NCBI GenBank assembly: GCA_951406725.2
Contig: OX597828.1
Span: 30,814,001 to 30,878,000 of the forward strand
DNA: 64,000 nucleotides
Origin: Octopus vulgaris
Lineage: Eukaryota
Reading direction: 5' to 3'
Shown here: positions 1 to 64,000 of the stretch, in pieces
Numbering within the stretch: position 1 is the first letter of the stretch
Layout of the letters: each line of letters begins with the position of its first letter
Notes under the pieces: generated by a model
What the model saw: the letters and a program-made list of their open reading frames with translations, nothing else
The model's database searches: none
What the model was told of the DNA's origin: nothing
Translations under genes and position numbers: made by a program

Positions 1-373
1 AAATAAATACATGGGAGCCAGAGTATACGGTGTGTCTCGTGCTGCAAGGCAATTTCCTTTCAATTCAGACTGGTCAGAAAATACGGTCCTCATCGCTGAA
101 GACGTGGCAATGCTGAATATCTGTAATAAATATAGTCCTCGATGCTGAAATTATATGGTATTCTCTGAGCCGGGCTGGGTCTGAGGATATGTTTCTTTAT
201 TTTAGTCAAATAACAACAACAAAAGCAATTGCGAGAATTTTAGTTCGGAACCATGTAATTGAAAATTTCAGAATTTTATGATATTCAGTTCTATATTTAA
301 GAGATGAACAATTATGTACATTATTAACATTATCTACATTTCACAGATATTTCTCCTCATCTTGTTTGTTGTT

Positions 374-419
374 AACACAACATTTCGGCTGATATACCCT
401 CCAGTCTTCTTCAGGTGTC
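374..419 (-). ncRNA. Minimal type I hammerhead ribozyme motif (family A)
   Basis: Minus strand GACAC-CTGAAGA-A-GACTGG(AGGGTATA)TCAGCC-GAAA-TG-TT-GTGTT: stem I GACAC/GTGTT, conserved core, stem II with one mismatch, vestigial stem III. Confidence 0.7.
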
Positions 420-466
420 CTGGGGAAATTTCGAACCTGGGTTCTCATTCCTAAGGTATTTTTCGA

Positions 467-468
<2 letters not shown>

Positions 469-529
<61 letters not shown>

Positions 530-546
530 CATCATCATCATCATCA

Positions 547-578
<32 letters not shown>
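469..578. repeat. (TTA)n/(TCA)n microsatellite
   Basis: Read directly; similar (TTA)n tracts at ~1190-1247 and ~1833-1891. Confidence 0.95.
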
Positions 579-1189
579 GAGTGAGAGAGCAGTGCATGCC
601 ATCAAAGTGACACTGGGGTAAAATATACGAAGCCCAATATACCCATCATGACTACCCGTCTGATAAAGGTACACCAGGCACATGCACCACAACCATATGT
701 GCGCGACATGGTGATCTCATATCAAGATAAACAGCACATGACCTTGCAGGTGGGGCCCAGTTAGAATTTTCTTCAGATCGAGTAAACCATCCCGCTCAAA
801 AGGTCCCTGAATAAGGGTTGTTTAAGGACGCTGAACGAAACACCCATGTTTCCAGAGGTGAATTATTCAAACCCCAAAGAATCCTTCTCAACACATGGCT
901 ATGATGCTCCCCCACTACTTCTGCTCGTGATCAGAGATGCACATATCGTCAGCCACTAAGGGACATGCTCAACTGGTTAAGGTCAAACAACTGACAAGCA
1001 AATCTGTGGTATTGAGCAGAATATTTGCTGTAGCCCATCTTTTATACCAAGACAAAACAATGTACATGATAACACTTCCAATCAGTTAAGATCAGAAGCC
1101 ATGAGAGCCACTGCCTGGTACTGCATCAGGGCATTTACTGCATCAGGGCATTTATACTGCATTAGGGCATTTACCACATCAGGGCATTT
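579..1189 (-). mobile_element. ~600-bp non-coding retroposon copy 1, inserted in the (TAA)n tract
   Basis: Close copy of 1248-1832, bounded on both sides by (TTA)n; one end carries four tandem copies of ACTGCATCAGGGCATTT. Strand inferred from the (AAT)n tail. Confidence 0.7.
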
Positions 1190-1201
1190 TATTATTATTA
1201 A

Positions 1202-1247
<46 letters not shown>

Positions 1248-1831
1248 GAGTGAGAGAGTAGTTCATGCCATCAAAGTGACATTGGGGTAAAATATACGAA
1301 GCCCAATATACCCATCATGACTACCCGTCTGATAAGGGTACACCAGGCACATGCATCACAACCATATGTGCGCAACATGGCGATCTCATATCAAGATAAA
1401 CAGCACATGACCTTGCAGGTGGGGCCCAATTAGAATTTTCTTCAGGTTGAGTAGCCCATCCTGCTCAAACGGTCCCTGAATAAGGGTTGCTTTAGGATGT
1501 TGAAAGAACCACCCATGTTTCCAGAGGTGAATTATTCAAACCCCAAAGAATCCCTCTCAACACATGGCCATGATGCTCCCCCACTACTTCTGCTCGTGAT
1601 CAGAGATGCACATATCGTCAGCCACTAAGGGACATGCTCAACTGGTTAAGGCCAAACAACTGACAAGCAAATCTGTGGTATTGAGCAGAATATTTGCTGT
1701 AGCCCATCTTTTATACCAAGACAAAACAATGTACATGATAACACTTCCAATCAGTTAAGATCAGAAGCCATGAAAGCCACTGTCTGGTACTGCATCGGGG
1801 CAGGGCCACTGTCTGGTACTGCATCGGGGCA

Positions 1832-1832
<1 letters not shown>
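1248..1832 (-). mobile_element. ~600-bp non-coding retroposon copy 2, inserted in the (TAA)n tract
   Basis: Aligns end to end with 579-1189 with scattered substitutions; terminal GCCACTGTCTGGTACTGCATCGGGGCAG is duplicated. Confidence 0.7.
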
Positions 1833-1891
<59 letters not shown>

Positions 1892-1953
1892 GAGGTCACT
1901 GCTTGGAATCGACCTCAGAATCTTGGGGATAGTAGCGACTACGCCATATGCCC
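1892..1953 (-). promoter_or_regulatory. tRNA-derived Pol III head (A box and B box), internally deleted
   Basis: Minus strand GGGCATATGGCGTAGT...GAGGTCGATTCC; the same A-box start GGGCATATGGCGTAGTGGTT occurs at 42483-42502. Confidence 0.65.
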
Positions 1954-1972
1954 AGGTGCGAAATTTCCCCAA

Positions 1973-2017
1973 GACACCTGATGCAGTCTGGAGGGTATAT
2001 CAGCCGAAACGTGTGTT
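1973..2017 (+). ncRNA. Degenerate hammerhead motif (family A)
   Basis: GACAC-CTGATGC-A-GTCTGG..TCAGCC-GAAA-CG-T-GTGTT; A9 is mutated and one base of the cleavage site is missing. Confidence 0.5.
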
Positions 2018-3956
2018 AACAAAAAAGATGAGGACGAATATCCGTCAAATGTAAGTAATATAAATGATTATGACATTCATATCGATGCAGGTAAAATTTC
2101 GCGGATTTGTACAGGCAGAAATGCGTGGTAAAGGAGCTAGCTTTGAAGCCACAGAGTTACAAGATCACACCTTCGTAGTTACAAGGTAGACAGGTGACTT
2201 GTGAATTTGTAGACGGACGGAAACTATCTGGAAACACGTTGCAAATACATGCATATGTGTGCTTCTGTTGTGTGTGTTTGCTGTGTGTGTGTATGCATGT
2301 ATGTGCGTGCGTGTGTGCTTTTGCGTGTGCGTATGTGTTAATGTCTGCCAACAGGATCATTTGCCACCGACGATATTTTGTTTACGTCTCTAAACTAATG
2401 GTACTGCAAATAACACCCACAGATTAAATACCAGATCTAAACGATAATTATTTGCTGCGTTTCGTTTGATATTAAGGCACTACGCTAGATAAATGTTGTA
2501 GAATAGTCCACCAAGTTTGTGAGAGTGAAATAACAGTAAATTACTGTTTGAAATTTATCAAAAACTTATGAAGTACCAAAATTTATTTGGGTTCGTTCGC
2601 GATTTGAAATCAAGCCAAAGGTTTGTCGACAGGATGATGATGAGGATAATATTTAAGACGTATGCGGCAGTAGTAACAATGGTAATGGTGGCGATGTTGA
2701 TAATCCTACTCTACCGCTTTCCTTCTACCGCATACTCATCCTTATCTTTATTATTCTTGTCATCCTTTATCATATATGAGAAGATATGTGTGAACATGTT
2801 TCTTTGAAAGTAAGAGTCGTAACATTTAAAGTCAACAAAATTCCTAGTTTATTTCAAACAATATAGAAATTTATGACCTGAACAGTCGTTGCTTATTGAT
2901 GTATGATTGCAGCTAAACATTTTATGAAGAAGATAAAAATGTTATGCAACGGGCAATTCTTTGGTAATTTCTTAAAGAAATACACAATGTATCACAAAAC
3001 AGAATTCTAACTTGTCATGTAATAAGACGATGAAATATAAGCAGCAAATTCTAAATACGAAAACGATATTAATTATCTTATAGAGAGCATCTCTTTCAGG
3101 TGTTAATTACGTGTATTAAAATACGCATTGACACGGAATTGCTCAAGGATCGCATCATTAAAGAAATCCGATTTCTGTTCAATAAGGTAACGATACTAGA
3201 TAATATGGTGTACCCGCATAGCAAATAATTCTATCGAAAGCATTGAGTTAATTATGATTTTTTTTCTTCAGAAAGGTTATGAATAAATTGTATGAAACAT
3301 TAATGAAATTTGCTTCCCATTGAACTCTTAAAGATATATAATAGACAAATGCACGTTTGAAATTCCACGTTAATTAAAATTCATTGTTATCATTTTTCGT
3401 TGAAATATTTTCTTTCTAAATTTAACCATCTTGTTAAAGTGTAGAGATCATTTATTTACGTAGGTTATGCATCACTATGAATAAATGCATGCATATATAG
3501 TGAACATTTTTACAGGTAACACGCCTGTGTGTAAAAGGTATATGTGTTTGCTTACGTTTATATAATTACGTTCCTTCATCAACCTTTCCTAATTCAAGCA
3601 TTACTGATAAATTTTATCTTTGAAATTTCCTGTTAAAATGCATACAAGTCTGTGTACATTAAGATCAAAATCTTGCAGTGCTTAACACTGAAATTTCGTA
3701 TCCATTTAAATAACGTTTGAAGAATCGAACGTACGAACATACAATCGAATCTAAAATCAGAAATACAAACAAACAATCTATATGTGAAGTTGCCCATTAT
3801 GAAGGTATATCTAACGAGTAATTTGAATTGATATGCGTAATGAATCCGAGAAAAGTATAGATTTACCTTTTCGATAATAGAACGTCTTTAAACAATATTC
3901 CAAAGATAGAGAGGTGAGTATATATATACATACACACTCACACACACGCACACACA

Positions 3957-3996
<40 letters not shown>

Positions 3997-4587
3997 TGCA
4001 TGCATACATACATAAACGTACACATACACACACATACACCCACACGCACACACACACACACACATATATATATATGTGAGTGTGTTGACGTGCGTATGTA
4101 CGTACGTATGTATGTATGCATACATTCATGCACAGACATACACACACTACTATATTTGTTCCACGTCCTCGCGTTGTTGTGTTATTTTGTGCTTTCATGT
4201 TTGGATTAACTATATATATATAATTGGATGCATAAATAGGAGAGAGAGGGAGAGAGATTGTACAAAAATACATCCATCAGTAAACATCTCTAATCCAATC
4301 ATGTCCTGTTTATAATGGCTGCCGCCACTGTGTTGCCATCAGTGATTGTAATCCAGAAATTAGAGACTGTGTTTGCATGGGACTAATAAGATACGGAGTT
4401 ATCTTTTCATATATATATTAGCAAAATATGAAGCTCATGGAAGGGTTTCTGAGATAACTCATTAAATAGAGAAGCGAAGGAAGAGGGAGCGAGATGGAGA
4501 GAAATAAGGACAGACAGAAAGACAGGGATAAGAGAGAGGGAGAGAAAGCGACGAAGACAGAGAGAGAGGGAGAGGGGAGGAGGAAAG

Positions 4588-4733
4588 CTGCTCATTTCTA
4601 GAGCTGAGTGAACTGGAGCAATATGAAATAAAGTGGCGTGATCATGAACCCAGCACACAGCTCGGTCTGGGAATCGAACTTAGGATCCCATGATTAGTGG
4701 CACGATAATTTAACCACTCAGACATGCACCTTC
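4588..4733 (-). mobile_element. tRNA-derived SINE fragment (family of 41430-42776)
   Basis: Shares CTCATTTCTA.AGCTGAGTGAACTGGA..AA..TGAAATAAAG with 41608-41651; A-box and B-box-like motifs on minus. Confidence 0.65.
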
Positions 4734-5211
4734 ACAAACACACACACACACATGTGTATATATGTATATATGTGCAAATGTATTTCACTCTGATGAGAAA
4801 TAGAGACGAACACTGTTTTTTTTTTCTATATGATAGGCTTGAATAATTGTTGAGGTATTCCGTAATATAAAACCAATGGTAACCTTAATACACATATAAA
4901 GGACCTTTATCTACTAATGCGGTGTAGAGCACTCATTTACATTGCTCGATATTTGTATTAAGCACCCTGTTTAATATAAAAATAATTTCAGTGTATAATA
5001 AATTATACATACATAACTTCATTATCATGACACTACGCATTATACAACACAATTTTATATTCACAGATAAGAAAGTATATGCGAATTGCTTAATAGAGTT
5101 TTGAAGGGTAACGGTAATTTAAAGTATGATATTCTAAAGGAAAATGTTATGAAATATGTTATCAGGATGTTAATAAGCCGTTTTGAGGAAGAAGTTAATA
5201 AATATATGCAT

Positions 5212-5700
5212 GTACGAGGTCTGATGTTATAAAATCAAAACTACAGCACGTGCCAATTTGGCATTTAATCTCCTTGACATTAGTCTCCTTTAGAAATCAC
5301 ACACTTAATTCAGCGCTGTTTCCATTGATAGAATCATTCATAGAACTCGTGTTCTGTGATAAAAAGCAGCTGCCACGTGGCATTCTTCCTTTCAAGTAGG
5401 ATTTGACTATTGGAAAGAGGAAGAAATCTCAAGGAGCGAGATCTGAGAAATGTGATGACTGCCCGCCTAGATGGGGAATGCTGTGTCTAGTCGAAATCTG
5501 CTCCAAGAGTTGTACTGAATGGGGAGGTGCAACAAGGAATGCCAGGTATCTTGGTATCATGATTTCGAATCAAGTGCCAAAGGCACTTGATTCTCTTCAG
5601 CGAAGTCTACTCTTAACAAGACATATAATCTACTCCAACGAATGCATGAGTTCATTTGAGGGCCCCAACCGCATTGAGAAAACAAACTCAAGGAATTAAT
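5212..5700 (-). mobile_element. Highly decayed mariner transposon remnant
   Basis: Minus translation SHFSDLAP*DFFLFPIVK resembles the mariner YSPDLAPxDFFLFP motif; FYQWKQR near the C-terminus; TACGAGG terminus at ~5213. Inner boundary uncertain. Confidence 0.6.
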
Positions 5701-6099
5701 TTATAAGCATATAAAGAACATTATTACTCTTAAGTGATTTGGGCGCTAAATTCGAAAACATGAAACCTGGTTAACTGGCATTCCTTCTTGTGATTTTGCA
5801 GAGGAAAAGACACAATACTTATTCACTTTTTTTTCAGCCATGCCTGTAAATATTACGTGCTAATTCTTGTAGCTTAGGAGTGTTTTTGACACCTTTAGCA
5901 AAGGTGGTACTTCTGAGTATCTTTGTTATATATAATTTTCATATATATCGATTAATTTGTCTATACGGTTTTAAGCTTGTGGCCACTACTATATGTTAAG
6001 AGAAACAATGTCCTCTATATTTATATACACATAAATCCACATATACACACACAGACAAACACACACACACATTTATATTATGTATGTATGTGTGTGTGT

Positions 6100-6450
6100 A
6101 TGTAGCTGTATGGTAAACAATTTGCCCCCAAACCACATCATACCCGGTTTTATTTCCACTTCGTGGTATCTTGTTCCAATATTTCCTAAAATAATCACTG
6201 TCCGACTAAAGCCTTGTCAGTGGACCTCGCAGAAAGAAACTGAATGAAGTTCGTCATACGTGTATGTATATGTGTGTGTGTGTACCTTCGTGTCTGTGCT
6301 TGCCCCCACGGTGGTGGCGTGTTTGCCTCTCCGTAATTTTTGTTGTTTGGCTAAAGAACTGACAGAATGCATACCAGGATTTAAAACATTCAGTTAAAAT
6401 ACTTCATGACCGTGCCCCAGTAGTGCCGTAGACTACTGAATGAATCAGGT
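6100..6450 (+). mobile_element. Old SINE copy (family of 34493-34885)
   Basis: GCTGTATGGTAA head, CCGACTAAAGCCTTGT..GTGGA, GAAACTGAA.GAAG and an internal (TG)n match the 34.5-kb copy. Confidence 0.6.
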
Positions 6451-7699
6451 AAATAATATATGTGTGGTGGTTCTCATATACACATTATTGTTGCATTGTT
6501 TTGTGTGTCTTTTAATTGCATATATTCAGAAAATTTTCAATCAGTCTCTGATCATTTCTGCGTCTGTGTGTCTGTGTGTATATGTGTGTCGATGCTTGCA
6601 TGTGCATCGATGTTCTTATCTATATATTTCTGCAAGCAGTTATTTCAAAAGGTAGGGGGAAATATATTAAAAGTATCATTTTTATTAGCTGGAATTTTGA
6701 AATCTCTTTTCTATCTTTTATATTTAATCTTGAAATCTCATTAAGATTTTTAAATGCTCTGTCACGAATCTCTGGGCCTTCAAGTCACTGACGTCACTTT
6801 TCTTCTCTGCTTATAATAAAAGAAATACTCTAATAATATGTGCGCACACACACACACGCACACTCACTGACACACTCACATACGTTCATATACATATATA
6901 CATGCATACATACGCACACACACGCCCGCGCGTACACATATATTCAAATGTGAAATGAAATAATAACATCATCGAATAATTGGATTTCATAGTTCCAGCA
7001 AAAATGCTTTAGCAATATTACATATCAATATGTCTGAGTTCTAATCTGGCTGTGGTCATTTATACAGTAATCCTGGTTAATTTAGTCGATTGCCAAACTG
7101 ATTACCTACCAGCAAAGTCTTGGTTACTCTTCCTCGATTATATTCACCACTACAATTAAAGTCAATGTGGACGATGGGAAATGAAAGTGGACATATTGTG
7201 CGGTAGAAAATGTAAATTCTGCAGCAGGAAATTTAAAATCCGCAGCGTAAGTAAATCCAGTGTCACTAATTCATCCATAACTATATACTTGCAGAGACCT
7301 TGGTTTCAAACTTTGCTAACCACAGTAGATATAGCTGCTAATAATGAAAAAAGGATTATTTAAACTTACTAATGGATGATAGGGAAATCCAAAATATAAA
7401 CGTAGTTTAAAAAAAACGAAGCAAGATTATCTAACTGGCAAAATAAGGTTTTGCATGGTAATTGTCCAAAGACGTTTGCAGAAATTAGTAATAGTGCAAT
7501 ACAGTTTTCCTTGCACAAATGAAGGCTGAAAAGGGAGACAAAATACAAGAGCAGCACAAGATAAGGTATTGAAGTCTAACTGGACAAAATATATAGGTAG
7601 GAAAAATGCGGTAAAATATCTGTCTGTAGGTTTACGGGAATATGTTTTCATTGGGAAGTAATATAGTGAATTTCATTTAAGGCCTATAGATTCGAATCT

Positions 7700-8480
7700 G
7701 AATCTATAGAACTCTCCATAACATTACATCTTTGGAAATTGCTCAATGATGTAAAATATAGCTATAAAATATTTTATAAAAAATATAAATCTCTTTTACA
7801 TGGATGATTTAAAGCTCTTTGTAAAATAAGATCGACAACTTCAGGGTTTACTGGCAATCGTAAATCAGTACAGTGATGACGTCAGGATGGAATTTGGCCC
7901 AGATAAATATGCAAAAGCTACTTTTATCCAGGGGAAAACGATGGAGACAGCCAACGTTAAACTTGAACGAAAGAAAATTAGAAAGGAGTTAGAACCAGCG
8001 AGGTGCTACAAATTCCTAGGGGTATTTGAAGGTGAGGGAATCAAGCATTCAATGAAGAGGGATAGGATCAGAAAAGAATGTTATCGTTGGGAAAGTGCAA
8101 TACTCAAAACAAAGCTAAAATCAAGAAACAGGATCAAAGCGATCAACACTTTTGTCATACCGGTAGTGACTTACATTTTCAAATTTTATTAACTGTTCAA
8201 TTACTGAAATCTGTAATCTTGACAGAAATAAGAAAATTCTAACGCATTCAAAATTTGGAGTATAAAGGTAAAAACAATACCAATAATAATTGGAACATTG
8301 GGCATGATAAAGAGCCCATATGAACAAAAATGTAGAAGCTAGGCCAGTGAAATAAACTCCCATAAACAAGCCAGAAAACAAAGTATTACACATCCAAACA
8401 CAATGCAAGCAGCAATGCAACAAAAGACAGTCCCATCCCTCTAGAAAAAACAGCTAACATAATACAGTACCGGGAGGATT
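7700..8480 (+). mobile_element. Decayed R4/Dong-clade LINE fragment (RT plus C-terminal end, internally deleted)
   Basis: LFYMDDLKLF, MEFGPDK..., CYKFLG, AILKTKLKSRNRIKAINTFVIPVVTY, then PIIIGTLG. These match the R4/Dong RT pattern and the restriction-like endonuclease tail; stops and frameshifts present. Confidence 0.8.
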
Positions 8481-8899
8481 TCGCACAATCCCAACCACAC
8501 ATAAGAACACACAAGACCGCAACCTGTTCACGAAAAAATGCAGCACGGAAATTTGTCAGTGAACACCTTCCGCACAGCAATCGTTTTTGTTTCAACATAC
8601 GATTTCAGATCAAGTCACCTGCTATGTCAGAACAGCTCCATAAGATATATATATATATAGGCAAATTTTTTGTTGAAAATGCACCTCAATTTGAAAAAAC
8701 TTGTACTTGTTTAAAATATATTCATTTACATATATACCAAACTAGTTTCAACAATATCTTTTGTTTATGAATAGTAAAAATTTATAATTATGAATTAGAA
8801 AAACATGTTAAAAAATTTCGATGTTGACAAGGTTAAATGTTCATAACACTCAATAATATTACATCTCTGCACCAATTTATTTGAATGTACAATACTCAT

Positions 8900-10680
8900 T
8901 AGTGTAAGTAGTGATCGACAAGAAGTGAATATCATCAAAGTTTCAGTCATATTGAGTTAAGGTAGGGGAGGTAAAAATGCAAGAAACGAAGATAATAAAA
9001 ACGGGATCCTCGTTTCGTCGTGTGTAGGAACTTTCGCTGGTACCGGTCTGTTTTGAAATCCGGTATATTTACACCTTTTTTTTGCGAGTGGATCTGATTT
9101 TCGATCCGTTATTGTATTGATGACATTAGTCTGTTCCACACGGTTAAATACCATGACTCACTTAAAACTTAGGATTAAAACAAGGTAAAAAAACAATGGA
9201 GTGAGAAGAGAAAAAGAAGCCAGGTCATCTGACCGGTAGTATTCAATGGGGGTGTTTAGCAGTATAACAGAAATTAGCAAGGGGCGTGGTATTTGAAAAA
9301 AAGATAATGTGGAGGGGAGAAGGTGGGGAAGTATTTTTGGTCAAGGGGAGAAAAAAGGAATGCATGATGAAAGCAAGATAGAAGGGGCAAGATTCGTGCC
9401 TGCTACTTCTAGCAGTCAATTAAGGCGTGTAAATTGTGTGGGGTAAACGTGTTTACATTATGAACTTGTAAGTTTACAAAGGGGGAGATATGAGGGGGAA
9501 GCAGGTGAAATAAGAAGAAAAATCCATAAATGATTAGGAAAGATACAGAGAGAAATATGAAAATGACAATAAGGAATTTAAGGTAAGATTAAGTGAAAAA
9601 AGACATACATTCTGAGGAAAGATATAAAACGAATTATGCAAATGAGAAAAAAGAATTAACGGGTTGATATATGTAAAAGATGGTTTGTTATGACCACTGG
9701 CGTTAAGATTAGAGGAACCAGTGTTAGGTTCGCTATTATTCCTCAACGTTAAGAGTAGTATTTGTTAGGGAGTTGAGGGTAGTGTTGTGGCGTTGTGTAG
9801 TATGATAATTATCGTGGCCGGTGGTATAGTCTATGTTGTTCTTTAGATTTTCAAGAATTATAATTGGGAGTTGTGGTAAATTTAAGGGCCGGGTTTTAAC
9901 ACTGGAATTATAGTTCGAATTATTAGAGTTAGTGTTTTAAATGGGTCAGTTACTGTTTTAGGTTTATATGTATGGAGCTGGGAGTTATGTTGAGTAGAAT
10001 TATTAGGGTAAATGTTAGCTAGTTGTGTATTTGTGGGTTTCTTGTCAAGATGTCGGATATCTCAGGGGATGTTGATGGTGATGGAGTAAGACAATTTTAT
10101 AGATCATGGGTCAAATATAATCCTAAGCAGACAAGATTTGGGGAAATCTGTTTCGATTAGAGCGAGGTAGAGTCTAGGAATTCATACCTGAACATTGAGG
10201 ATGAAGGCGTGGAACCAGATAACATCCCGGGTTATTGTTCGTTTCATCCGATTAGGTGGAGTTCACTGCGTGGGTATTGGATTTTGGAGGTGCACACTGG
10301 TGTCTGTTTTGATGACTTGCAATGCATATAGGAAGTGGGGTCATATCGCAGAAGAGTGCTTTGTTAGGTCATCTGTGACTCTGAAATTTGGACGGATAGT
10401 TAGAGTGGTGGGATAAAGGGTGGGTTAAGTTCATTATATGGAGTGAGCCAGTGCTGGTTGCAGTGCTGGGTTTAATGGAGAGAGGAATATTCCACATGGG
10501 AATATATCCAATTCAATTTTTATAGCCGGTATATTGTAGGGCACAATTGTAATATTCTGCATAAAGATTGAATACATCTTTATTAGCAGATTGTGAGGAA
10601 ATCTGGTAGGAAGCGATTTCCACAATATATTTTAGGACGGGGGCAAGGGGGGATATTTCAAACAGTTGTGGTTTTCTTCA
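8900..10680 (-). mobile_element. Decayed Penelope-like element (Nematis-like), RT thumb/linker and 3' region
   Basis: Minus translations SANKDVFNLYAEYYNCALQYTGYK and TRDVIWFHAFILNVQV*IPRLYLALIETDFPKSCLLRIIFDP*SIKLSYS resemble the PLE IIWFNPP...HFP...IFN..TVKVSYS linker. Left boundary uncertain. Confidence 0.65.
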
Positions 10681-13291
10681 GGCCTCTCTGTGCGTGTACG
10701 TGGGCGTGAGCGTGTGTGTTCGTGTACCTGTTTTAGCATATTTTTTCTTAAGCATCTCACCATATTAATATCTGACAATCTACCGACAGACATGGGAAAC
10801 GACTGTTCAACATCCAGAATGTTGCATTAATCTGCACTTTGGGGTTGATTTGTCGTTGCGCAGTGATAGCAGTAATTGATGAAAATAATCCACGACATAC
10901 ATCACGCTTGATAGTGTTAAGACTACATTTTGCAGCTTAGTGTGTGTAGATGAAATTGAATTGATATCGTTGATTTAATCACGACAATATTTGTGAAGCA
11001 AACACATATCTGCATGAAATCTAACATCAGTTTTTAAACATTACTGCATATTACTCCATCCAAATTGCTTGTCCGAAAGCAATATCCTGATATCATGGAA
11101 TATATTATGACGTGAACTTGAAAACATTGTTTTAAATTAAACAATAAACATCCACGATTATATAGCCAAAGGAGGGACCTCATATTACTTACGCTATTTT
11201 CTTCATTCATTCGCATTCTTCTGATGTAAAGCGCCGAAAGAAAATTGTGCGTAATTTTATCATAAATATTAACATTGTAACGCTATCAAAAGGCTTCAAT
11301 TTATATAATAGGAATGGCATATGTGTAAATCAAACTTTTCGTTAAATATTCCAATAAGAGGAATGTTACATACTGACAAAGAAACATTGTTCAACATAAC
11401 ACGTAAATCTGAATTTGAAATTAATGAATGTTCAATATCTGCATAATTCTATACAAATGTATAAATTCATTCCCACTCATATATATTTGCGGGACCCGCG
11501 AACATTTCACAGAATTAATGGTAAAGGTATTGGCTTGTTTTTGAAAACTTTATCCCAAAAAACTGTAAGTGTAGCTTGTGTTGCGTCTCTGTCGAAAAAT
11601 AGTCGCTCATTTCTAATGATTGAAAATTGAAGAAAATTGGTATACGATGGTTACGTAACAAATTTCATATATACGCTTTATATACTTTATGCACAATTTT
11701 ATAGAATTGATACACAGAACTCTCCCTCTTCCTCTCTCTCTCCCTCCTTGGATTACCCTTATTTTCTCTCTCTGTTTTCTTTCGCTCTTCGCATTTCCAT
11801 TCAACTAATCCCGTGACAGCGGGGCTGAGTAACAGAGAAAGAAAAACTAAGTTTAAAATATAGTACATCTCGATCACTACCCCACCTCGTTCGCCATCTC
11901 ACCCTTCTCTTCCTTCCTCTATATCCCCCTTTATCCTTCCTCTTAAATCCCATTATTCCCCTCTCTCTTCCTGCCCCCCCTCATCTTCTTCCCTTCCCCT
12001 TCCATTAAGCTGATCACATGGAAGTGTTAGGGACGCGCTAAATAACAGAATGACAAGAACAATTATTATAAGATTTTATTCATGTAACGCAACGCTCTCC
12101 TTAAATCTTTTCGCCCATTTGTAAATCATTCTTGGAATATTTATTGTGCGATATCTAATTCTCTCTTTCTTTTTCTTTGCCTCTCTTTCACCTTCCTCTC
12201 ACTGTGTCTTTCTCTTTCCCTCCTCAATACACTCTTCCGTAGCTTCTAGCCCTCTGCCCTCCCCGAGTCTTCCTCTCTCCTCCCACTACCACGTAACCTC
12301 TGATCCTCTAGGTCTCTGTCATCCTTTTTCGCTTTGCCGTTGACCAGGTCAGTCATGCTTATTTGTATTCCTTTGTGTTTTTCATGTTCCGTGTGTTTAC
12401 TTCTTCCTTAGTTCTAACTTTCTACCTGCCATCCTCCTGTCTCTTGTCCTATAGGACATTTCCATTTTCTTTTGCATTACCCATAGTCGTATGTCTGATA
12501 GCTTCCCAGATTTTGTTGTTGTTGTTGTTATATAAATAAAGCCGCATTCGGTGATGAGACCATAGTTAGTGATTTCAGAATTTTGGGGGAGTCCGCAATC
12601 AGCCTCTCATTACCAGGCACGCACTAACTTGGAACCTTTCTCTTCCTATTTTTCTCTTGCACTCTATAGACCCTCATAAGACACAAACACACACACACAC
12701 ATACAAACACACACACACGCACATATACACACACACACAAAGGTATGATAAATATGTTTGTGATATAGGTGAAATGCTAAAAGGAAATCCTCTCTTATGG
12801 TAAACAGGTGTAAAGGCACCCTATCTGTCCAGTGTCGCCTCCTGGCAAGATTCCAAAATATTCATGTTTTTAGCTCTATAGCCACTATCACTAGGAAATA
12901 GCTAAGAAAGGTAAGCCTGGAGAGACCTTATTATCAAAGCATAGCTTTAACTAAAATACAGTCAAAAACATTGACTGATTTGCGACAAGAGACAGTCGAG
13001 GTCTTGGAAATTAACGGTTTATATCAGCTCCAAGCGGTTTTTAGGTAGAAGCAAAGTTCAGGCTAGTAAACATAAGTAGTTACCGTGGAGAAAAATTCTT
13101 TATGGTAAACAGGTGGGAAAATACATATTTACCTTGACGGAAAAGCACTTAGTGGTTCTCCCTAAATGTACCACTATTATACATATATATAATATGATAC
13201 TTGCAACCTACGGACATTTTTAAGCACGCTGACCACAGGTAAAAATTGATATTTAATTCTTAACCTATATTTAAAATGTTATATCTATCTA

Positions 13292-14576
13292 TGAGGTTGT
13301 CAAGAAAGTTCTTGCGGTTTTTAACCTTTAAATTCCGATGCACATATCTCGGCTCAAACAAAACTTTATTAATCGAAATAAACACCATCAGAATCAACAC
13401 ACTTTTGCCAGCGCGAAACAAGTTTATTTATGCCAGTAGCGTAAAAATCCTGCGTTCTGGTGGTGATGAAGTCGTTGAAGGCGTGTTTGGCATCGTTTTG
13501 GTTTTTGAAGCATTTCTCACGCAGGAAGTTGTAGAGATGTTTGAAAAAGTGGTAGTCAGTAGGCGAGAGTTCTGGTGAGTATGGCGGATGAGGCAGAGTT
13601 TCATATCCCAATTCGTTCAACTTCCACAGGGTCAGTTGTACGACGGGCGGTCGAGAGTTGTCGTGAAGAAGAATTGGTCTTTTCTATTGTCCTTTGCTGG
13701 CTGTTGTTGTCGGAGTATCTTATGCATTCAATCCATTTGCTGACAGTACTTCACTGTAATGGTTTCGCCTCGATCCCAAAAGCTGTGATGGATGAGACCG
13801 GCCGCAGACCACCAAACAGTCACCATGGCCTTGTTTTGGTGAAACCTTGGCTTCGGGTAGTGCCGTTGAGCTTCTCGGCGTCTAACCACTGAGCTGAGTG
13901 TCGTCGGTTGTCGTAAAGAATCCACTTTTCATCGCAAGTCACAATCCGGTCGAGAAACGGGTCGTTCTTGTTGCGTAAAAGAAGGGAAGACGACACTTCA
14001 AAACGGCGTATTTGTTTCTTGGCTGTCGTTCAATTCGTACGGTACCCATTTCGCAAGTATTTTTACTTTTCCAATCTCTTTCAAGTTGTTGGCTATTGTT
14101 GTATACATTACGTCTAATTCAGAAGCAAGCTCACGAACAGTTGTGCGCAGATTGCCTTCGACTAAGTTTCTTAGTTGATCGTTGTCAACATCCGATGGCC
14201 GATAACTACGCATATCATCTTCAAGACTCTCGTCACCGCTACAGAATTTCTTGAAACTCCATTGTGCTGTTAGTTCATTAGTGGTTCCTGGGTCAAAAGC
14301 ATCGTTGTTATCGCGAGCTGTTTCAGCAGCTTTTCGGCCTAGCTTGAACAGGAATAATAAAATTGTGCGAATTTGCTTTTTGTCCATTTTGTATTCAACT
14401 TTCTGGAAAAATGGCGTTATTATTCAAAGAGAAAAAAGATTAACACGATTAGATACAGCGAAAAATGAGTTTCTAAATGATATATAAATCCTAAGTAATT
14501 TAAAGAAAATTAATTTCGAAATACATCGTTTAAAACCAAAATTAAAAATTCCGCGAGAAATTTCTTGACAACCTAA
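13292..14576 (-). mobile_element. Full-length mariner transposon (cecropia/Hsmar1-like), transposase frameshifted
   Basis: TIRs TGAGGTTGTCAAGAAAGTTCTTGCGG / CCGCGAGAAATTTCTTGACAACCTAA with TA on both sides; length 1285 bp. Confidence 0.95.
13369..14387 (-). pseudogene. mariner transposase pseudogene
   Basis: MDKKQIRTILLFLFKLGRKAAETAR, WVPYEL, VTCDEKWILYDNR and HPPYSPELSPTDYHFF, spread over several frames. Confidence 0.92.
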
Positions 14577-14707
14577 TATCTCTCTCTCTCTCTATATATA
14601 TATTTAATATTAATCTTAGGGAAGTTATTTCCGAGTCTACAGGGGAGATAAGTTTAATTTAGTGGTACTAATATGAATCAGTCTCTGTATTATATACATA
14701 TAAAGAG

Positions 14708-15384
14708 ATAGGTTTAAGAGACAGAATCACTCTTAGGCAACTCAACCATCATTGAATGACATTAACCACACTAGGTACATATAGGACTAAATCTTAAAAT
14801 TATCAAAATTAATAGCTTCAATTCTTATTACAAATCATATACTTTACATTATCTTGACTGATGTTAATAATTACTATTAACATTATCTCCCCTACGAAGT
14901 AGCTCTCAATCTTGGATAATAATTGATGGTAGCCATGTTTAATTCATGGAGGGAAAATTACCATACAGATAAGTTAACATTTCTTTTTACTAACAATTCT
15001 TTTTCCTACTTTTATTCCACATTTCTGTTCATTATTTACTGAAGTAAAATTATTCCAACGACTTCTAGTTATATAATTTTAGTTTGTCTAGTCTTAATAT
15101 ACGATGTAAATTGCAAAATAAGTTCATATAAGATAGACCTGAAGATTGGCAATATTACTGTTTTAATATGGTATTGTATAGATACATTCTATTTCAGCAA
15201 TATCGAGGAATGCTTTGAGATGAAAAGCGCGTAGTCAAGTTAATGTAAATTTTATGGTTTGTAATAAGAATTGAAGGTATTAATTTTGATAATTTCAATA
15301 TTTAGTCCTATATGTACATATTGTGGATAATGTCATTCAATGATTATTGAGTTGCTTGAGGGTGATTCTGTCTCTAAAACCTAT
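14708..15384. repeat. 152-bp inverted repeat (14708-14859 / 15233-15384), PLE terminal-repeat-like
   Basis: Arms are reverse complements with scattered mismatches; a hammerhead motif abuts the right arm. Confidence 0.85.
15136..15236 (+). ncRNA. Type I hammerhead motif with long stem II (family B)
   Basis: GAC-CTGAAGA-...-GAAA-AGCGCG-TA-GTC; stem I GAC/GTC, near-palindromic loop III, degenerate stem II. Confidence 0.55.
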
Positions 15385-16849
15385 ATATATATATATATAT
15401 ATATTGGTTTGATACATGCTTAACAAGTAATCGGCTTATTAATATTTTATCGTGGAGAAGAGAATTCACGAATTTTGGACGACATATGAGCGGAAGTGAT
15501 ATATATGGACACATAGATTCGAAATTATTACTACACCTCTCTATTCATAATCTTCTACCGGCAATGAAATGCGGCAGATATATTCTTTGACAGACGTTTC
15601 TACCAATCCACTATTGTTACATAAAGATGTATGCGTATTTCTATGTGCGTTTGTATGTATATGCGTATATATTTTATCTTGTAGCCGAAATATAACATTA
15701 GACAAGATTTTTGTGCAATACCAGCTGATTTATTTCTATTGTTACTTTCACAATTAGCAAGGTCTTATTCAGGATAGTATTTTCAGAGCACACAAATGAT
15801 CACATGTCAATTTCAAGTCAAATTACTCTAAATCCGATTAGCCGATTTGTTTACGACTTACCAGATTTATTTATTCATTAATTTTACCCTGTTCATACAT
15901 CACAGACTGGAGAGGGAGCCTTGCTAAATGCTGTTTCACAAGTCAACGTCACTTTCTTTCATTAATAGTACCCCAACAATATATTAATTCTATTACTCAG
16001 ACTGAGAGAAATAGTTGTTACGAATATAAATGGCGATGAGAAATAACTCACAGAAATACGCTATTTATATACACATCACGAGGGATCGATTAGAGTTTGA
16101 TTGATTTATCAAAAGAAAAATCCTTAAATGAAACAAGTATCAGTTTATATATAAAACAATATTGATTTCTAATACAAGTATTATATTATATATCTTTTTA
16201 TGGTTGCCAGAGAATATACTCGACGGAATCGCCACACGTATTTGACAGGTATATTATTATACCACAAAAAGATTAAAGGCAAATTAATTGAACTGTTCCC
16301 AGAATATTTATCTGTGTTCAGCAATATTTTCAAGTCGAAAATATACCAGTTTAATTAGCAAACGAATTCAGCATTGTTGTTTTATGTACAGAGACGAAAA
16401 TGATATAATTCAATTAACAAATATTACTTACATTTCAAATTTTCAAAATACCGTCCAGAGATCTATGGAAGAATTAATTGTAATACAAGCAGTAGAACAA
16501 TGACCTCATTTGCATACATCATAAACAGCCGTAAGAGAGTGACCACCTTGTGATCAGGCAAATTTTCTGAATCTCATGAATTACATGAACACTGGAGTCT
16601 GGGCAGAGAGATCCTATGGTTTGTCTCACAGACTGATTTTATATTATAATGCAACCAGATTGTTCACATTTCAGAGTAGAGTTGACATTACAGTACATTT
16701 TTCATGTCTTACTTATTACGCTTAGTGAACACACACACACAGACACACACATACACACACAGACACACACACATACACACACACACACTCACACACACAC
16801 TCACAGAAATACGCACACACCTATACGTATGTATGTCTCAATATTGAAG

Positions 16850-17125
16850 GAGAGAGCTTCTTGTGCAAACGGCACCGCCAAACCCAAAGATTTTGACACA
16901 GCGTGCTACCGAAGGGCAGTTAGGATCAGCTGGACTAATCTCTGACCGAACGAGTCAGTAGCTGAGGAACTGGGAACTGAAAGAGAATTATTGGTATCTG
17001 TCAGGAAGAGAAAGCTGCAATATTTCGGAAATGTTAACAGAACCCAGATACTATACACCTACAATGATCCTAAGGCGAGTTGAGATATAAATGAATAGAA
17101 CCGAAGATCCCTGGCTGAAGGCGCA
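16850..17125 (+). mobile_element. RTE-clade LINE 3' fragment
   Basis: FDTACYRRAVRISWTNL*PNESVAEELGTERELLVSVRKRKLQYFGNV matches the RTE post-RT pattern (CYRRMLRISW...RKLxYFGH). Confidence 0.8.
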
Positions 17126-18720
17126 AACATAGAGAGCGCTAGAAAATGATAGAGGGAGAGATAGTGTATATGGCATCTTCTTACGCCCTCCGTTATGCGG
17201 ACTGGAATAGGCAAAGGAAGGTAAGTAATTGTAAAGTAAGGCACCAGAGTATCGTATGTACGTCCAATGATCTATTTATAAAAATAGAATTTACTGAATG
17301 TTTGAACATTTAAAAAACTGAATGACAGATCAGCCTGTAAGAACAGGCAATGAACACCAAATGGATTAACCCAAAATTTAGTTGAAACATTACAAAAGTT
17401 GTCTTTTAATCAAATACATTGTTCTCCAATTTTTTTTTATTACAGTAAGCAATGATATATTCTCTACATTAAACCCAACAATATTGGGAGGACGATTTAT
17501 AGGAACGACAGGAAATGGTTGTTTAAATGTTGACGCACATTATTTGATCAAAATCAAAGCGGGAAAGCATATATCAGCACGTTTAAATTGTTCTGTTTTG
17601 GAGCATGAATTTACCCGGAAACACTAAGAGTTTAAGCTTACATAGTAACGACATGAAAATAAATTCTGATGTTTTTGTTCATGCGTGTTTCTTGCCAAAT
17701 TGAAAGAAAATTAACATTGTAAATAAAGTTTAAAATACTCAAAACAAGCTGGAAACTAGGGAATTCATATGATGCTCCATATTATCAAATGCTATCATTT
17801 CAGGCAATGTTTTCATAAGTTCGTGATTTATAATTTTGTGATGTATAATTTTGAAATATCAATGATGTTTATGCGTATTCCAAGTCACGGATGCGTATGA
17901 TATATAGCCAGTTATTATTAGCATAAATAAACATTTGAAATATATATTAAATTTATTATTTCGAGCAACTGATTTGAGTAATGAAACATGAATTATAATT
18001 ATATGGACATTATATTAAAAGCAACATTTTATTGATTTGTTCAACTCGTAATCAACCCTATTTATGCACTTGTATTTACTGGGAAATTCAAGTAAAATGA
18101 ATACCAAGCCTCAACCACCGAGTTACATCGTGAATACAACTATAGTAATGCACAATTAGGAGCAATTTCTACTACAATATATTATTCCATTTCTGACATT
18201 TCCGACAGATTAATAATTACATGTTCCAGTATTGAAATATAGTGATATCTCAATGTAATTTTCCGCATACGTTTGATACATCTGTATTCATTTGGCGAAT
18301 CAGAAATGATATTGTTTCATGAAAAAATGCATCTCTTTGGACATATATTCCGAATCAGGTCGAAAAACTAATATAGTTCACTTTATATTTATAGTCTATT
18401 TGTGTCAGTTCACCTTATTAAATGAAGAAAGACAATCACGTTCATATATTGTTTTCTATATCAATATAAAATTCTGACAATTCGGATTTAAAGAACAGCT
18501 TTAAAGAGAAGATATTAGATTTTGTTCAATATATGCTATCATTAATGATGTTCTAACCCAAATTCAGTCCCATATTTTTGACTAATTTGCCATTTCAATG
18601 CTATTTCGGTCGCACAATAGAGTGACACACGCGAGATGCGTTTCAGCTGAAGACATTTTCAATTTTGTAAGCGTGTCGTCCCTTAACAAATTTATATTTA
18701 TCTTCATATTGCTAACCACA

Positions 18721-18764
<44 letters not shown>

Positions 18765-18836
18765 AGTACTGGGAGAATAAGAACGGAACGAAGCGAACGA
18801 AGCGAAGCGAACCCGACGCGAGGGCGCTGTCAAACA

Positions 18837-18975
18837 ATAGTGTAATAAATAAAATATATGCATACATACAAACATATATGTACGTACCTACATCTACATG
18901 TATATATACATGCATATATAAATATATATACGTACAGGACACCACAACTAGACGTAGAACTCACCGAGAAACGAA
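18837..18975 (-). repeat. Dispersed repeat, reverse-complement copy of 40320-40462
   Basis: Near-identical ~140 bp including CAGGACACCACAACTAGACGTAGAACTCA; both copies lie in (TA)n context. Confidence 0.9.
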
Positions 18976-19026
18976 GACAAGATATTCTTGTTGCTTATTT
19001 CGATTTTATATATATGTATATATATA

Positions 19027-19104
<78 letters not shown>

Positions 19105-19408
19105 TATATACAAGATAACTGTCTCTAAATATTACGGAAAATCAGCGTCGTCTGAGTCAGTTGCAGAAAGTAAGTACCTGTCCCAAGTTAGTGTTTTACA
19201 ACTATGATCAAACATACCCCGCGTAGGACTACATATTTATTTTCAATTAAAATTTTAGAATTGTCTCACCTACCTACCTCCCTCGACCAGACCTGATCGT
19301 TGAGTTTAATGGCAATTTATTTAGTGTACAATTATAATTGTAAGTAGCAATTTCAAGTTCATGGCACTAAATACGATTGCACAAAATCAGCTTTCAATTA
19401 AATATTTA

Positions 19409-19441
<33 letters not shown>

Positions 19442-19805
19442 ATATATATATGTGTGTGTGTGTGTGTATATGTGTGTGTTTGTGTGCCTGTGTGTGTATG
19501 TGATTATTGAGTTGTATTTCATGAATTCTTTCCAATGGAGAAAGTGCTGGTTTCTAAGCGAGATACCAGCCTCATTCATAGGAATTTCAACAACAGAGTA
19601 TATTTGTAAGCACCTATGTATATGTGCAGATTTGATTTATGTGTGTAATCACATGCTTGCATATCTAGACATGCTCATATATACTTAAATACTAAACCTC
19701 TGAGAAGTTTTACAGATTTTTACAATTCCAGTGATAGGTTGGATCCATAGTTTTCGAATCAGCTGTATGTATGTCTGTATGAAGACAAACACATATATGC
19801 AAATA

Positions 19806-19859
<54 letters not shown>

Positions 19860-20590
19860 AAATGTGTGTCTGTAGCGATATACACATAATAGCTAAAATA
19901 ACGAGCAAGCCGGTGCATTTGCCAGAAAAAGAAAGATGCCGTTTCGGATGTTTCAAATATAGTTTAGGGTATATCATGAAAACGAGCTATTTATCATAAA
20001 GTTTCTCACTCGTATGTCTTTAGAAATTCCTGCATTTATATCGTTATTGGATACACTATTACCAATTTAAACATTTTCCTGCGAAATTTCATTCCGTTTT
20101 CTGAAATGTATTCTATAGTATTCAGCAGAAACTTTCCTTTCTTGCCGTTTGCAGCATTGACTGCAAGACATGATTAATGTCATTGTTCTGACTTGCACGA
20201 AAACTTTAAATAAACATTTATATGTTGAGATTATATCATGACTAGCGATATCTCACTTACAACTCTGGGGTGATTTGTAATGCATTAGATTCTTAGACGT
20301 TTTATTGTGTTGCCTATTATGTATTTAATTTGTTCGGTATTTATTGCGCCTGTGGCAATTGTTAGATGATTGATCGCTTTCGGCATTTTAGATAACCGGA
20401 CGTTAACTTTATAAATTATCGGCGTAACTGATAATGTTGAAAATTAATTAGAAGTTATCAGCAGGAAAGTCTAGAATAGAGTTCATCCAAATTACAAGTT
20501 ACTATATTGGAATACTGGCATGTAAGCTGCATTTAATCTTGACCTGCATCAATTTCATACACATACATAACAGACATCCATACACAGAGA

Positions 20591-20647
<57 letters not shown>

Positions 20648-20685
20648 TTATATGTATATATGTATGTATGTGTGTATGAAGGTAC

Positions 20686-20815
<130 letters not shown>

Positions 20816-21116
20816 ATCTGTGTGTATGTGTGTGTTGTGCGATTTTGTGTATTGTGTGAGTATACATTTGTGTGAAACAATCACTCAATGGATTGTAGTT
20901 TATGAAATATTGCATTTACATTAGAGTAAAGTGTAATGCACGAATATGCAGCCTAACAATCGTATTGCCTCGCAGAAATTATTAAAGATTTACTGATATT
21001 AAAAGATATTGAATGGCTTAAACTAAGTTTGTCTTTGCATGCGATATAAAGAAATTGTATGGAATTTTGTGGAACGTTAAATTATGTATTGTACATCATG
21101 TAAATATATATCTGCT

Positions 21117-21242
21117 AAAGCCGTGAATGTGGCCGTGTGGTAAGAAGTTTGTTTCCCAAACACATGGTTCTAGGTTCAATTCCACACCGTGGAACCTGAG
21201 ATAAATGCCTTCTACCATATGCTCAGGCCGACCAAGGCCTTG

Positions 21243-21243
<1 letters not shown>
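21117..21243 (+). mobile_element. SINE 5' fragment (family of 34493-34885)
   Basis: GTGGCCGTGTGGTAAG A box, GGTTCAATTCC B box, GGCCGACCAAGGCCTT. Confidence 0.75.
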
Positions 21244-21301
<58 letters not shown>

Positions 21302-21344
21302 AATATATATATATATATAGAGAGAGAGCTATGTATATCTTTTT

Positions 21345-21680
21345 TTCTCTCTTTTATTTGTTTCAGTCATTTGACTGCGGCCATGCAGGAGCACCGACTT
21401 CTAGTCGAGTAAATCGATCCCAGGTCTTATTCTTTGTAAGCCTAGTACTTATTCTATCGGTCGCTTCGGTTGTCAAGCGATGTTGGGGGGGGGGGCAAAC
21501 ACAGACACACAAACATATACACACATACATATATATACATATATACGACGGGCTTCTTCCAGTTTCCGTCTACCAAATCCACTCACAAGTCTTTGGTCGG
21601 CCCGAGGCCAGAGTAGAAGACACTTGCCCAAAGTGCCATGCAGTGGGATTGAACACGGAACAATGTGGTTCGTAAGCAAA
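21345..21680 (-). mobile_element. SINE copy (family of 34493-34885)
   Basis: Reverse complement matches 34520-34880, including the CATGGCCGCAGTCAAATGACTGAAAC tail. Confidence 0.85.
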
Positions 21681-21706
21681 TATATATAAATTTATATGTA
21701 TATATA

Positions 21707-21750
<44 letters not shown>

Positions 21751-22236
21751 AAATTATATATATTTATATAGGTACATAGCTATGCATTATGTGTGTTTGT
21801 GGTTTTGCCAACACCTCTACATAACAATGTTGGTTTGTTTACGTCCCTGTAACCTAGTCGATTTGTTTGACTACACACTTGCAAAGCAGTAATCCAGTAT
21901 GCTTGCTGTCTAATAATCTCAGTTATCTCAATACGATATCGGCATCTTAAAGCGGGTGTGCAAACAAACGTTATATACCTATATTCATCAGCATTCGTTA
22001 TTATCACGCGGATGATGTTACAAATGTCAGCATCTACTATATTTGTCAATACAATATGCTTACTATATTCTAAACTCGATCAGTTCTACCATGATAAAAT
22101 GCAACAAGTTCAGTTATGTGCTTTCATAACTTCACCATCCACAGAAGCATATACTAGCAAGGAAGCGGCAGAATCAGTGAAACAAACAGTTAAAAAATGC
22201 GAGAAAATCACGATTTTCTAACAGATTTATGATAAT

Positions 22237-23088
<852 letters not shown>

Positions 23089-23744
23089 GATAATAATAAC
23101 AATGCAAAGAAAAAGAAAAAAAAAAGCAAAGCCCTACAAAAATCGTATGAAAGTGCATCTTTAATCTATGTCAATATAATTGTACACTTTCAAACTTCTA
23201 CTTAAATACCAGCCAACTCCTACCACAATAAACAAACAAATGCCAATTTCTGCCTGCTTCATTACACGGATACAAATCAAAGTATGTATATTCACACCGT
23301 CGGATTCCACTTTATTAATTCACTCCATACCATAATACGCCCACACTATGCCCCTTTTTTTTTTCTCTTTCCATGTCTGAATATATACTTTTCTCAAATC
23401 CATCTATGAAATTCTCTTTCTTCACAACTAGAACTAAAGTCTGGTATATTATGACTCGCTCTCTTTCCATTGAAGCATTAACTTAATAAATTATTTGATA
23501 AGATTTTCACCGTTTGTCATATTTTTCATTAAGTTTCATAGTAATGACTCTACATAAACACCACACTAATACGAATAATCATTCATGATACTAATATTAA
23601 TGCCTTGTATTTGAGTAAAATCTGACATATATGTGAGTGCGCCTCTCTCTCTGTATATAGATATATATGACTATATATTTACACACACATATATATGTTA
23701 CAAACTATCCTAGATATTGCGATATGTTATCAAAATATCTGTAA

Positions 23745-24470
23745 ATTGTGCCACACTCAATTCCTCGACGCAAGTTTACGTGTTTTTATAATCAAGTCAC
23801 TGGAAAGCTAACCTGCGGAAATACATCCATTCGGAACCACAATAAAGCTAGCTCTAATGAATGCTGCTATAATGACCTTGATTCTGGAAATTGCCAGAAA
23901 GGTAGAGGAACTATCAGGAACACCACCATCGAGAATAATTCTGGAGCCTCCAACCATGATATACTTCTACCGAACTGCTGTACCAGCGGAATCTCAACCT
24001 CGACATATAAACTGTAGAACGCCTGCAGAATTATCTCGGGATGAGCACTGCGTACAAACCAACGTAGTGTATAAATGCATGCTCCAGGCACATAGGGACG
24101 ACAACGAATCACGTGACTATCGCAATGAATTGACGTGTTTACTAGAACAATTTTTTTTTTGAAAACTTCGCTAGTGGAATACGCGTATCCATCTTGCATA
24201 TGATAGTAAGACTAACTATTGTTTCAAATGGTCTCTACTACCTACAGGGTGAAGAGATTACGTCTTCGCTTGTCCGCATGGAAAATAGCTTGGAATTTTT
24301 CTTAGATAACAATAATCAATTACCCGATGAACTAAATGAATTAGGGATGTTTTGCACACAGGAATTATCGCACTTTCCGCAATTATACAAGCGACAAATT
24401 TAACACTAATGAAATACGATAAACTTCGGTGTTTTGTCAGCTTGATTCGGTGGAACTGAACACTATAATT
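23745..24470 (+). mobile_element. Decayed Penelope-like element (Nematis-like), linker plus GIY-YIG endonuclease
   Basis: ...KLTCGNTSIRNHNK then INCRTPAELSRDEHCVQTNVVYKCML...DY, resembling the PLE CNCR..CPL.G.C....VVY...YIG motif. Confidence 0.6.
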
Positions 24471-25349
24471 ATTGCACTAATTAAATGATGAACAATGCGT
24501 TATATCCGAATACGGCCATTGTCTATACACATGCATCTGCCCCTCTATATGGCTGTGTGACTGAGACAGCGTTGATAAGCACATGAATGAGAGGTTATGG
24601 CTGTGACTTTATCTACATATAGGTCTCTGACTGCGTCTCCGTCTACGCATATATCCATACATGCGTAGACGTACCTGTGTGCGTGTATTTATGTGCTTGT
24701 AGGTGTGTGCTTGTGTGACTACAGCGGCTTATGACAGACGGTCTGGTAAACTCTACGTCTAGAACTTGTTCATGAACATACTAAGACCAGAGTCATACAA
24801 AAGGGAAGACTTTGAACCAGAGAACATATGAATATCAACATGAACTCTTTACCTCTTTTCATTTTCGTTGTTATTATTATTATTATATTGGATATGGTCA
24901 GGAATTTTGGTGTTCCATTCTTTCGTAGCCATTTTATTATGACGTTTTCCTCTTTTGTGTGTAGTTTTATAAATCACACAAACGGAAACTCACAAAAACA
25001 CACACGCACCCACAAACTCAGAATCCCTCTTTCTCTCACACATGCACCACACACACACACTTGCAAATAAACATAAACACACATATATGTCTCCATGGAA
25101 GGACCTACTTCATTATGTGATCATCCTGAATGGAGGCGTGGCTTACAAAACTTCATCAGGCCACACTGTTATTCCTCTTTCTTTTAGTCATAACACCTCA
25201 CACTAACATTCTCTATTCGGTTATAGCAGCAATCTGGGACATATTTTGCATACTAGAGTATTGGAGGCAGAGATATTTTTCCACATTTCACTAGTTGGAG
25301 ATAATGCCATAATATTTTCATCCAGTGTATGTAGGAATATATTTGACCG

Positions 25350-25520
25350 CCACCATCGATTGACAATCGGTGCTGGTTTGTTTAAGTCCCTCTAACGTAA
25401 TGATTCGGCAATAGAGCAAGGTAAAGTAAGTGCCAGGTTTTAAAATCCTGAATATTGAAGTCGATTAACTCGATCGAAAGACGGTGCTGCTGCATGGCCG
25501 CATTCCATTGAAAGTAAATG
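25350..25520 (+). mobile_element. SINE 3' half (family of 34493-34885)
   Basis: TTGACAATCGGTGCTGGTTTGTTTA and ACGGTGCTGCTGCATGGCCGCA match the 34.7-34.86 kb region. Confidence 0.6.
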
Positions 25521-25692
25521 TAGAAGACGAATGAAGGTAGGCACATTCTGCCCCATAAAGAAAGAAATTTGAGACACAATCAAAAAGTTACGAATCAAAG
25601 GTATTTCCAGTGTGTGTATGTGTGTGTGTGTGCACCTGAAGAGGGAGAAAGTGAGATACATGTGATTGAATGAGAGAAGGTGGATAAACATA

Positions 25693-26800
25693 ATGGGTTG
25701 GCAACTCTGTTCCCGGCCTCTTTTTTTCTTAAATTTTGAAAATTATTGCGTTTTAAATTTTGGAATCTATTTTTTTCCAGAATTCTATTTTTGAATCATT
25801 TTGGAATAATTTTTTTTTTCTAGTTAATTTTAGTTTATTTTCAGATCGTTAGAATGGAATGTCAAGTTAAGAAAAATGAGCATTTTCGACAGTCCGACTG
25901 TTTGCTTTCAATCAATGTTCTAAGGCCATAAAATCTGATCACGACATTTGTGCTGCGTATGGCGAGGGTGCCATAGCTGAAAGTTAAAAAATAGAAATTT
26001 TGACCTCAAAGCCGCAACAAAGTTCTGGCCCTCCAGTTGAGTTCGATGAAGAGCAATTAAACCAACGTTTGCACTAAAATTCTCGTCAAACCACAAGGGA
26101 ACTGGCACAGAAAATGGAATGCTCCCACACTGCTATAGAGAAACATATTCACTCGATGGATAAGGTTCAGAAGTATGGAACATGTGTTCCGCATGCAATA
26201 AGTGGCAACAACTAAAATTAACGAGCCACAATCTCCGCTGGTTTGCTTGCTCGTCACTACCCAGGTGACAAAAGCTGGTGCCTGTATATCAATATGAAGC
26301 AGCGTGAAACAAGAACTTCATCCGAGTAAAGCGATGTCGACTTCGACTCGCAACTCTATGTTTAACATATGGAACAACTTACAACTGCTACTCAAGAGAA
26401 AAGTCGTAATCGACAACACAGAGTTTCTTTTGATGCACAACAACGCCCGCTCTCACATCGCCAATATGACCAAGGAAGTCACTCAAACGCATGGCTGGAG
26501 AGTGATCCCACACTCACCGTACTCTCCTGATTTGGCACCAACGGATTCCACCTCTTTCAAATGCCTAAGCGCGGAGTTTCGTTTCATACTGATGCAGAAT
26601 TGAGAGCTTGGTTGGATCAAATTTTCGAGTCGAAACCGGGTAATTTTTACCAACGAGGTATTGAAAATCTTGTTGAACGTTGGGAAGAAGTTGTAAACAA
26701 CAAGGAGGAATACATTATTGATTAATTAGTTGTTATTTTTTATTAAACATTTCCAAAAATTTAATTTAATAAAACAGCGGGAACTTAGCTGCCAACCCAA
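25693..26800 (+). mobile_element. mariner transposon (mellifera-subfamily-like), internally deleted and decayed
   Basis: TIRs (A)TGGGTTGGCAACT.TGTTCCCG / CGGGAACTTAGCTGCCAACCCAA with flanking TA; MECQVKKNEHFR start at 25853, LMHNNARSH, HSPYSPDLAPTD, ENLVERWEEVVNNKEEYIID*. Confidence 0.92.
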
Positions 26801-26999
26801 TATTTTAAAGGATTTACGTTTCAAGATGCTTTATTCTACTTAAAACAGGTCCATTGAAATTCATGAAACAATATTCGGGCAAATATTCACAATTATATCT
26901 GGCTTCGACGTCTCGATTTTTCAAGGCTATTTCCACTTGATTCATATTGATTTTCAGGTGCTTTGTAAAACATCCAATTTCCATATATTTAGTTGCTAC

Positions 27000-27108
27000 A
27001 GATAGATAGATGGATAGCTAGCTAGCTAGACAGACAGACAAACAGATAGATAGACAGATAGATAGATAAATAGATTGATAGATAGATAGATAGAAAGATA
27101 GATAAATT

Positions 27109-27143
<35 letters not shown>
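27000..27143. repeat. (GATA)n compound microsatellite
   Basis: Read directly. Confidence 0.9.
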
Positions 27144-28417
27144 GCGAACATAGAAAATCTTGTCGAACCTCTCGGAAGTAGAACATTACTACAACATAGT
27201 AATTGTGTATGAGGTAAATCTCCTAATTCTCGTAAGAAAGTGATCGCATGTTCTCAGTTTAATGACGGAAGCGAGCCATCTAAAATAAATATATATTTAT
27301 AAAAAAAACACACACCCGTATTCTGATACGCAGCAAGATATCTTCTCTGTATCAATATATTCATTATCAGGATCAATATATTCTATCAAATTTGATGTAT
27401 TTGTTAAAAAGATTGTAGAATATTCTATTCTGGAGAGTACTTGAGCGACGATCACTCGGTGCCTTTTTCCTACAGACGTCATATCTCTATAATATAATAT
27501 GTATAACTTCCAATGTGCAGTTGAAGGTACTTATTTAACCGTTTTCTTTCCCCATTTCTAACTACTCAGAGTAGAGATTTTAAAGTATTTCTTTGATAAT
27601 GTCAATCACTCAATTTCATGCTATATTCCACTATTAGATGTAAGAGTCTATAATATGTAATATTATGTTAATAGTCTGTTTTGAATGGAATCTTAGCATT
27701 ACGCTGTAGATGCTCGACGTACGATGAGCCCCATAAATGCACGATAAACCACAGTGTCATCCTTAAAACACAGGTTATATAATATTAGATAATCACCGAA
27801 TGAAGTCGATGATACACTTCCTCAGAACAAGGGTGGCCGTGCCGTGACTGGAAGGCACTTTCTTATAGGTTTTCTAAATTAGAGCACATCTAGTTTGAAC
27901 TAGCCACGGCCAAAATTAATCCACGCTGAACGAACAAGTGACAATTTGTTTGAATAGTGGATATATTAGGAAAAGCAGCTAATGTTCCCTCATTTCTTAT
28001 TAAAACTTTATGATATATTGGAAAGTACAGACAGATATAAAAATGTCTGAATACGCCTTTGATCTAAGATTTGCCCGATAATTGGTGACCTGGGGCTTAA
28101 TGAAGACGATAACAACTGTCTCACGTTGGAAAGTATTAAATAGTTTGATGTGTTTTCCCATTAACGAAGACAAAAGTGAAAAAGGAACAAGACAGTTGAT
28201 GAAAAACCAGTCATCGACACATTTAATCTATCAATGCTCCACGCTTCGAACTATATATGTATATGATTGCATTAACGTATGTGTATGTGTGACTGTGTGA
28301 ATACTTACATACATATATACATACGGATATATAAATACATATATACACGTGAATGTATGTGAATGTATAAATACATATACATATGTATATATATATATAC
28401 ATATACATGCATACATA

Positions 28418-28494
<77 letters not shown>

Positions 28495-28949
28495 TCATAT
28501 ATATACATATATATCTACATACATATGTATACATTTACATATACGTGTATATTGTATAGCTGTGTTTCTATGAAAGACAAAAGTGTATTTTTTCTTTTGT
28601 TATTTGTTTAGCTTTCGTTAACCATAAAACGAAGCTCATATTGATTGCGGTTTTAAGCAACGAATATTTTTGCAAGATTGTATTTTTTTTTTTTTGTTTC
28701 TTGTCTCAATTCCAACATTATCACGGGGAAATACAATAAATATATATTAAGAATAATAGAAAATCGACAACAACATTGGTGACAAAAGAAAAATCAACGA
28801 CATTATTGCACAAATATTAGATTTCAATGTTCGTGTATGATTGTACACAGAACTTTCCTCCACATATATCATAAAAAATGACAATTATTATTGATATTAT
28901 TAATACTGCCATTATTATCATTTCTATTATGATTTTTCTCACTCCAATT

Positions 28950-28957
28950 TATTATTG

Positions 28958-29052
<95 letters not shown>

Positions 29053-29068
29053 AATATTATTATTATTG

Positions 29069-29106
<38 letters not shown>

Positions 29107-29135
29107 GTTATTATTATTATTATTATTATTACTAC
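28950..29135. repeat. Long interrupted (TTA)n tract followed by low-complexity CA/CT-rich sequence
   Basis: Read directly. Confidence 0.9.
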
Positions 29136-30163
29136 TTTTATTATCTTTGTTGTCATCGGCACCAACGTTTGTTCCATCACCAACCACACGCACGAGCACT
29201 GCGACCAGCCAGTATTGCCAGCACCACAGTCATTTCATTTCTCGCGCACGCTTCCTCATCCTTCTTCTCCTCCACCTTCCGACCCCTCCCCCCTTTGGCT
29301 CCACCTTCACCTCCACCTCCATCTCTACATTCAAATCCATCTTCCTCTCAACATCATTATCATCATCACCAGCGCTACGATCGCCATCGCGAACTAATAC
29401 GGTAACAACATCACCAACACTACGATCACCAACACCACCTAATAGAATGATTACTATTATCATCTTCCACGTCACCGATATCATATATCATAACTGATAA
29501 AGAGTACTGAAATTATACACTAAACTTTCTTCTGATCTAATTTTGTATTGTTTGCTAAATTTTATCAGCTGCAATTTTTCCAAGCATATCAATATCCTTT
29601 GTTGCATTAATATCTCATTTATATCAACCGGAATGAAGTTAGAAATTCTAGAATCAAACGAAGGTTTTCAGCGAAACCAACGATAATCTCAGATATTTTG
29701 GGTAAATAAATGGTAGCACCTACTTTTTTTTCCCTTGATAATTGTCTCGGCGATATTATTTGTAGTATCAAATTCCTGCCAAGGAATTCAAGAAATTCTC
29801 AGCTAAAAGTAAAAGAAAAATCTAAATGTAATCACGTCTATTGATATTTACTCCTCAATCAATATCCACATCAGACTCTAGCCTTGCCAAGTCTTCACAA
29901 AATAGATTATCTTAAAATTATACCCTATATTACGGTTTTATGTTGTAAATAATTTCTGCGTTGTTTCCACTTTGGAGAACATCCCTGCTCTTCCCCTTCA
30001 CTCTCTGTGTGTCTGTCTCTATCTGACTACGTGTCTGTTCTGTTACATCTATACACACACACACTTGTGTGTATCTCTGTATGCGTGTGTGTGAGTGTGT
30101 GCGCGTATGTATGTAGCTATCCATCTATTTACTTCAATATATTTGTCTCTTCCCTCTCTTTCA

Positions 30164-30213
<50 letters not shown>

Positions 30214-32470
30214 AAAGTCGTGTGTGTGTGTGTCCTTGTGTGTGAGCGTGTGCGCTCGTGTGTGTACGTGTGAGCGTGTGTGCATAGATACCTACAAATA
30301 TGCATTCACGTACAATGCTTGCCCTCCAGAAATGAGATTCAGTAAAGAGGCTGTCCATGTATACTACAGTACCTTTGTAACAACGCCATATTCAATAAAG
30401 TTTGCAAGCAACTTCAAGGTTCTTTTATTTTCATTGATGCTATATCTTAGCCTTTCCTATACTTCTTTTTATCAGGAAAATCAACCCTGAATGATCGCTG
30501 AATGATGACAAGTAATATTGCGTATATTCTTTGGTGATTCTCCCCAATATTGTCTGCAATTGAAGTGCTTCCTATCTCCGTTACAGATGTCAGCGTATCA
30601 AAAGTGGGGTTCGTACTCTGAAAGCTTCAATCCACCAGAATCTCGCATTACGATTGGCATATTATCTCTACAAGAATCCATGACCGTATGTAAATCTGTA
30701 AAGCGAAAGGAGCAATTCCTTTTTTGCCCTTTAAGATGAATTGCTCATCCGATATGAACCCAGCTAATGTCGACCTTATTCCGCATCGCTATTAATAAAC
30801 AAGTAGTCTTCAATAGGTAGAACTATACATAGTGGACAAGGAGAGGATTATAACAAGCTGAATATGAAATATTTGGTTATACAAGTAACGAGCCAGAATA
30901 ATTCGAAGATACATTTCTTGAATGTCTCTCAGAAGCAAATTCACATTCATTTGCTTTATTTGTGGTGTTCTTGTTAGTTATGGTTTTAGATGATAATGTG
31001 TAATTTATTCAACATGTATGGGGAGCGTAGAAATTTTGTCACGCAAAGCGCACGGAACACATGGAGACAACTTTCATATGACCGTTATCCTTTATTACTT
31101 ATACGCATTGCATCAAACTGAATGTAAGCGAATTATTAGACAGTCAATTTACAATCGCAAGAGAAACTAATGAACACCTTTCATTATCTAATGAAAACGC
31201 ACGCAAACTTTGAATAAATTGAGAATTAGTTGTCGACTTAGAACCATGTTTCACATAGTGTGAAACAGATTTAGATTAATGTTAATTAAACGTCAGGGGT
31301 ATTGCAAATCCAGCATGATATTATATATTTCAATAGTTGAAGAGAAAATATATTAGGATTATATTAATAACGAGGATTGCGTTGATGAGAAACGAGATTG
31401 AAAATAATGGAAACGTTACTGAACAACATAATTTTCAGGAAAGTAATAGACAAGAAACTTGCTCCCCCTGCAAGAAAAATGTTGCAAATGAAATAAGAAA
31501 GCGGTTACAGTTTTGTTTACAAAACCGTGAAAGTTCATAATGCAATAAATATATATGTAAACGTAATCAAATTCAAAATGGTACCAAGTTTATCCGAGGT
31601 ATTAAGGTTGGATTACTTGTAATTCGACGCAGAACCGGTATCGAAAAAAAGGTTTCTTTGAAGTCTTTATGCTTTTTCTATTTATATCCTTTTCCCGAGA
31701 TTTAAATACACGCACGCACACACACACACACACGTACTTACACACACATGCGCCCGTACAAACATATACATACACACTCACGCAGACGAAAGGCATTCTC
31801 CTTATCTCTTTCTCTCCGACTCTCGCTGCATGTGTGCGTTTGTCTATTTCTCATTCTCCCCCCTCTCTCTCACACACTGAAGCACACAATTCCTTTGGTC
31901 CGTATTACATCAGACGTAGACAGATATGAATGTGTGTGCGTGTGTTTGCGTGTATGTGTGTGTATGCTTGTTTGTCTGTGCATTTTTTATGTATTCAACT
32001 GCTTCTCTATATTTTAAGTGTATGATATATGTCATTGTCAACCCAAGCTTATTCCAGAAAAAGAAAACATTTCCTTAAGTTGATTTTTCGTGCTTTTGAA
32101 GCTGCAAACAACGCGCTTTATATGGACGCTTGATATTAAGAAAAATCAATAGTTCATATACTTGGTAGGAATGAGGATAACCTTTGAAAGATATCATAAT
32201 ACTAAAAGCTTACAACGTATCATAATCAGGATATGCCTTAAGATACGGAAATAGATATGTGGTATCATTTCAGTATGTTGCTCTAACTACGACTTAAGCT
32301 TTTACCCGTACACCAACCCTGTATTCATCCTTGATTTTAAAAGTTGCCTAAATATATTTATGGAATCGAATATACAAACAGTCATCGTTGAAAGACGTAG
32401 TATAAGTCATTATATATGCTTTCAGGATTTATTGAGATAGTAAGCATTTAAGTATATTATATTTAAATAG

Positions 32471-32777
32471 GTGGAGGCGCAATGGCCTAGTGGTTAGGGC
32501 AGCGGACTCGCGGTCGCAGGATCGCGGTTTCGATTCCCAGACCGAGCGTTGTGAGTGTTTATTGAGCGAAAACACCTAAAAGCTCCACGAGACTCCGGCA
32601 GGGGGTGGTGATCCCTGCTGTACTCTTTCGCCACTCTTACTCCCACTCTTTCTTCTGTTGGCCTGCTCGCTTAGCCAGCGGGGTGGCGTCATTCGAAGGC
32701 TAAAAAACAATGCGAACGCATTGTGACCAGAGATGTGTAACAACATCTGATGGTCTGGTCGGTCACGTGATCACGTA
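32471..32777 (+). mobile_element. Full-length tRNA-derived SINE with 12-bp TSD
   Basis: GGCGCAATGGCCTAGTGGTTAGGGCAGCGGACTCGCGG...GGTTTCGATTCC head; TSD ATATTTAAATAG at 32459-32470 and 32778-32789. Confidence 0.9.
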
Positions 32778-33169
32778 ATATTTAAATAGATGAATCGGCA
32801 GGATTATTGGATCATCAAACATAATGCATTGTGGGACGTGTTGCAGCTCAACACGCACGGAGTTGATACCTCGCTTAGGTCTTGTTTGATCTTCTTCCTA
32901 TCAAGTTTCATAAAGTATAGCCTGTCTAAATATTGAGGTCTCTCACACACACGCGCGCGCTCTGTCTGTCTGTCTGATGGCTTTCTCTGTTTTCGTTTTC
33001 TGTCTCTGTCAGGTACTACGTTACTCAAATCGTTTTAGCAAGGAGTGTCCACATCTCGTTCCATTCAATCCGTTCACCACCATTATTTGTTTAAGAGCAA
33101 AACAAAGATTCTGTCAAATTGTGAAGGTATGTAATATATATATATATCGATCAACATCAATGGAAACTG

Positions 33170-33500
33170 CAGCTGTGATACCAGTGCCGGTGGTACGTAA
33201 GAGAAGCATGCGAACGTGGCCGTTGCCAGCGCCGCCCTGAATGGCCTCGTGCTGGTGGTACGTAAAAAGCACCATCCGATTGTGGCCGTTGCCAGCCTCA
33301 CCTAGCCTCGTGCCGGTGGCACGTAAAAAACACCCACTACACTCACGGAGTGGTTTCGCGTTAGGAAGGGCATCCAGCTGTAGAAACATTGCCAGATCAG
33401 ACTGGGCCTGGTGCAGCCTTCTGGCTTCCCAGACCCAGTTGAACCGTCCAACCTATGCTAGCATGGAAGGAGGACGCAAAACAATGATGATGATGATGAC
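33170..33500 (+). mobile_element. 5'-truncated SINE-like retroposon with three internal ~61-65-bp repeats and (ATG)n tail
   Basis: GTGCYGGTGGYACGTAA three times; GCGTTAGGAAGGGCATCCAGCTGTAGAAA block; tail ATGATGATGATGAC. Confidence 0.75.
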
Positions 33501-34492
33501 GATATTATATTTAAAGACTTGTTAATCTTCTACCTTCATATATTGAATTTATACATCAACAATATATATATATATATTTAAGACTTCCCACGTTAGCCAA
33601 AGATGATACGCAACGATAGAAAAATAATGAAGATGAGAGAATAAAAGTATCTAAATAATAGAGGACTATACCATCATAGAAATCGTCTCCAGTGAACTTC
33701 AGATTTGCGATATGTTTAGGACCATTTGATTAAGGTTTCTTTTAAGCGTCAACATGACACACATAAAAGTAGTAGCTGCAAAGATTCCAAACAGATTTAT
33801 ACCAATATAGACTTCCTGCTGTATTAGAAATTTAGTTATATTGATTTACATATCATGATGTTATGTTGTCATGTGTCCAAAACCACGACATATTGTGTCT
33901 AGATTATTACAACTACTAATTTACTAACAGTGCAACAAACTATAAAAGGAATTCGATGTCTAAAACAAATATTAAATAAACGACTACTTCCTGAGAAGGA
34001 CAGTGATTTACCAAATAAACTCGAGGTTTCTCGATGTCCGCTTAAAGGACAGAATTATAGTGAGTCTCTGTTAGTCAGGGTTTGGAGATACGCAAGTCAC
34101 TTTAATTACAGAGAAACATCAATCGGTACATTATCGATTAATGGAAAAAAGAAATAAAAGAAATATAGTCGATACAGAAATGTCAGTGCAAATTATTTTC
34201 CACCACACGTCGAGTAATTTTGTAAGTGAATTTAAGTGAAATTAGAAGCGATGGAAACGTATAAAACATTTAGATAAGTTCCACTAGCAGAACGAATCTG
34301 AAGATCGTAATTATCAGAGATAGCACAAATATAGGAAATAATTTTGAGATAAGAACCCGCATACATCCATCTGTATGTATGTGTGTGGGTATACATATAT
34401 GTCTATATATTATTTTTATTGTTTATTGTTTTCATCTTTTCCACGATTCAGCCATTTGACTGCGGCCATGTAGGAGCAGCGCCTTTATATAT

Positions 34493-34885
34493 AGGAGTGG
34501 CTGTGTGGTAAGTACCTTGCTTACCAACCACATTGTTCCGGGTTCAGTCCCACTGCTTGGCACCTTGGGCAAGTGTCTTCTACTATAGCCTCGGGCCGAC
34601 CAAAGCCTTGTGAGTGGATTTGGTAGATGGAAACTGAAAGAAGCCCGTCGTATATATTGTATATATATATATGCGTGTGTGTGTTTGAGTGTCTGTGTTT
34701 GTCCCCCTAGCATTGCTTGACAACCGATGCTGGTGTGTTTATGTCCCCGTTACTTAGCGGTTCGGCAAAAAAGACCGATAAAATAAGTACTGGGCTTATA
34801 AAAGAATAAGTCCCGGGGTCGATTTGCACGATTAAAGGCGGTGCTCCAGCATGGCCGCAGTCAAATGACTGAAACAAGTAAAATG
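34493..34885 (+). mobile_element. Full-length tRNA-derived SINE
   Basis: AGGAGTGGCTGTGTGGTAAG A box, GGGTTCAGTCCC B box, CACCTTGGGCAAGT core-like block, internal (TA)/(TG) tract; several other copies in the window. Confidence 0.88.
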
Positions 34886-35534
34886 GTCAAAAAGGGTATA
34901 TATATATATATATATATATATTTATACATGTGTATGCATACATACAAGCACACGTACATACAGATCATAAATAAATATAAATAAAATATTCTCCGTATAT
35001 AATACACTAATGAGTGCTCAAGAGGATTACACTTCAGCGGTTATAAAAATAAATGTAAGGATAGTCAATTTAGGAGGTCAATATACAGCGTATAGAAAAT
35101 ACAGGAAATACAAAAAAATGCAAGTAATTTGCGTAAAAAAAGCCTGACATACACAGACTAGAAATGATATGAAGAATCAAAAGAGTTACAGAAATGCATC
35201 GCAAATCCAACAGTTGTTTCTTGGGGTTCGGTGGTCGACGGATGAGACAAGTTTCATCTTTTAACTTATTTCTGTCAACACCTCAAATGTAAAATGTCTT
35301 CCTTGAAGACGGAAGTCTGTCTCGTCCGACGATGCAATCAATCTACAAACGTTATTTCGGAACAAAAAAAAACTGCTGTTGGATTTGTAATACTTTTCTT
35401 CAACACATTTTATACTTGATATTGAGTGTATGACAAAAATATTTGTATACAAATATGCATTTATTTTATATTTCATGTATTTGATATACTTTGTATATTG
35501 ACATACCTAACTTGCATATCTTTACATATACGTT

Positions 35535-35599
<65 letters not shown>

Positions 35600-35750
35600 C
35601 AAGGATTTAAATACATATAGATATATGCAAAAAATATATATCTTTTATACTTGTGTGCAGGTATGCATATATATGGATATAAATATAAATTTAAATACAG
35701 ATACACACGGACAAACACAAACACAAGTATGTATACATGCATACATGTAT

Positions 35751-35833
<83 letters not shown>

Positions 35834-36840
35834 ATAAAACACACGAAGGAAGAAACGATTCCTTGAAAGGGATGTAAAACATTCAATTCACTGGAACGGA
35901 AGTTGAATACCACGGAAATAGAGGTATAAACACAAATTAAAAATACATTATATAGAGAATTGCAATTGACAATCTAACAATTTATTGCATTATAATATAA
36001 AATAATATAGTATAATACAATATATTATAATATTACATAATACAATATAATATACTACAAATATAACATAAAATAAACTCTATGACCATAAATAAGTATA
36101 TTTACGATTATTCACAAATATATAACTATACATAATAACCCTTGTAATCTTCATATCTACACATACGCAAATCTTAGAATAATTACCAAATTACTTAGTC
36201 TACGAGAAAGAAAAAAATGTAAGTCGAATTTATATATTTATAAGTAAAGTAGCTATATAGATATAAAAAGTAACCGGAAATACTTACTCGGCAGTAAAAC
36301 TTTTTCGTCACATTCTGGTAATATATACAAATATTCATTTAGTATTATTATCTTCATCATTAATTTATAAATTAACTCAATTTATTTATAAATGTATAAT
36401 CATTTAGTATAACGAAGGCAGCTTACTTAAGATTTATAATAGATATCTTACTACGAATATACCGACACATCCTTTAGTCAATACAAATGCCTTCACTTGA
36501 ACTTAATACGAAATATGAATTGATCAACTAAAAATTTCCCTCGTAATTCAACATTATTATACAATTAAACATTTAAAATAACAAACATTTAGTCTCAATA
36601 AAGAAACCTACCAGGGATTCAGTTTAAAAACAAAGCCTTAATTTTCTCAACCAATAATTTTCAGTTAGAATAAAGAACTTCTACAATGTACATCGTAATA
36701 AATAAATAAATATATAAATAATGTCACCTCAATGTAAATTCGTTAAGTCATGTTATCAAATGATATAGGTATATATGATGATACATTCATTACTTTATCC
36801 ATTAACAAATAATCATGCGTATAAAATAAATGCGCAAATA

Positions 36841-36932
<92 letters not shown>

Positions 36933-38339
36933 AATATACATACATATACATATCTATAAACATATATTGATACGTATACAGATACACATACACACGCAGC
37001 TATACATATAAACATAAACATATATATACGATATAGAAGTCCAAAACCATAAACACACACATATATACATACAGGGTAAATTGTAGCCATTTCTCCGCAG
37101 ACTGAAAAAATGATGAACAAGTTTAATCGATTTTCGATCCTTATTGCATTCTCATGAGAGTCATCCACATCCGTTTTACAATCCCCAGAGAAAACAAGCA
37201 GCGAATCTGTTTATATACTGAGAAAATGCAGCAGTTATTCTATGAAGGAATCCCTAATTTGCATGCCGAAGATGTTTAATACTCTATAAATAACAGCGGT
37301 CGTCAGGAAGATTTTTAGCGTTAAAAAGTATAATTAGTTCGTGGATATGGATTTTTGAAATGAGAAACCGCCTTCACATTTTGTATTTAAAAAATAACCA
37401 ATCACATGTATCGTATAATTCGTGGCCCCATAGTAGATACGAAGAGGTTCGTGAGAACGGTTAAGGGCAATAATAAAATAGAAATATTGTATGTCAGTAT
37501 GTAGTGTCTGTTATCATTGAGTGGTTATTGAAGTGTGTTAGTCTCGAGCAGGATTCGAAAAATCTAATGGAAATGTCTGAACATCCAAATATTATTCGCA
37601 TAGCACAATGAGAAGTAAGTCTTTGTTTGATTTTTGGCATCCCTAAAGGTTTCGCTCACGCATTTACAGCAAACAAGGCTCCGGAACAGACTTTAGATTG
37701 TGTAGGTGTATATTTATCCACTCCTTATGTTTACACACACTATGAGTAGAGCAACAGGCTGCAGAAATTTGAAAATTAGAGCCGACCAAACAGAAAATAT
37801 CGTCTACAAAGAAATTTTGTAATCATATTAATATTATCAAAAGGAATATTATTCATAATTTCAAGAAGGAAATTTGTGAACTTTATATGTGTAAGAGTAT
37901 ATACAGATGTAAAATTCTGTAATCAACGAAAATAAAAGTATATCTAAATAATATGCGTTATTAATACTGTTTACGTAGTGGTCGAAGGAAGCTCTGACTT
38001 TCGTTAGGTGTGATCCACATAAACGTTCATGATACAGAGTCGGAAGCTTATTTCAGTTCGAGAGGAATTCACCCTCACAACATCCTTAGTCGCAAACACA
38101 TATCATATAGCTGCAACAGAATGCTGTATCAACAATAGTGTAATTTCTCTTAGACATCACCCAGTAATCTATCAAATCCATCCATATATATTTCTCAATA
38201 CATACTGCTCTTATGACTTCTCTCCCTCCTGTTACGCCTCCATCGTAGATGGATGGATTTGCTAGTATAGTCAATTCTAAAAGGCCCAGAATTATATACT
38301 TGTCGATTCTAGAAAATTTCTTTCGATGTATGCCATTAC

Positions 38340-38575
38340 GTATTTCTTTACTACCCACAAGGGGCTAAACGCAGAGGGGACAAACAAGGAGAGACAAACG
38401 GATTAAGTCGATTATATCGACCCCAGTGCATAACTGGTACTTATTTAATCGATCCCGAAAGGATGAAAGGCAAAGTCGACCTGGGCGGAATTTGAACTCA
38501 GAACGCCGCGGCAGACGAAATACCGCGAAGCATTTCGCCCGGCGTGCTAACGTTTTTGCCAGCTCGCCGCCTTAT
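38340..38575 (-). mobile_element. tRNA-derived SINE with 14-bp TSD
   Basis: TSD ATGTATGCCATTAC at 38326-38339 and 38576-38589; minus-strand head AAGGCGGCGAGCTGGCA...GAGTTCAAATTCC and central GCCTTTCATCCTTTCGGG.TCGAT block (Meta-domain-like, from memory). Confidence 0.9.
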
Positions 38576-39785
38576 ATGTATGCCATTACCACTGGCCATG
38601 TTACGAATAATGCAAGATATCATAATACTATATCGTCTATCGCAGAGTCAATTTTGAATAAAGTTTGTTAAATCTTCAAAAAAGGGATTCAACATCGTTG
38701 ATACCATCTACCTCATGACAAATGACTGTTATAATCACTAAAAATCGAGATTATACAACATCGATTTATGTGATTCCATTATCGGTTCTTCACTTCTGTC
38801 ATTAAAAAAAACCCATATAAATCATCACTGAATAATTATACGAGCCTTACAATTTAATAGCTGTAATTGAAATAAAATATATATAGTAATTATATGAAAA
38901 GTAGGAAATATGATTATAATTGTGGCGGCAACATTAACGTATTGATCTAAGTTTAATACCATTCACTGTAATGAGATTGGTTGAATTGAAAATTTCAATA
39001 TGCATCTGATCAGAAGGGTTGATGGAAATTTTTAAAAATGAATAGATTACAATAATGAATATTCATTAAAATGACTGCCAACGAGATTAGAAGAAGGTCT
39101 TAGGCTTAACATAGACGACGTGAATATTTCAATCAATCATCATTTACTCTGTTCATTAAGTTTTGGCTCCATGTTGACTGCATATTAGAGATAGCTATGT
39201 GAAAAACGTGTGATTAATATTCCAATACAAATTGTTGCAGGTGAGTTATACATTAGAATATGAACTGAAAGTGACTTCCATGATTGATGCAATCACGTAC
39301 TATAACATGCTGATTCGCTCTTTCTATAACAACGTCATGTTAATAAACACAGACAAACTTACACACATATATACATGAGTATGCATATATATATATATAT
39401 GTATATGTTTGTGTGTGTGTGTGTCTGTGTGTGTATGTGTGTGTGAGTGTGTGTGTATGTATGTGTGATGGATTGCGTCACTATTTCAACGACGAACATT
39501 GACAGCTCGTTCAATTGACGCCTGACTCACTGAACATTGCACGTTATTCCTTAACACAGTACGAAAGCGGAATGAAGTGCTAGAGTATATGACATGGTTC
39601 TATATCTGGATTTCATGTACAAATAATTCAAAGCATGTATATTTGTATATTTTCTCCGTCCAACCCATTTCACTCACAAGGATACGTAAACGTCATTTAG
39701 TCATGATGACACAAAGTTGGCTAATGTAGTTTTTACATGATTTCTAAAGGAAGTTCTCAATAAGATGACGTTGCTTTCATCTTAA

Positions 39786-39826
<41 letters not shown>

Positions 39827-39937
39827 TGTAGTGGTGTGTCTTTACTGTTATCTCTCTCCCCATATATACACCACTCGCTCATTCGCTGGGGAGAATCGCG
39901 CGGAATAGAAAGATTGAAATAGGCTATGTTAACTGTA

Positions 39938-40214
39938 GACTGCATCGATGAAGGTAAGACACTGTTGCTGGGTAATTCACAATTCTATTACTCTATGAAG
40001 AATTGAATAGCGTGCTCTCCGTAATATGTATTTTTATCTTGTAATTTATTTTGTATTTTTATTTGTATCGTTTTTACATCCTGTTTGTGTTACATTTTAT
40101 TTTTTTGTTTCTTGTTTTTACCCCTCTGCGAAGTAATTTTATTTTAATTCTCTCGCAGGAAGGGCTCGTTTCGACGAGTCGTGTTCTGTCTTACCTCCGA
40201 AACACGCTAGAGTT
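39938..40214 (+). ncRNA. Candidate hammerhead with very large stem II insertion (family C)
   Basis: TCGATGA-AGGTAAGACA (39945-39961) pairs perfectly over 10 bp with TGTCTTACCT (40187-40196), followed by CC-GAAA-CACGC-TA-GAGTT. Confidence 0.4.
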
Positions 40215-40459
40215 GAACTAGAGACAGCTGATGAAGGGGATTTTTCCTTGTGTAGTTTGTCCTGTACTCTGTTTTTCTGTTGTAAAAAAAATGGTTTGTT
40301 CCATGCTTGTTTTTCCGTTTTCGTTTCTCGTTGAGTTCTACGTCTAGTTGTGGTGTCCTGTACTAACGTATATATATTTATATATGCATGTATATGTACA
40401 TATAGATGTAGGTACGTACATATATGTTTGTATGTATGCATATATTTTATTTATTACAC

Positions 40460-40511
<52 letters not shown>

Positions 40512-41651
40512 CGTATGTATATATATATATGTGTGTGTGTGCGCGCATGTGTATATTGAAAGAGGGAGAGAGAGGTAAAGAGAGAGAAATAGAGTCAGAG
40601 AGATGGAGAAAGCGACAGCAGAACGACATAGATATGTCGTACTCCTGTCGATAGATAGATAAATAGATAGTAGGCGTAAAATGAAATATAGATGAGAAGA
40701 GAAAAATTAATAATCAATTAGAGGCGTATGGAATATATTCGCCTGAAAGCTTATTTAAACAACTGCATTATTAGTTAAACGACGTCTGAGGTCATAACCA
40801 TGTATAATGTGCAATGAGTTCCCATAATACTGTACGTCTATTTCCGACATCGTTTGAGATCACCTTGACGCAAAAAGCACTTTGCCAGCAACTCCTGATG
40901 TGTATAACACATCTTCTCCTGAAGTTCATTCACGTACAATTTTCTTAGATGTCATTATATAATATACATTATTAAGACACATGACATAGATTATTGGAAG
41001 CAGATATGACTGGGAGACACCTTTTATCTGTAAGTACTATGTATTCGAAATTGCGTTGATTTTCCGTACATTCTCTGAAGCCAGTTTTCGCACTCGTAAT
41101 CAGAGCAACCAGCCGTAATATGTACTGTTTAATGATTTCCCACGGCTACCACGTTCTTTATCATTTTCCGAAACGTTAGATTTTCGCATAATTGAAGCCG
41201 GATGAGATGCGAAATATTTAATGGGATCGTGATATTCAGGTTTGCTTCTTTACATTCTCGGATTCGCGAAGTTTAAAATTGATTTGAACACTGAGTGCAT
41301 GAAAATGGAAGGATGTTTAAATTCTTTCTATCTGGACATCAGTTGAGACAGCGAACAATTATATGATATTTAACATAAGTGCATAGTTACAAACGATTTC
41401 TATATATGACTGTTATTGAGACCACCTTAAGTCATAACTAACCGTGGGATTGCACCTATAAAGTTACCCTCCCGGCCACAAGTCAGGACAAGGTTGTTTA
41501 TGGAAGACCAGCAGTCGCCCATGCATACCGGCCTCCCTTCTCCATACCACCAGTGTTATCCAAGGGAAAGGCAAAGGCCGATACAGCTTGGCACATGTGA
41601 TGTCACAACTCATTTCTACAGCTGAGTGAACTGGATCAACCTGAAATAAAG

Positions 41652-41865
41652 TACAGTTCTATATTTAAGAGATGAGGAATTATGTACATTATTTACATTA
41701 TTTACATTCGACGGATAATTGTCCTCATCTTGTTTGTTGTTAACACAACATTTCGGCTGATATAATCTCCAGCCTTCTTCAGGTGTCTTGGGGAAATTTC
41801 GCACCTCGGCTCTCATTCCTAAGGTATTCTTCGATATTATTATCATTATTATTATTATTATTATC

Positions 41866-41946
<81 letters not shown>

Positions 41947-41951
41947 TTTAC

Positions 41952-42016
<65 letters not shown>

Positions 42017-42526
42017 CATTTGTTCAGGTCACTGTCCACAGTCTGTCTACCCTATGTGAATACAGGACTTCAAAAATACCTCCGAGTAAAACCACCAATA
42101 GAAGAAAATATGACCAAAGACTGCGTGTACTCCATCCCATTCAGCCGTCGAAGGTTATACACAGGGAAACATGCCGCCACCTCAAAGTAATGGTAGACGA
42201 ACATCGCAAATCTGTGACATGAGGAGATATTGATAACTCGGGTATAGCTGATCATGTATGGAAAAATGAAGACCACCTCCCTCTGTGGGAGGAAGTTAAA
42301 ATAATAGACGGAAAATACGAATGGAAAATACAAAAACTAAAAGAAGTAGCACATATGCTTGGACACAACAACTTCCTAAGCAGACCGAGTGGAGATATGT
42401 GCAGCATATGGGAACTGGTAATAAGGAAGGATAGAAAAATATTAGATTTATAAGCCCTAAAATTCCCTCCATAATTGCTCACGGGCATATGGCGTAGTGG
42501 TTAACAACAACAACAACAACAACAAT

Positions 42527-42566
<40 letters not shown>

Positions 42567-42667
42567 ATAACAACAAGATCGAAGAAAACCTTAGGAATGA
42601 GAATCCAGGTTATCCCCAAGACACCTGAAGAAGATGAGGACAAATATCCGTCAAATATAAACGATGG
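41652..42667 (+). mobile_element. 5'-truncated Penelope element with inverted terminal module, 9-bp TSD
   Basis: Inverted module 41652-41835, (TTA)n, GIY-YIG remnant ~42035-42440 (VCLPYV...KPPIEENMTKDCVYSIP...VDEHRKSV...DHVWKNEDHLPLWEEVKIID), A box, (AAC)n, direct module 42578-42667; TSD GAAATAAAG at 41643-41651 and 42668-42676. Confidence 0.85.
41742..41787 (-). ncRNA. Minimal type I hammerhead motif (family A), best-preserved copy
   Basis: GACAC-CTGAAGA-A-GGCTGG(AGATTATA)TCAGCC-GAAA-TG-TT-GTGTT. Confidence 0.75.
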
Positions 42668-43829
42668 GAAATAAAGCGTCTTGCTCAAGAACCCAACACG
42701 CCGCCCGGGCCGATAATTCAACCTCACAATCTCACGATCGTAACCTCGACGCTCTAACCACTGAGCCATGCGCCTAAGCCATGACTGTAATTCCTAGATA
42801 TACTGTAAGCATTTTCTAAAATGCACGCAATATAAGTCCACATATGCATTTACAACAACATAGCTTCACCTATATACACATATCCAGTTGACTACCATTT
42901 ATTTCTGTACACATAAACGCGAAAATATTTCTGGAATGTTAGTGATAAAATCAATGAAATTTGCTTGTACAGATTAAAACAATGAAATAACTTTCTAGAT
43001 ATACGCCAGAAATTGTAAGGTAAGCCACAGGTATTACATAGTTGTGTGTATTGATTCACCTGTCGTACATTTAATCGCAATTTTGTGGCAACATTCCACT
43101 AAATATCTCTCTATATATATGAGAATTAGAGACCCTCCATTTAGGAAAGTAAATAGTTTTAAATTTAAATACGCTCCGTTCTATTTTGAAATATCTCTTG
43201 ATCTTAAAGTCAAGAATTTCAGATTATAATGTAATTTTTGTGACGAGTATCGTCATGATTGGATTTATTCGTTCTGTTGGCTTTCGAAAATATCTATGTC
43301 TCCATTATCTGAGCTATGTGCAAACCATAAATAGCTTGTAATCCATTATTTATCCGACACTGGAAAACGATAATGAGAAAGTAGTATCTATTTTTGACAT
43401 CTACTATGGGAAACGAAACTTGAAGAAGTTTGTAATCTGACGTGAAATAGTGACGCATTTCAATATCAAAAATAATGTTTCCTTATCATGTATCTTTAAC
43501 TTGCTTCAACCACAGATCGGCAGCCATTATGGAGAAGCATCTTAACGGATATTTCGTCGGAAACATTGACCCATCAACTAAGTTACCAGCATCTGTACAA
43601 ACCTGGCTTTGTATGTGTGACGCAGTAACACACACGCACATACACCCACACATACGAGCGCACATACACATACATATACACACATACAGAAACGGATGGG
43701 GACACACACACGCACATATATATATTCACAGGCATGATGGAAGTAAATAGATACGCATATAATCATTAAAGTTTAATTAACACTGAAATTACACATTCAA
43801 ATTATTTATCAATTGTTAAAATATGAACA

Positions 43830-44600
43830 TTTAACTGTGTGGGAAGGAGCCTTATCTTCCCTAAAGAAAGAGTCTTTTATCATTTCACCAACGGAGAATA
43901 TTGGAAAGAGTCCTTTCTGCAATATAAACTGATGTTTATGTGAGTTTAAGTTTCCCTTACACTCCACCAGTTCTGATCAACCATTGCTCATAATTACTCC
44001 ACAGACCATTGCAGAATATCTGCCGTGTTTCATCGTTTGCTGCAAATTTTTCGCACCAAATTCTTGATCACAGAGTGTCGAGACCCACACTCGACAACTG
44101 TCAGGGAATACAGCAAATCTGGACTTATGGTAGGATATAACTTGTCCCAAAATGCTAGCGGTCTCTACACCCTCTCACTGATGATCCAATCCTTTCCCTG
44201 CTTGATGTTGGCTGCTCGAAGACGTGTCTTCCTTCTTACTACTCTGCCATAGTAACCAAGTGATGTGAGTTCCAGCTGTTCTGGAACTCACATCAACTGG
44301 TTCTGCAATGTCAGAGTCTTTGCAACGAAGATTATTCTCCACACTTCTATTAACAATCAGAAAGATCTCGTCAGAGGGCTCTGGTTGATCTGGGCGAGGT
44401 GATGTAGCCTCCTTCTCCTCTATGATGAACTGCATAATCACGCTGTTAACTCTAGAAAGCGGAATCCCAAGGTTTTCTGTGGTTTTACGATATGTCCAGC
44501 TTCAGATTGACCTACAATACAGCTTCTTTGGAATTTAGACAGTTCCTCTGTTTCTTTTTTATATGACATGATTAAAAAGTCATATATAGAACCTGACACA
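43830..44600 (-). mobile_element. Decayed Tc1-like transposon remnant
   Basis: Minus translation NLGIPLSRVNSVIMQF...PRPDQP...VNRSVENNLRCKDSDIA, then YYGRVVRRKTRLRAANIKQGKDW...LAFWDK, the Tc1 HTH plus ARKKP-L pattern. No TIRs identified. Confidence 0.6.
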
Positions 44601-46483
44601 TAAAAATTCCAATTAATAAGAAATATAAACCCTTATAAGTTACAATAAACATAACACTATATTTATTTTGTGTGTATTTACTTTCATCATGCCTGTGTAT
44701 ATATGCATATATATACGAACTATTTCTACACAGTCTTTGGCTATTAAATTTATTATTCAGGCAATGGCAGGACACCTGCTCAAGTTCCTGCATTGTTAAA
44801 CTGAACTGGAAGCCACCTGCTTTCAAAGCAAGCCTCCTATACGTTGTGTTAATTATACTCCAATAACCGCACTATTTTAGCTAAAGTTATGAATACCGTT
44901 TTCACTCTGGCACTGATTACTACAACTACTATTGTTGCTGTTGTTACTACTACTACTACTACTACTTTTGATACTGCAGCTGATGCTTAAAAACATCATT
45001 CTCATCATTTTCTCCATTACTAGCACCACCACCACCGTCACCATCACAATCATCACCATCCTCATCATCATCGTTACTATGATTATTAATTAAAATCAAA
45101 GAAAACCGCCCATGTATCCAAATCAAAGAATTATACATCGGCTACAGATTGTAATAAAAACTTCGAACGCAGTCTTTGTAAAATCTGAAAGACTACTATA
45201 GTGTTACTAATTATAGAATCATGTGAATTGCCTCGAAATGAAACCACGTAAATTTAAGACTACCTATCATCTCTGGGTTTTCTCAAGAAGAGATTAAACA
45301 AAATATTCTATCAGAAATTTATACACCAGCACATATCCGTATGTGTTTCTTATTATACCATATGCAATTTCAGTTCACAACTAAATTTAACAGATTAAAT
45401 AAAATTTCGGAACTGCCACATTTTAATAAGGACCAATGCGCACATAGAGATGGTTGTAGTTGATATAACAAAGGCTTTAAAATTGTTTCAACATTCTTTT
45501 ACAAATAAGAGGTCAAAGCAAAGTGTAACTATCTTTCATTGGACATACTGAAAGGTTATTTTGCATTTAAAATCTGAAAAAAGAACGTTTCTCAGTAAGT
45601 TTAAGAATATATAACTATTTGAATGAAAAACAATATAAATCAATATAAAGCATAATATGTCATTTAAATGTTTCTTTTCATTTACATTTAGAATGAGAAT
45701 AAATCGGAGAATGTGTGCAGATTGTACAACAAGATCTTTCTTTTACTCTTCATTCTTGCAAATGTAGTTAACATTATGTTCTACCTCAACTAGGAGGCTG
45801 CCATTATCTGAGAAATGTTAAAGCAGACAATATACGACCAACTGTATTACTTATTCCTATGTTTAGAAAAATGTTACAGACTGTTGACAAGAGACTAACA
45901 ACGGAATACATGGCATTTCGGATCACGTATTTAAATAGATTCATGAACGTTGTTCGACACATTGATTTGCCTTCTGCTATGAAATATGCATGCCTCTTAG
46001 CCAAAGAATCTCAAATATGACTTTAGTTTGACTGATGATATAACCAAAGCCCCTGTCTGTCATGCATTCTCATTTGTTCGCAGTATCTGAAATCTCAAAA
46101 TTGCTTGGACAAAAAGTACCAGATCTGGTAATACTTGTGTGCCACGTTTTTATCAATACCAAAAGCAAACATAATGCAGAACTGTATATCTACATATTCA
46201 CATCTAAAGGATAGGTTTAAAATCATATTCAATTCGAAATAATGGCACTAAGCAGTGAGATCGTCCTTTTTCATGCAAGAAGCATGTAAATCAAACTGGA
46301 GTGTTGTTCTGCATCAGTTAATAGTTTTACACCAACATTTCTGTTTATATGTGTGAAAAACGCAGAGACGTACACACACACACACACACACACATACACA
46401 CACACATATATATATATGCCTGTCTGGTGTTATGTATTTATATAATATAAGTGTGTGTGTCTAGATATATGTGTATGTACATA

Positions 46484-46533
<50 letters not shown>

Positions 46534-46926
46534 ATTAGGGAATAAATCCAAACTTACAGGGAAAAATTAGATTTAGAATTAAATCCAATTTTATAGTATA
46601 AATATATTATATTATATTATAGTATATTATATTAAATTAGAGATAAAATATCACTATTAGGCAAATCAAAGGTGAAAAACGTAAGCCAATACATAAAATG
46701 AATTTAAAAATATAAAAGTTAAAAATAAAAAAATAAAAAATTATTTAAATAATTTAAACTTATAAATTTTATATATATATACAAATATATATATATGTAT
46801 GTATGTATGTATATTTTTATATTTATATATTATTTTATTTATTAATTAATTAGTTAATTAATTAATTAATTGATTATTTTTTTAAATATCAAAAGTATTA
46901 AAAGTTTAATAAAAAATAAAGGGTAA

Positions 46927-47022
46927 AACACTACGATCGTTTCATGGCTGTACCAATTCGAATAACAATAATTTAAATTCAATTAATAATTCTAGTTATG
47001 GTTACAGTCAATCTTCAGGTTA
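46927..47022 (-). ncRNA. Type I hammerhead motif (family D)
   Basis: Minus strand AAC-CTGAAGA-TTGACTGTAACCA...TGGTACAGCCAT-GAAA-CGATCG-TA-GTG; palindromic loop III, stem I weakened. Confidence 0.6.
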
Positions 47023-47129
47023 AATGAAATATTTTAAAGGCAATCAGAAATATTTAAACAATATTTTTAAGATATAAATAATATAATAATTTTGCTTATA
47101 ATAAAATCTATTATCAAACTTAATTAACC

Positions 47130-47688
47130 CAAAGGATATCCAACCATTCCTCAACTTTCAGAGATAAGAGAAAACAACACAGGACGGGACTAAGTAAATT
47201 AGTTTGGCGTCTGAAGGACAGCAATACAACTTTCAAACTGGAATGGTCCGTATTGTCGGTATCCTTCCCGTTTGACAAGGGCAGAAAACATTGTGGCGTC
47301 TGTAATTCCGAACTTTTTCATATTTTGTTCGCCAAAGTCCCTTTAATAAATACAATCGTCGAGAGATCCTAGAGATGCATGCACTGGCAAAATCACACCT
47401 TTCAATCATATGAATAATGATTAATATAGATAGCCCCTTGAATTTTAATTAATATAACTCTTTTTTTATATATTTCACCCCCATAGTCAAAAAAATATTT
47501 TTTATACTTTCAAAGAACAACTACCCAATCCAGTGAGTATGTGTTACCTTTGTCCCTATACCTCGCCCTCCTCTTTCTCTCTCTTTCTCTCTATCTATAG
47601 TAAGCACATTCAAACACACAGACACAAACCGTTCACTTCACCACTGTCTGGTTTCTGACACCCACCCATCAACAAACACAATCACGCA

Positions 47689-47739
<51 letters not shown>

Positions 47740-48289
47740 TAATGTCGTTATATACAGTCACACACACAGACACTCATTCACAAAAGAAAATTCACCATTC
47801 ATTTGAACTGCACCCTTTCACCTTCCTATTCTTATACCTCTCTTCTCCTACTTCGTTTGAACCCTTGAACCTTTAGAACCTTCTAGATTCTTCTACATCC
47901 AACCATTTTGACGTCACTCCTCATAAAGGAATTTTTTAAAGAGACACTCATTATCACTATGGGCTCCGTGTGAGCAGTCATCTAAAAGTTTTTTGTGCAT
48001 CTTGATGTTGACATAAGTTCCTTGCTTTTCCTGATGAGAAAGCAGCATAATATACTCCTTATTCCTTCGCAATTAGGAATATGCAGCCTTCGAAACATAT
48101 GTCGAAAATAAAGGAATTTTGTTAATTCGTCGTTCAACTCCATTCTTTCATATATTTATATTTAAAAAAAAAACATACAAATTTCCACACGAAATCACGT
48201 AACTTCAAACGTGTCTTCTCTGATGTGAATTTGCTACCCAGGTTTCGGTTAACCGAATTATCCATAACGATATAATTCATTCAACTACT

Positions 48290-48290
<1 letters not shown>
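47130..48290 (+). mobile_element. 5'-truncated Penelope-like element (Nematis-like GIY-YIG C-terminus plus 3' terminal repeat)
   Basis: 47130-47417 translates QRISNHSSTFRDKRKQHRTGLSKLVWRLKDSNTTFKLEWSVL...HCGVCNSELFHIL...LINTIVERS*RCMH; hammerhead downstream; embedded in (TA)n. Confidence 0.8.
48007..48126 (+). ncRNA. Well-formed type I hammerhead ribozyme (family E)
   Basis: TTTTC-CTGATGA-GAAAGCAGCATA...TATGCAGCCTTC-GAAA-CATATG-TC-GAAAA; stem I extends via GTTCCTT/AAGGAAT and GTTGACA/TGTTAAT; predicted cut after 48103. Confidence 0.85.
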
Positions 48291-48361
<71 letters not shown>

Positions 48362-48362
<1 letters not shown>

Positions 48363-48560
48363 CGGGAAGTTTACGAAAATAAACAAAAGACGAAGGCAGG
48401 TGGAGCACAAACAAACAAATGTATTAGTATAGCGCTCAGGAATAGAAATAGAAAAAGTCTTTTACGTTTCGAGCCTACGCTCTTCGACAGAAAGATACAC
48501 AGAATAAAACAAGGAGAGAAAGAAATGCGTGTAGGAGCTAAAGATCTATCATGGCGTTCT
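48362..48560 (-). repeat. Dispersed hammerhead-bearing repeat, copy 1 (copy 2 at 56498-56710)
   Basis: About 200 bp of clear similarity between the two loci, starting AACGGGAAG...AAACAAAAGACGAAGGCAGGTGGA. Confidence 0.9.
48458..48495 (-). ncRNA. Minimal hammerhead with A6U core variant (family F)
   Basis: TCTTT-CTGTCGA-A-GAGC(GTAG)GCTC-GAAA-CG-TA-AAAGA; perfect stems I and II. Confidence 0.7.
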
Positions 48561-48627
48561 GACTTCGGACAGTGGTCACACGCGAGAGGGACAGTAGGGG
48601 AGATAACAGAGTCCAGTGACTTCCAAT

Positions 48628-48673
<46 letters not shown>

Positions 48674-49249
48674 CGATTGATTATCCTCTCCATTTTCTTA
48701 TTTGTCTCATAAATTCTGTGTAAATTTCTGTTTTACGTCCACTCATACCTAGTATTGAATTGCGATACTGCCCTGCAATAGTAACCACTTGGATATAAAT
48801 ACCTAGGTATATATCAGGTAGTATATTGGATATTCATTATCCCTCAGATGGTTGCTTAACCTCTAGCTCATACCGACAAACACATATATATGTAAATATA
48901 CATTGATATAAATATTTATGCAGAAATATAAATAAGTAATATTTATTCATATTCTATAACATATATCTTAGTTTTATTCCTTGTGTGTGAAAGGTCCATG
49001 ATTATATGTGTATGTTTCCAAGTAATAACGCGTATGTTTAAGACAGCGATTGAAATACTTAACATAATCGAAAGAGTTGATTTAATTATATGATAGTATC
49101 ACACCTAAGTTAAAAAAAGCAAAATTTTACATTACTTATAGGTATTGAATGAATTTGTATGTAATTCGATATGGGAAATTTTTATACATCATATGAATTA
49201 ATATTTCTAAACTATTTTGAATGTACTTTCTCTATATAGAGAAAACTAA

Positions 49250-49433
<184 letters not shown>

Positions 49434-51636
49434 GGGGACTGGAAGAAGCTCGTCGTATGTGTGTGTGCATTTACATGCATATATTTATGCGCATGTGCGT
49501 GTTTGTGCCTGTGCGCGTGTGTTATGTTTGTATGTATACATTGTTCGGAATGATATGTTGATGATTAAGTAATATCCCCATCTACGTCTTATATCTTGAA
49601 CGATATCACAAAACAAAAGGAACTTGCCCAAATTTTATCACTATAAAATATCTTATATTCAAATCCACTCCATTAGTTTTTCAACAACAGTAAGAATCTT
49701 CTCAAATTACAGAAAAAATTTGCTGTGTTAATGTCTGAGTAATTCGTAGCCAATTGTATCTTTAATTTTCAACCAAAATGATTCTGATACTGCGTAAAAT
49801 GTTCACACTTGTCGCAAACCGCTCTGTCTGTCAACGTAACGTTACCTAAATATCTAAGCTAATCCTAAAATTATTGCCTCGTATCTTGTATATTCCGGTC
49901 GAAATCTAATCAGTTGAGAGCAAATTGAAAAATTCGTGTATGTCATGTCTACGTCTACTAAATGGCTCGTGGATTAGCATTGGAACGAACAACTCTAAAG
50001 AGTCTGGTGTTCACAGTCGTTTCATCAAGGGAGGTGTCTTACAAACATATCTCGTTCTACAAGAAATAAAGCCACGTGCCTCATAATCGACACTTCGCAC
50101 ATATTCTTTCAAATCCGTTCTCTCACAGTCATAGTATAGTGCACTGCGTAAAATATGGTTGGATCATCTTTACTTCAATTCCGATTTCAGACTGAACAAA
50201 AAAGATAATAACAAAACAGCGGTCCTACGAAAATAACTTTCATATTTTGATAGTTCAAATATTGTTGGATTTTCTTGTATATATTCACGCTGTTCCACGG
50301 AGGGGTCTAGACTTAGAAGAAGACGCTGCATTTGAAGGAGATGGAATAATGTATCTTTTCTGGTACTAGGCGACATTTATCTGTATAACTCAAAAGTTTA
50401 CTTTACTGAGCTTATCCATTATGATGAACAGTTTGCGTATGTTCAAATATAAATGGATGTGTGTTAGGCCTTACAACTCAGATTGAGGAGTCCCAAGCAC
50501 AAAGATATTCCAATCATTATTTTGTTGAGAATAGATAATACGTGTGACAGAAAGAATTTGCTTTTAAACAAAACCGATCGAATGAGAAGGCGTCATCATC
50601 AATAACTCACGTACGTATGTCTAACTACGAATAATTTACTTTATATTTTTGCACACGAAGTAATATGCGGAAAGGGATTGTTGCTGGGAAACTTAGATAT
50701 AAAGCTAATTCTTTATTTATTCTATAGTGTTATGGTCACTTCAGTTCTTCATAAATATATCACAGAAATTGCATTATGACGATAGCATTTTCCCTAGCCA
50801 AACGGAAGAAATTTGACTATTCAGTGATACAATCTGTCATATGACGTTGACAAATTAATTACATTGCATTTGGCAAACGTCTATATCAATAATTGAGTAT
50901 TTACGCCTATAACACCAGTAGAGATTATGATACAATGGAGAAGATTATCCAAGTGATACCTATTAAATTAACTGATTTTACAAAATGCTCATGAATCTTT
51001 GAATACATGTGTGTGAATATAAACGTACGCATATACACGCTGAGAGAAAGAGACCGAGAGAGAAAGTACCCTATGAATAAAGCAAACGCTCTTTTCAAAC
51101 GCTTCATATCATGCACACATATCACTATATAGGCCGTCGTTGTATTATTAGCTTATGGATGCACACGGCCGACATTACTTGGGATTTACATTCGCATCAT
51201 TAATATCGTTCACCTAGCCACGTAATGACGGATCTATAGTGATACAGTAAATAATAATTAAAATTAGATATTCAGTGTGTAGTCGATAAATATTTTATTG
51301 CTTACCGACATACCATCATTTATGAGTGTAAGTATGTTCATCAATTTTATTCTATGTCTCTGTAGTAACATTTGCACATACAAGTATACACTAACGTTAT
51401 AACACTGGACTGTTGATGTAACCATGATGTAAAGTCAAATTTACTTCATAACCACTGATGCCAATAGTCGTTAGGTTTAATTATGAAACGCTTGACGATG
51501 ACTGAAATGTTTTATGTGTGTCCACAATATCGACCATCTAGAGTTCTTACACCACACTCACGGTTCAAATTTATACACACACACACATACATACAAACAC
51601 ACGAATTTATATGCATTTGTATATATCCCTCTCACC

Positions 51637-51691
<55 letters not shown>

Positions 51692-51773
51692 TATATACAT
51701 ATATATATTTCTATATTTCTATATGTGTGTAGGTATATATGTGTATACTTGTATATAACAAGAACAACTACAA

Positions 51774-51870
<97 letters not shown>

Positions 51871-52814
51871 TGCTTATATTTATTCTTTCCACCTCCGTAC
51901 CAGCTTGTATGTGTGTGTGAAATAAATTTGTACAGTACCAAATTGAAATTTATATATTTACATATGGCATGATATCGATTATATCAATTAGATTTTCCCA
52001 CGTAAGCCACTTCAAATTCAAGAATGTACATCTATTGACTCTTTAGTCGCAAGGTATAAAACGTGAAGTATGCTATATTTCAATGTCCGTGGTTATTCTC
52101 ACTATTATAAAGCAAACGAAAGCTGTGACTGTCTAAGTTCATTTTGTATGGCATTCAGTAGAAACATTTGTATATAGTAACATACCGTTGACATGAGACT
52201 AACAGCAACGTGACTGGGAAGTCATTACATGTTTCACACTTATATGCAAATGTAATATGTTGTAGCTGAATTTCAAGTTACTTGCCTTTGGCAATTTCAG
52301 CATTAAGAGCAAATTGCTCATAATCTTTTTGAGGAGCAGGTGAATATTCACATGTCTGTTCAACCGTTTCACCTGATTTTATTCATTAAATCTTATTAAA
52401 ACTTCTGAAGTTCTTACAACTGTGGTTATCATAATGCTTTGCTTTCGTTTTGTGATATACAGATATCATGCATAATATATGCGAGCTTCGAAATCTTGTT
52501 CTCTGTTTAAGGAGTATTCATTAAAAGTTAAACTGAGTAACATTTGTCTGTAAATTTTCTGGAAGAAAGAAATAACAAAATTTGATTTAAGGTGGAAAAG
52601 TATTTCAAATTACCAAAGTTGAAAATTCTGACGTACTTTTATAATTTCACAATATATGACATCAACAGGGAAGACCATGCAAAGGTAGAGAGACAGACAG
52701 TTATAGGACGTGACACACACACACACCAACACACACTTATTTACAAACGTACACACAGGTAATCACGAGTTTAACCTTACCCTGCTGGTAACTTAATACG
52801 AGTTTAATTGAATT

Positions 52815-52925
52815 GGATGTCAGTTTAACATGTATGCAAAGTTTCGAGAAAATTGGATCGTTGGTGTAGGCAAAGAAATCATAACACATAGACAAAACGA
52901 CAGAAATTGCCATATAGATATACAT
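52815..52925 (+). mobile_element. Possible non-autonomous Helitron-like (HINE/Lep1-type) 3' end
   Basis: ATGTATGCAAAGTTTCGAGAAAATTGGATCGTTGGTGTAGG...ACAGAAATTGCCATATAGATAT resembles that terminal pattern (from memory). Confidence 0.4.
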
Positions 52926-53962
52926 ATATATGTGTTTTTCTTATATATACATACATGGCGTATCGTATTCTGAAAGATATACCTGTAACCTCAAAACCGA
53001 TAACTAATGTGGGTTTTTATACAGATCTACATGGTAAATCCGTATCGTCGAAGTTAATTAAGAAAGTTATGATAATCTAAGAACTTGAAACTCGAATGAG
53101 CTTTAGATCCGTCGTTTCAAATGTTGTAATTAGTAGTGGAATTTCTTCACATTTTAACCTATTTTTCTGCTTGGTCAAATGTGACGAGAATTCTACAAAA
53201 CTACCTCACAGGAAATTCATTATATAAATTGTCGCAACCATACAATATTGATTAAAATTTATACTCACGTAGCAGATGTGTGAGAACCGTTAAACAAAAA
53301 TAATGTTTGCTACCGTATATTTTATCATAATTATAGTATTTAGCCTAAATCTGAATTTTGTTGTGATGCTGAAGACATTGAAATAACCAATTTAACGTTT
53401 GTATTATAAATTAATAAGTCTATATATATGTTTTTATATTTAAATGAAAATCGATAGAAAATAGTTCATATTTTATATAGGAATACAAGCTTTATTATAT
53501 TATCATGCGAGAACAATACGAAAGCTAAATAAAGTCATTGATCGTCGAGCGTATTAAATTATTGTCACAGGAAATCATTCAATAAAATTAATGATTTAAA
53601 TCTAATCTGCTATCAATACACTTCGCTGTTCCACTTTATATGAAACAGTGACCCGTCAGTCAAGAGATATCCAATATTTAACTCTGAATATAAAAGAGGA
53701 ATATTGTTTCTGATATTGATAGGTCAATTCAATAAATAAACACGAATGTATAAAATACGAACATTATCTTTCAGCTTCCTATTTGCAGTAATAATTCAAT
53801 TCTTAGAAACGTATTGAAGTTGTATATGTATATATATATATATATATACACACATATATTTATATACACATATAAACATACACTCACACACTCACACGCG
53901 CACACACATATATATATGCACATTCATATACATACATATATACATAATTATATATATATATC

Positions 53963-54543
53963 TTAGTGGCTTGGAGTTTTAACTGCTCTTTCTAGTGAGT
54001 CAGATGTCCTATTATTGGTCATCTCTTATGTGTTTAAATGTACACTGTATTTTTCTTTGAATAATATATAGTCTACTGACTAAATTTTGGTTTCTCGCTA
54101 GACCACTGGTAACAAAGAGTTTTTCGATACATTTCTTTACTACCATAAGACGTTTAGTTAATGATAAAAGGTTTTTGGCTAATTTTGGAAGAAAATTTGC
54201 AATTTATTTACTGCCGGATAGTTCTGCATTTGCACGGAGGATTGGTAAAAATTATAACATATAGAGATACGAGACATGTTACTTATCGCTGAGTGTCTAT
54301 ACTGATCCCTGGTATCCTGCTGACGAAGTAACGCCAGATGTAAATTAAGATAATTTTATCTGAATTCATATAAGATTGCAGAAACTATGCATAGTCCAGG
54401 AAAAATTGTCTATGGGTTTTTATTTTTCATTCCCTTTCCGAATTGCAACTATTAGTGGATTGGAGATTTAACTGTTCTTTCTAGCGAGCCAGATGTCCTA
54501 TTATTGGTCATCGCTTATGTGTTTAAATGTACACTGTAATTTT
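53963..54543 (+). mobile_element. ORF-less hammerhead element with ~92-bp terminal direct repeats (retrozyme or solo-pLTR-like)
   Basis: Direct repeats 53963-54054 and 54452-54543 (period 489), internal hammerhead, inserted in (TA)n. Confidence 0.75.
54315..54401 (+). ncRNA. Type I hammerhead ribozyme (family G)
   Basis: TCCTG-CTGACGA-stem II-GAAA-CTATGCATAG-TC-CAGGA; perfect stem I and fully palindromic stem III; predicted cut after 54396. Confidence 0.8.
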
Positions 54544-54554
54544 TACATAAATAT

Positions 54555-54601
<47 letters not shown>

Positions 54602-54859
54602 AATATCTATGTATATATATATATATATTCATAAATTTTTAACAAGAGAAATGATTTAAAACGTCTATGCCATTAAAATCTCTGTCAGCAGGGTGCATTT
54701 GTTAAATGTCGAATATATGATTGTAAATATAAATGTAGTTGGTATGAACGTATTTACGTTTTTCACTGATTCAAATGCTCTACACAAGCATGTAGATTCT
54801 GACGTATAAATATATAAACTAGTGATACACACATAGATATATATATATATGTATATATA

Positions 54860-54891
<32 letters not shown>

Positions 54892-56497
54892 CATTATATA
54901 CATATATGTATGTGTGTATATGTTCATATTATATATATATACACATATATATATAAATGGATGTTTTATGTGCTAACCATTACAACAGTGGTCCTTTACA
55001 TACGATTGACAAAGTATTTTAAAGAATATTATCATGCTCGTTTAAAGAGTGACCGTCTAATCTCCAAGCAAGAAACGAGTTGATATAGAAAACGATGATA
55101 TTCATGTATGTACAATGCGTGTATTTGTAGGTAGGTAGAATAATGCAGCGTGAATATCGTATAAGGAGAACGAGAAATAAATTGCATAGATAAACGTTTT
55201 TACATATGCATTATAGCCATGCTGGAGAGTAAATGAATGGTTCCATATATGACCGATACACGGTTTCTTAATACCATTAGTGAATTAACAATTTCTCCTT
55301 TTACTTGCATTATATTTAATCAACAACTGAATACATGCACTGTAAAGGGAGGGGAAATATATTAAATTTAGAAAGTAGATTTCATGAAATTGATAAATAA
55401 ACTGAAATCCAGAGAAAGTAGTGTTCGTATTTTAGCAATCGCCTCCAAATATCACAATTACGTTACACGTTTATCACATGCACGATGGATACTAATTGAA
55501 CTAGGTACTAATTTTATTTGACATTTTTAGCATCAAGCCAAGTGTATTTGTTAGTTAACACCATATGGTTTTCAATATGGACGATAGTTATATTTCTTAA
55601 CAAATTGTAGTCTCTACAATAACTGAGTTTGTATGATTTAGGAAATCATATGTAAATAATGTACTAAACTAAAGCTGAATTCAATTAATAGGATGAACGA
55701 CATCAAGCATAATTCAATTACTTTCAAGTTATGTCGTTCCTCTAAAATAGATTCAAAGTGTAACAACGACATTTTGCTCAATAATTATATTTTGTAATTA
55801 CTAGTGTATTTTGTGAATTGATTAGGTGTCGCATGATTCACGCGTACTGAGACTGAAATTTTTGTTACTCTTTTGGACAGTTTTGCAGGTAATGGTAAAA
55901 TTTGCCAAACGTATTCAAACACTTGTTTGTGTATAAATAATACAGATTTTTGAATATTTGTATTCAATGATTTCCTTAAACAAGATTCTGCATGTTTATA
56001 CATTTCATTGCGTAACGATATACATTTATTTTGAATTTTCTTACCTAAAGCTATGCCAAGGTGTTTGGAATTTCGTTTCTTGTCCTCGGTTTCATCATCT
56101 TGTTAGTGCCTCCCTATGTTCATTTCCATAAATTACATATGGATCTGATTTGTGCTTTGGGTAAATGAAAATTATCATGGTCTCAACGAGACCAACAAGC
56201 TAGTGGGCCCCGTTGGTGTTTGACAATGAGCCCATAGTTACAGTAACAACTTCATGATTGATGACCCAGCAAAAGTCTAAGAATTTTCGAGCGCCAACAT
56301 TTTTAGCAATGCATAAGTTATTTTGCATGCTGGCCTCTAATATATTACACCCGTGAAGGAATAAATGTTTGAGATCTAGTTCTTAACCAGTTTATTTTGC
56401 TGTACCTTTTTCGTCACTTCACATAACTTGGCCTATGTATTTGTGTTAAATGTATGCATAGAATTGTTATCAGGGAGACATATCAAGGTACATATAA

Positions 56498-56710
56498 AAC
56501 GGGAAGCTTTATGAAAATAAACAAAAGACGAAGGCAGGTGGAATACAAACAAACAATTGTATTAGTATGGCGCTCAAGAATATAAATAAAACAAGTCTTT
56601 TACATTTCGAGCCTACGCTCTTCAACAGAGAGATACACAGAAAAGAATCACGGAGAGAAACAAGGAGAGAAGAAAAATGCGTGCAGAAGCTAGCGAATCA
56701 ACATGGCGAT
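56498..56710 (-). repeat. Dispersed hammerhead-bearing repeat, copy 2
   Basis: Matches 48362-48560. Confidence 0.9.
56596..56633 (-). ncRNA. Minimal hammerhead with A6U core variant (family F, second copy)
   Basis: TCTCT-CTGTTGA-A-GAGC(GTAG)GCTC-GAAA-TG-TA-AAAGA. Confidence 0.6.
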
Positions 56711-57737
56711 CTGTAAACCTCGGTTTTGTTCTACACCCGTAGTAAATATTAGATATAACATTCAATATGCAGAACAAATTGAATGATGCAGTCATATTTA
56801 TGATGCGTTTCCTAAACCAATCAGAGGAGCATTGCTGGAAAAGATTCGATTCGCTTATATTTCTACTTAGAGGTGATTTAACATCAAATAACATCAACAA
56901 CAATTTCATATAAAGGTAAAATAACGCATTATTCATGAAAACATTATGGAATCTGCGTGCATAAGAAAGCTATGCAATTTCCATTGAAAATACGCTACTC
57001 AAAGATTTCGGACTACATACAACCTGCAAAAGATCGTCTCGAAACATGACATATGATAGCTATTTCACACTTATGAACTCCATGACTCACAATCAGTATT
57101 ATAATATTCGCTGGCACTGAGTGAATGTTCGGTTCCTTATTAATCGTTACTGACACCAAATGAAGTTATCTTTGTGGTTTTTCTAAACGAAATATATTTT
57201 TGAAGTATAATTAACTTCCATCGCGCATACATAAATTTGATCTAGTCTCTACGTTACCTTTCGTTTTGAACTCAATCTAGATGGTTGACATTCTTCCATG
57301 GATACTTAAGATATACTTTTCTTTAGTACATCAGGAAGCGTATATCCGTATATTAAAATGGCATTAATGGTTTTATGGTCATTGAAATTACGGCAATTTG
57401 TTATGCTGTTGATATACATACAGGCTACATATATTTGTTGGAAAACTCCAATTACGAGTGAGTTTTTATCAAAACTTGTTCACATATAAAAGTTTGGTAA
57501 TACTGGTATAGAACTATTCGAACATAAACGTTCGTGTTCTATTCAAAACCACATATATTCTTTCTACTACTAGTTTTACTTAACGTATTTAACGTTCAAA
57601 AGATATTTGCTGTGTTTGTAATGAGGTGAGTATATACGATTTGTTTTCCTTTTGCATGTGTTGTATTTGATTTTGAATAGTTCCCATACAACTTTAGTGA
57701 AATAATTTATGTATACAATATCTAATAACACTATTTT

Positions 57738-57880
57738 TACTAGGCATTAGGCCTGGGGTTTGCGAGAGGGTGCTAGTTGATTACAGTACTTGACGTATAA
57801 GAGTATAAGGCAAAGTCGACCTCGATAGAATTTAAATGCCAAACATAAAGGTGGCTAAGTGTTTTGGCAGATGCACTAAA
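57738..57880 (-). mobile_element. Decayed SINE fragment (family of 38340-38575)
   Basis: AAGGCAAAGTCGACCTCG..AGAATTT motif. Confidence 0.5.
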
Positions 57881-57901
57881 TATATAATATCTAATAATGA
57901 A

Positions 57902-59093
57902 ACAGTTCTATATTTAAGAGATGAGGAATTATGAGCATTATTTACATACAACGGATATTTGTCTATTATTCGGCTGATATACCCGAATAATAGACAGAGA
58001 AGACCACTAGAAAATACGATATTTGCGAAATGTTGTATTGCTCTTGGTATTTCTTGGGGGAATTTCGAAACTGGGTTCTCATTCCTAAGGTATGATATTT
58101 TTTCTATCCTTCCTTAATACCGGTTCCCATATACTGCTCATATCTACACTCGTTCTACCTAGGAGGTTATTGTGTCCTTGCATATGTGCTGGTTCTTTTA
58201 GTTTTCCAGTGGTGTTCTCTGTCTATTATTTTAACTTTATCTCACAGGGGGAGGTGGTCTCGATTTTCCATACAAGATCAGCTTGACCTGATTTATCAAT
58301 ATCTTCTCGTATCACAGATTTGCGATGTTCGTCTACCCTTATTTTGAGGGTGTGGCATGTTTCCTACCACAGCTGCATGGGATGGAATACACGTAGTCTT
58401 TGGTTATATTCTCTTCTATTGGTGGTTTTAACCGAAGGAGATATTTGCAAAGTGTTGTATTACTCTTGACTACTGTCCTGATGTCATATGGGCCGCATTT
58501 CTTTTGTATTTCAGAGAGGCCATTCACATAGGGTAGACAGACTATGAACAGTTTATTGGCCTCATCCTCTTACGTCTTCATAATTGGAGTAGAGAGTATA
58601 CTTTTGAGTTAGTTGTTGCTTAACAGATCGTTATTGAGCTTGATCATTTCTTCGTGGTGTGTATCACGATCGCTACTCATATTCTTTGCAAGATGTTTTA
58701 GGCACGGAGCAATCTTACTCTTTACACTATATAGATGTTGATAATTACAGTTGAGATATCCTCCAGAAAAGTTTGTCTTGCGGTATACAGATATCCTGAA
58801 TCCATACTTGGTGCGTGTTATTAATACGTCCAGGAAAGCTAGCTGATTGTCTTTTTCATTTTCCATTGTGAACTGTATGGATGGCTTTATTGAGTTAACA
58901 TGATCTAACAGCACTTTGACATCTTCTTGGTGGGGCCAGTGTATAAAGGTGACATCAACATATTGTCGCCATAGTGTTGGTTTTAGTGGTGTTGATCCTC
59001 AAGCCAAATTCTCAAATTATTACCTGTATATATTGGCTATTACCTGTGATAATGGCGAACCAATAGCTAAACCCACCTAATAATAATAATAAT

Positions 59094-59173
<80 letters not shown>

Positions 59174-59328
59174 CAACATCGAAAATACATTAGGAATGAG
59201 AACCAAGTTTCGAAATTAATCCATGACTCCTGAAGATGGCTGGAGGGTATATCAGCCGAAATGATGGGTTACCAACAAAAAAGATGAGGACAAATATCCG
59301 TGGAATGTAAATAATGTAAATAATGTAA
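57902..59328 (-). mobile_element. 5'-truncated Penelope (Poseidon-like) retroelement with inverted terminal module, 13-bp TSD
   Basis: RT WRQYVDVTF...LLDHVNSIKPSIQFTMENEKDNQLAFLDVLI...VYRK, CLPYV, VYSIPCSCG GIY-YIG start (58095-59000); terminal module 57902-58092, inverted module 59178-59328; TSD ATCTAATAATGAA (57889-57901) / ATCTAATAACGAA (59329-59341). Confidence 0.92.
59225..59270 (+). ncRNA. Hammerhead motif (family A) with mutated cleavage site
   Basis: GACTC-CTGAAGA-T-GGCTGG(AGGGTATA)TCAGCC-GAAA-TG-AT-GGGTT. Confidence 0.55.
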
Positions 59329-60075
59329 ATCTAATAACGAAGATTAAACGAGTAATAATTTTTTATGATACACTGATAGTGTGGTGTAACAGACCGATTC
59401 ACTTGGTCTACTACATTAAATTATATGTTTTCCGATGAATAACGTCTTCAGAATGCCTACACTGAGGGTTTATATGCGATGATATAAAGTACACAAAAAA
59501 GAACAAATTGTCTTTTGCATTATTTTTCATATTATGTAGAACGTATTTATTTTACTCCTGTGTTGTATTGATTAGTTTTGTAATATATATATATTATTCA
59601 TTTTTCTAAGTGCGTATATTTTTATTCAGTCGAATATATATTTATGCATTCAGAATTTTGTTTGGCCTACTTTTGACATTCATTAATCCATTCCAAATAT
59701 ATTTTAATACTTTACATATAAATCGATTACGATTATATATTTTCCCTTCGATAGACTCTTCTGCTCTACTTTTATATTTACAAAAGATACCAACTAGAAA
59801 TATCCATGAATATTAATAACGGAATTCTTAACTGAATAAATAAAGTAGATTTTCGATTTCGTAAATTTAACTCAAATATTGATTGTAGTACATTTACATA
59901 AGATTTTTTAATATGTATGCAGAGAATTTTTAGCAGCCACATAAACTCCTCGCTGAGATGTGTACACAGTGGAATAATTACTAGTTTATCAATCAACATC
60001 ATATAAATAGTGGATAAACTTTAAACCGTCTGATATGAAATCTGATATGAAATTATTGAATATAATTCAATATAG

Positions 60076-60145
<70 letters not shown>

Positions 60146-60337
60146 TGAGTGTATTTTTCCCTTGTTAACAATTAACAAGGAAAAAATAGATAAATAGTTA
60201 CCAGGGTACCAAAAACTCACACAAGTAAGGAGGTTGTAACTCTGTTTTTAAAGGTAGAAACTTCGGGTATACGTGCACATATTTTGTAGAATATATAAGT
60301 AAGAAATGGAGTTTAACGCAGGTATAATTCAAATACT

Positions 60338-60428
60338 TTTACTTCCGACACATGTTTCGAATATTTCACTGATATTATTCCAAAGGAATAAATGGCGTAA
60401 AGCAATGTAATCTCATCAGGGAAGTGAA
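60338..60428 (-). ncRNA. Type I hammerhead ribozyme (related to family E)
   Basis: Minus strand ACTTCC-CTGATGA-GATTAC...TTATTCCTTTGGAATAA...ATATTC-GAAA-CATGTG-TC-GGAAGT; perfect 6-bp stem I. Confidence 0.8.
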
Positions 60429-60576
60429 GAAACGAAACTCGATAAGACATTTTAACAGAAAATGACGGATATGTACAGTGATTTACTGAACGGTATTAAT
60501 ATTCTTTCAAAAAACGTTATATAATATGTCATAATTTCCCTACAGAGAGAGGAGGTATATTTTTTAGTAATGTTAA

Positions 60577-60650
<74 letters not shown>

Positions 60651-60669
60651 TTTCGTAATGAATGCAAAA

Positions 60670-61036
60670 CCAAGGCAGTATAGGTTTTAGAACATTTATA
60701 AATAGAATGTTTTACTGTAGTTTCTAGGATATTTATTATAGCCTTTCATCGGAGACGATATGAGAATACGGTTAAGCAATAGTTAAGTTAGATAATATGC
60801 GAAATAGAGAATGAGGTAGGGGATTAAATATAAATGTGAGGTATGCAGGGATATTTCATATGTAGATCCATTTAAATCTCACTTTGAATTTCGTATATTA
60901 TCTAAATTAACTATTACTTCTCACACTCTCTTCTTACCATCTTCTCACACTCTCCGATGAAAGGATATAATAAATACCCTAGAAACAGCTGTAAGACCTT
61001 CTATTTATAAATGTTCTAAAATCTACAGTGCCTTGG
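60670..61036. repeat. Inverted repeat (60670-60815 / 60878-61036), each arm carrying a hammerhead-like motif with a CCGATGA core (family H)
   Basis: Plus 60951-60996 TCT-CCGATGA-AAGG..CCCTA-GAAA-CAGCTG-TA-AGA; minus 60709-60756 TCT-CCGATGA-AAGG..TCCTA-GAAA-CTACAG-TA-AAA. Confidence 0.8.
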
Positions 61037-61108
61037 ATTTTTTTATCTCTTTACGAAAATGAATTTATATACACACGCTGATATATGACATATGTGGGAC
61101 CCCTTAAT

Positions 61109-61165
<57 letters not shown>

Positions 61166-61891
61166 CTTTGGTAGGTTTCGGCTAGTATAGGCCCAGGGCA
61201 TGTCCAACTCAATAGCACTACCTGGTGAAGTCTTTTAGTCACATATGGGGCACCATGGCCCACGCTAGCAAAAAAGTTATTATTGTTGGAAATATATCCG
61301 GATGTAGGAAATTTATGGGATCCGTTTCCGTTTTGATTCTCGTAGCTGCTACATCTTCGTAATCTCATTTCTCAGGTCTCTATGTTTATCAAATTGTTCT
61401 CTTTCTTTCATGATAAAGAGAGATTGATAGAGAGAGAGACAGAGAGAAAGAGAGAGAGGAGGGAGATGGATAGATAGATCATAGATAGATGGATGTCTTT
61501 TAAAAGCTATGTATGCTTTGGTTACACTCACACACGCGTATATATGACATGTATTAATTAGAAGTGTGTCGTTATACATATGTTACTGAAATACATATCG
61601 TTATCATTGGCCACTTGCCACAGATCTAGTAAAATATATTATACTTTTAGTTCAATATGTTAAGCACACATCTTTAGCCGTGTATTTAACTTTTAAATAC
61701 TTGTATCTTGCAGTAAATGGATTCTATCAAATACTTATGCTTTCTATACAAATATATCATCATTGAGAAACGAATTTCTTTTAACATTGTTCTATTAAGC
61801 TGCATTTTTAGCAGCGAGTTATTGATATTAATTTTGAAAAACATTACCAGTTTCTTATGAAGCATTTATTTTATAATATTTTTAATATTTC

Positions 61892-62566
61892 AAGGTGGCG
61901 AGTTGGCTGAAGCGTTAGCACGCTGAGGGAAATGCTTCGCGGTATTTCGTCTACGTTACGTTGTGAGTTCAAATTCCGCCGAGGTCGACTTTGCCTTTCA
62001 TCCTTTCGGGGTCGATAAATTAAGTACCAGTTACGAACTGGGGTTGATGTAATCGACTTAATACCTATGTCTGTCCTTGTTTGTTGCCTCTGTGTTTAGC
62101 CCCTTGTGGGTAATAAAGAAATAGGTATTTCTTCTGTTTGCCGCCCTTATGAAGCATTTATTTTATAATATTTTTAATATTTCAAGGAGGCGAGCTGGCA
62201 GAAGCGGTAGCACGCCGGGCGAAATGCGTAGCCGTATTTCGTCTGCCGTTACGTTCTGAGTTCAAATTTCGCCGAGGTCGACTTTGCCTTTCATCCTTTC
62301 GGGGTCGATAAATTAAGTACCAGTTACGCACTGGGGTCGATAATCGACTTAATCCATTTGTCTGTCCTTGCTTGTCCCCTCTGTGTTTAGCCCCTTGTGG
62401 GTAATAAAGAAATAGGTATTTCTTCGGTTTTACCTTCTGAGTTCAAATGTTTCCTTTAATCTTTTCGACGTCGATAAATTAAGTAACAGCTACGTATTGG
62501 GTTCGCTATAATCGACTGGCCCTCTACCCAAAATTTCGGGCCTTGTGCCTAGAGTAGAAAAGAATA
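61892..62566 (+). mobile_element. Two tandem SINE copies (61892-62145, 62184-62566; family of 38340-38575)
   Basis: Each begins AAGG.GGCGAG.TGGC, with B box GAGTTCAAAT and the GCCTTTCATCCTTTCGGGGTCGATAAA block; the second carries an extra partial monomer tail. Confidence 0.9.
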
Positions 62567-63194
62567 TTTTATTAAGTATATGTGCATAATTCAAGAATAT
62601 TATAGAACGCTAAGATGACCGTATACATCTTTTGAATCAGTTTGATATTTGAATAATATAAACTGAACAAATGGAAATAAAGTTCAGACTTTTGAAGAAA
62701 TACACTAAAAAACTGTAGTATTTAGCAAAATATGCGTAAGTATTACTTACAGACCAAAACGATGATTGTAAAACAAATCGATAAATCAGTATAAGTATAT
62801 AGGCAAACAATTGCTGTTTGAAATTCAGTTTTTATGTACGAAAACTTAATTTCTTTGAAAATATTTACAAATTGCGTCTGGAAAATTTATTTGCAGTCTG
62901 AAGTGATGTACTGCTCTAAGAAGTAATATGATAGATATATGCCTGAAGATAATTCTATAAATTTATTCGCTAAAACGAATCGATGCTTAGAAGAAATTTC
63001 ACATCAATATACTAATCCAAAATCGATAATTAAAGAAAAATATATTTGATATAAACTTTGTATGGTTTCAAATATTCGTGATGATTGATTTTAAATTGAA
63101 ATTTATTTTTATATCGAAGAGGTAATCTGAGTTGGAAACAAACACTTTTCTCAACAAGACGTTTCATAAAAGATAATATTTTGTGGAGAATGTA

Positions 63195-63415
63195 CGGTGA
63201 CGAGCTGTCAGAATCGTTAAGACGCTAGGTAAACTGTTTAGCGCCAGTTTGACCGTCTTTACGGTCTGAGTTCAAATTCCACCGAGGTCGATATTCTCAA
63301 CCGAGGTCAATATTGCCTTTCGATATTGCAATAAATGAAACACCAGTTGAACATTAGGAGCCGTTGCTCACGCCTTTCCCTCGAAAATTCTGGCCCTGTA
63401 CCAAATTTTGAAATC
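63195..63415 (+). mobile_element. Decayed SINE copy (family of 38340-38575)
   Basis: GGTGACGAGCTGTCAGAATCGTTA...CTGAGTTCAAATTCCACCGAGGTCGA...AAAATTCTGGCCCTGTACC. Confidence 0.7.
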
Positions 63416-64000
63416 TATATATTGTTGAGAAAATGGTGCAAATAGATAAAGAAAAAAAGAAAGTCAGATGTTTCTGCCTCATACAAATAATTGAAGCAGC
63501 AGTGTTTGAATCCTCAGCGAAAAAACCAAAACTTGAAATCGTATAAAATATGTAGTATTTCATATTATAATTTCTCGAAAATAATGAGAAAACGAGTTGC
63601 AAATCATAGTTTTATTGTAAGGCATCTTATTCCCCATTTTCAAATGTTTGCTTCGGCTTCAATGACGGATGGTGCAATAATGGCAAGTATTCGACAACCA
63701 GTTCTAACAAGTATTACATGGACACGAGTGGAATTTCCTACCTTGAATCGGCAAATTTCTAAATTTTTAAGCGTAAATATTCACCATTGAATGGATTCTT
63801 AGTGTTTAATGCACGGTCGCAACTGATTTAATTGTTTAATATGATTATTAATAAAATATCGATGTTCAACTAGGGCACTTCATACATAACATAATTATAT
63901 TAAATGAAAATCTATTTACATCAATCATATTAGAACTGTGGAGAATGTAACACCTCAGTCAATAACTCAAGCAATCTTATCTAATAGTAATCTGTGTATT

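Follow-up and report, generated by a model that had tools for sequence, protein, structure and literature searches.

The window analysed here, a stretch of 64,000 nt of the Octopus vulgaris genome (G000:C15:30814001-30878000; the genome searched comprises 2.8 Gb in 227 contigs), holds at positions 41652-42667 a block of 1016 bp that is a truncated, 5'-inverted and decayed Penelope-like element (PLE) lying inside a host SINE. The 9-mer GAAATAAAG is found on the plus strand at both borders of this block, at 41643-41651 and again at 42668-42676, and the two flanks align end to end with one intact copy of the host tRNA-SINE, L152 (minus strand in the window; flanks matching SINE positions 71-162 and 154-260 of L152). 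Since the 9-mer occurs only once in that intact SINE, it represents a target-site duplication left by a single insertion, which bears out the view of the earlier note on this DNA that the block splits an older SINE and entered as one event.

The left part of the insertion is an inverted 5' arm on the minus strand. It begins with an undeleted terminal module (41652-41834) that includes the start codon of the ORF (41816), a minimal type I hammerhead motif (stem I, CUGAAGA core, stem II and GAAA; 41742-41787) whose palindromic stem III carries a C-to-T change, and a 34-nt tail extension; in full-length copies the same module continues into the ORF. The arm further retains an (AAT)n spacer (41835-42019) and, as judged by comparison with other heads and with coding copies, the final 8 nt (66-73) of a tRNA-like head (42027-42034). 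A 4-nt microhomology at 42031-42034 marks the inversion junction, where the arm is joined to a plus-strand remnant of the ORF 3' part, comprising linker and GIY-YIG region (42031-42453). This remnant has a deletion, a frameshift and a premature TGA (42220-42222), and closes with the stop TAA at 42451-42453. The next head starts 29 nt after this TAA, not about 45 nt past the GIY-YIG remnant as previously stated, and the final 14 nt of the intervening 29-nt spacer (42454-42482, plus strand) form an imperfect inverted copy of the first 10 nt of the head plus a 2-nt loop. On the plus strand, the head is represented by its nt 1-22 (42483-42504), with GGGCATATGGCGTAGTGGTT located at 42483-42502 and the A box at 42490-42500, nt 23-73 including the B box being deleted in this copy; L050 carries the same deletion, and a profile of the family head scores the window head at E=0.00028 among the loci sampled. 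An (AAC)n/(AAT)n spacer (42503-42577) leads to the 3' terminal module (42578-42667, plus strand), which bears two internal deletions and reaches the first of the family's two 3' ends, followed by 5 additional bases. As described earlier, this right-hand module lacks stem II and GAAA of the hammerhead; it has also lost stem III and, of stem I, the 3' strand.

Three further copies of the family lie in the window. A back-to-back pair at 1880-2068 has its head on the minus strand (1880-1953, internally deleted) and its module on the plus strand. The tRNA A-box sequence at 42483-42502 had been described as identical over 20 nt to this head at 1953; the sequence is indeed present, but the identity extends over 16 nt only, because the 1953 copy has its own deletion. 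A longer copy with inverted module occupies 57902-59330 on the minus strand, and its lack of the tRNA segment at 58092, already noticed before, is explained by a private deletion at 58093-58099 that removed the stop, spacer, head and microsatellite. The third copy is found at 286-472.

Walking 5' from coding copies revealed the full-length structure, a repeat unit in the order head (73 nt, with A and B boxes), (AAT)n, module with ATG, ORF encoding reverse transcriptase (RT) and GIY-YIG, 29-nt spacer and head again, with the hammerhead motif lying within the first codons of the ORF. The reading frame passes from the ATG in the module through the hammerhead and the tail into RT and nuclease, and is kept through the hammerhead into the body in four of six translated copies, private indels shifting the other two; a relative with 57% identity, P0019, starts with a similar peptide. 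Taken by column majority, nine long copies yield 805 open codons, from which an ORF of about 840 codons, start included, can be proposed. Its RT is recognized by Pfam above cut-off (RVT_1, E=5.8e-8), and 72 relatives have both RT and PF26215. The family's own pieces gave no Pfam match for GIY-YIG, and the presence of a C-terminal GIY-YIG nuclease is supported by the pairwise alignment of the C-terminal region of L227 with the C-terminus of the PF01541-bearing P0066 (26% over 133 aa, E=2e-13). Judged by eye, the RT-EN linker is devoid of the cysteine cluster seen in the control PLE families discussed below. By every feature tested, the family classifies as an EN+ Penelope-like element with C-terminal GIY-YIG.

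The ends of the element also follow the PLE pattern. Pseudo-LTRs derived from partial tandems are direct in L200, L217, L229 and L231, and the 5' copy is inverted in the window copy, L016, L029, L166 and L170. Read and contig ends define two 3' ends 34 nt apart (2118-2119 and 2152-2153 of L035), and the optional 34-nt PLE tail is present in 13 of 43 modules. Hammerhead core spacing is kept in 24/43 modules and stem II folds, an assignment at the level of the motif, to which Rfam gives no match in the window. The family looks old: mean pairwise identity among the nine long copies is 88.7%, and the best protein matches included no full-length intact frame, the longest stop-free match covering ~550 codons. 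Short internal deletions bounded by microhomologies of 2-5 nt are common in heads and modules (for example L012, L013, L027, L036, L041 and L050); seemingly in excess of point decay, they may reflect slippage during reverse transcription. The (AAT)n spacer has itself been a target, with pieces of another coding retroelement, by eye presumably R4/Dong-like, following the head in L042, L110, L113, L131 and L156, and a different repeat sitting in the spacer of L118, L141 and L160.

The tRNA-derived segment is a fixed, family-wide part of the pseudo-LTR. Three sets of coding-anchored copies, drawn from partly overlapping loci, were collected with queries that contained no head sequence. A query ending 70 nt before the stop retrieved 29 other copies, 27 of which reach the coding end; the head lies within 80 nt of that end in 23/27, and both boxes are spanned in 19. 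The four negatives comprise L032 and L048, broken remnants by eye, L040, which ends early, and L042, without head. The RT-anchored set has the head in 10/11 copies (29 loci, 18 without usable end) and the protein-anchored set in 20/20 (30 loci, 10 without usable end). The spacer-head junction is bridged in contigs from four runs with four species labels, and in 5/30 ORF-start loci, as well as in L229 and L231, module and ORF are immediately preceded by a head. These counts answer the check proposed in the earlier note, and the finding that it had named as contrary, namely that most coding copies lack the segment, did not materialize.

A tRNA origin of the head is shown by direct comparison of sequences: the head has tRNA length, 73 nt, and shows no net gaps against the genome's tRNA-Arg(ACG), to which a mean of 45.3/73 positions correspond ungapped (z=7.7 versus shuffles). 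Hence the A box noticed earlier in the pseudo-LTR is present, but what was captured is not the A box alone, it is a whole tRNA length with B box; the A box was found in 19/19 heads, a figure fixed by sampling, and the B box in 15/19. tRNA-Arg(ACG) was the best of nine tRNAs and four host SINE heads, the next being Arg(TCT), Arg(TCG) and two host SINE heads at 39-42, only slightly lower. The tRNAs compared were nine sequences of eight anticodon types, leaving out Ser, His, Gln, Val and others, and Arg(ACG) would accordingly be the parent as the best of an incomplete set; direct descent from any of three host SINE heads seems less likely. ARAGORN called 0 tRNA genes in the window and in 44/44 loci, Rfam gave no tRNA match on L143 at E<=10, and on the window Rfam yielded only chance microRNA-type matches on microsatellites. 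The head as a functional tRNA gene was rejected, neither program calling a cloverleaf, which by these criteria is lost; a candidate parent emerged from direct comparison only. Tandem clusters of tRNA-Arg genes are located at C2 211.89-211.91 Mb (ACG), and at C20 5.23 Mb and C1 130.86-130.90 Mb (TCG). In coding copies, the inverted 14 nt that precede the head resemble the fold-backs with which short copies end, and may be a trace of the process that attached the head to the element.

An exact 25-mer from the head start has 1395 matches in the genome, against 0 for the reversed control; it is exact in 5 of 38 independently fetched heads, a proportion that suggests, as a rough figure, some 10,000 heads in the genome. 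Among the first 30 matches of this 25-mer along C1, 24 heads begin within 7 nt of position +1 and 6 run into the coding spacer (22/28 if two pairs with common flanks, probably duplicates, are merged), and in a second sample 3/30 were coding-linked. Starts of short copies fall at +1 to -3 in 12/24 and at -4 to -7 in the other 12, most of the latter folding back on a GCCC-AC-GGGC hairpin. The positions -7 and +1 are also among the main sites of loose ends in all four contig runs, which bear four species labels. Most copies measure ~0.3 kb, from head to tail end, often with an inverted 5' arm.

Short and coding-linked heads share variants in similar ratios, for instance A:G at head position 64 (33:22 short, 25:18 coding-linked; 55 and 45 heads), with inverted arms and 5' pseudo-LTRs counted among the short heads. 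The two classes differ at CpG sites, where the base was fixed by the sampling, and slightly at positions 65-66. These common variants identify the short copies, on sequence grounds, as solo pseudo-LTRs of the same masters as the coding copies. The SINE-like offspring anticipated in the earlier note do exist, at ~4:1 over coding-linked heads (24/30), but as solo pseudo-LTRs and not as a separate SINE family: a separate tRNA-derived SINE family would have a head with A and B boxes, which is found, but also masters of its own, which are not. A and B boxes are less diverged than the rest of the head (3.5% vs 6.5%, p=0.006, 38 heads), a difference that is not taken as evidence, since base composition and alignment ends confound it. 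On C4, a 5.2-kb tandem array (G000:C4:129452000-129482000; L121-L123) proved not to consist of tandem elements; it is a segmental repeat whose units are 90-98% similar, and one old inverted copy of the family recurs in every unit.

The captured tRNA-like segment likely acts as a promoter, and its potential use for the whole element led to a prediction made ahead of the count: if polymerase III reads the ORF, TTTT should be missing from it. The nine long copies have 0-3 runs of T>=4 each, and 0/10 sites are common to five or more; across 136 unique segments (143.8 kb) no T>=4 site appears in more than 12% of the covering copies, while the same segments contain shared runs of A (29) and of C (6). 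For the 2.4 kb of sense strand, zero shared TTTT has a P of 0.034-0.038 under synonymous codon shuffling and of 0.004 under third-position redraw, in a test limited by an expectation of only ~2.7 runs and by distant controls. Runs of G>=4 are likewise absent from the element (P 0.28). Two protein searches for sister families led in all 30 loci examined to the head family, and the controls were taken from lower ranks of another search. Of two metagenome scans aimed at DNA from the nearest relatives (57-69% identity), one gave no match and the other a single relative at 38%, L333. The controls were five other PLE families of the genome (L319-L330), with long open frames and a cysteine-rich linker, which we take to be Neptune-like and some of which are young, as indicated by 98.7-99.7% protein identity in L324, L326 and L327. 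They have 3-10 T runs per ORF, shared among copies where tested. On the metagenome contig L333 (L333:1-330), a Penelope relative keeps 881 codons intact and has a hammerhead motif ahead of its ORF as well as a short terminal repeat, and it lacks a tRNA-like head; it has 9 T runs, and all six control families are near expectation. Low Phe content was rejected as a sign of T avoidance, since it is clade-wide and common to relatives (2.2-3.8%). The absence of T runs fits a reading of the ORF by polymerase III, and is suggestive only. Three raw RNA-seq runs of one study showed equal coverage in both directions and no pile-ups at start or end, a symmetry that fits an unstranded library or passive co-transcription and is uninformative on polymerase III.

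Taken together, we lean with some confidence towards a high-copy coding Penelope-like element in which a full-length tRNA-like head is the likely internal polymerase III promoter of the pseudo-LTR. That polymerase III initiates at the head seems a good deal more probable than not, whereas its use for coding-length RNA appears evenly balanced. Going further, we tentatively propose, while rating it somewhat short of an even chance, that polymerase III, starting from the captured tRNA promoter, makes the entire 2.7-kb RNA of an autonomous element, both template and message, that the ORF has been purged of TTTT, and that the element sheds its own SINE in each round by internal priming. Transcription would start at +1 to -7 of the head and, meeting no TTTT, could pass the ORF and the next pseudo-LTR. 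By analogy with Poseidon of the anole, reverse transcription would then begin inside the RNA at two fixed sites; the internal initiation described there, as far as the available text of that study goes (PMC11167929), is matched here by the two 3' ends, which lie 34 nt apart. A start at the first module would yield a SINE-like solo pseudo-LTR; a start at the second would yield a coding copy, in most cases 5'-truncated and inverted, as is the one in the window. In the least certain step, translation would use either this RNA, uncapped and uncut as it is, or read-through transcripts of host polymerase II. Several points speak against this reading. The -7 class of starts (12/24) coincides with the GCCC-AC-GGGC hairpin, which could cause fold-back in any transcript; further counterpoints are the modest T-run test, the uncapped and poorly processive nature of polymerase III RNA, the lack of a tRNA call on the head by Rfam and ARAGORN, the nearly equal scores of other tRNA-Arg isoacceptors and host SINE heads, and the age of the copies.

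That hairpin, placed at -7/+1, together with the fold-back arms of many short copies, is also what an alternative would build on, in which the head is a passenger caught once between ORF and pseudo-LTR, polymerase II transcribes the element, and short copies begin at the head because structure there, such as the hairpin, halts reverse transcription or favours fold-back. The promoter known for a PLE, that of Penelope in D. virilis, is LINE-like in the accessible part of its description (PMC2377424), and the T-run P is only about 0.035. We nevertheless hold a passenger head to be unlikely, because half of the short copies (12/24) start at +1 to -3 without the hairpin, a stall would be expected at the 3' base of the structure, inside the head, and the six control families keep their T runs.

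A restricted role of polymerase III, confined to the production of short copies, with coding copies and the protein derived from polymerase II read-through and the head a selfish SINE-like add-on to the pseudo-LTR, would suit the dominance of short copies (24/30). It would also suit the inefficient translation of uncapped RNA. Kojima further argues, in the available text on TRIMp3, that autonomous partners need polymerase II (PMC10886601). This restricted role appears quite unlikely to us: short and coding copies carry the same variants, the absence of TTTT from the ORF would be left without reason, and tandem copies put the head directly before the ORF. That the head of the window copy came from a one-off template switch is practically out of the question, for although the other coding copy of the window (58092) lacks it, and L037 and L042 lack most of it, the head occupies the same place in 23/27, 10/11 and 20/20 coding-anchored copies and contigs of four other runs bridge the spacer-head junction.

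Retroelements with small-RNA promoters are, to our knowledge, non-coding. Cassandra, Helenus and Ajax (TRIMp3) resemble the octopus element in having a small-RNA-derived polymerase III promoter in the terminal repeat, but in the text available to us they are non-coding LTR elements of 0.3-1.3 kb, whereas here a coding element carries the head (PMC10886601). The same 2024 paper, in that part, describes polymerase III RNA as uncapped and poorly processive, and foresees polymerase II as the enzyme of autonomous partners, which would not share the repeat (PMC10886601). Assignment of the octopus family to TRIMp3, non-coding and with true LTRs that have PBS and PPT, was rejected, as it encodes RT and nuclease and has PLE ends. 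In architecture the family resembles Poseidon from Anolis carolinensis, of the Penelope/Poseidon clade, for which the accessible text reports RT and C-terminal GIY-YIG in one ORF, an ORF start that overlaps the hammerhead, partial tandems, and two 3' ends regarded as internal start sites of reverse transcription bounding a tail of 30-40 nt (PMC11167929). A tRNA-like segment or polymerase III promoter is not mentioned in that portion of the Poseidon study, in contrast to the octopus element with its head (PMC11167929).

With tRNA-derived SINEs the octopus copies share a head with A and B boxes, a 3' part in common with an autonomous partner and thousands of copies; unlike in SINEs, the partner carries the same head, the ends would be set by internal initiation, and the copies show frequent 5' inversions and no simple-repeat 3' tail. 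Sm-alpha is another family of SINE-like repeats with hammerheads, from Schistosoma. In these short Schistosoma repeats a polymerase III promoter is likewise followed by the hammerhead, but they are non-coding and tandem with a canonical hammerhead, and the available text describes no coding element that shares the promoter (PMC6765202). Animal non-LTR retrozymes are also short hammerhead repeats, proposed to be moved by PLEs, and differ, as presented in the accessible text, in being tandem non-coding units with circular RNA, no defined promoter and no coding form (PMC7761336), whereas the octopus short copies are the pseudo-LTR of a coding element. Our literature search, which ran mostly without subscription papers and with Repbase and Dfam outside its scope, found no PLE with a tRNA-derived pseudo-LTR; the word 'tRNA' is absent from PMC4209133 and has one unrelated occurrence in PMC8557442. 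An annotation of octopus repeats lists Penelope families and many unclassified SINEs, and shows no element of such a structure in its available part (PMC13282606).

If the proposed reading is true, the use of polymerase III for a protein-coding jumping gene would be unusual, and a coding element under this polymerase would be an example from nature of a long polymerase III transcript that is translated, so far seen in reporters, which according to the available text yield translatable RNA and improve when a TTTT is removed (PMC8223928). LINE and SINE would then be united in one sequence. The combination of a promoter in the pseudo-LTR with an internal start of reverse transcription would offer a direct route to the birth of SINEs, requiring no separate origin event. 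In practical terms, some thousands of copies in the octopus genome that pipelines would label as SINEs are the ends of a Penelope element.
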